Of a stretch of 64,000 nt of DNA, positions 1-64,000 are shown in pieces. The stretch's first letter is position 1. Every line of letters begins with the position of its first letter. The notes beneath the pieces were generated by a model. The model made no database searches, had not been told where the DNA came from, and saw only the letters and a program-made list of their open reading frames with translations. The DNA comes from Heterodontus francisci (taxonomy: Eukaryota): NCBI RefSeq assembly GCF_036365525.1, contig NC_090389.1, positions 78,828,179-78,892,178 of the forward strand. Reading direction: 5' to 3'. The translations under genes were made by a program, and so were the position numbers.

Positions 1-491
1 AACAGGGAACCCAGCCGTGTTTTTTGCTCAACCAATCAGATTGAAGAATCCTAATTGAGGCACGCAGAGTCTAAACCAGGATGTGTAAATTAGAATGTTA
101 AATTCAAGGTACAATCGTGCAGAAAGCAAAATAGAGAGGGTAATATGGAATTGAGAGAGAGATAAGAAGAAAAAGTGAAAAATATATTTTTTTAAATTGC
201 CAACAATAAAAAATCAGAAGGAATGCAGCTTCATTCTGAAAATACATTTTCAGCATCGGAGCGGTTGTCAATAATTAAGACTTACCACACCTTTTAAAAA
301 TTCACGTGCACTTGAATAGATAAGCCTTTGTTTTTTCTGGCATATTCAGTGAGTATCTAGTGGGTAAGTACCACAACTTCATGCCCTTTGAGTTTGAATG
401 TCTAGTCTTTCAGCAAGGTGTATCTATAGTGAAGCTTTGTGGATTTATTCATTTTCAATATTCATTTCCCTTAATTTGTTTGTCCCTTTAG

Positions 492-542
492 GTGCGGATT
501 GGCTTCGATGGGTTGGGAGGAAGAACCAAGTTTATTGAACCT
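492..542 (+). CDS. TRAIP: TRAIP (TRAF-interacting protein, RING E3 ligase) penultimate coding exon, VRIGFDGLGGRTKFIEP
   Basis: Acceptor ttgtccctttAG ends at 491; 17 codons closely match the human TRAIP segment recalled as VRTGFDGLGGRTKFIQP; donor GTATCCTTT at 543; phase 0 joins in frame to exon 1202. Confidence 0.93.
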
Positions 543-1201
543 GTATCCTTTGCTGGATTTAATAGTTCCTTGTGGGTGAAACAAAATAGATAGGCTGAGG
601 TGGGTCATGTTATGGAAATGGAAGTAGGCGGCTTTGTGGTGGAGAGGATAAGGGGTCAGAAACTTGGCTGAGAGTTGACTAGATCACTGAGATTGCAAAC
701 AGTCTAGTTCAGCCAGAGACAATGGCCAGGGAGGATGGAATCAGTTGTGAGGATACAGAGTTTTGGCTCATCTCGGACTGGATATTCAACAAGCAGTCTG
801 TCAACATAGAGACAGAGAGGTCAAGACAGGTGGTGGACCCTATATCTGCAGGTCATGTCTCCAAGGGGTAACATGTGGATAAGGAAGAGGAATGAGCCAA
901 GGCTAGATCCTTGGGAGAAGCCAGAGGTAACATTGTAGGGCTGTGAAGAGAAACTATTGCTGGATAAACTCTGGCTATTATTGGAAAAGTAAGAGTGGAT
1001 ATGTCCAGATATTTTTGGATTTGTATCAATGTTTAAATTTTCAGGATGTTTCTGTTCTAGCCATGAATTGTGAATCCAGAGCATTCAGTCTGTTGGTTGA
1101 CATAAAAGTTTCCATTTTATTTGAAAAATACAAGGAGGGAAATAGTGTGTTTTTTTAAATTTGCCTTTTTTAAAGATTTCCTTTAACATTACTTCCTTCA
1201 G
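543..1201 (+). other. TRAIP: U12-type (minor spliceosome) GT-AG intron, last intron of TRAIP
   Basis: 5' splice site GTATCCTTT is the U12 consensus; branch-point-like TTCCTTTAAC at 1178-1187, ~15 nt before the AG. Confidence 0.88.
570..1000 (-). mobile_element. Degenerate L2 LINE reverse-transcriptase fragment inside the U12 intron
   Basis: Minus ORF 821-1084 contains VTSGFSQGSSLGSFLFLIHMLPLGD, a decayed GVPQGSxLGPxLFxIYMLPLG RT motif typical of L2. Confidence 0.7.
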
Positions 1202-1318
1202 ACTAAAATGACTGAAATCCGGCCTCTGCCATTGAAGGCAAAGAGGAAGAAAGTGTCACGAACAACTGTCAATACCTCCATCTGCAACCAGCCCAAACTG
1301 GAGAACTTCCTTATTTGA
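1202..1318 (+). CDS. TRAIP: TRAIP terminal coding exon, TKMTEIRPLPLKAKRKKVSRTTVNTSICNQPKLENFLI*
   Basis: Acceptor cttccttcAG at 1200-1201; IRPLP + basic tract + C-terminal QPKLENFL matches the human TRAIP end (IRPLPVKPK...QAKLDTFLWS, PIP box); stop TGA 1316-1318. Confidence 0.93.
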   Translation, partial: TKMTEIRPLPLKAKRKKVSRTTVNTSICNQPKLENFLI

Positions 1319-1641
1319 ATCCAACCTGATTTCTGAACTTCAGGAATGGAGTGCAATTTTGAACTGAATGCCAAGACTGCAGTAGTATGTTAATACCAAT
1401 GACTGAACCCATCCTGGAAGAGTGCAGCTGGCCTGCACCATGTGACATAGCAGGAACCAAACATACTACAAGGTTGTCAATGTGACAAGTGATCAAAGTA
1501 AACGGTCCCATGAGCAGAAAGCCTTTTTCTTCTTCACTGCAATTAAATTGTTTCAACAGCAGGCCGTCATTGGTGTTAACCCTCGTCCTTGAAAGCTTAA
1601 ATCACATGGCATTCCAAAGAGAAGGAAGCACCATGATATTA

Positions 1642-1647
1642 AATAAA
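1642..1647 (+). terminator. Candidate polyadenylation signal of TRAIP
   Basis: AATAAA ~320 nt after the stop, followed by GT-rich tgttgggtgggtgg. Confidence 0.55.
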
Positions 1648-4600
1648 ACTACTGTTGGGTGGGTGGAGGACAGTGAAAGGATGAAACAACTTTGAATGAA
1701 ATTAACTCTTGTATTGTGAATAATGGCAGATATCTCTTTGGCTTTTCATCATCAACCTGAGATAGAAGTACTGGGAATTACAACATATCATTCACCCAGC
1801 ATTAAACACCCCAAGTCAACTGTAGCTTGGGTTAGGTGCAGAGTAAATCTCTGCTCTGCCATACGTACGTCACCTACTCCACCAGAGTGATATTTTTCTA
1901 TTTCCTACAGCAAGTGTCCTTCGCTGAATGGGATTGTCATTTTAATACCAAATTAGGCTGGTTTTATGGTTGGGATTTAAGAGCTTACACAGTCCAAACC
2001 TCTATTTTTCTTTTAAGTTGCTTTCGTATATCTATGAGCCAGCCCCAACCCATTTCATATTAAGCCCAGGCTGTTAACAGAGGAGACTTTCATCCCAAAG
2101 GTTTAGGCTGGATTTGATGTTAATCTAGTCCCAGGGTTTAGCTTGCAATCATTTCAGCTAAGGGTTTTATTTTATGATGTGGTGTTCTCTCAACTCGTGG
2201 ACTGGATTAACCTGTCTGTTCGGTTCACTCATGGAACTGGCCTGATTGACTGGAATGTACAAGTGTCTCCTCAATACAGATGCCAGTACAGCACTGAGTA
2301 TTAAAAAAGTTCAGGGCTTGGTACCCTCAAACTGGACTCTTCGAATTCCTGTCACTAGCTATTAAGTTTCAGCACAATTTTGAATACAATTAATTATTTT
2401 ATAACTGTACAAATACTTGCAACATTTCCACAGTGCTGTAAAGTTGACTTACTTTGAATATCAGCATAAAGTCTAGGGATCGTCGCCACATCGGTCACCA
2501 TAGGACTCCTTGCTAGCACAGAAATTTGAATTGTTTGATTTTTTTTAAGATCGCAGTGCTACAGCAGAAGCACTCAGCTCTTGTGATTCACTGAGGTATC
2601 CACTATCCCGTCCTGATTATGGGTCTTATTGCCATTTGCCTGTAAGCTGATCAGTACCATTTCTCTGTACTATAGCAGATGCTTAATGCACACATTGATC
2701 TCTCAGTTTTGTTCTTAAAGTCCTATAGCAAAGTCAAATCATTTTTGCAGAGGGTGCCTCTTATAATCTACAAACGATCCTAATTTGTACATTTTTGTTT
2801 TTTTTTCCTGTTCTATTTCCTTTATAATGGCTGATGGCATTGAGAGAATGGGCTGAAGTTGGCTGCTAAGCCTCACCTCATGGCCCACAGAGTTTGAGCA
2901 AACATGGTTGAAGAAAGCCAGTAACTCCAGGGAGGTTCAACAGTCTTCCAATTCTAATTGTGTTTGTTAATTCAACTTCCCTGCCCTATGGGGCTCAGGA
3001 ATTCTTCCAGTCAACCTTTGAATGCTCAGTGCTTATAAAACAATGTAAAAATTGATTATAATTCTTGTCAGTTTTTAATTTTAGTACAGGTGCTGTTGTG
3101 CTCTTAAAAGAGTGGCCCCTAATAATGAGAGTGCTTTTTAAAAGTCTCAGTTGACTTAAGTCCTTCAATTAAGGTTGAAACCTTCTGGTTGATGTAAACT
3201 TAGGACAATACTAAATATTTTAAAAACCCTGTATAAGTACAGCACTTATTCAAAAACTAATTGGAAAATAAGAATGTTACCTGCTTATTAACTATGAATT
3301 GTTTTCCTAAATCTTCCATTAATATCGCAATGGGAAATCAGAGATCATTTGTCAATCCCATTGGAAAAACAATGAGAGCATCACTTTACTAATGTTTTTA
3401 GTTGGTTTGAAACTGAATTTTATTCTATAATTATTGCTAGATTTTGATGAGATTTTCCACTTAGATTTTACATTGTACCCTCATCAAAATAGGATACACT
3501 TTTTTAAAACAAGCTTTACTTCTGTATGGGATTGCTGTGAGTACTCAGCTGGTTTCTCCTTGTTCTGGTTTGGTTGGGGTGACAAATGTGTCTGTCAGCA
3601 GTACATCCCATTGGCCAAGCTGCAGGTGAGCAGACAAATGAGCACCACCAATGTCCATGGTGGAAATCAAAAAAATTCTATCTGTTTCTTCAGTGTTTCC
3701 TTAGGAGCATAGAATGAGACAGCACAGAGGAAGCCATTCAGCCCATCATGCCTGTGCCAGACACTATATTGTTTGTTTCTAAATGGCTAGTAAAATAAAT
3801 GATCATATAGGGTGTCGCACATCAAAGAGCAATACCCTTCAGTTCCTTATCTCTGAGTAACTTTTTTTTAAGGTTTTACCAGTCAGCATTTTAACAATTC
3901 AGTCCTCAAATCCAGAGCTAGTTTGGCCAGAAAGGTTGGACTTTGATCAAGATTTCTTTAGATTGAGAGATTAAATGAGGTGAGATACAAAGATTAGTTT
4001 GTTTGGATTACCTGAAAGCAGATTTTATAATCTGTAAAGAAATGATTAATATCTGTTGCTGTTGCCCATTGAATCTTGGCAGTAGATCGATTTTTTTTTT
4101 TAATTTTGCTGAGCGAAACATCCCTATGTTTTTTATTTTGAATCTGAATTGTGCTTGGGTTGGGTCTATGCAGTTATTGGACTTGGGATTGACAGTAATT
4201 ACAGATCGAGTTGGATGGCTTTGGCTAAATTTCTCTCCTGTTAGTGATGCATTTTGTTTTGAGTGTGATGAATTTTCTGGTATGATACGCACTGGGTATT
4301 TGCCCCAAGCCCTTTATGTAAAACAGCTTTCCAGAGTCATTTTCAGCCCGATTCATCCGGAATTGGATGCTTATTGCTTGATTTCAGAAATAGATGAACC
4401 AAGGAATCTTGTAATAGCTGGGTGTGGTACATGTTTGCAAACATGGGCCATTGATACAAGACAGTGCACTCATGGTCAAACAAACAGAACCAGACTCTAT
4501 TCTAAAGATTTTTTTTGCATATAAATAATCTGTAGAGAAGCAGAACCAAGACATTTAGTCACTAATGTTAGGTGCAAATAACAGCTTGTGCTGATTATTC

Positions 4601-5279
4601 AAAACTGAGTAAAAAAACTTTTGTTGGATTGAGTTTGTTATTTAAAAAGGATTACAATTTCTGAGCTATAATTAATAAATGATTGCTTGGAATAGGGTGG
4701 GTTATAGAAGTGACCGTATGAAATAATTGTGGCCTTTAGCTTCTGGTGTTGTAGTGCAGTCCACTGACTTGAACTCAGGTGGCTGTTACCAAGGCCTTGC
4801 ACCATTGTCAACATGTATTAGTTTTTGACACGCGCTTGTACTTCCAGCAGTTCCCAAGTGTTCTCTAGTTTTGTGATCCTTTTCTGGAGACTATAATGAA
4901 TCTTTTTGGTTCATTCCAATGATGAATCTGGTCTATGTACAATTACTAGTTAAAAAGCTGAATGATATATGTTTTATCTTTCTTGAACATGGAAGAATTG
5001 GGTTATTTATGTATGTTGTAAAGTACCTGAGACCATTAAATGTTTTGGCATGAAAATGTTTTCTTTCTCTTATTTTCCCTTCAAGTGAACAGTTTGAGCA
5101 TCCAGACCACTAACTTTCACAATTATTGTGCTGGATGTTTATTATGGAATCAAATCTAATAATAGCTCATCCAGTGATTGTGGCAAAGCTTTCACAATCC
5201 AAGAATTCAGATCCTGTCCCTTAAATCCACCCTGTGAGTCAGGATAGATCCTGCGGGGTCAACTTGGAAGTCATCTAAA

Positions 5280-5590
5280 CAACAGCAACCACCTTTTAAT
5301 ATACTTTTTAAAAAATCCCAAGGCACTTCACAGGAGTGTTATCAAACAAAATTTGACACCGAGCCATACAAGAAGATATTAGGACAAATAACCAAAAGCT
5401 TAGTCATAGGTAGGTGTTGAAGAATGGAAGGTGAGAGGGAATTCCAGAGCTTAGGGCCTTGGCAACTGAAGGCATGGCTGCCAATGGTGGAACGATTAAA
5501 ATTGGGTTTGCACAAGAGGCCAGAATTGGAGTGCAGATGTCTGAGGGTTATATGGCTGGAGGACATTACAGAGATAGGGAGGGGTGAGGC
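5280..5590 (-). mobile_element. L2-type LINE 3' end fragment
   Basis: Translation RSTIGSHAFSCQGPKLWNSL is the L2 ORF2 C-terminal pattern; similar to 5700-5990, 6800-7100 and 21340-21620. Confidence 0.7.
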
Positions 5591-5699
5591 CATTTGAAAA
5601 TGACTTGAGTTGTGTTTATAGCATCTGAAATAGCTATTTGTCATGCTATACTTATAACCTCCTGCTGTTTAGAAGGGTTTTATTTTTAACCTCTCCCCT

Positions 5700-5990
5700 T
5701 GCCACCCACCATTCTCCAGCTGCATTCTGGCTTCTTGTGCATCCCTGATTTTAATCGCTCCACCATTGCTGGCTGTGCCTTCAGCTACCTAACCCCTAAA
5801 TTCTGGTATTGCCTTCCTAAACCACTCAACTTCTCTACCAATCCTTTTAAGACGCTCCTTAAAACCTACCTCTGCCTAAGCTTTTGGTCATCTTTCCTAT
5901 ATAACTTCTTATGTGGCTCCTTGTCAAACTGTTTGATAACGCTCCTCTGAAGTGCCTTTTACTACGTTAAAAGTATATCAGTGGAAGCTG
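5700..5990 (+). mobile_element. L2-type LINE 3' end fragment
   Basis: RSTIAGCAFSYLTPKFWYCLP...FKTLLKTYL; reverse-complement relative of 5280-5590. Confidence 0.7.
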
Positions 5991-6799
5991 TTGCACATCA
6001 GGTGTTAAGATCTATGCAAATATTAATTAGGAACTGGCTGCCAGGAGTTGCATCAGTTCCAACTCTCTACTGTGTTCCTAACATCATAACTGACCCCAGA
6101 AACTCAGTGGGAGGGAACTGTGGTATGTTGGATAAAGCTTCCTCTGAAAGGTACCTGAGCCCCAGGTTCTGATCAGCATCCCTCCTGCAGTAGAGTGATA
6201 TCCCTCTTCACGGGTTAGCTAATCCTGGGAATGAGATTGCCAACTGTTGCTGAGTTCTGGAACTGCATGAAGGGTTGGGACCAGCAACAATTGGGAGGAT
6301 ATTTTCATCCAATAGCATTTTAAAATGAAGACAGAAAAATAATTAATTAGCACCATCCAGCCCTGTGCTTTGACATATTCCAAACAGGAATTTTCACAAC
6401 AGTATCTCCAGATGAGAAAAGTATCTAGCCCACCTGAGCATATTTGTCAAAAAAAAAATCCTATAGTTTCCGAGCATCGAAAAATGATTCCAAGTTACGT
6501 GCCTCCACTATTCAGAAATCAATTCCGTATGTTCATCGCTGTGTAAAGAACTTTTCTTCTGAGCCTGTGACCACCCCCTTCCTATCCCACAGCCTTTGTT
6601 CAACTTGAATTAGTGTTCAGGAATTATCTATTCTATACTATTAACTATCTCTATTCCTCTATATTACCCTTGTGTCAAAGCTCACCACCTCCTTCCTCTC
6701 CTCATACCACAAGCCACACTAAAGAACAGGCTGTTGCCCCTTTTCTGCACTGTGTTCAGGCTCAGTTAGCTGTCCAAACCTGAGTACAGTACTGCAGGT

Positions 6800-7100
6800 G
6801 TAACAACAACTTGCATTTATATAGTGTCTCAGCACAAACCCAAGGCACTTGAGACAAATGGGGATATTACAACAGGTAGAGAGAGAGGTTTTGTGGGAGT
6901 GTCTTAAAGGATTAGGGAGGGAATTCGAGTTTAGGGCCTAGACAAGTGAAGGCAAAGCCATCAGTGATGGGAGTGAAGAAAACTGGGGGTGCACAAGGCC
7001 TGAATTGGAGGAATACAAAGTTCTCAGGGATGTACAGCTGGAGGAGGTTATGGCGATGGCAAGGCCATGGAAGGAATTTGAATACAAGGATGAGAATTTT
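6800..7100 (-). mobile_element. L2-type LINE 3' end fragment
   Basis: Starts aacaacaacttgcatttatatag (reverse of the family tail) and shares gagggaattc..ttagggcct with 5436-5460. Confidence 0.6.
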
Positions 7101-7348
7101 AAATCCAAGTTGTACAGTACAGTGTCAACAGAGCCCTACACAATTCAACATGGCACCCTTTTCAAACTCTACTACTGAACCATCCCTTGTAGTTTTTTGT
7201 AGATATATTCCTCAAAATTTACTCTTACTTAGAAACTGGCAGACATATTTTGTACCAGAATATATGAGGAGTTACCAACTTGGAGTTCTACCCAATATAT
7301 TTGTGCATCTCCCAGCTGCCATGGAAATATATTAAACCTCAACTATTG

Positions 7349-8005
7349 GAGAGAGAAGCAGAGTTAGGGTTTCAGGTCAGTGACCTTTCAGCAGAACTGG
7401 CAAAGGTTAGAAATGTAATAGGTTTTAAGCAAATAAAGCGAGGGTGGGGCAAAAGATAAATAGAAAGCAATGAAGGTGAATAAGGTAAAAAAAAACAAAC
7501 GAAAATCCTGTCAGAGAGAAGAGCAGAACTTCTTCAAAGTAGGGATTCCTGGAAGGGAAGTGGCAGTGAATTAAACACTAAAATAAAAGCAAAATACTGC
7601 AGATGCTGGAAATCTGAAATAAAAACAGAAAATGCTGGAAATACTCAGCAGGTCTGGCACCATTTGTGCAGAGAGAAGCAGAGTTAACGTTTCAGGTCCA
7701 TGACTTTTAATTCACTGCCATTTCTCTTCCAGGAATGCCTACCTTGAAGTTCTGCTCTTCTCTCCGATGGGATTTTTGTTTGCCTCTTTTACCTTGTTAA
7801 CCTCATTGCTCTCTATTAATCTTTTACCCCACTCCTTTATTTGCTTAAAACCTATTACATTTCTAACCTTTGCCAGTTCTGATGAAAGGTCACTGACCTG
7901 AAACGTTAACTCTGCTTCTCTCTCAAGATGCTGCCTGACCTGCTGAGTGTTTCCAGCATTTTTTGTTTTTATTTCAGATTTCCAGCATCTGCAGTATTTT
8001 GCTTT
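7349..8005. mobile_element. Non-autonomous Penelope-derived / retrozyme-like element: ~1.1 monomers on minus (7349-7704) plus an inverted ~0.95 monomer on plus (7707-8005)
   Basis: gagagaagcagagtt recurs at 7351 and 7671 (320-bp period); 7707-8005 is the reverse complement of the same unit; its 3' part matches the terminal repeat of the GIY-YIG fragment at 22160-22325; flanked by direct repeat TATTAAACCTCAACT (7330-7344, 8006-8020). Confidence 0.8.
7875..7911 (+). ncRNA. Minimal type I hammerhead ribozyme motif
   Basis: AGTT-CTGATGA-A-AGGTC act GACCT-GAAA-CGTT-AACT: conserved CUGAUGA and GAAA boxes, 5-bp helix II, helix I AGTT/AACT, palindromic ACGT in place of helix III, as established for Penelope minimal HHRs. 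Confidence 0.75.
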
Positions 8006-8039
8006 TATTAAACCTCAACTTTAAACCTTACCCAAATCA

Positions 8040-11000
8040 ATGACTCTCTGAAGACCACCATCATTAACAACGAGCTCAGTAGACTCAATGTGGACATTGC
8101 AGTACTTCAAGAGACACGCCTCCCTGCGAGCGGATCTCTGAGAGCAAGACTACACCTACTGGCAGGGTAGGGATCCTGAAGAACCAAGGGACAGCATGGA
8201 GTGGGCTTCACCAACAGAAACTCTTTGCTCAGCATGATAGAGCCACCTTCAAATGGCTCGGAACGCATACTGTTCATCCGACTGCTCACCACCTCTGGCA
8301 CAGTACACATACTCAGCATCCATGCTCCAACACTCTGCTCCTCACATCAAGTCAAAGACCAGTTGTATGAGGAACTCCATAATATCATTAGTAGCATTCC
8401 AAATACCGAACATTTGTTCCTGCTGGGGGACTTTAACGCCAGGGTTGGGGCCGACCATGATTCATGGCCATCCTGCCTTGGGCGCTATGACATTGGAAGG
8501 ATGAATGAGAATGGACAGAGACTGCTGGAGTTGTGTACCTATCACAACCTCTGCATCACCAACTCGTTCTTTCATACTTAACCCTGTCACCAGGTTTCAT
8601 GGAGACACCCAAGATCACGTCGTTGGCACCAGCTGGACCTCATCGTCACAAGGCGAGCCCAAATAAACAGTGTCCAAATCACACGCAGCTTTCACAGTGC
8701 GGACTGCGACACCGACCACTCCCTGGTGTGCAGCAAAGTTAGACTCAAACCAAAGAAGCTGCATCACTCCAAGCAGAAGAGCTGCCCGCACATCAACACT
8801 AACAGAATTTCTTATCCACAGCTGTTACATAAGTTTTTAATTTCACTTGACAAAGCCCTTCAAAGCACTCCTACAGGGGATGCAGAGACAAAGTGGGCCC
8901 ACACCAGAGATGCCATCTATGACTCAGCAATGACCACCTTTGGCAAACCGTGAGAAGCAGAATGCAGACTGGTTTCAATCTCACTTTGAAGAGCTGGAAC
9001 CTGTCATAGCCGCTAAGCGCAATGCACTGTTGAACTACAAGAAAGCCCCCAGCGAGTTAACATCCGTAGCACTTAAAGTAGCCAGAAGCGCTGCACAAAG
9101 AACAGACAGGCGCTGCGCAAATGACTACTACCAACACCAATGCAGTCGTATTCAGCTGGTCTCCAACACCGGAAACATCAGAGGAATGTATGATGGCATT
9201 AAGAGAGCTTTTGGGCCAACCATCAAGAAGATCGCCCCCCTCAAATCTAAATCAGGGGACATAATCACTGACCAACGCAAGCAAATGGACCGCTGGGTGA
9301 AGTACTATCTAGAACTGTACTCCAGGGAAAATGTTGTCAATGATACCGCCCTCAATGCAGCCCAGTCTCTGCCAGTCATGGATGAGCTGGACGAACAGCC
9401 AACAAAATCGGAACTCAGTGATGCCATTGATTCTCTAGCCAGTGGAAAAGCCCCTGGGAAGGACAGCATTACCCCTGAAATAATCAAGAGTGCCAAGCCT
9501 GCTATACTCTCAGCACTCCATGAACTCCATTAAAGGGCGGCACAGTGGCGCAGTGGTTAGCACTGCAGCCTCACAGCTCCAGGGACCCGGGTTCGATTCT
9601 GGGTACTGCCTGTGTGGAGTTTGCAAGTTCTCCCTGTGTCTGCGTGGGTTTTCTCCGGATGCTCCGGTTTCCTCCCACAAGCCAAAAGACTTGCAGGTTG
9701 GTAGGTAAATTGACCATTATAAATTGTCACTAGTATAGGTAGGTGGTAGGGAAATATAGGAACAGGTGGCGATGTTTGGTAGGAATATGGGATTAGTGTA
9801 GGATTAGTATAAATGGGTGGTTGATGGTCGGCACAGACTCGGTGGGCCGAAGGGCCTGTTTCAGTGCTGTATCTCTAATCTAATCTAAACTGCTTTGCCT
9901 GTGCTGGGATGAGGGAGCAGTACCACAGGACATGCGCGATGCCAATATCATCACCCTCTATAAGAACAAGGGTGACCACGGTGACTGCAACAATTACTGT
10001 GGAATCTCCCTGCTCAGCATAGTGGGGAAAGTCTTCGCTCGAGTCATTTTAAACAGACTCCTGAAGCATGTCTACCCTGAGGCACAGTGTGGCTTTCGAG
10101 CAGAGAGATCCACCATTGACATGCTGTTCTCCCTTCGCCAGCTACAGGAGAAATGCTGCGAACAACAGATGCCCCTCTACGTTGCTTTCATTGATCTCAC
10201 CAAAGCCTTTGACCTCGTCAGCAGACGTGGTCTATTCAGACTACTAGAAAAGATCGGATGTCCATCAAAGCTACTAAGTATCATCACCTCATTCCATGAC
10301 AATATGAAAGGCACAATTCAGCATAGCGGCATCTCATCAGACCCCTTTCCTATCCTGAGTGGCGTGAAACAGGGCTGTGTTCTCGCACCTACACTGTTTG
10401 GGATTTTCTTCTCCCTGCTGCTCTCACATGCGTTCAAGTCTTCAGAAGAAGGAATTTTTCTCCACACGAGATCAGATGGCAGGTTGTTCAACCTTGCCCG
10501 TCTAAAGGCGAAGACCAAAGTATAGAAAGTCCTCATCAGGGAACTCCTCTTTGCTGACGATGCTGCATTAACATCCCACACTGAAGACTATCTGCAGAGA
10601 CTCATCGACAGGATTGCGGCTGCCTGCAACGAATTTGGCCTAACCATCAGCCTCAAGAAAATGAACATCATGGGACAGGACATCAGAAATGCTCCATCCA
10701 TCAATATCGGCGACCACGCTCTGGAAGTGGTTCCAGAGTTCACCTACCTAGGCTCAACTATTACCAGTAACCTGTCACTTGTTGCAGAAATCAACAAGCG
10801 CATGGGAAAGGCTTCCACTGCTATGTCCAGAATGGCCAAGAGTGTGGGAAAATGGCACACTGACACGGAACACAAAAGTCCGAGTGTTTCAAGCCTTTGC
10901 CCTCAGTACCTTGCTCTACGGCAGCGAGGCCCGGACAGTGTATGTCAGCCAAGAGCGACGTCTCAATACATTCCATCTTCACTGCCTCCGGAAAATCCTT

Positions 11001-11537
11001 GGCATCAGGTGGCAGGACCGTATCTCCAACGCAGATGTCCTCGAGGTGGCCAACATCTCCAACATATACACCCTACTGAGCCAGCGAGTGCTTGAGATGG
11101 CTTGGCCATCCCCATGGAAGATGACAGGATCCCCAAGGACACATTGTACAGCGAGCTGGTCACTGGTATCAGACCCACTGGCTGTCCACGTCTCCGCTTT
11201 AAAAACGTCTGCAAACGCGACATGAAGTCCTGTGACATTGATCACAAGTCGTGGGAGTCAGTTGCCAGCGATCGCCAGAGCTGGCGGACAGCCATAAAGG
11301 CGGGGCTAAAGAGTGGTGAGTCCAAGAGACCTTGCAGTTGGCAGGAAAAAAGTGCAAGGAGAGAGCCAACTGTGTAACAGCCCCGACAAACAATTTTATC
11401 TGCAGCACCTGTGGAAGAGTCTATCACTCTAGAATTGGCCTTTCTAGCCACTCCAGGCGCTGCTCCACAAACCACTGACCACCTCCAGGCACTTACCCAT
11501 TGTCTCTCGAGACAAGGAGGCCAAAGAAGAAGAAGAA
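8040..11537 (+). mobile_element. 5'-truncated RTE-clade LINE (AP endonuclease + RT), frameshifted, interrupted by a SINE
   Basis: IHAPT..LLGDFNARVG..NENGQRLLELC (EN); KNKGD..GISLLS, QCGFR, FIDLTKAFD, GVKQGCVLAPTLF, LFADD (RT); C-terminal CxxC..H..C; (GAA)n tail 11526-11537. Confidence 0.93.
9535..9887 (+). mobile_element. tRNA-derived V-SINE (HE1-like) inserted in the RTE
   Basis: A box TGGCGCAGTGG, B box GGTTCGATTC, V-domain tgtgtggagtttgca..ttctccctgtgtctgcgtgggttt..ctccggtttcctcccac, CR1-like tail gggccgaagggcctgtttc.gtgctgta, (CTAAT)n; the uninterrupted site catgaactgctttg is seen at 25746. Confidence 0.93.
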
Positions 11538-11689
11538 AGCTCAACTATTGTTCGTTTCGCACAAAAGGTGCTGCTGTTCTAGGAAATAAGTCATTGGGGG
11601 AAGTCACCAAACAATAAATGAGGCATTTTCTTACAGGGAGAGATCTATGAGAGTTATTTTGCATATCTCAGTGGGGTCGGCATTGGCAG

Positions 11690-11940
11690 AGACCCGGAAG
11701 TAAAGAGAATTGGCCTGATTGAAAATAAAGCGATCGGAAACTGCATTTTAGGAACAATAGCAGGCTCTACTTTTCCATCTTGCTTTAAAATAAGCACAGG
11801 GTGAAAGCATTCTCAGTCGGACCATCGCCTCTGGCGTTTGTTTCAAATAAGCTTCTCACTCCAGAAAATGCAAAATCATTTGGAGCCCAGAATTTCAATT
11901 TCAGTTTCACATTCGGTTCTGATTCAGTTCGCGTGTTTGT
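11690..11940. promoter_or_regulatory. Candidate interferon-responsive promoter/enhancer (ETS site + tandem ISRE/IRF-E)
   Basis: CCGGAAGT 11694-11701; TTTCAATTTCAGTTTC 11893-11908 (= GAAACTGAAATTGAAA); unique-looking, locally CpG-retaining sequence upstream of the UBA7-like exon. Confidence 0.5.
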
Positions 11941-12477
11941 CAGCAATGGACTGAGAAATTGGAACGCTGTCGTTAATATAGGCTCCACCTCTTAAAGCGG
12001 TAGTAACAGAGAAGATACCTTTTGTCGCAAGTTATTCAAACCCTATTTCTTTCATATGCAGTGACACGGAGCAAATATGCGTGCTTAAAACTGCAATGGT
12101 CATTGTTACATGATCAATACCGGCTCAACACGCTGAAAATGTCCCGCACAACGGAGATTAAAATCCGGTCTGCACACCAAAGTAATGGCACCGTTGTTTT
12201 TTTCTGCATTAAGATATTAAACTATTAAATTATCCCAGTTTATCATTTGGAAAGTTAAACACTTGCCTGATATCAGATCCGTATGTCAAAAGGGTAGAGG
12301 AGTAAAAATTGTTATGACATTGTTTAAATTTCCTGCCAAATTAATCAAATATGAGCAAAGCTTGTTAAAATACTCAGAATTTTAACAAGGAACTGGGTTT
12401 ATGCCGGGTTTATTGTAAAGAAGGCAAGTCAAAGTTACAATATCATACTATTCCAGTATTACAAGCAACAGATAGGT

Positions 12478-13137
12478 AACGTGCAGGTGCAGCAAGCAAT
12501 TAGGAAGGCAAATGGTATGTTATCCTTTATTGCAGGGGGATCATATTACAAGAATAAGTAAGTCTTGCTGCAATTATATAGGGTGAGACCACACCTGGCA
12601 TACTGTATACAGTTTTGGTCTCCACCTAAGGAAGGATATACTTGCCTTAGAGGGAGTGCAATGAAAGTTCACTAGATTGATTCCGGGGTTGAGAGGATTG
12701 TCCTATGAGGACAAATTGAGTAGACTAGGCCTATATTTCCTGGCATTTCAAAGAATGACAGGTGATCTCTTTGAAATATGTAAAATTCTTTAGAGGGCTT
12801 AACGGGGTAAATGTTGAGAGGCTATTTCCCTGGTTAAGAGTCTAGAACTTGGAGTCATCATTTCAGGATAAGCGAATGGCCATTTCAGACTGAAATGAGG
12901 AGAAATTTCTTCACACAAAGGGCTGTGAATCTTTGGAACTCTCTACCACAGACGACCGTGGATGCTCAATCACTGAGGATATTCAAGACTGAGATCGATA
13001 GATGTTTGGGCACAAAGGGAATCGAGGGATACGGGTATAGGCATTGAGATAGAAGATCAGTCATGATCTTATTGAATGGCAGAGCAGGTTCAAGGGGGTA
13101 TATGGCCTACTCCTGCTCCTATTTCTTATGTTCTTAA
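12478..13137 (+). mobile_element. CR1 LINE 3' fragment
   Basis: Decayed QVQQAIRKANGMLSFI..RPHL.YC.QFWSP..SYE..L..LGL ORF2 end, then tail ggcctactcctgctcctatttcttatgttctta. Confidence 0.85.
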
Positions 13138-13189
13138 TCCTTTCTGGAAGGAGCTCACTCAGGATTTCCATCTTTGCTGATTATTAAGA

Positions 13190-13525
13190 AGAAAACCTTG
13201 CATTTATATTAGCAGCTTATCACATCTCGGAAACACCTTCACATACTTTGAAATTATCACTATGTCAGCAAATGTGGCAACCATTTTACACACTGCAAGA
13301 TCCCACAAGTGGGAATAAAATAAATGAGTCATTACCCCTGTTTTTGATGGTATTAGTTGAATGAAGGATGGTTGTCAGGGCATGAGGAGAACTCTTTGAT
13401 TTCATGAATAGTGACAGGCAGATATGGCCTCAATCTAACATTTCATCCAAGGACAATACCTCCAACAATTCAGTACTAAACTGGAGAATCAATTAGTGAA
13501 TTGTGATAACCTTCTGACTTCAAAT
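13190..13525 (-). mobile_element. Decayed Deu-domain-like SINE
   Basis: Shares caagatcccaca, ttagttga.. and aaccttctgact blocks with 19565-19660 and 20955-21160. Confidence 0.45.
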
Positions 13526-13709
13526 CATGAGTACTTCCAAACTCAGAGAAATAACAACATGGAAACAGTCCAGTCAGTCTGTGTCTATATTTATCCTCCA
13601 TGCTAGAAAATTGTCCTACTCACAATTACACACCCTGTACCCCGATTCCATTATTCCCCTTTCCTTGATCCACCTATTCAATCTAATTTTGAATGTTGGC
13701 ATGAGGTCC

Positions 13710-13822
13710 AATTTTAACCTAACCTACCCACTGGGAATAGGATGGGATCGAGTTGGATGCCCCAGCCGATTTTACATTCCATTGACTCCAATGGAGGCAG
13801 GCAGATAGGTTTGGTTAAAATT
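13710..13822. mobile_element. MITE-like palindromic element
   Basis: Terminal inverted repeats aattttaacctaacctacc / gataggtttggttaaaatt (17/19) and internal palindrome tccattg..caatgga (13778-13795). Confidence 0.5.
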
Positions 13823-14029
13823 AACAAGATAGTTTCTGCCTGAACCACTAACCTTTGAAGTGAATTCCAGAATCTCCCAATGATTTGTGTAAAGAGGTTT
13901 CTCCTGCTCTCTTTAAAATTTTTGGTATTTAGTCATGTATCTATGGCTCCCTCATTCTAGGCCCTTCAATTATTGGAAACAGTCTGCTTCTATTTACACA
14001 GTCCCATTCGATCATCCCACAATCTACAT

Positions 14030-14640
14030 TGCCCAGACCATGGCTAAAAGAGCAGGTCACAGGCTCGGAACCCTGCGGTCAGTAACTCACCTCCTGACTC
14101 CCCAAAGCCAGTCCACAAGGCATAAGTCAGGAGTGTGATGGAATACTCTCCAGTTGTCTGGATGGCTGCAGCTCCAACAACACTAAAGAAGCTCGACACC
14201 ATCCAGGACAAAGCAGCCCACTTGATTGGCACTCCATCCACAAACATTCACTCCCTCTAGCACCGATGCACAGTGGCAGCAGTGTGTACCATCTACAACA
14301 TGCACTGCAGCAATGCACCAAGGCTCCTTAGACTGCACCTTGCAAACCCATGACCTCTACCACCTAGAAGTACAAGGACAGCAAATGCATGGGAACACCA
14401 CCACCTGCAAGTTCCCCTCCAAGTCACACACCATCCTGACTTGGAACTATATTGCCATTCCTTCACTGTCGCTGGGTCAAAATCCTGGAACTCCCTTCCT
14501 AACAGCACGGTGGGTGTACCTACCCCACATGGACTGCAGTGGTTCAAGAAGGCAAGACCTTCTCAAGGGCAATTGGGGATGGGGAAAAAATGCTGGCCTC
14601 ACCAGCGAGGCCCACATCCCAGGAATTAATTTTTAAAAAA
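14030..14640 (+). mobile_element. Non-LTR retrotransposon 3' end (CR1/L2 group)
   Basis: Encodes VRSVMEYSPVVWMAAAPTTLKKLDTIQDKAAHLIG and SKSWNSLPNS; related reverse copy at 18295-18530. Confidence 0.75.
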
Positions 14641-14899
14641 TGAACCTGGACACATTAAGCAGTTGTCGAGTGTGTTGTATCATTGAGTGTATTGCCCTTT
14701 TAAGAGGATCAGCATTTGGCAGGAAGCTTTTCAGCAGTCACCGTGCCAGATCAAATTGAACCAGTGTCATTGATCAGAGGTTTCGGGTCAGCTTTCGGTA
14801 TTGTTGGAGGACAGGAGCAAGACTAGGTGCGTCAGTCAGTTTGTAATCCGTGCATGTGGTGCCACTTTTAATACAATATTTATATCTAACAGTGAATTG

Positions 14900-15520
14900 G
14901 TGGTGATAGTAAACCGCGGGTCTCCGCTGGTGTTTCACTGAAACTGCTTTTTAAATCAACCGGCTGTTCAAAGATAAACGAGTGGGTGTTTAATGAGACA
15001 TTGTATTTGAAACCAGAAATGAGAAGTTCAGCTTGGAAATTGTTTAGAAAACAGTCTTTCCATGATATTATTATAGAATGATACTGCACAGAAGGAAGCC
15101 AGTTTGTTTTCTAGATGCAAATTGATTTCCTCTTTTAAAAGCAACTTTCACTTGAAATTTGCATGATAGTTTAGCCCAAAAATTACTTGTTTTAACTGGG
15201 TAACTGTGTTTAACTGAATCAGGCGTATGCCGCAGTGATCAAGGTTCCGGCGAGTGGGTTATTGATAAGTAATTGAAGGGAAAGAGGGAGTCGGTGCTAA
15301 CACATTCTAACCTGAACTTTGTTTTCAAATATTTATATTTTCAGAAAAGTAAAACTAGTTGGGGGTGGATGTGAAACATAATTTTCTGTTCCTAACAAGT
15401 TACAATAACCTGGGTCAGTCAGTTTATCCGGATGGAATAAACCAACCGGTCCGATTGCAAATTTCTTCAATTCAATAATTGAGTGGAATTTGCACGGCCC
15501 GTTTCTGAAAGTGGTCACTC
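14900..15520. promoter_or_regulatory. Second CpG-retaining unique island with GAS/IRF/octamer-like motifs
   Basis: gtTTCACTGAAac 14932-14944 (TTCN3GAA within inverted GAAAC half-sites), ACTTTCACTT and ATTTGCAT near 15144-15165, several retained CpGs. Confidence 0.3.
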
Positions 15521-16214
15521 CGCAGCTTCATGGTTTAGCAGGCAGAGAGGGAATGGGTGACCAGCAGGCAGTCGAGGAGGATAAGGCAGGAGTCCCCTGA
15601 GTGCATCCGCCTGTCCGACTGGTATTCTGATCTGAATACTGGTGAGAGTGCAGCCAGAGCCAAGTCCAACAGGCACCAGAGGTAGTTTAGCTGTATGGGG
15701 AGGTCGATGGGCATGGGGAAGATTAGGAGTGCCATCGTGATAGGGGATTCTGTAGTTAGCCGTATTGATAGGCGTTTCTGTGCCACAGATGTGAATCCAG
15801 GATGGTATGTTGCCTGCCTGGTGCCAGGATCAAGGATGTCACTAAGTGGCTGCAGAGCACTCTGAGTGGGGAGCTTGTACAGCCAGTGGTTATGGTCCAT
15901 ATTGATACCAACAACATAGGTAGAAAGAGGAATGAGGTCCTGCAAACCGATTTTAGGCAGCTAGGAAAGAAACTAGCAAGCAGAACCTCAAAGGTAGTAA
16001 TCTCCAGATTACTCCCAGTGCCACGTGCCAGTGAGTACAGAAATAGAATGATAGTGCAGATGAATGTGTGGCTGGAGAGATGGTGCAGGAAGGAAGGTTT
16101 TAGATTCCTGGAACATTGGGACTGGTTCTGGGGGAGTTAGGCCCTATACAGACCGGAGGGGTTTCACCTGAATAGAGCCAGGACCAATGTCCTTGTGGGG
16201 CAGTTTGCTAGTGC

Positions 16215-16579
16215 AATTTATTTATTTATTTTTTTGATTTAGAAATACAGCACTGAAACAGGCCCTTCGGCCCACTGAGTCTGTGCCGACCATCAACCAC
16301 CCATTTATACTAATCCTACACTAACTCCATATTCCTACCACATCCCCACCTGTCCCTATATTCCCCTACCACCTACCTATACTAGGGGCAATTCATAATG
16401 GCCAATTTACCTATCAACCTGCAAGTCTTTGGCATGTGGGAGGAAACCGGAGCACCCGGAGGAAACCCACATAGACACAGGGGGAACTTGCAAACTCCAT
16501 ACAGACAGGACCCAGAATTGAACCCGGGTCGCTGGAGCTGTGAGGCTGCGGTGCTAACCACTGCGCCACTGTGCTGCCC
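16215..16579 (-). mobile_element. HE1-like V-SINE inserted in CR1 ORF1
   Basis: Reverse complement closely similar to 9535-9887 over its full length; (TAAA)n tail at 16215-16230. Confidence 0.93.
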
Positions 16580-16624
16580 ATTTGCCTCCCAAATTGGGAG
16601 GGTTTAAACTAACTTGACAGGAGG

Positions 16625-16820
16625 ATAGAAACATAGGAGCAGGAGTAGGCCATTCGGCCCTTTGAGCCTGCACCACCATTCAATACGATCAAGGCTGATC
16701 ATCCAAACTCAGTTCCCTCTTCCTGCTTTGTCCCCGTATCCCTTTAGCCTTAAGAACTATATCTAACTCTTTCTTGAATATATTTAATGATTTGGCCTCA
16801 ACTGCTTTCTGTGGTAGAGG
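16625..16820 (-). mobile_element. CR1 3' tail fragment inserted in the CR1
   Basis: ataggagcaggagtaggccat..ccattcaatacgatc is the reverse complement of the 13055-13130 tail. Confidence 0.75.
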
Positions 16821-18294
16821 AGCTATGATGTAACATTAGAGAGGAAAACCAAAGTGCACAAAGAATTGGGAGAGTCAGATCGAATTAGAGTAAGAAATAG
16901 TGGAGCCAAAGCAAGAGGAAATGCGATAAGTTCTAAATTAGGTGTGCTGTCCATGTATGTGAACGCATGGAGTGTAATAAATAAGGTTGGTGAACTACAA
17001 GCACAGTTAGCCACATGGGGGAGTGATGTCATGGTGATAATGGAGACCTGGCTCAAAAAAGGGCAGGACTGGAGACTAAATATTTCTGGATACAAGGTGT
17101 TTGGAAGTGACAGGGAAGGAATGAAAGGAGGAGGGGTTGTAATATTGATTAAGGATAACTTTACAGGGCTGGAGAGAGAGGATGTCCTAGAGGGGCCAAG
17201 CGCAAAATCTATTTGATACAGGTACAGTACACTACTGGGTGTATTCTATAGGCCTCCAACTAGTTGGAAAGATACAGCGGAACAAGCTTACAAGGAAATT
17301 GCAGAGCGGTGCAAAAACTATTGTGTAGTTATAATGGGGGACTTTAATCATCCTAATATAGACTGGGATAATTAGTCTAAAAGGCGGAGAGGGGTAAGAG
17401 TTTCTAAAGTGTGTTCTGGAGAATTGTTTACAGCAGTATGTTTCCAGTCCAACGAGGAAGGAGGCATTGCTAAATCTGGTTCTAGGGAATGAGTTGAGAC
17501 GAGGATCAAGTGTCAGTAGGGGAACAATTAGGGAATAATGATCATAGTATAATAAGGTTTAGGTTAGCTATGGAAAGGGACAAACAGCAAACCGGAGTAA
17601 AGATAATTAATTGGGGGAGGGCCAATTTCAGTGGAATGAGTACTGATCTGGCCCAGGTAAATTGGAATCAAAGATTGGCAGGCAAAACTGTAACGGAACA
17701 ATGGGCTGCCTTTAAAGAGGAGATGGTTTGGGTACAGTCAGTTTCTGTACATACACCCCGAGGTCCCTCCGCTCCCACTGGGTATATAACTGAACCTTTA
17801 ACCCACATGTCATAAGTTCATGTCCCAGCATGGCAAGTTGTTGAAATGAATTCTATAAAGCTGTTTATTTGTGTGCGAATACAAGGTTGTCATAAAAACC
17901 CAACTAGTTCAGTAATGTCCTTCAGGGAAGAGAACTTGCCACCCATACCAAGTCTACACATGGCTGTCGTCCACACCGTGTAGCTAATGCGGAATTCCCT
18001 TCGCAAAACTAGGGATGGGCAATCGACATGACCTTGCCCTCATTCTTTTGAATAGATAAGAAGGACTAACTGCACTGGCAGCTCTCCACTGCCCTGCTTT
18101 GACTGATGCATTGAACACCTAGTGCAGCTCTGATACCACATGTTTGTTGAGTATGTAGCTGACTCTCTATCACTTCTCAGATATGTGAAGAGCTCCATTG
18201 TTGGTCATCTCGTATCACAGGGGGAAAGTGATTAGTTGAAACACGCTCCACTTCCCTTCCGTCCTTTTACCAATTCTCTCTCACTCTCTGGCAA

Positions 18295-18530
18295 GGCTGC
18301 ATTTATTGCCCATTCCTAGTTGTCCTGAGAAGTTGAATCTTTTATTTGAACCACTGCAGGCCTGTGGTGAAGGTAACCCCATATTGATATTGGGAAAGGA
18401 ATTCCAGGATATTAGCTCAGCAATGGTGAATGAACAGTGACACACAGGCAAGTCAGGATGATGTGTGACTGGAAAGTGATGGTATTCCTGCAAACTTGCT
18501 GCTCTTGTTCAGCTCAGTGGTAGAAGTTGC
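18295..18530 (-). mobile_element. 3' fragment of the LINE family at 14030-14640
   Basis: Reverse strand CHCSFTIAELISWNSFPN..GQLGMGNKC parallels CHSFTVAGSKSWNSLPN..GQLGMGKKC. Confidence 0.65.
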
Positions 18531-18864
18531 AAAGGAAGGGCAACCTGTTGAAGTAACCTTAGCACAGGATTGGTGCTACAATTCACAATGGAGGTTGTTC
18601 TCGCTGCATTACTAAATTTTATTCAATGTTTAGCAATTCCCATGAAGTCATTCTGCATTAGTGCTGGGATCAACTTCCAAGTGTCTATAATGGTTAGGTT
18701 TGTCTCTTGGGAATCTGTTTATGAAGATTCCATTTTAAATTCATCAAATTTCTTCTTGTGGAGTCAGGCAACTGTTTTATGAAATATTGAGTATTAAGTC
18801 GGCATCTTTGAATTCTGTATTTGAAATAAACACAGCACTGATGACCGGTTATGATTTATTATTT

Positions 18865-19115
18865 GGGATGTGAGGAAGATCTTATTTACGCAGCGAGTGA
18901 TAATGACCTGGAACTCGCTGCCTACAAGGATGGTGGAAACAGAGACAATCAATGATTTCAAAAGGAAATTGAATGAATACTTGAAGGAAATAAACTTTCA
19001 GGGCTACAAGGATAGAATGGGGAAATAGGACTGACTGGTTGCTCCACAGTGAGCTGGCATGGACTCAATGGGCTGAATGGCCTCCTTCTGTGCCGTAATT
19101 ACTCTCTGATTCTAT
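18865..19115 (+). mobile_element. CR1 3' tail fragment
   Basis: tttacgcagcgagtg..tggaactcgctgcc..atgggctgaatggcctccttctgtgccgtaa. Confidence 0.75.
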
Positions 19116-19224
19116 AATGGGGGGCAGCGTGACTCTGAATGTGGAACTTGGAAAATCTCGAGTTCAAGCTGTGCTCTCTGCTGCTTTAGCCAATCTCAAG
19201 TAGGGTATTGTTGAGTTGAGGTGT

Positions 19225-19560
19225 AAGTGGATACAGTGGTTATGTTATTGGATTAGTAATCCAGACCTCTGGATTAACCATCCAGGGCCATGAGTTCAAA
19301 TCCAGCCATAGCAGCTGGAAAATTTAAATCCAATTAATTAAATTAATCTGGAATAAAAAGATGCTGTCAGTAAGGGTGACTATGAAACTACCAGATTATC
19401 ATTTTAAAAAAAAACCCATCTGGTTCTCTCATTTCATTTAGAGAAGGAAATCTGCCATCCTTACCCGGTCTGGCCTATATGTGACTCCCAGACCCACAGT
19501 AATGTTGTTGTCTCTTAACTGCCATCTGAAATGACCCAGCAAGTTGTATTCAAGAAGGCA
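19225..19560 (+). mobile_element. tRNA-derived SINE (second family)
   Basis: A-box-like cagtggttatg, B-box-like gagttcaaatcc, body aaaaacccatctggttc..ggaaatctgccatccttacc; related pieces at 17890-18030 (+) and 28410-28575 (-). Confidence 0.65.
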
Positions 19561-20954
19561 GCTAATTTGCACACAGCAAGCTCCCAAAAACAACAATGTG
19601 ATAATGACCAGAATTTGTTATAGTGATGTTGGTTGAGGGATAAATATTGGCCAGATTAGGAAACCTTCTTTATTACTCACCCCTGCCTTTCCCCAGTCTC
19701 TTCCCCCTTCCACTCCCCCAGCCTTACCCCTCTACAAGCCTCTATTTTCACTTGGGTAACTGAAGTTTGAAGTCAGGACAGGGGATTCCCAAGGGTGTGT
19801 GAGTATTTTTGGGGAATTCCCAGGAGTTTGACAACATTTCCAGCTGGTTCCCCCTTCACAGAAAAGTTTGAAAACTACTGTTGTAGTGGATTAAAGACAT
19901 GAAACACTTCTGTATAAACCAGAAAATGATCCAAATTGCAGTCAAGGGTATAAGATCTGAAAACAACCCAAATTTTAGCTTGTTTTGAGCTGCAAATTAC
20001 CAGAGAACAAATTGATCACTCACTCAAAAGCTTGTTACAGTTAATAGTGTTAGTTTATTTGTACCGATGATTAGAGATTTTAAAAGGTCACAGATTTGAA
20101 ATGATTACAGGAAAATTAAAATGGTTACAGAAAATGATTAGAGAAAAGGTTGAGAAAAGAAGAAAGAAAATAATAAAAACAGCTGCTTTGTTACTTTAGT
20201 CCCAGCAAATGAATGCTTCAACAATGTTGCTCAACTCACGGCAAGTAAATGTTTCAACAATATCTAGCAATAGAATGTTCAATTATGTTACGTCGCACAA
20301 TCACCCGAAGTGGGCGTTCCCGTTTATTGTAAGTTCTCTTCCCGGTGATCAGTTGGGTTCCTTCTCCGTGAAATCTCAATCCCTTGACTGCAGCGCTGGC
20401 CTCTTTCTCCTGCAGTAAAGATCTCTGATGTGTTCAACCATTTATGCCCTTTTTCAGAAGATAGGGTTAGTTTACTGTATTGACAGGCCACACCATCCTA
20501 TGAAGCTTCTTTTTAAGAGCACAATATCCAATTGTATTTGTCACTTTGTTTAAACCATAATTCGAATCCAGAAAGTTGTCTATCTTCCTTTCACTTTCTC
20601 CAGTAATCTTCCATGATGTGAAACCCCTTGTATCAATTTTCCAGAAAAAGACCCTTGTATGTTGTTAGAACACCGTATTTCACCTTATCTAGGTTCAAGT
20701 CTTCATAAACTAAAGCACTACTGTCTCTCGCTGACCTGTATTATCTCTGTTGTTTCTCTCGATTAATAACTGTTTTCGTGTCTCAGCTTATCAAGATCAA
20801 CAAGTTTAATTTCAAAACTGTCAGACAAGTGTGTTGTTCCATCAGTGCTGTTTTCTAGCTTCCCAAGCATGCTGGTTGAATGTCAAGTTTAAAAGTTATA
20901 TCAAAAGGCTTTTTGCCCTACAAGAGATCAGGCCATACAACAGCAATACACAAC

Positions 20955-21160
20955 AGTGTCTTGGGGACCTTCACATCCACCTAAGAGGGAAGACGGGGCC
21001 CCAATTCAATGTCGCATCCGAAAGACCGTGCCTCTGACATTGCAGCACTCCCTCAGCACTGCACGAGAGTGTCAGCCTAGATTATGTGCTTATGTTTGTA
21101 ACTAGGATGTGAACCTTCTGACTCAAGGTGAGAGTGCTACCTATTGAGCCATAGTTGATG
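20955..21160 (-). mobile_element. Deu-type (SacSINE1-like) SINE 5' part
   Basis: Reverse strand begins ggctcaataggtagcactctcacc..gagtcagaaggttc (tRNA-like head), then gctgacact..cagtgctgagggagtgctgca..tttcggatg. Confidence 0.6.
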
Positions 21161-21339
21161 CCTTATAATAAATGAAAAACCCTTTATTTTCTGCATGCAC
21201 CTTCTCTCTTCAATTAATTACATTGGATGCAAATAAGGGATTTATTTCCTGGTCTAAAGCACAACTATAAGGAAATTAGGAACAAACATACATTACTGTT
21301 GCTGTGTTGGAAAGGGTCCCACGCAGTTGTAACAAGATG

Positions 21340-21620
21340 TACAACAACAACTTAGAAGCATATTGTTCCTTTTAACATAGAACAGTGTCCCAAGGCTCTT
21401 TATACAGATGTAATCAGACCAAAACAGGCATTGAACCTAAGAAGGAGATATTAGTATGGGTGGCCAAAAGCTGGGTTAAAGAGATGAGTTTTAAGGAAGG
21501 TCTTAAAGGAGAGGGAGGTGGAGAGGTTTAGGGAGGCAAGTCCAGAGCGTGAAGTCTAGCAGACTGAAAACATAGCAGCAAAGGGGGAGGGGCTGCAGGA
21601 AACACGCAAAAGCCCAGAGT
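21340..21620 (-). mobile_element. L2-type LINE 3' end fragment
   Basis: aacaacaactt..cccaaggc..aatcagac..aagaaggagatattag..ccaaaagct, parallel to 5280-5470. Confidence 0.6.
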
Positions 21621-21639
21621 CAGGGTAAAAAATAAAATT

Positions 21640-22325
21640 AGTATACAGTATTCGCTGCTCACAATACAGTCTCCTCTACATTGGGGAGACCAATAGTTGA
21701 TTGGGTGACTGTTTTGCTGAACACCTCTGTTCAGTCCACAAATATGACCCTGACCTTCCATTCGCCTGCCATTTTAATTCTCCATCCTAGTCCCGCCTGA
21801 CCTCTCTATCCTCCGCCTCCTACACTGTTCCAATGAAGCTCAACTTAAGTTTGAGTAACAGCTCCTCATCTTTCAATTAGACGCTTTACAGCCTTCTGGA
21901 CTCCACATTGAGGTCAACAGTTTCAGATCACTGCACCCATTTTTTTTTTTGGAGAGCAGCTGTTAATGATTCTGTGATTCCCATTCTCACTTCCTCTAGA
22001 TGGGTCATTTGTTTCTTTTCTTGTCCCATTACCATCCCCTTTAGTCTTACACCATCATCCCTTTTGTCATTTATCTTTTGCCTTTCATCTTATTGCAGAC
22101 CTTCCCTTTTGTTCTTTCCTCCCCCCACCGCCCCCGCCACCTTCCCTGCCTCGGTACTTGCTTAAAATCTGTTGCCTCTCAATTTTTTCGGTTCTGTCGA
22201 AAGGTCATCGACCTAAAACATTAACTCCGTTTGTCTCACTACAGATGTTGCCTGACTTGCTGAGTATATTCAGCATTTCCTGTTTTAATTTCAGATTTCC
22301 AGCTTTTGTAAGTAGTTTGCTTTTG
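21640..22325 (+). mobile_element. Penelope-like element 3' fragment: GIY-YIG endonuclease remnant plus terminal repeat with a degenerate hammerhead
   Basis: Decayed IRCSQYSLLYIGET..LGDCFAEHLCSV..DPDLPFACHFNS; ctgtcgaaaggtcatcgacctaaaacattaact at ~22194-22226; tail ttcagatttccagc shared with 7970-7990. Confidence 0.8.
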
Positions 22326-22525
22326 TAAAAAAATAATTCATTGGTTTGGGATGTCCTGAGCTGGACATTGAGTCCATTCGGCCAAATGGACCAAAATGGT
22401 CATTCCTAGTCATGGACGGTGCTATATAAACGCAACTTTTCTATTTCCCTTCATCAGAAAGGTAAGTTCAATTTAAATTCCAACTTTGAAATAATCTGTT
22501 TTTATTTCCCTCAGATTTGCAGAGC

Positions 22526-22581
22526 ATGGATGCTAATGGAAATTCTGCAGAGATCGATGAAGGCCTTTACTCCCGACAACT
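22526..22581 (+). CDS. UBA7: Coding part of an E1 ubiquitin-like activating enzyme exon (exon 22515-22581), MDANGNSAEIDEGLYSRQL; probably UBA7
   Basis: Acceptor tttatttccctcAG at 22514, donor GTAAGT at 22582 splitting the Leu codon; IDEGLYSRQL is the UBA1/UBA7 motif; lies downstream of TRAIP on the same strand, as human UBA7 does. The sequence alone does not exclude a UBA1-like paralogue. Confidence 0.8.
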
Positions 22582-22879
22582 GTAAGTATATTTGGAAATA
22601 AAGCAAACTCCTGTATTTTAAAGAAATACACTGGCAGAAGGGGAAAGTGGTAGTAGAGGCGAGAAAGACACCAATCAAATTTACAGCTTCTTCATGGGAT
22701 GATCAAGACGGATCTCATCAGAGTTATCACTTCTAACTGTCAAAAGTTATCAATGGATTCCAATTAGGGCCAACAGTTTATGGTAACTGAATAAATCGAG
22801 TTACTATCTTTATTACATGGTCTTCTGGATTTTCACTAGTGCTTTCTGGTTGCATTCTGCAATTCTGCGATAGAAATCA

Positions 22880-23120
22880 AAGAGGGAATTTAGGAGAAAC
22901 ATCTTTACTCAGAGTGGTGAGAATATGGAACTTGCTACCACAGCGAGTAGCTGAGATGCATTTAAGAGGAACTAGATAAGCATACGAGGGAGAAGGGAAT
23001 TGAGGGTTATGCTGATAGAGTTAATGAGGAAGGATGGGAGGAGGTTCAAGTGAAGTATTAAACTGTCATAGACTGGATGGGCCAAATGGCCTGTTTCTGT
23101 GCTGTATGTTCTATGTAATT
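22880..23120 (+). mobile_element. CR1 3' tail fragment
   Basis: ttaggagaaacatctttactcagag..tggaacttgctacca..atgggccaaatggcctgtttctgtgctgta. Confidence 0.75.
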
Positions 23121-33900: not shown

Positions 33901-36900
33901 CTCGTTCTCTCTCGCCCTCGTTCTCTCTCGCCCTCGTTCTCTCTCGCCCTCGTTCGCTCTCGCCCTCGTTCGCTCTCGCCCTCGTTCGCTCTCGCCCTCG
34001 TTCGCTCTCGCCCTCGTTCGCCCTCGTTCGCCCTCGTTCGCTCTCGTTCGCTCTCGTTCGCTCTCGTTCGCTCTCGCTCGCTCTCGCTCTCGTTCGCTCT
34101 CGTTCGCTCTCGTTCGCTCTCGTTCGCTCTCGCTCGCTCTCGCTCTCGTTCTCGCTCTCGCTCTCGTTCTCGCTCTCGCTCTCGCTCTCGCTCTCGCTCT
34201 CGTTCTCTCTCGCNNNNNNNNNNNNNNNNNNNNNNNNNNNNNNNNNNNNNNNNNNNNNNNNNNNNNNNNNNNNNNNNNNNNNNNNNNNNNNNNNNNNNNN
34301 NNNNNNNNNNNNNNNNNNNNNNNNNNNNNNNNNNNNNNNNNNNNNNNNNNNTCGCTCTCGTTCTCGCTCTCGTTCTCTCTCGCTCTCGCTCTCGTTCTCG
34401 CTCGCTCTCGCTCTCGCTCTCGCTCTCGTTCTCGTTCTCGCTCTCGTTCTCGCTCTCGTTCTCGCTCTCGTTCTCGTTCTCGCTCTCGTTCTCGCTCTCG
34501 TTCTCGCTCTCGCTCTCGCTCTCGCTCTCGTTCGCTCTCGTTCTCGTTCGCTCTCGTTCTCGTTCGCTCTCGCTCTCGCTCTCGCTCTCGCTCTCGCTCT
34601 CGCTCTCGCTCTCGCTCTCGCTCTCGCTCTCGCTCTCGTTCTCTCTCGCTCTCGTTCTCTCTCGCTCTCGTTCTCGCTCTCGCTCTCGTTCTCGCTCTCG
34701 CTCTCGTTCTGGCTCGCTTTCGCTCTCGCTCTCGTTCGCTCTCGCTCTCGTTCGCTCTCGTTCGCTCTCGTTCGCTCTCGCTCTCGTTCGCTCTCGCTCT
34801 CGTTCGCTCTCGCTCTCGCTCTCGCTCTCGCTCTCGCTCTCGCTCTCGCTCTCGCTCGCTCTCGTTCTCTCTCGCTCTCGTTCTCGCTCTCGCTCTCGTT
34901 CTCTCTCGCTCTCGTTCTCTCTCGCTCTCGTTCTCTCTCGCTCTCGTTCTCTCTCTCGCTCGTTCTCTCTCTCGCTCGTTCTCTCTCTCGCTCGTTCTCG
35001 CTCGTTCTCGCTCGCGCTCGTTCTCGTTCTCGCTCGCGCTCGTTCTCGCTCGCGCTCGTTCTCGCTCGCGCTCGTTCTCGTTCTCGCTCGCGCTCGTTCT
35101 CGTTCTCGCTCGCGCTCGTTCTCGCTCGCGCTCGTTCTCGCTCGCGCTCGTTCTCGCTCGCGCTCGTTCTCGCTCGCGCTCGTTCTCGCTCGCGCTCTCG
35201 CTCTCGCTCTCGCTCTCGCTCTCGTTCTCTCGCTCTCGCTCTCGTTCTCTCGCTCGCTCTCGTTCTCTCGCTCGCTCTCGCTCTCGTTCTCGCTCTCGTT
35301 CTCGCTCGCTCTCGCTCTCGCTCTCGTTCGCTCGCTCTCGTTCTCGTTCGCTCGCTCGCTCTCGTTCTCGTTCGCTCGCTCTCGTTCTCGTTCGCTCGCT
35401 CTCGCTCTCGTTCGCTCGCTCTCGCTCTCGTTCGCTCGCTCTCGCTCTCGTTCGCTCGCTCTCGCTCTCGTTCGCTCGCTCTCGCTCTCGTTCTCGCTCG
35501 CTCTCGCTCTCGTTCTCGCTCGCTCTCGCTCTCGTTCTCGCTCGCTCTCGCTCTCGTTCTCGCTCGCTCTCGCTCTCGTTCTCGCTCGCTCTCGCTCTCG
35601 CTCTCGCTCGCTCTCTCGCTCGCTCTCTCGCTCGCTCTCTCGCTCGCTCTCGTTCTCTCTCTCGTTCTCTCGCTCGCTCTCGTTCTCTCGCTCGCTCTCG
35701 TTCTCTCGCTCGCTCTCGTTCTCTCGCTCGCTCTCGTTCTCTCTCTCGTTCTCTCGCTCGCTCTCGTTCTCTCTCTCGTTCTCTCTCTCGTTCTCTCGCT
35801 CGCTCTCGTTCTCTCTCTCGTTCTCTCGCTCGCTCTCGTTCTCTCTCTCGTTCTCTCTCTCGTTCTCTCGCTCGTTCTCTCGCTCGTTCTCTCTCTCGTT
35901 CTCTCGCTCGTTCTCTCGCTCGCTCTCGTTCTCTCTCTCGTTCCCTCTCTCGTTCTCTTCTCTCGTTCTCGTTCTCTTCTCTCGTTCTCTTCTCTCGTTC
36001 TCTTCTCTCGTTCTCTTCTCTCGTTCTCTTCTCTCGTTCTCTTCTCTCGTTCTCTTCTCTCGGTTCTCTGGTTCTCTCTCTCGTTCTCATTCTCGCTCTC
36101 GCTCTCGCTCGTTCTCGCTCGCTCTCGTTCTCTCTCGCCCTCGTTCTCTCTCGCCCTCGTTCTCTCTCGCCCTCGTTCTCTCTCGCCCTCGTTCTCTCTC
36201 GCCCTCGTTCTCTCTCGCCCTCGTTCTCTCTCGCCCTCGTTCTCTCTCGCCCTCGTTCTCTCTCGCCCTCGTTCTCTCTCGCCCTCGTTCTCTCTCGCCC
36301 TCGTTCTCTCTCGCCCTCGTTCTCTCTCGCCCTCGTTCTCTCTCGCCCTCGTTCTCTCTCGCCCTCGTTCTCTCTCGCCCTCGTTCTCTCTCGCCCTCGT
36401 TCTCTCTCGCCCTCGTTCTCTCTCGCCCTCGTTCTCTCTCGCCCTCGTTCTCTCTCGCCCTCGTTCTCTCTCGCCCTCGTTCTCTCTCGCCCTCGTTCTC
36501 TCTCGCCCTCGTTCTCTCTCGCCCTCGTTCTCTCTCGCCCTCGTTCTCTCTCGCCCTCGCTCTCTCTCGCCCTCGCTCTCTCTCGCCCTCGCTCTCTCTC
36601 GCCCTCGCTCTCTCTCGCCCTCGCTCTCTCTCGCCCTCGCTCTCTCTCGCCCTCGCTCTCTCTCGCCCTCGCTCTCTCTCGCCCTCGCTCTCTCTCGCCC
36701 TCGCTCTCTCTCGCCCTCGCTCTCTCTCGCCCTCGCTCTCTCTCGCCCTCGCTCTCTCTCGCCCTCGCTCTCTCTCGCCCTCGCTCTCTCTCGCCCTCGC
36801 TCTCTCTCGCCCTCGCTCTCTCTCGCCCTCGCTCTCTCTCGCCCTCGCTCTCTCTCGCCCTCGCTCTCTCTCGCCCTCGCTCTCTCTCGCCCTCGCTCTC

Positions 36901-39900
36901 TCTCGCCCTCGCTCTCTCTCGCCCTCGCTCTCGCTCGCCCTCGCTCTCGCTCGCCCTCGCTCTCGCTCGCCCTCGCTCTCGCTCGCCCTCGCTCTCGCTC
37001 GCCCTCGCTCTCGCTCTCTCTCGCTCTCGTTCTCTCTCGCTCTCGCTCTCGCTCGCTCTCGCTCTCGCTCTCGCTCTCGCTCTCGCTCTCGCTCTCGCTC
37101 TCGTTCTCTCTCGCTCTCGTTCTCTCTCGCCCTCGTTCTCTCTCGCCCTCGTTCTCTCTCGCCCTCGTTCTCTCTCGCCCTCGTTCGCTCTCGCCCTCGT
37201 TCTCTCTCGCCCTCGTTCTCTCTCGCCCTCGTTCTCTCTCGCCCTCGTTCGCTCTCGCCCTCGTTCGCTCTCGCCCTCGTTCGCTCTCGCCCTCGTTCGC
37301 TCTCGCCCTCGTTCGCTCTCGCTCGCTCTCGTTCGCTCTCGCCCTCGTTCGCTCTCGCTCGCTCTCGCTCGCTCTCGTTCGCTCTCGTTCGCTCTCGCTC
37401 GCTCTCGCTCTCGTTCTCGCTCTCGNNNNNNNNNNNNNNNNNNNNNNNNNNNNNNNNNNNNNNNNNNNNNNNNNNNNNNNNNNNNNNNNNNNNNNNNNNN
37501 NNNNNNNNNNNNNNNNNNNNNNNNNNNNNNNNNNNNNNNNNNNNNNNNNNNNNNNNNNNNNNNNNNNNNNNNNNNNNNNNNNNNNNNNNNNNNNNNNNNN
37601 NNNNNNNNNNNNNNNNNNNNNNNNNNNNNNNNNNNNNNNNNNNNNNNNNNNNNNNNNNNNNNNNNNNNNNNNNNNNNNNNNNNNNNNNNNNNTCTCGTTC
37701 TCGCTCGCTCTCGCTCTCGCTCTCGCTCTCGTTCTCGCTCTCGCTCTCGCTCTCGCTCTCGTTCTCGCTCTCGTTCTCGCTCTCGTTCTCGCTCTCGCTC
37801 TCGCTCTCGCTCTCGTTCGCTCTCGTTCTCGTTCGCTCTCGCTCTCGCTCTCGCTCTCGCTCTCGCTCTCGCTCTCGCTCTCGTTCTCGTTCTCGTTCTC
37901 TCTCGCTCTCGTTCTCTCTCGCTCTCGTTCTCTCTCGCTCTCGTTCTCTCTCGCTCTCGTTCTCGCTCTCGCTCTCGTTCTCTCTCGCTCTCGTTCTCTC
38001 TCGCTCTCGTTCTCTCTCGCTCTCGTTCTCTCTCGCTCTCGTTCTCTCTCGCTCTCGTTCTCTCTCGCTCTCGTTCTCTCTCGCTCTCGTTCTCTCTCGC
38101 TCTCGTTCTCTCTCGCTCTCGCTCTCGTTCTCGCTCTCGCTCTCGTTCTGGCTCGCTTTCGCTCTCGCTCTCGTTCGCTCTCGCTCTCGTTCGCTCTCGC
38201 TCTCGTTCGCTCTCGCTCTCGTTCTCGCTCTCGTTCTCGCTCTCGTTCTCGCTCTCGTTCTCGCTCTCGCTCTCGCTCTCGCTCTCGTTCTCGCTCTCGC
38301 TCTCGTTCTCTCTCGCTCTCGTTCTCTCTCGCTCTCGTTCTCTCTCTCGCTCGTTCTCTCTCTCGCTCGTTCTCTCTCTCGCTCGTTCTCTCTCTCGCTC
38401 GTTCTCTCTCTCGCTCGTTCTCTCTCTCGCTCGTTCTCTCTCTCGCTCGTTCTCTCTCGCGCTCGTTCTCGCTCGCGCTCGTTCTCGCTCGCGCTCGTTC
38501 TCGCTCGCGCTCGTTCTCTCTCGCGCTCGTTCTCTCTCGCGCTCGTTCTCGTTCTCGCTCGCGCTCGTTCTCGCTCGCGCTCGTTCTCGCTCGCGCTCGT
38601 TCTCGCTCGCGCTCGTTCTCGCTCGCGCTCGTTCTCGCTCGCGCTCGTTCTCGCTCGCGCTCTCGCTCTCGCTCTCGCTCTCGCTCTCGCTCTCGCTCTC
38701 GCTCTCGCTCTCGTTCTCTCGCTCGCTCTCGTTCTCTCGCTCGCTCTCGTTCTCTCGCTCGCTCTCGTTCTCTCGCTCGCTCTCGCTCTCGTTCTCGCTC
38801 GCTCTCGCTCTCGTTCGCTCGCTCTCGCTCTCGTTCGCTCGCTCTCGCTCTCGTTCGCTCGCTCGCTCTCGTTCTCGTTCGCTCGCTCTCGTTCTCGTTC
38901 GCTCGCTCTCGTTCTCGTTCGCTCGCTCTCGCTCTCGCTCTCGCTCTCGCTCGCTCTCGCTCTCGCTCGCTCTCTCGCTCGCTCTCTCGCTCGCTCTCGT
39001 TCTCTCTCTTGTTCTCTCGCTCGCTCTTGTTCTCTCGCTCGCTCTCGTTCTCTCTCTCGTTCTCTCGCTCGCTCTCGTTCTCTCTCTCGTTCTCTCGCTC
39101 GCTCTCGTTCTCTCTCTCGTTCTCTCGCTCGCTCTCGTTCTCTCTCTCGTTCTCTCGCTCGCTCTCGTTCTCTCTCTCGTTCTCTCTCTCGTTCTCTCTC
39201 TCGTTCTCTCGCTCGCTCTCGTTCTCTCTCTCGTTCTCTCGCTCGCTCTCGTTCTCTCTCTCGTTCTCTTCTCTCGTTCTCTTCTCTCGTTCTCTTCTCT
39301 CGGTTCTCTTCTCTCGTTCTCTTCTCTCGGTTCTCTGGTTCTCTCTCTCGTTCTCATTCTCGGGTTTGCTCTCGTTCTCTCTGGTTTTTTCTCATTCTCT
39401 GGTTTGCTCTCGTTCTCTCTTGCTCTCGTTCTCTCTCTCGTTCTCTCGTTCTCTCTCTCGTTCTCGTGTTTGCTCTCGCTCGCTCTCTCTCGTTCTCTCT
39501 GGTTTTCTCTCTCGTTTCCTTTCGTTCTCGTTCTCTGGTTTGAAATCGTTCTGTCTCTCTCTCTCATTCTCTGGTTTGCTCTCATTCGCTCGCTTTCGTT
39601 CTCTAGTTCGCTTTCGTTCTCTTCGCTCTCGTTCTCATTCACGGGTTTGCTCTCGTTCGCTCACGCTCGTTCGCGCTCTCTCGTTCTCTCTGGTTTGCTC
39701 TCGTTCTCTCTCTCGTTCTCGGGTTTGCTCGCGTTCTCTCGCTCGCATTCTTTCGCTCGCTCTGCCTCGTTCTTTCGCTCGCTCGCTCTCGTTTGCTCTC
39801 GTTCCCTGGTTTGCTCTCTCTCTCGTTCTCTCATTCTTTCGTTCTCTCGTTTTCTCTCTCGTTTTCTCTCTCGTTTTCTCTCTCGTTTTCTCTCTCGTTT

Positions 39901-42900
39901 TCTCTCTCGTTTTCTCTCTCGTTTTCTCTCTCGTTTTCTCTCTCGTTTTCTCACATTTTCGTTCTTGCGTTCTCGTTCTCTCGCTCGCTCGCTCTCGTTT
40001 GCTCTCGTTCTCTGGTTCTCTCTCTCTCTCTTGTTCTCTCTCTCTCTGTTCTCTGGTTTTCTCTCGTTCTCTCTCTCTCTCTTTGGTTTTCTCTCGTTCT
40101 CGTTCTCGGGTTCGCTCGCTCTCGTTCGCTTTCTCTCGTTCTCTCTCTCTCTCTCTCTCTCTCGTTCTCTCTCTCTCTCTCGTTCTCTCTCTCTCTCGTG
40201 TTCTCTCTCTCTCTCGTGTTCTCTCTCTCTCTCGTGTTCTCTCTCTCTCTCGTGTTCTCTCTCTCTCTCGTGTTCTCTCTCTCTCTCTCGTGTTCTCTCT
40301 CTCTCTCGTGTTCTCTCTGGTTTTCTCTCAGGTTTTCTCTCTCGTTCTCGTTCTCTGGTTCTCTCTCGCTCTCGTTCTCTGGTTCTCTCTCGCTCTCGTT
40401 CTCTGGTTTTCTCTCGTTCTCTGGTTTTCTCTCTCGTTCTCTCTCTCGTTCTCGGGTTTGTTCTCGTTCTCGCTCTCTCTCTCGCTCTCTCTCTCGCTCT
40501 CTCTCTCGCTCTCTCTCTCGCTCTCTCTCTCGCTCTCGTTCTCTGGTTTTCTCTCATTCTCTCTCGCTTTCATTCTCTGGTTTTCTCTCGGTCCCTCTCT
40601 GTCTCGGTCCCTCTCTCTGTCTCGGTCCCTCTCTCTGTCTCGGTCCCTCTCTCTGTCTCGGTCCCTCTCTCTGTCTCGGTCCCTCTCTCTGTCTCGGTCC
40701 CTCTCTCTGTCTCGGTCCCTCTCTCTCTCTCGGTCCCTCTCTCGTTCTCGTTCTCGGGTTTGCTCTCGTTTGCTCGCTCTCGTTCTCTCTGGTTTTCTCT
40801 CATTCTCATTCTCTGGTTTGCTCTCGTTCTCTCTGGTTTTCTCTCTCGTTTTCTTTCGTTCTCGTTCTCTGGTTTGCTCTCGTTCTCGCGTTCGCTCGCT
40901 CGCATTCTTTCGCTCGCTCTGCATCGTTCTTTCGCTCGCTTGCTCTCGTTTGCTCTCGTTCTCTCTCTCTCTCGGTCCCTCGCTCTCTCGTTCTCGTGTT
41001 TGCTCTCGTTCACTCTCTCTCGTTCGCTCTGGTTTTCTCTCTGGTTTTCTCTCGTTCTCATTCTCTGGTTTGCTCTCGCTCTCGCTCTCTCGTTCTCTCT
41101 CTCGTTCTCTCATTCTCTGGTTTGCTCTTGTTCTCTCACTCGCTGTCGTTCTCTGGTTCGCTTTCGTTCTCGCTTTCGTTCTCGCTTTCGTTCTCGCTTT
41201 CGTTCTCGCTTTCGTTCTCGCTCTCGGGTTTGCTCTCGTTCTCTCTCTCGCGCTCGTTCTCTCTCTCGCGCTCGTTCTCTCTCTCGCGCTCGTTCTCTCT
41301 CTCGCGCTCGTTCTCTCTCTCGCGCTCGTTCTCTCTCTCGCGCTCGTTCGCTCTCGCGCTCGTTCGCTCTCGCGCTCGTTCGCTCTCGCGCTCGTTCGCT
41401 CTCGCGCTCGTTCTCTCTCTCGCGCTCGTTCTCTCTCTCGCGCTCGTTCGCTCTCTCGCGCTCGTTCGCTCTCTCGCGCTCGTTCGCTCTCTCGCGCTCG
41501 TTCGCTCTCTCGCGCTCGTTCGCTCTCTCGCGCTCGTTCGCTCTCTCGCGCTCGTTCGCTCTCTCGCGCTCGTTCGCTCTCTCGCGCTCGTTCGCTCTCT
41601 CGCGCTCGTTCGCTCTCTCTCTCTCGTTCGCTCTCTCTCGTTCGCTCTCTCTCTCTCGTTCTCTTCTCTCGTTCTCTTCTCTCGTTCTCTTCTCTCGTTC
41701 TCTTCTCTCGTTCTCGTGTTTGCTCTCGCTCGCTCTCTCTCTCGTTCTCGTGTTTGCTCTCGCTCGCTCTCTCTCGTTCTCTCTCTCTCTCTCGTTCTCT
41801 CTCTCTCGTTCTCTCTGGTTTTCTCTCGTTCTCATTCACTGGTTTGCTCTCGTTCTCTCTCTCATTCTCGGGTTTGCTCTCGTTTGCTCGCTCTTGTTCT
41901 CTCTGGTTTTCTCTCGTTCTCTCTCGCTCTCGTTCTCTCGTTCTCTCTCTCGTTCTCTCGTTCTCTCTCTCGTTCTCGTGTTTGCTCTCGCTCGCTCTCT
42001 CTCTCTCTCTCTCGTTCTCTCTCTCGTTCTCTCGTTCTCTCTCTCGTTCTCGTGTTTGCTCTCGCTCGCTCTCTCTCTCTCTCTCTCGTTCTCTCTCTCT
42101 CTCTCGTTCTCTCTCTCTCGTTCTCTCTGGTTTTCTCTCGTTCTCATTCACTGGTTTGCTCTCGTTCTCTCTCTCATTCTCGGGTTTGCTCTCGTTTGCT
42201 CGCTCTTGTTCTCTCTGGTTTTCTCTCTGGTTCTCTCTCTCTCGTGTTCTCTCTCTCTCGTGTTCTCTCTCTCTCGTGTTCTCTCTCTCTCGTGTTCTCT
42301 CTCTCTCGTGTTCTCTCTCTCTCGTGTTCTCTCTCTCTCGTGTTCTCTCTCTCTCGTGTTCTCTCTCTCTCGTGTTCTCTCTCTCTCGTGTTCTCTCTGG
42401 TTTTCTCTCTCGTTCTCGTTCTCTGGTTTTCTCTCTGGTTCTCTCTCGCTCTCGTTCTCGGGTTTTCTCTCGTTCTCTGGTTTTCTCTCTCTCGTTCTCT
42501 CTCTCGTTCTCGGGTTTTCTCTCGTTCTCGGGTTTGTTCTCGTTCTCTCTCTGGTTCTCTCTCTGCTTTTCTCTCTGCTTTTCTCTCTGCTTTTCTCTCT
42601 GCTTTTCTCTCTGCTTTTCTCTCTGCTTCTCTCTCTGCTTCTCTCTCTGCTTCTCTCTCTGCTTCTCTCTCTGCTTCTCTCTCTGCTTTTCTCTTGTTCT
42701 CGTTCTCTGGTTTTCTCTCGCTCTCGTTCTCTGGTTTTCTCTCGCTCTCGTTCTCTGGTTTCATTCTCTGGTTTTCTCTCGGTCCCTCTCTGTCTCGGTC
42801 CCTCTCTGTCTCGGTCCCTCTCTGTCTCGGTCCCTCTCTGTCTCGGTCCCTCTCTGTCTCGGTCCCTCTCTGTCTCGGTCCCTCTCTGTCTCGGTCCCTC

Positions 42901-43490
42901 TCTGTCTCGGTCCCTCTCTGTCTCGGTCCCTCTCTGTCTCGGTCCCTCTCTCTCTCTGTGTCCCCCTCTCTCTCGTTCTCGTGTTTGCTCTCGTTCGCTC
43001 TGGTTTTCTCTCTGGTTTTCTCTCGTTCTCATTCTCTGGTGTGCTCTCGCTCTCTCGTTCTCTCTCTCGTTCTCTCATTCTCTGGTTTGCTCTTGTTCTC
43101 TCACTCGCTTTCGTTCTCTGGTTCGCTTTCGTTCTCGCTCTCGCTCTCGTTCTCTCTCTCGCTCTCGTTCTCTCTCTCGCTCTCGTTCTCTCTCTCGCGC
43201 TCGTTCTCTCTCTCGCGCTCGTTCTCTCTCTCGCGCTCGTTCTCTCGCTCGCGCTCGTTCGCTCGCTCGCTCTCTTTCGCTCGCTCTCGTTCTTTCGCTC
43301 GCTCTCGTTCTTTCGCTCGCTCTCTCTCTCGTTCTCTCTCTCGTTCTCTCTCTCGTTCTCTCTCTCGTTCTCTCTCTCGTTTTCTCTCTCGTTTTCTCAC
43401 ATTTTCGTTCTTGCGTTCTCGTTCTTACGTTCTCGTTCTCGGGTTCGCTCGCTCTCGTTCGCTTTCTCTTGTTCGCTCTCTCTCTCTCTC

Positions 43491-43525
<35 letters not shown>

Positions 43526-43661
43526 CTCTCTCTCTCTCTCTTTCTGGTTTTCTCTCGTGTTCTCTCTCTCTCGTGTTCTCTCTCTCTCGTGTTCTCTCTC
43601 TCTCTCCTCTGGTTTTCTCACGTTCTCGTTCTCGGGTTCGCTCGCTCTCGTTCGCTTTCTC

Positions 43662-43698
<37 letters not shown>

Positions 43699-46600
43699 CT
43701 CTCTCTCTCTCTCTTTCTGGTTTTCTCTCGTTCTCTCTCTCTCGTTCTCTCTCTCTCTCTCGTGTTCTCTCTCTCTCTCGTGTTCTCTCTCTCTCTCGTG
43801 TTCTCTCTCTCTCTCGTGTTCTCTCTCTCTCTCGTGTTCTCTCTCTCTCGTGTTCTCTCTCTCTCGTGTTCTCTCTCTCTCGTGTTCTCTCTCTCTCGTG
43901 TTCTCTCTCTCTCGTGTTCTCTCTCTCTCATTCTCTCTCTCTCTCATTCTCTCTCTCTCTCTCGTGTTCTCTCTCTCTCTCGTGTTCTCTCTCTCTCTCG
44001 TTCTCTCTCTCTCTCTCGTTCTCTCTGGTTTTCTCTCAGGTTTTCTCTCTCGTTCTCGTTCTCTGGTTCTCTCTCGCTCTCTGTCTCTCTCTCGTTCTCT
44101 CTCTCGTTCTCGGGTTTGTTCTCGTTCTCTCTCTCGTTCTCTCTCTCGTTCTCTCTCTCGTTCTCTCTCTCGTTCTCTCTCTCGTTCTCTCTCTCGCTCT
44201 CGTTCTCTCGCTCTCGTGCTCTCGCTCTCGTTCTCGCTCTCGTTCTCGCTCTCGTTCTCTCTCGCTCTCGTTCTCTGGTTTTCTCTCATTCTCTCTCGCT
44301 TTCATTCTCTGGTTTTCTCTCGGTCCCTCTCTCTCTCTCGGTCCCTCTCTCTCTCTCGGTCCCTCTCTCTCTCTCGGTCCCTCTCTCTCTCGTTCTCGTG
44401 TTTGCTCTCGTTCACTCTCTCTCGTTCGCTCTGGTTTTCTCTCTGGTTTTCTCTCGTTCTCATTCTCTGGTTTGCTCTCGCTCTCGCTCTCTCGTTCTCT
44501 CTCTCGTTCTCTCATTCTCTGGTTTGCTCTTGTTCTCTCACTCGCTTTCGTTCTCTGGTTCGCTTTCGTTCTCGCTCTCGCTCTCGTTCTCTCTCTCGCT
44601 CTCGCTCTTGGGTTTGCGCTCGTTCTCTCTCTCGCGCTCGTTCTCTCGCTCGCGCTCGTTCTCTCGCTCGCGCTCGTTCTCTCTCTCGCGCTCGTTCTCT
44701 CGCTCGCGCTCGTTCTCTCGCTCGCTCTCGTTCTCTCTCTCTCGTTCTCTCTGGTTTTCTCTCGTTCTCATTCACTGGTTTGCTCTCGTTCTCTCTCTCA
44801 TTCTCGGGTTTGCTCTCGTTTGCTCGCTCTTGTTCTCTCTGGTTTTCTCTCTGGTTCTCTCTCTCTCGTGTTCTCTCTCTCTCGTGTTCTCTCTCTCTCG
44901 TGTTCTCTCTCTCTCGTGTTCTCTCTCTCTCGTGTTCTCTCTCTCTCGTGTTCTCTCTGGTTTTCTCTCTCGTTCTCGTTCTCTGGTTTTCTCTCTGGTT
45001 CTCTCTCGCTCTCGTTCTCGGGTTTTCTCTCGTTCTCGGGTTTTCTCTCGTTCTCTGGTTTTCTCTCTCTCGTTCTCTCTCTCGTTCTCGGGTTTTCTCT
45101 CGTTCTCGTTCTCGGGTTTGTTCTCGTTCTCTCTCTGGTTCTCTCTCTGGTTCTCTCTCTGGTTCTCTCTCTGCTTTTCTCTCTGCTTTTCTCTCTGCTT
45201 TTCTCTCTGCTTTTCTCTCTGCTTTTCTCTCTGCTTTTCTCTCTGCTTTTCTCTCTGCTTTTCTCTTGTTCTCGTTCTCTGGTTTTCTCTCGCTCTCGTT
45301 CTCTGGTTTTCTCTCGCTCTCGTTCTCTGGTTTCATTCTCTGGTTTTCTCTCGGTCCCTCTCTGTCTCGGTCCCTCTCTGTCTCGGTCCCTCTCTGTCTC
45401 GGTCCCTCTCTGTCTCGGTCCCTCTCTGTCTCGGTCCCTCTCTGTCTCGGTCCCTCTCTGTCTCGGTCCCTCTCTGTCTCGGTCCCTCTCTCTCTCTGTG
45501 TCCCCCTCTCTCTCGTTCTCGTGTTTGCTCTCGTTCGCTCTGGTTTTCTCTCTGGTTTTCTCTCGTTCTCATTCTCTGGTGTGCTCTCGCTCTCGCTCTC
45601 TCGTTCTCTCTCTCGTTCTCTCATTCTCTGGTTTGCTCTTGTTCTCTCACTCGCTTTCGTTCTCTGGTTCGCTTTCGTTCTCGTTCTCGTTCTCGCTCTC
45701 GCTCTCGTTCTCGCTCTCGCTCTCGTTCTCGCTCTCGCTCTCGTTCTCTCTCTCGCTCTCGTTCTCTCGCTCTCGTTCTCTCTCTCGCGCTCGTTCTCTC
45801 GCTCGCGCTCGCTCGCTCGCGCTCGCTCGCTCTCGTTCTTTCGCTCGCTCGCTCGCTCTCATTCGCTCGCTCTCGTTCTTTCGCTCGCTCTCGTTCTTTC
45901 GCTCGCTCTCGTTCTTTCGCTCGCTCTCGTTCTTTCGCTCGCTCTCGTTCTCTCTCTCGTTTTCTCTCTCGTTTTCTCACATTTTCGTTCTTGCGTTCTC
46001 GTTCTTACGTTCTCGTTCTCGGGTTCGCTCGCTCTCGTTCGCTTTCTCTCGTTCTCTCTCTCTCTCGTTCTCTCTCTCTCTCTCTCTCTCTCTCGTTCTC
46101 TCTCTCTCTCTCTTTCTGGTTTTCTCTCGTGTTCTCTCTCTCTCGTGTTCTCTCTCTCTCGTGTTCTCTCTCTCTCGTGTTCTCTCTCTCTCGTGTTCTC
46201 TCTCTCTCGTTCTCTCTCTCTCTCTCCTCTGGTTTTCTCACGTTCTCGTTCTCGGGTTCGCTCGCTCTCGTTCGCTTTCTCTCGTTCTCTCTCTCTCTCT
46301 CTCTCTCTCGTGTTCTCTCTCTCTCGTGTTCTCTCTCTCTCGTGTTCTCTCTCTCTCGTGTTCTCTCTCTCTCGTGTTCTCTCTCTCTCGTGTTCTCTCT
46401 CTCTCGTGTTCTCTCTCGTGTTCTCTCTCTCTCTCGTGTTCTCTCTCTCTCTCGTGTTCTCTCTCTCGCTCTCGCTCTCTCTCGTTCTCTCTGGTTTTCT
46501 CTCTGGTTTTCTCTCTGGTTTTCTCTCTGGTTTTCTCTCTGGTTTTCTCTCTGGTTTTCTCTCAGGTTTTCTCTCTCGTTCTCGTTCTCTGGTTCTCTCT

Positions 46601-49600
46601 CGCTCTCTGTCTCTCTCTCGTTCTCTCTCTCGTTCTCGGGTTTGTTCTCGTTCTCTCTCTCGTTCTCTCTCTCGTTCTCTCTCTCGTTCTCTCTCTCGTT
46701 CTCGCTCTCGTTCTCGCTCTCGTTCTCGCTCTCGCTCTCAGCTCTCGCTCTCGTTCTCGCTCTCGCTCTCGCTCTCGCTCTCGCTCTCGTTCTCGTTCTC
46801 GCTCTCGCTCTCGCTCTCGCTCTCGCTCTCGCTCTCGTTCTCGCTCTCGCTCTCGTTCTCGCTCTCTCTCTCGCTCTCGTTCTCTCTCGCTCTCGTTCTC
46901 TGGTTTTCTCTCATTCTCTCTCGCTTTCATTCTCTGGTTTTCTCTCGGTCCCTCTCTGTCTCGGTCCCTCTCTCTGTCTCTGTCCCTCTCTCTGTCTCTG
47001 TCCCTCTCTCTCTCTCGGTCCCTCTCTCTCTCTCGGTCCCTCTCTCTCTCTCGGTCCCTCTCTCTCTCTCGGTCCCTCTCTCTCTCGTTCTCGTGTTTGC
47101 TCTCGTTCACTCTCTCTCGTTCGCTCTGGTTTTCTCTCTGGTTTTCTCTCGTTCTCATTCTCTGGTTTGCTCTCGCTCTCTCGTTCTCTCGTTCTCTCAT
47201 TCTCTGGTTTGCTCTTGTTCTCTCACTCGCTTTCGTTCTCTGGTTCGCTTTCGTTCTCGCTCTCGCTCTCGTTCTCTCTCTCGCTCTCGCTCTCGGGTTT
47301 GCGCTCGTTCTCTCTCTCGCGCTCGTTCTCTCTCTCGCGCTCGTTCTCTCTCTCGCGCTCGTTCTCTCGCTCGCGCTCGTTCTCTCGCTCGCGCTCGTTC
47401 TCTCGCTCGCGCTCGTTCTCTCTCTCGCTCGCGCTCGTTCGCGCTCTCGCTCGCGCTCGTTCTCGCGCTCGCGCTCGTTCTCGCGCTCTCGCTCGTTCTC
47501 GCGCTCTCGCTCGTTCTCGCGCTCTCGCTCGTTCTCGCGCTCTCGCTCGTTCTCGCGCTCTCGCTCGTTCTCGCGCTCTCGTTCGCTCGCTCTCGTTCGC
47601 TCGCTCTCGTTCGCTCGCTCTCTCTCTCTCGTTCTCTTCTCTCGTTCTCTTCTCTCGTTCTCTTCTCTCGTTCTCTTCTCTCCGTTCTCTTCTCTCCGTT
47701 CTCTTCTCTCCGTTCTCTTCTCTCCATTCTCTTCTCTCCATTCTCTCCTCTCGTTCTCTGGTTTTCTCTCTCTCTCGTTCTCTCGTTCTCGTTCTCGGGT
47801 TTGCTCTCTTTCTCCTCTCGTTCTCTTCTCTCTATTCTCTTCTCTATTCTCTTCTCTCTATTCTCTCTCTCGTTCTCGGGTTTGCTGTCGTTCGCTCGCT
47901 CTCGTTCTCTCTGGTTTTCTCTCTCGTTTCCTTTCGTTCTCGTTCTCTGGTTTGAAATCGTTCTCTCTCTCGCTCTCATTCTCTGGTTTGCTCTCATTCG
48001 CTCGCTTTCGTTCTCTAGTTCGCTTTTGTTCTCTTCGCTCTCGTTCTCGTTCACGGGTTTGCTCTCGTTCGCTCACTCTCGTTCGCGCTCTCTCGTTCTC
48101 TCTGGTTTGCTCTCGTTCTCTCTCTCGTTCTCGGGTTTGCTCGCGTTCTCTCGCTCGCATTCTTTCGCTCGCTCTGCCTCGTTCTTTCGCTCGCTCGCTC
48201 TGGTTTGCTCTCGTTCTCTGGTTTGCTCTCGTTCTCTGGTTTGCTCTCGTTCTCTGGTTTGCTCTCGTTCTCTGGTTTGCTCTCTCTCTCGTTCTCTCGT
48301 TCTTTCGTTCTCTCGTTCTTTCGTTCTCTCGTTCTCTCGTTCTTTCGTTCTCTCGTTCTCTCGTTCTTTCGTTCTCTCGTTCTCTCGTTCTTTCGTTCTC
48401 TCGTTCTCTCGTTCTCTCGTTCTCTCGTTCTCTCGTTCTCTCGTTCTTTCGTTCTCTCTTGCTCTCTCGTTTTCTCTCTCGTTTTCTCTCGTTTTCGTTC
48501 TTGCATACTCGTTCTCTCGCTCGCGTTCTCTCGCTCACTCTGCCTCGTTCTTTCGCTCGCTCGCTCTCGTTTGCTCTCGTTCTCTGGTTNNNNNNNNNNN
48601 NNNNNNNNNNNNNNNNNNNNNNNNNNNNNNNNNNNNNNNNNNNNNNNNNNNNNNNNNNNNNNNNNNNNNNNNNNNNNNNNNNNNNNNNNNNNNNNNNNNN
48701 NNNNNNNNNNNNNNNNNNNNNNNNNNTTTTCTCTCGTTCTCTCTCTCTCTCTCTTCTCTGGTTTTCTCTCGTTCTCTTTCGCTCTCGGTCTCTCGTTCTC
48801 GTTCTCGGGTTCGCTCGCTCTCGTTCGCTTTCTCTCGTTTTCTCTCGTTCTCTGAATTTCTCTCGTTNNNNNNNNNNNNNNNNNNNNNNNNNNNNNNNNN
48901 NNNNNNNNNNNNNNNNNNNNNNNNNNNNNNNNNNNNNNNNNNNNNNNNNNNNNNNNNNNNNNNNNNNNNNNNNNNNNNNNNNNNNNNNNNNNNNNNNNNN
49001 NNNNNNNNNNNNNNNNNNNNNNNNNNNNTCTCTCGTTCTCATTCACTGGTTTGCTCTCGTTCTCTCTCTCGTTCTCGGGTTTGCTCTCGTTTGCTCGCTC
49101 TTGTTCTCTCTGGTTTTCTCTCGTTCTCTCGCTCTCGTTCTCTCGCTCTCGTTCTCTCTCTCTCGTTCTCTTCTCTCGTTCTCTTCTCTCGTTCTCTTCT
49201 CTCGTTCTCTTCTCTCGTTCTCTTCTCTCGTTCTCTTCTCTCGTTCTCTTCTCTCGTTCTCTTCTCTCCATTCTCTCCTCTCGTTCTCTGGTTTTCTCTC
49301 TCTCTCGTTCTCGTTCTCGGGTTTGCTCTCTTTCTCCTCTCGTTCTCTTCTCTCTATTCTCTTCTCTATTCTCTTCTCTCTATTCTCTCTCTCGTTCTCG
49401 GGTTTGCTCTCGTTCACTCGCTCTCGTTCTCTCTGGTTTTCTCTCTCGTTTCCTTTCGTTCTCGTTCTCTGGTTTGAAATCGTTCTCTCTCTCGCTCTCA
49501 TTCTCTGGTTTGCTCTCATTCGCTCGCTTTCGTTCTCTAGTTCGCTTTTGTTCTCTTCGCTCTCGTTCTCGTTCACGGGTTTGCTCTCGTTCGCTCACTC

Positions 49601-52600
49601 TCGTTCGCGCTCTCTCGTTCTCTCTGGTTTGCTCTCGTTCTCTCTCACGTTCTCGGGTTTGCTCGCGTTCTCTCGCTTGCATTCTTTCGCTCGCTCTGCC
49701 TCGTTCTTTCGCTCGCTCGCTCTGGTTTGCTCTCGTTCTCTGGTTTGCTCTCGTTCTCTGGTTTGCTCTCGTTCTCTGGTTTGCTCTCTCTCTCGTTCTT
49801 TCGTTCTCTCATTCTTTCGTTCTCCCATTCTTTCGTTCTCTCATTCTTTCGTTCTCTCATTCTTTCGTTCTCTCATTCTTTCGTTCTCTCTTGCTCTCTC
49901 GCTTTCTCTCTCGTTTTCTCTCGTTTTCGTTCTTGCATTCTCGTTCTCTCGCTCGCGTTCTCTCGCTCGCTCTGCCTCGTTCTTTCGCTCGCTCGCTCTC
50001 GTTTGCTCTCGTTCTCTGGTTNNNNNNNNNNNNNNNNNNNNNNNNNNNNNNNNNNNNNNNNNNNNNNNNNNNNNNNNNNNNNNNNNNNNNNNNNNNNNNN
50101 NNNNNNNNNNNNNNNNNNNNNNNNNNNNNNNNNNNNNNNNNNNNNNNNNNNNNNNNNNNNNNNNNNNNNNNNNNNNNNNNNNNNNNNNNNNNNNNNNNTC
50201 GTTCTCTTTCACTTTCGGTCTCTCGTTCTCGTTCTCGGGTTCGCTCGCTCTCGTTCGCTTTCTCTTGTTTTCTCTCGTTCTCTGAATTTCTCTCGTTCTC
50301 TCTCTCTCTCTCTCGTTCTCTCTCTCTCTCTCTCTCGTTCTCTCTCTCTCTCTCTCTCGTTCTCTCTCTCTCGTTCTCTCTGGTTTTCTCTCGTTCTCAT
50401 TCACTGGTTTGCTCTCGTTCTCTCTCTCGTTCTCGGGTTTGCTCTCGTTTGCTCGCTCTTGTTCTCTCTGGTTTTCTCTCGTTCTCTCGCTCTCGTTCTC
50501 TCTCGCTCTCGTTCTCTCTCTCGCTCTCGTTCTCTCTCTCTCTCTCGTTCTCTCTCTCTCTCTCGTTCTCTCTCTCTCTCTCGTTCTCTCTCTCTCTCTC
50601 GTTCTCGTTCTCTGGTTTTCTCTCTGGTTCTCTCTCGCTCTCGTTCTCTGGTTTTCTCTCGTTCTCTGGTTTTCTCTCGTTCTCTGGTTTTCTCTCGTTC
50701 TCTGGTTTTCTCTCGTTCTCTGGTTTTCTCTCGTTCTCTGGTTTTCTCTCGTTCTCTGGTTTTCTCTCTCTCGTTCTCTCTCACTCGTTCTCGGGTTTTC
50801 TCTCGTTCTCGTTCTCGGGTTTGTTCTCGTTCTCTCTCGTTCTCTCTCGTTCTCTCTCTGGTTTTCTCTTGTTCTCGTTCTCTGGTTTTCTCTCACTCTC
50901 GTTCTCTGGTTTTCTCTCACTCTCGTTCTCTGGTTTTCTCTCGTTCTCTCTCGCTTTCATTCTCTGGTTTTCTCTCGGTCCCTCTCTGTCTCGGTCCCTC
51001 TCTGTCTCGGTCCCTCTCTGTCTCGGTCCCTCTCTGTCTCGGTCCCTCTCTGTCTAGGTCCCTCTCTGTCTCGGTCCCTCTCTGTCTCGGTCCCTCTCTG
51101 TCTCGGTCCCTCTCTCTCTCGGTCCCTCTCTCTCTCGGTCCCTCTCTCTCTCGGTCCCTCTCTCTCTCGGTCCCTCGTTCTCTCTGTCCCTCGTTCTCTC
51201 TCTCTCTCTCTCGTTCTCTCCTTGTCTCGTTCTCGTGTTTGCTCTCGTTCNNNNNNNNNNNNNNNNNNNNNNNNNNNNNNNNNNNNNNNNNNNNNNNNNN
51301 NNNNNNNNNNNNNNNNNNNNNNNNNNNNNNNNNNNNNNNNNNNNNNNNNNNNNNNNNNNNNNNNNNNNNNNNNNNNNNNNNNNNNNNNNNNNNNNNNNNN
51401 NNNNNNNNNNNNNNNNNNNNNNNNNNNNNNNNNNNNNNNNNNNNNNNNNNNNNNNNNNNNNNNTTCTCTCGCTCTCTCTCTCGTTCTCTCTCTCTCTCTC
51501 TCGCGCTCTCTCTCGCTCTCTCTCGCTCGTTCTCTCCTTGTCTCGTTCTCGTGTTTGCTCTCGTTCTCATTCTCTGGTTTGCTCTCGCTCTCTCGCTCTC
51601 TCGCTCTCGTTCTTGGGTTTGCTCTCGTTCTCTCTCTCGTTCTCTCTCTCGTTCTCTCTCTCGTTCTCTCTCTCGTTCTCTCTCTCGCTCTCTCTCTCGC
51701 TCTCTCTCTCTCTCGCTCTCTCTCTCGTTCTCTCGCTCGTTCTCTCGCTCGTTCTCTCGCTCGTTCTCTCGCTCGCTCTCGTTCGCTCGCTTGCTTTCGT
51801 TCTTTCGCTCGCTTGCTTTCGTTCTTTCGCTCGCTTGCTTTCGTTCTTTCGCTCGCTCTCTCGTTCTTTCGCTCGCTCTCATTTTCTCTTGTTCTCTCTC
51901 GCTCTCGTTCTCTTCTCTCGTTCTCTTCTCTCGTTCTCTTCTCTCGTTCTCTTCTCTCTGTTCTCTTCTCTCTGTTCTCTTCTCTCTGTTCTCTTCTCTC
52001 TGTTCTCTTCTCTCTATTCTCTCCTCTCGTTCTCTGGTTTTCTCTCTCTCTCGTTCTCTCGTTCTCGTTCTCGGGTTTGCTCTCTTTCTCTTCTCCCGTT
52101 CTCTTCTCTCTATTCTCTTCTCTATTCTCTTCTCTCTATTCTCTCCTCTCGTTCTCTCTCTCGTTCTCATTCTCGGGTTTGCTCTCGTTCGCTCGCTCTC
52201 GTTCTCTCTGGTTTTCTCTCATTCTCATTCTCTGGTTTGCTCTCGTTCGCTCGCTCTCATTCTCTCTGGTTTTCTCTCATTCTCATTCTCTGGTTTGCTC
52301 TCGTTCTCTCTCGCTCTCGTTCTCTCTCTCGTTCTCTCGTTCTCTCTCTCGTTCTCGTGTTTGCTCTCGCTCGCTCTCTCTCGTTCTCTCTGGTTTTCTC
52401 TCGTTTCCTTTCGTTCTCGTTCTCTGGTTTTCTCTCGTTCTCTCTCGCTCTCATTCTCTGGTTTGCTCTCATTCGCTCGCTTTCGTTCTCTAGTTCGCTT
52501 TCGTTCTCTTCGCTCTCGTTCTCGCTCTCGTTCTCGTTCTCGGGTTTGCTCTCGTTCGCTCGCTCTCGTTCGCTCGCTCTCGTTCGCTCGCTCTCGTTCG

Positions 52601-55600
52601 CTCGCTCTCGTTCTCTCTGGTTTTCTCTCGTTCTCATTCTCTGGTTTGCACTCGTTCTCTCTCTCGTTCTCGCGTTTGCTCGTTCGCACGCTCTCGTTCT
52701 CTCTGGTTTTCTCTCGTTCTCATTCTCTGGTTTGCACTCGTTCTCTCTCGTTCTCGGGTTTGCTCTCGTTCGCTCGCTCGCTCTCGTTCGCTCGCTCTCG
52801 TTCTCTCTGGTTTTCTCTCGTTCTCATTCTCTGGTTTGCACTCGTTCTCTCTCTCGTTCGCTCGCTCGCTCTCGTTCGCTCGCTCGCTCTCGTTCGCTCG
52901 CTCTCGTTCGCTCGCTCTCGTTCGCTCGCTCTCGTTCGCTCTCGTTCGCTCTCGTCTGCTCTCGTTCGCTCTCGTCTGCTCTCGTTCGCTCTCGTCTGCT
53001 CTCGTTCGCTCGCTCTCGTTCTTTCGCTCGCTCGCTCTCGTTCTTTCGCTCGCTCTCTCTCATTCTCTCGCTCTCTCTCGTTCTCTCGTTCTCTGGTTTT
53101 CTCTCGTTCTCTGGTTTTCTCTCGCTCTCGCTCTCGCATTCTCTCGCTCTCGTTCTCTCTCTCGCTCTCGGGTTTGCTCTCGTTCTCTCGCCCGCTCTCG
53201 GGTTTGCTCTCGTTCTCTCGCCCGCTCTCATTCTCTCGCTCGCTCTCGTTCTTTTGCTCGCTCGCTCTCGTTCTTTTGCTCGCTCGCTCTCGTTCTTTTG
53301 CTCGCTCGCTCTCGTTCTTTTGCTCGCTCGCTCTCGTTCTTTTGCTCGCTTGCTCTCGTTCTTTCGCTCGCTCTCTCTCGTTCTCTTCTCTCTGTTCTCT
53401 TCTCTCGTTCTCTTCTCTCTGTTCTCTTCTCTCTGTTCTCTTCTCTCTGTTCTCTTCTCTCTGTTCTCTTCTCTCTACTCTCTCTCCTCACGTTCTCTGG
53501 TTTTCTCTCTCTCTCGTTCTCTCTCTCGTTCTCGTTCTCGGGTTTGCTCTCGTTTGCTCGCTCTCGTTCTCTCTGGTTTTCTCTCATTCTCATTCTCTGG
53601 TTTGCTCTCGTTCTCTCTGGTTTTCTCTCTCGTTTTCTTTCGTTCTCGTTCTCTGGTTTGCTCTCGTTCTCGCGTTCGCTCGCTCGCATTCTTTCGCTCG
53701 CTCTGCATCGTTCTTTCGCTCGCTCTGCATCGTTCTTTCGCTCGCTTGCTCTCGTTTGCTCTCGTTCCCTGGTTTGCTCTCTCTCGTTCTCTCTCTCTCT
53801 CGTTCTCTCTCTCTCTCGTTCTCTCTCTCTCTCGTTCTCTCTCTCTCTCGTTCTCTCTCTCGTTTTCGTTCTCGCGTTCTCGTTCTCTCGCTCGCGTTCT
53901 CTTGCTCGCGTTCTTTCGCTCGCTCTGCCTCGTTCTTTCGCTTGCTCACTCTCGTTTGCTCTCGTTCTCTGGTTCTCTCTCCCTGGTTCTCTCTCTCTCT
54001 CTCTCGTTCTCTCTCTCTCTCTCGGTCTCTGGTTTTCTCTCGTTCTCTCTCGCTCTCGGTCTCTGGTTTTCTCTCGTTCTCTCTCTCGTTCTCGGGTTCG
54101 CTCGCTCTCGTTCTCTCTGGTTTTCTCTCGTTCTCATTCTCTGGTTTGCACTCATTCTCTCTCTCGTTCTCGGGTTTGCTCTCGTTTGCTCGTTCGCTCG
54201 CTCTCGTTCTCTCTGGTTTTCTCTCGTTCTCATTCTCTGGTTTGCTCTCGCTCTCGCTCTCTCGTTCTCTCTCTTGTTCTCGGGTTTGCTCTCGTTTGCT
54301 CGTTCGCTCGCTCTCGTTCTCTCTGGTTTTCTCTCGTTCTCATTCTCTGGTTCGCTCTCGCTCTCTGGTTTTGCTCTCGGTCTCTCGCTCTCATTCTCTG
54401 GTTTTCTCTCGGTCTCTCTCGTTCTCGTTCTCTGCTTTTCTCTCGGTCTCTCTCGTTCTCGTTCTCTGCTTTTCTCTCGGTCTCTCTCGTTCTCGTTCTC
54501 TGCTTTTCTCTCGGTCTCTCTCGTTCTCTGGTTTTCTCTCGGTCACTCTCGCTCTCATTCTCTGGTTTTCTCTCTCGCTCTCGTTCTCTGGTTTTCTCTC
54601 TCGCTCTCGTTCTCTGGTTTTCTCTCTCGCTCTCGTTCTCTGGTTTTCTCTCTCGCTCTCGTTCTCTGGTTTTCTCTCTCGCTCTCGTTCTCTGGTTTTC
54701 TCTCTCGCTCTCGTTCTCTGGTTTTCTCTCTCGCTCTCGCTCGTTCTCTGGTTTTCTCTCTCGCTCTCGCTCGTTCTCTGGTTTTCTCTCTCGCTCTCTC
54801 TCGTTCTCTGGTTTTCTCTCTCGCTCTCTCTCGTTCTCTGGTTTTCTCTCTCGCTCTCTCTCGTTCTCTGGTTTTCTCTCTCGCTCTCTCTCGTTCTCTG
54901 GTTTTCTCTCTCGCTCTCTCTCGTTCTCTGGTTTTCTCTCTCGCTCTCTCTCGTTCTCTGGTTTTCTCTCTCGCTCTCTCTCGTTCTCTCGTTTTGCTCT
55001 CGGCTCTCTCGTTCTCGTTCTCTCGTTTTGCTCTCGGTCTCTCTCGTTCTCGTTCTCTGGTTTTCTCTCGGTCTCTCTCGCTCTCGTTCTCTGGTTTTCT
55101 CTCTCGCTCTCGTTCTCTGGTTTTCTCTCTCGCTCTCGTTCTCTGGTTTTCTCTCGTTCTCTCGTTTTCTCTCGTTCTCTCGTTTTGCTCTCGGTCTCTC
55201 TCGTTCTCTGGTTTTCTCTCGGTCTCTCTCGTTCTCGTTCTCTGGTTTTCTCTCGGTCTCTCTCGTTCTCGTCCTCTGGTTTTCTCTCGGTCTCTCTCGC
55301 TCTCGTTCTCTGGTTTTCTCTCGGTCACTCTCGCTTTCGTTCTCTGGTTTTCTCTCGTTCTCTCTCACTCGTTCTCTGGTTTTCTCTCTCGCTCTCATTC
55401 TCTGGTTTTCTCTCATTCGCTCGCTTTCGTTCTCTAGTTCGCTTTCGTTCTCTTCGCTCTCGTTCTCGGGTTTGCTCTCTTTCTCTTCTCCCGTTCTCTT
55501 CTCTCTATTCTCTTCTCTCTATTCTCTCCTCTCGTTCTCTCTCTCGTTCTCATTCTCGGGTTTGCTCTCGTTCGCTCGCTCTCGTTCTCTCTGGTTTTCT

Positions 55601-58600
55601 CTCATTCTCATTCTCTGGTTTGCTCTCGTTCGCTCGCTCTCATTCTCTCTGGTTTTCTCTCATTCTCATTCTCTGGTTTGCTCTCGTTCTCTCTCGCTCT
55701 CGTTCTCTCTCTCGTTCTCTCGTTCTCTCTCTCGTTCTCGTGTTTGCTCTCGCTCGCTCTCTCTCGTTCTCTCTGGTTTTCTCTCGTTTCCTTTCGTTCT
55801 CGTTCTCTGGTTTGAAATCGTTCTCTCTCGCTCTCATTCTCTGGTTTGCTCTCATTCGCTCGCTTTCGTTCTCTAGTTCGCTTTCGTTCTCTTCGCTCTC
55901 GTTCTCGTTCTCGGGTTTGCTCTCGTTCGCTCGCTCTCGTTCGCTCGCTCTCGTTCGCTCGCTCTCGTTCGCTCGCTCTCCTTCTCTCTGGTTTTCTCTC
56001 GTTCTCATTCTCTGGTTTGCACTCGTTCTCTCTCTCGTTCTCGCGTATGCTCGTTCGCACGCTCTCGTTCTCTCTGGTTTTCTCTCGTTCTCATTCTCTG
56101 GTTTGCACTCGTTCTCTCTCGTTCTCGGGTTTGCTCTCGTTCGCTCGCTCGCTCTCGTTCGCTCGCTCTCGTTCTCTCTGGTTTTCTCTCGTTCTCATTC
56201 TCTGGTTTGCACTCGTTCTCTCTCTCGTTCGCTCGCTCGCTCTCGTTCGCTCGCTCGCTCTCGTTCGCTCGCTCTCGTTCGCTCTCGTCTGCTCTCGTTC
56301 GCTCTCGTCTGCTCTCGTTCGCTCGCTCTCGTTCTTTCGCTCGCTCGCTCTCGTTCTTTCGCTCGCTCGCTCTCGTTCTTTCGCTCGCTCGCTCTCGTTC
56401 TTTCGCTCGCTCGCTCTCGTCTGCTCTCGTTCGCTCTCGTCTGCTCTCGTTCGCTCTCTCTCATTCTCTCGCTCTCTCTCGTTCTCTCGTTCTCTCTCTC
56501 TCTCGTTCTCTGGTTTTCTCTCGTTCTCTGGTTTTCTCTCGCTCTCGCTCTCGCATTCTCTCGCTCTCGTTCTCTCTCTCGCTCTCGGGTTTGCTCTCGT
56601 TCTCTCGCCCGCTCTCGGGTTTGCTCTCGTTCTCTCGCCCGCTCTCGTTCTCTCGCCCGCTCTCATTCTCTCGCTCGCTCTCGTTCTTTTGCTCGCTCGC
56701 TCTCGTTCTTTTGCTCGCTCGCTCTCATTCTTTCGCTCGCTCGCTCTCGTTCTTTCGCTCGTTCTCTTCTCTCGTTCTCTTCTCTCGTTCTCTTCTCTCG
56801 TTCTCTTCTCTCGTTCTCTTCTCTCTGTTCTCTTCTCTCTGTTCTCTTCTCTCTGTTCTCTTCTCTCTACTCTCTTCTCTCTACTCTCTTCTCTCTACTC
56901 TCTTCTCTCTACTCTCTCTCCTCACGTTCTCTGGTTTTCTCTCTCTCTCGTTCTCTCTCTCGTTCTCGTTCTCTGGTTTGCTCTCGTTCTCGCGTTCGCT
57001 CGCTCGCATTCTTTCGCTCGCTCTGCATCGTTCTTTCGCTCGCTCTGCATCGTTCTTTCGCTCGCTTGCTCTNNNNNNNNNNNNNNNNNNNNNNNNNNNN
57101 NNNNNNNNNNNNNNNNNNNNNNNNNNNNNNNNNNNNNNNNNNNNNNNNNNNNNNNNNNNNNNNNNNNNNNNNNNNNNNNNNNNNNNNNNNNNNNNNNNNN
57201 NNNNNGTTTTCGTTCTCGCGTTCTCGTTCTCTCGCTCGCGTTCTCTTGCTCGCGTTCTCTCGCTCGCTCTGCCTCGTTCTTTCGCTCGCTCTGCCTCGTT
57301 CTTTCGCTTGCTCGCTCGTTTGCTCTCGTTCTCTGGTTCTCTCTCCCTGGTTCTCTCTCTCTCTCTCTCGTTCTCTCTCTCTCTCTCGGTCTCTGGTTTT
57401 CTCTCGTTCTCTCTCGCTCTCGGTCTCTGGTTTTCTCTCGTTCTCTCTCTCGTTCTCGGGTTCGCTCGCTCTCGTTCTCTCTGGTTTTCTCTCGTTCTCA
57501 TTCTCTGGTTTGCTCTCGCTCTCGCTCTCTCGTTCTCTCTCTTGTTCTCGGGTTTGCTCTCGTTTGCTCGTTCGCTCGCTCTCGTTCTCTCTGGTTTTCT
57601 CTCGTTCTCATTCTCTGGTTCGCTCTCGCTCTCTGGTTTTGCTCTCGGTCTCTCGCTCTCATTCTCTGGTTTTCTCTCGGTCTCTCTCGTTCTCGTTCTC
57701 TGCTTTTCTCTCGGTCTCTCTCGTTCTCGTTCTCTGCTTTTCTCTCGGTCTCTCTCGTTCTCGTTCTCTGCTTTTCTCTCGGTCTCTCTCGTTCTCTGGT
57801 TTTCTCTCGGTCACTCTCGCTCTCATTCTCTGGTTTTCTCTCTCGCTCTCGTTCTCTGGTTTTCTCTCTCGCTCTCGTTCTCTGGTTTTCTCTCTCGCTC
57901 TCGTTCTCTGGTTTTCTCTCTCGCTCTCGTTCTCTGGTTTTCTCTCTCGCTCTCGTTCTCTGGTTTTCTCTCTCGCTCTCGTTCTCTGGTTTTCTCTCTC
58001 GCTCTCGTTCTCTGGTTTTCTCTCTCGCTCTCTCTCGTTCTCTGGTTTTCTCTCTCGCTCTCTCTCGTTCTCTGGTTTTCTCTCTCGCTCTCTCTCGTTC
58101 TCTGGTTTTCTCTCTCGCTCTCTCTCGTTCTCTGGTTTTCTCTCTCGCTCTCTCTCGTTCTCTGGTTTTCTCTCTCGCTCTCTCTCGTTCTCTCGTTTTC
58201 TCTCTCGCTCTCTCTCGTTCTCTCGTTTTGCTCTCGGCTCTCTCGTTCTCGTTCTCTCGTTTTGCTCTCGGCTCTCTCGTTCTCGTTCTCTCGTTTTGCT
58301 CTCGGTCTCTCTCGTTCTCGTTCTCTGGTTTTCTCTCGGTCTCTCTCGCTCTCGTTCTCTGGTTTTCTCTCGGTCTCTCTCGCTCTCGTTCTCTGGTTTT
58401 CTCTCGGTCTCTCTCGCTCTCGTTCTCTGGTTTTCTCTCGGTCTCTCTCGCTCTCGTTCTCTGGTTTTCTCTCGGTCTCTCTCACTCGTTCTCTGGTTTT
58501 CTCTCTCGCTCTCGTTCTCTGGTTTTCTCTCTCGCTCTCGTTCTCTGGTTTTCTCTCTCGCTCTCGTTCTCTGGTTTTCTCTCTCGCTCTCGTTCTCTGG

Positions 58601-61600
58601 TTTTCTCTCGTTCTCTCTCGTTCTCTGGTTTTCTCTCGTTCTCTATCGTTCTCTGGTTTTCTCTCTCGCTCTCGTTCTCTGGTTTTCTCTCTCGCTCTCG
58701 TTCTCTGGTTTTCTCTCTCGCTCTCGTTCTCTGGTTTTCTCTCTCGCTCTCGTTCTCTGGTTTTCTCTCTCGCTCTCGTTCTCTGGTTTTCTCTCTCGCT
58801 TTCGTTCTCTGGTTTTCTCTCTCGCTCTCGTTCTCTCGTTCTCTGGTTTTCTCTCGTTCTCTGGTTTTCTCTCTCGCTCTCGTTCTCTGGTTTTCTCTCT
58901 CGCTCTCGTTCTCTGGTTTTCTCTCTCGCTCTCGTTCTCTGGTTTTCTCTCTCGCTCTCGTTCTCTGGTTTTCTCTCTCGCTTTCGTTCTCTGGTTTTCT
59001 CTCTCGCTCTCGTTCTCTCGTTCTCTGGTTTTCTCTCGTTTTCTCTCGTTCTCTCTCTCGTTCTCTCTCTCGTTTTCTCTCTCGTTTTCTCTCTCGTTTT
59101 CTCTCTCGTTTTCTCTCTCGCTCTCGTTCTCTGGTTTTCTCTCTCGCTCTCGTTCTCTCTCGTTTTCTCTCTCGCTCTCGTTCTCTGGTTTTCTCTCTCG
59201 CTCTCGTTCTCTGGTTTTCTCTCGTTCTCTCTCGCTCTCGTTCTCTGGTTTTCTCTCGTTCTCTCTCGTTCTCTCGTTCTCATTCTCGGGTTTGCTCACG
59301 CTCTCTCGTACTCTCTCGTTTTCTCTCTCGTTTTCTCTCTCGTTTTCTCTCTCGTTTTCTCTCTCGTTTTCTCTCTCGTTTTCTCTCTCGTTTTCTCTCT
59401 CGTTTTCTCTCTCGTTTTCTCTCTCGTTTTCTCTCTCGTTTTCTCTCTCGTTCGCTCTGGTTTGCTCTCGTTCTCTCGTTCTCATTCTCGGGTTTGCTCG
59501 CGCGCTCTCATTCTCTGGTTCTCTCTCGTTCTCTGGTTTTCTCTCGTTCTCTCTCGCTCTCTGGTTTTTTCTCTCGTTCTCTCTGGTTTTTTCTCTCGTT
59601 CTCTCTGGTTTTTTCTCTCGTTCTCTCTGGTTTTTTCTCTCGTTCTCTCTGGTTTTCTCTCTCGTTCTCTCTGGTTTTCTCTCTCGTTCTCTCTGGTTTT
59701 CTCTCTCGTTCTCTCTGGTTTTCTCTCTGGTTTTCTCTCTCGTTCTCTCTGGTTTTCTCTCTCGTTCTCTCTCTCGTTCTCTCTCTCGTTCTCTCTCTCG
59801 TTCTCTCTCTCGTTCTCTCTCTCGTTCTCTCTCTCGTTCTCTCTCTCGTTCTCTCTCTCGTTCTCTCTGGTTTTCTCTCTCGTTCTCATTCTCTGGTTTG
59901 CTCTCGTTCACTCTGGTTTTCTCTCTCGTTCTCTCTGGTTTTCTCTCTCGTTCTCATTCTCTGGTTTGCTCTCGTTCACTCTGGTCTTCTCTCTTGTTCT
60001 CTAGTTTTCTCTCTCGTTCGCTCTGGTTTTCTCTCTCGTTTTCTTTCGTTCTCGTTCTCTGGTTTTCTCTCTCGTTCGCTCTGGTTTTCTCTCGTTCTCG
60101 TTCTCTGGTTTTCTCTCTCGTTCGCTCTGGTTTTCTCTCGTTCTCATTCTCTGGTTTGCTCTCGTTCTCTCTGGTTTTCTCTCTCGTTCTCATTCTCTGG
60201 TTTGCTCTCGTTCTCTCTGGTTTTCTCTCTGGTTTTCTCTCTCGTTCTCATTCTCTGGTTTGCTCTCGCTCTCGCTCTCTCGTTCTCTCTCTTGTTCTCG
60301 GGTTTGCTCTCGTTTGCTCGTTCGCTCGCTCTCGTTCTCTCTGGTTTTCTCTCGTTCTCATTCTCTGGTTCGCTCTCGCTCTCTGGTTTTGCTCTCGGTC
60401 TCTCGCTCTCGCTCTCTGGTTTTGCTCTCGGTCTCTCGCTCTCATTCTCTGGTTTTCTCTCGGTCTCTCTCGTTCTCGTTCTCTGCTTTTCTCTCGGTCT
60501 CTCTCGTTCTCGTTCTCTGCTTTTCTCTCGGTCTCTCTCGTTCTCGTTCTCTGCTTTTCTCTCGGTCTCTCTCGTTCTCTGGTTTTCTCTCGGTCACTCT
60601 CGCTCTCATTCTCTGGTTTTCTCTCTCGCTCTCGTTCTCTGGTTTTCTCTCTCGCTCTCGTTCTCTGGTTTTCTCTCTCGCTCTCGTTCTCTGGTTTTCT
60701 CTCTCGCTCGCGTTCTCTGGTTTTCTCTCTCGTTCTCTGGTTTTCTCTCTCGTTCTCGTTCTCTGGTTTTCTCTCTCGCTCTCGTTCTCTGGTTTTCTCT
60801 CTCGCTCTCGTTCTCTGGTTTTCTCTCTCGCTCTCGTTCTCTGGTTTTCTCTCTCGCTCTCGTTCTCTGGTTTTCTCTCTCGCTCTCGTTCTCTGGTTTT
60901 CTCTCTCGCTCTCGTTCTCTGGTTTTCTCTCTCGCTCTCTCTCGTTCTCTGGTTTTCTCTCTCGCTCTCTCTCGTTCTCTGGTTTTCTCTCTCGCTCTCT
61001 CTCGTTCTCTGGTTTTCTCTCTCGCTCTCTCTCGTTCTCTGGTTTTCTCTCTCGCTCTCTCTCGTTCTCTGGTTTTCTCTCTCGCTCTCTCTCGTTCTCT
61101 GGTTTTGCTCTCGGCTCTCTCGTTCTCGTTCTCTCGTTTTGCTCTCGGTCTCTCTCGTTCTCGTTCTCTGGTTTTCTCTCGGTCTCTCTCGCTCTCGTTC
61201 TCTGGTTTTCTCTCGGTCTCTCTCGCTCTCGTTCTCTGGTTTTCTCTCGGTCTCTCTCGCTCTCGTTCTCTGGTTTTCTCTCTGTCTCTCTCGCTCTCGT
61301 TCTCTGGTTTTCTCTCGGTCTCTCTCGCTCTCGTTCTCTGGTTTTCTCTCGGTCTCTCTCGCTCGTTCTCTGGTTTTCTCTCTCGCTCTCGTTCTCTGGT
61401 TTTCTCTCTCGCTCTCGTTCTCTGGTTTTCTCTCTCGCTCTCGTTCTCTGGTTTTTTCTCTCGCTCTCGTTCTCTGGTTTTCTCTCGTTCTCTCTCGCTC
61501 TCGTTCTCTGGTTTTCTCTCGTTCTCTCTCGCTCTCGTTCTCTCGTTTTGCTCTCGGTCTCTCTCGTTCTCGTTCTCTGGTTTTCTCTCGGTCTCTCTCG

Positions 61601-64000
61601 TTCTCGTTCTCTGGTTTTCTCTCGGTCTCTCTCGCTCTCGTTCTCTGGTTTTCTCTCGGTCACTCTCGCTTTCGTTCTCTGGTTTTCTCTCGTTCTCTCT
61701 CACTCGTTCTCTGGTTTTCTCTCTCGCTCTCGTTCTCTGGTTTTCTCTCGCTCTCGTTCTCTGGTTTTCTCTCTCGCTCTCGTTCTCTGGTTTTCTCTCT
61801 CGCTCTCGTTCTCTGGTTTTCTCTCTCGCTCTCGTTCTCTGGTTTTCTCTCTCGCTCGCGTTCTCTGGTTTTCTCTCTCGTTCTCTGGTTTTCTCTCTCG
61901 TTCTCGTTCTCTGGTTTTCTCTCTCGCTCTCGTTCTCTGGTTTTCTCTCTCGCTCTCGTTCTCTGGTTTTCTCTCTCGCTCTCGTTCTCTGGTTTTCTCT
62001 CTCGCTCTCGTTCTCTGGTTTTCTCTCTCGCTCTCGTTCTCTGGTTTTCTCTCTCGCTCTCGTTCTCTGGTTTTCTCTCTCGCTCTCTCTCGTTCTCTGG
62101 TTTTCTCTCTCGCTCTCTCTCGTTCTCTGGTTTTCTCTCTCGCTCTCTCTCGTTCTCTGGTTTTCTCTCTCGCTCTCTCTCGTTCTCTGGTTTTCTCTCT
62201 CGCTCTCTCTCGTTCTCTGGTTTTCTCTCTCGCTCTCTCTCGTTCTCTGGTTTTGCTCTCGGCTCTCTCGTTCTCGTTCTCTCGTTTTGCTCTCGGTCTC
62301 TCTCGTTCTCGTTCTCTGGTTTTCTCTCGGTCTCTCTCGCTCTCGTTCTCTGGTTTTCTCTCGGTCTCTCTCGCTCTCGTTCTCTGGTTTTCTCTCGGTC
62401 TCTCTCGCTCTCGTTCTCTGGTTTTCTCTCTGTCTCTCTCGCTCTCGTTCTCTGGTTTTCTCTCGGTCTCTCTCGCTCTCGTTCTCTGGTTTTCTCTCGG
62501 TCTCTCTCGCTCGTTCTCTGGTTTTCTCTCTCGCTCTCGTTCTCTGGTTTTCTCTCTCGCTCTCGTTCTCTGGTTTTCTCTCTCGCTCTCGTTCTCTGGT
62601 TTTCTCTCTCGCTCTCGTTCTCTGGTTTTCTCTCGTTCTCTCTCGCTCTCGTTCTCTGGTTTTCTCTCGTTCTCTCTCGCTCTCGTTCTCTCGTTTTGCT
62701 CTCGGTCTCTCTCGTTCTCGTTCTCTGGTTTTCTCTCGGTCTCTCTCGTTCTCGTTCTCTGGTTTTCTCTCGGTCTCTCTCGCTCTCGTTCTCTGGTTTT
62801 CTCTCGGTCACTCTCGCTTTCGTTCTCTGGTTTTCTCTCGTTCTCTCTCACTCGTTCTCTGGTTTTCTCTCTCGCTCTCGTTCTCTGGTTTTCTCTCGCT
62901 CTCGTTCTCTGGTTTTCTCTCTCGCTCTCGTTCTCTGGTTTTCTCTCTCGCTCTCGTTCTCTGGTTTTCTCTCTCGCTCTCGTTCTCTGGTTTTCTCTCT
63001 CGCTCTCGTTCTCTGGTTTTCTCTCTCGCTCTCGTTCTCTGGTTTTCTCTCTCGCTCTCGTTCTCTGGTTTTCTCTCTCGCTCTCGTTCTCTGGTTTTCT
63101 CTCTCGCTCTCGTTCTCTGGTTTTCTCTCTCGCTCTCGTTCTCTGGTTTTCTCTCTCGCTCTCGTTCTCTGGTTTTCTCTCTCGCTCTCGTTCTCTGGTT
63201 TTCTCTCTCGCTCTCGTTCTCTGGTTTTCTCTCTCGCTCTCGTTCTCTGGTTTTCTCTTTCTCTCTCGCTCTCGTTCTCTGGTTTTCTGGTTTTCTCTCG
63301 TTTTCTCTCGTTTTCTCTCTCGTTTTCTCTCTGGTTTTCTCTCTCGCTCTCGTTCTCTGGTTTTCTCTCTCGCTCTCGTTCTCTGGTTTTCTCTCTCGCT
63401 CTCGTTCTCTGGTTTTCTCTCTCGTTCTCGTTCTCTGGTTTTCTCTCTCGCTCTCGTTCTCTGGTTTTCTCTCTCGCTCTCGTTCTCTGGTTTTCTCTCG
63501 TTCTCTCTCGCTCTCGTTCTCTGGTTTTCTCTCGTTCTCTCTCGTTCTCTCGTTCTCATTCTCGGGTTTGCTCACGCTCTCTCGTACTCTCTCGTACTCT
63601 CTCGTTTTCTCTCTCGTTTTCTCTCTCGTTTTCTCTCTCGTTTTCTCTCTCGTTTTCTCTCTCGTTTTCTCTCTCGTTTTCTCTCTCGTTTTCTCTCTCG
63701 TTCGCTCTGGTTTGCTCTCGTTCTCTCGTTCTCATTCTCGGGTTTGCTCGCGCGCTCTCATTCTCTGGTTCTCTCTCGTTCTCTGGTTTTCTCTCGTTCT
63801 CTCTCGTTCTCTCTGGTTTTTTCTCTCGTTCTCTCTGGTTTTTTCTCTCGTTCTCTCTGGTTTTTTCTCTCGTTCTCTCTGGTTTTTTCTCTCGTTCTCT
63901 CTGGTTTTCTCTCTCGTTCTCTCTGGTTCTCTCTCTCGTTCTCTCTCTCGTTCTCTCTCTCGTTCTCTCTCTCGTTCTCATTCTCTGGTTTGCTCTCGTT

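What the first reader, a model, noticed from the sequence alone, without database searches (positions are those of the whole stretch)
7330..8020. Hammerhead-ribozyme retrozyme-like element: 320-nt permuted monomer plus inverted copy inside one TSD
Seen: a non-coding unit with 320-bp periodicity (7351 vs 7671) runs just over one monomer on the minus strand, starting and ending around the hammerhead. It is followed by an inverted near-full monomer with an intact core (7875-7911), all within a 15-19 bp direct repeat. A Penelope GIY-YIG remnant with a similar terminal repeat lies at 21640-22325. Known: Penelope-like elements and non-LTR retrozymes carry minimal type I hammerheads whose palindromic helix III is thought to act in dimers, and can give small circular RNAs. 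Inference: a shark non-autonomous ribozyme-bearing retroelement family, copied from a tandem or circular RNA by a Penelope RT. Whether this family is already catalogued cannot be told here.
Basis: partly seen in the sequence, partly recalled or inferred. Interest (0 to 1): 0.7.

Follow-up and report, generated by a model that had tools for sequence, protein, structure and literature searches.

The report
Mini Penelope copied round and round
This is a dead, shrunken insertion of a common Penelope-type jumping gene rather than a separate ribozyme family, but it and similar insertions carry the same one-off joint two to four times, which likely means the enzyme re-read a short loop-like RNA and may show how small circular-RNA repeats are born.

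Summary
The anatomy is real: a 15-bp target duplication encloses an inverted 1.13-unit arm and a forward 0.95-unit arm of a 320-nt unit, with one intact minimal hammerhead. The unit is not a family. It is the end repeat of an autonomous Neptune-type Penelope element (3,296-nt unit, 896-aa RT + GIY-YIG ORF) joined to the first 117 nt of that element. This joint gives 5 pattern hits against 2,622 for the parent, and its carriers are not one clade. Such minis are common (37 of 90 unselected copies) with mostly private joints. Twenty of 107 joint-bearing loci carry their joint 2-4 times inside one insertion, and 6 of 6 tested have no source locus. The template was therefore likely a short RNA re-read more than once, closed at the joint rather than at the ribozyme cut, and primed from both target strands. 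No circular RNA or cleavage was shown. New variant of a known kind; interest 0.5.

The parts
7330..7344 (+). Left copy of 15-bp target-site duplication
   Evidence: family D4, 100% identical to 8006-8020
7347..7708 (-). Inverted arm, 1.13 units: parent P3168-3296, P1-117, joint, P3093-3205 (P = position in the 3,296-nt parent unit)
   Evidence: 19 differences in 342 positions from the majority of the nearest copies
7362..7398 (-). Decayed hammerhead (A6 and the palindromic GU changed)
7456..7461 (-). ORF-to-3'UTR joint, first copy (P117 to P3093, 2-nt TT overlap)
7458..7575 (-). First 117 nt of the parent unit, with the start of the RT ORF (ATG at P30)
7576..7708 (-). 3' part of the pLTR with a half hammerhead cut off in stem II
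7706..7708 (.). Inversion point; TTT shared by both arms
   Evidence: sequence
7706..8009 (+). Forward arm, 0.95 unit: P1-117, joint, P3093-3290; its last bases TATT overlap the target duplication
   Evidence: 13 differences in 280 positions from nearest-copy majority
7735..7817 (+). Decayed start of the parent ORF (MPTLKFCSSL..., stop after 21 codons)
   Evidence: against the parent ORF
7815..7820 (+). ORF-to-3'UTR joint, second copy (same joint, locally mutated)
7875..7911 (+). Intact minimal type I hammerhead; predicted cut after 7907; A7875 corresponds to the parent's inferred capped start (P3154)
   Evidence: cleavage not tested
8006..8020 (+). Right copy of the target-site duplication
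21639..22324 (+). Separate, more distant Penelope remnant (end of GIY-YIG region and decayed pLTR); not part of the insertion

Best explanation
The insertion is a shrunken copy of an autonomous Neptune-type Penelope-like element, made of its hammerhead-bearing end repeat joined to the first 117 nt of its unit and present as two opposed arms inside one target duplication, and it was likely made in a single event in which the element's own RT re-read a short, loop-like RNA from both target strands. Shown: composition, parent, two copies of one joint, one target duplication, no 320-nt clade. Inferred: (1) a parent RNA that runs across the pLTR-ORF boundary (tandem or circular) leaves a short piece, here P3093 to P117; (2) the endonuclease nicks both target strands 15 bp apart and both ends prime RT; (3) RT passes from the 5' end of the piece to its 3' end, most likely by a jump guided by 1-3 matching bases (a ligated circle closed at the same point is the close alternative), and can do so repeatedly; (4) the two cDNAs join head to head through TTT. 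Ribozyme cleavage is not needed in this model. The locus is a dead end: a transcript through it is predicted to fold into a long hairpin that buries the only intact core.
For: Parent found: three tandem hits 3,296 nt apart, two complete units identical, 896-aa ORF with RT and GIY-YIG matches. 21 of the 29 other best hits run on into this ORF where the window's unit jumps. Minis are 37 of 90 unselected ATG-bearing loci, units 169-1,916 nt, median about 330. Recurrent joints (320, 334, 315 nt) are each rejected as one clade. Joint present 2-4 times in 20 of 107 joint-bearing loci: 6 in inverted arms, 14 direct, 7 of these beginning inside the ORF piece so that DNA-level duplication of a smaller precursor cannot make them. 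Upstream partial copy reaches beyond P3050 in 2 of 37 minis versus 22 of 38 long copies (p 9e-7). No second locus for 6 of 6 multi-joint loci tested (L031, L107, L110; L072, L209; L070). Overlap of at least 1 nt at 16 of 17 cleanly resolved unselected joints versus 48% expected; 0 of 38 distinct joints fit GT-AG. 58 of 65 3' ends fall in two windows about 35 nt apart, as for the two RT start sites and two-strand priming shown for an Anolis element (PMC11167929). An extra G before P3154 in 10 of 16 informative ends versus 2 of 41 controls, several at ORF joints, points to a cap and to RT jumping off RNA 5' ends. Joints at that start site are never doubled (0 of 16) although they keep two whole hammerheads.
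Against: No RNA evidence: only assembled contigs of runs guessed to be RNA were available and none spans this locus or shows a circle. Two loci (L135, L213) run past their joint into upstream UTR, so not every mini comes from a closed short template. Joints almost always leave the hammerhead whole (35 of 37, p 6e-4), which fits a ribozyme-dependent route equally well. The overlaps are A/T-rich (20 of 23 letters) and fit neither random joining nor simple cut-after-U or cut-at-YA models, so jump versus ligation is not settled. Unit number differs (1 versus 2) at paralogous copies of one insertion, so DNA-level change does occur. The 107-locus set is enriched by my searches; in the unselected set only 4 of 38 (plus L143 by eye) are multi-joint. 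Source searches were exact or near-exact patterns in one assembly. The minus arm here starts at P3205, 50 nt from the usual start window. Only 17 of 37 unselected joints could be resolved cleanly.
Confidence: 0.55

Rival explanations
1. Two-step retrozyme route. An RT switch or repair deletion first makes a genomic mini with two whole hammerheads about 320 nt apart; its transcript is cut at both (dimer fold in cis), ligated to a circle closed at the cut site, and rolled by Penelope RT. The window's insertion is a daughter whose mother is lost or not assembled.
For: 35 of 37 joints keep the hammerhead whole; the core is kept along the subfamily ladder with an A-U/G-U/G-C change at the stem II closing pair; microhomology suits a DNA- or cDNA-level deletion; circles were proposed for PLEs (PMC4209133) and shown for canonical retrozymes (PMC7229834); the three youngest 334-nt loci could be a small family.
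Against: 0 of 6 tested loci have a mother; under neutral drift about half of mothers should persist (inference). Start-site joints, which also have two whole hammerheads, are doubled in 0 of 16. Solo pLTR 5' ends pile up at P3154-58 (15 of 29 distinct loci) and none at the cut. Minimal PLE hammerheads cut poorly in vitro and uncut RNA is the main RT substrate in Anolis. The youngest subfamily has C at core position 4 yet gives many multi-joint minis.
Confidence: 0.27
2. DNA-level history: a full-length insertion lost its interior by deletion, and repeats or inverted arms were then copied or homogenised by unequal crossover or gene conversion.
For: Microhomology-mediated deletions of PLEs are described (PMC3846280); unit number varies at paralogous sites of the 337-nt insertion; local amplification is the model of the 2026 preprint.
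Against: Seven direct multi-joint loci start inside the ORF piece; six carry the joint in opposed arms; minis lack the long upstream copies of full-length insertions; breakpoints cluster at P57-213 in 32 of 37; the window's arms differ at 21 of 221 and 9 of 126 sites and share one variant only, so no recent conversion.
Confidence: 0.08
3. One reading: an independent, amplified 320-nt non-autonomous retrozyme family.
For: The same or near-same joint occurs at seven other loci on several contigs (L002, L003, L005, L007, L036, L114; variant L006).
Against: 5 hits versus 2,622; carriers range from identical to the youngest parent (L114) to old (window); one clade rejected, AU p 5e-61; both breakpoints are general hot spots used by other joints.
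Confidence: 0.05
4. Self-insertion: a solo pLTR jumped into the ORF start of an older copy.
For: PLEs are said to insert into or beside earlier copies (review PMC6765202).
Against: No ORF continues after the pLTR and one target duplication encloses the whole unit here and in many other minis, e.g. L002, L005, L114, L209, L224, L229, L235.
Confidence: 0.03

Closest known systems
Insertion units of endonuclease-bearing Penelope-like elements, Neptune type (Craig et al. 2021, PMC8557442; Arkhipova et al. 2013, PMC3846280)
   Same: pLTR with minimal hammerhead, partial tandem, adjacent inverted 5'-truncated copy, 30-40-nt optional tail, target duplication, RT then CX4CX2C then GIY-YIG in the parent.
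   Different: The repeated unit is a 320-nt ORF-start/pLTR fusion, and the same private joint is written in both arms; the passages read describe single internal deletions, not repeated ones.
Non-LTR retrozymes of animals (Cervera and de la Pena 2020, PMC7229834; Li, Clavereau, Pollet preprint 10.64898/2026.07.22.740005)
   Same: About 300-nt AT-rich unit with a type I hammerhead, non-coding, permuted, long target duplication, PLE origin; the preprint reports such repeats in one chondrichthyan, mean 363 bp. L031 (4 x 370 nt) and L239 (3 x 334 nt) would probably pass its tandem criterion.
   Different: Minimal rather than canonical hammerhead; no family amplified from a master; this locus has no two same-sense intact cores; no circular RNA shown; the preprint models local tandem growth of a pLTR, not de novo re-reading of an ORF-pLTR piece.
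Poseidon element of Anolis carolinensis in vitro (Frangieh et al. 2024, PMC11167929)
   Same: Two internal RT start sites, both target strands cut and extended, AT-rich target, uncut RNA as template, protein needs the first 172 nt of the ORF.
   Different: Poseidon clade with the ORF starting inside the hammerhead; repeated template re-reading was not reported in the parts read.
Non-autonomous Chlamys PLEs such as MRC1 and R2 SIDEs
   Same: Short, ORF-less derivatives moved in trans; MRC1 forms head-to-tail multicopy insertions.
   Different: Those are stable families from one founder; here each mini appears to be born anew from the parent of its time.

Membership tests
EN+ Penelope-like element derivative | Parent with single ORF encoding RT and GIY-YIG endonuclease | tested here: met
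   896-aa ORF; RVT_1 E 2e-05 and GIY-YIG E 1.5e-04, both just under Pfam's curated cut-offs
EN+ Penelope-like element derivative | pLTR from partial tandem, with hammerhead | tested here: met
EN+ Penelope-like element derivative | Adjacent inverted 5'-truncated copy and target duplication | tested here: met
   definition
EN+ Penelope-like element derivative | Optional 30-40-nt tail (two RT start sites) | tested here: met
   58 of 65 3' ends at P3251-62 or P3288-96; forward arm ends at P3290, minus arm is an exception at P3205
Neptune clade | CX2-5CxxC motif between RT and C-terminal GIY-YIG | tested here: met
   CNRRRCNTC in the ORF; definition; Nematis shares the motif
Neptune clade | RT phylogeny with reference clades | not tested
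   no reference set fetched; the preprint found only Neptune and Poseidon in vertebrates
Minimal type I hammerhead of PLEs | Core, extra base between positions 9 and 10.1, palindromic 15.2-16.2, covarying stem II | tested here: met
   definition; Rfam gives no hit
Minimal type I hammerhead of PLEs | Self-cleavage as a dimer | not testable with these tools
   predicted folds of monomer and dimer do not give the ribozyme fold
Non-LTR retrozyme | Two or more consecutive same-sense units with complete hammerheads | tested here: not met
   one intact core on the plus strand, none on the minus strand; met at other loci such as L031 and L239
Non-LTR retrozyme | Multi-copy family descended from one unit | tested here: not met
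Non-LTR retrozyme | 150-450-nt non-coding unit, long target duplication | tested here: met
   320 nt, 15 bp; definition
Non-LTR retrozyme | Expressed as circular RNA | tested here: inconclusive
   only contigs of runs guessed to be RNA

The most novel reading that the evidence does not exclude
Penelope RT, the sister of telomerase RT, has repeat-addition processivity: it re-reads a 170-500-nt protected piece of its own RNA by realigning on 1-3 bases, so that every insertion round throws off new hammerhead-bearing tandem units. These roughly one thousand private minis are the nursery from which animal non-LTR retrozymes and hammerhead satellites arise.
Probability: 0.25. Interest if true: 0.8.

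Novelty: new variant of a known kind. Interest (0 to 1): 0.5.

Why it matters
How Penelope-like elements make their partial tandems and inverted ends, whether they use circular RNA, and how retrozymes arise from them are open questions. A joint that exists at one locus only but is written two to four times there marks the template and shows it was read more than once. That gives a genomic handle, and an exact in vitro substrate, for testing circle versus template jump. The locus itself is an old, probably inert insertion.

Tried and rejected
Rfam scan of the window: no hit. Folding of the core: z -0.77, not the ribozyme fold; cofolded dimer also not, so folding gives no support either way. Splicing as the source of the joints: 0 of 38. 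The 21.6-kb remnant as parent: too distant. The 337-nt joint as a family: all five loci share flanks and target duplication, one insertion in a segmental duplication. Descent of the 320-mer from the 370-mer of L031 by a 50-nt deletion: considered, dropped because the 370 joint exists at one young locus and 320 carriers include old copies. L143 as a stop at the joint: it reuses the joint; L018 stays unclear. First microhomology callers failed on SNPs or returned nothing and were replaced, which kept 56 of 102 entries as clean. Simple nuclease models for the joints do not fit. Sequencing runs: 'goes back' joints P121-P3204 and P73-P3194 appear in contigs but can be genomic minis; nothing spans the locus. 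PDB search of the parent ORF: nothing significant. Earlier-notes look-up by sequence: nothing. Literature searches gave no paper on repeated private joints in PLE minis; Repbase and Dfam were not available, so cataloguing of the parent is unknown.

Full report
OBSERVATION. The element lies between two identical 15-mers at 7330-7344 and 8006-8020. Inside are a minus-strand arm (7347-7708) and a plus-strand arm (7706-8009) that share TTT at the inversion point. The minus arm has a 320-nt period (42-nt repeat, 86%), and the arms match at E 1e-75 and 1e-46. A minimal type I hammerhead is intact only in the plus arm (7875-7911, predicted cut after 7907); it is the single match of a loose core pattern in the window. 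Rfam gives 0 hits at gathering score. The minus arm's two hammerheads are dead: one has three core changes, the other is cut off in stem II.

THE PARENT. A DNA search of the own genome returned 30 loci, one being the window. In 21 of the other 29 the sequence runs on into an ORF where the window's unit jumps back to the end repeat. Three hits 3,296 nt apart led to a tandem array whose two complete units are identical and encode an 896-aa protein with RT and GIY-YIG matches just under Pfam's cut-offs and a CX4CX2C linker, the Neptune/Nematis mark (PMC8557442, passages). With P1 at the start of the forward arm, ATG is P30, the hammerhead core starts at P3158 and the cut follows P3186. The 320-mer is P3093-3296 plus P1-117. 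Exact patterns give 73,169 hits for the hammerhead's 3' half and 2,386 for the ATG region. The remnant at 21.6-22.3 kb is only 75-77% like the young parent.

NOT A FAMILY. The joint has 5 hits at up to 1 mismatch, one being the window; the unbroken parent has 2,622. On a tree of 193 pLTR pieces (163 columns, bootstrap not fully settled) the nine 320-joint rows from seven loci spread from the youngest subfamily (L114) to old ones; one clade is rejected on a 59-row subsample (AU p 5e-61). A gapped pattern for nearby joints gave 72 hits. The recurrent 334-nt (9 loci) and 315-nt (12 hits' loci, three of them one duplicated site) joints are also rejected as clades (p 5e-60 and 1e-6); the 337-nt joint is one insertion in a segmental duplication. 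A small family among the three youngest 334-nt loci is not excluded.

MINIS ARE COMMON. I took 90 of the first 100 listed ATG-region hits, all on the first 188 Mb of contig 1 (8 lay in loci already held, 2 were not fetched). Of the 90, 37 are minis, 28 full-length, 14 otherwise 3'-truncated and 11 run off the fetched stretch. Units are 169-1,916 nt, median about 330; the ORF side ends at P57-213 in 32 of 37. Extrapolated, that is about 1,000 minis among exact-match copies. Of 65 3' ends, 58 fall at P3251-62 or P3288-96, the two-site tail pattern explained in vitro for an Anolis element whose protein cuts and extends both target strands and uses uncut RNA (PMC11167929, parts 1-2 of 4).

A SHORT TEMPLATE READ MORE THAN ONCE. 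Among 107 joint-bearing loci (a set enriched by my searches), 20 carry their joint 2-4 times: 6 in opposed arms, the window included, and 14 in direct tandem, 7 of which begin inside the ORF piece and cannot have grown from a smaller precursor by DNA duplication. In the unselected set the count is 4 of 38, plus L143 by eye. L209 has two units on each arm in one 14-bp duplication. The upstream partial copy reaches beyond P3050 in 2 of 37 minis but 22 of 38 long copies. Two loci, L135 and L213, run past their joint and go against a closed template. For six multi-joint loci the joint was sought genome-wide and found at that locus only. Under neutral drift about half of source loci should still be present (inference), so this weighs against a mother-daughter route without excluding it.

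HOW THE JOINT IS MADE. Of 102 entries 56 were resolved cleanly; 0 of 38 distinct joints fit GT-AG on either strand; 16 of 17 unselected ones overlap by at least 1 nt against 48% expected, 8 of 17 by at least 2 nt against 20%. The overlaps are A/T-rich and fit no simple nuclease model. Solo pLTR copies start at P3154-58 in 15 of 29 distinct loci and none at the cut; an extra G precedes P3154 in 10 of 16 informative ends against 2 of 41 controls, two of the 32 ends being strands of one inverted joint. I read P3154, inside an initiator-like TCAGTT (motif recalled), as a capped start. Joints at this start are never doubled (0 of 16) and the upstream copy stops there in seven loci, whereas joints upstream of it are read through. 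Joints leave the hammerhead whole in 35 of 37, which fits both an RNA 5' end at or before the start and a need for the ribozyme.

THE RIBOZYME. Across five divergence bins the majority sequence of the motif changes only at core position 4, the variable position 7 and the stem II closing pair (A-U 37, G-U 52, G-C 98 of 193), so the fold was kept in the parent lineage. A strict core remains in 53 of 55 youngest and 5 of 20 oldest pieces, as expected of decay after insertion. The window's arms differ at 21 of 221 and 9 of 126 sites and each lies about 5% from the nearest copies. The whole element is predicted to fold at -377 kcal/mol with the core paired to the other arm, so it is unlikely to cut itself or yield a circle.

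RNA. The run search gave 22 rows, all assembled contigs, most only guessed to be RNA. Laying seven different runs in two calls showed nothing specific to this locus and no proof of circles.

WHAT IS KNOWN. Inverted pLTRs, tails and microhomology deletions: PMC8557442 and PMC3846280 (passages). Minimal hammerheads, weak dimer cleavage and the proposal of circular PLE templates: PMC4209133 (passages). Retrozyme definition: PMC7229834 (passages). PLE origin of animal retrozymes, with one chondrichthyan sampled: preprint 10.64898/2026.07.22.740005 (parts 1-3 of 5; supplements not seen and may list these arrays). Review passages on SIDEs and PLE promoters: PMC6765202. Six searches gave no paper on repeated private joints. 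Earlier scan notes describe deleted Penelope copies in other genomes and a capped start in this one; they are unchecked notes and not counted as support.

VERDICT. Observation confirmed; interpretation partly supported. The locus is a by-product of a Neptune-type element (about 0.9). A short template closed at the joint and re-read by RT is the best mechanism (0.55), ahead of the hammerhead-circle two-step route (0.27). New variant of a known kind, interest 0.5.

Noticed in passing
L067 (G000:C1:104036500-104046400) and L068: Tandem arrays of full-length parent; in L067 two complete 3,296-nt units are identical and carry an open 896-aa ORF, so the family is very young or active.
   Followed up: partly
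L031 3283-4797; L209 1017-2298; L239 1235-2348: Young retrozyme-like arrays: 4 x 370 nt, 2+2 x 336 nt inverted in one target duplication, 3 x 334 nt. Best candidates for cleavage and circle tests.
   Followed up: partly
long copies in L115-L204: In 22 of 38 long copies the upstream partial copy passes far beyond the inferred start site, so the parent template also spans the unit boundary (circle or tandem transcript).
   Followed up: partly
window 7706-7737 and parent P1-32: Pyrimidine tract plus CAG directly before the ATG looks like a 3' splice site; two more such sites lie in the pLTR downstream of the hammerhead. An intron could remove part of the ribozyme. Not tested.
   Followed up: no
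youngest subfamily, P3159: Core position 4 is C instead of U in the two youngest bins.
   Followed up: partly
L171, L176, L177: Insertions whose 3' end lies inside the ORF (P144, about P730, about P580) within a target duplication of 8-15 bp: RT can prime on ORF-ending RNA.
   Followed up: partly
L240-L244: One 337-nt mini in a segmental duplication with one unit at two sites and two units at three sites.
   Followed up: yes
window 8026-11225, also 24851-28059: Decayed LINE with AP-type endonuclease and RT pieces; RTE-like by recall. The first starts a few bases after the right target duplication.
   Followed up: partly
window 22515-22582: Short exon-like stretch whose translation recalls the N-terminus of ubiquitin-activating E1 enzymes (recalled, not confirmed by any search).
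   Followed up: no
window 28767-64000: About 35 kb of CT-rich microsatellite-like arrays.
   Followed up: no
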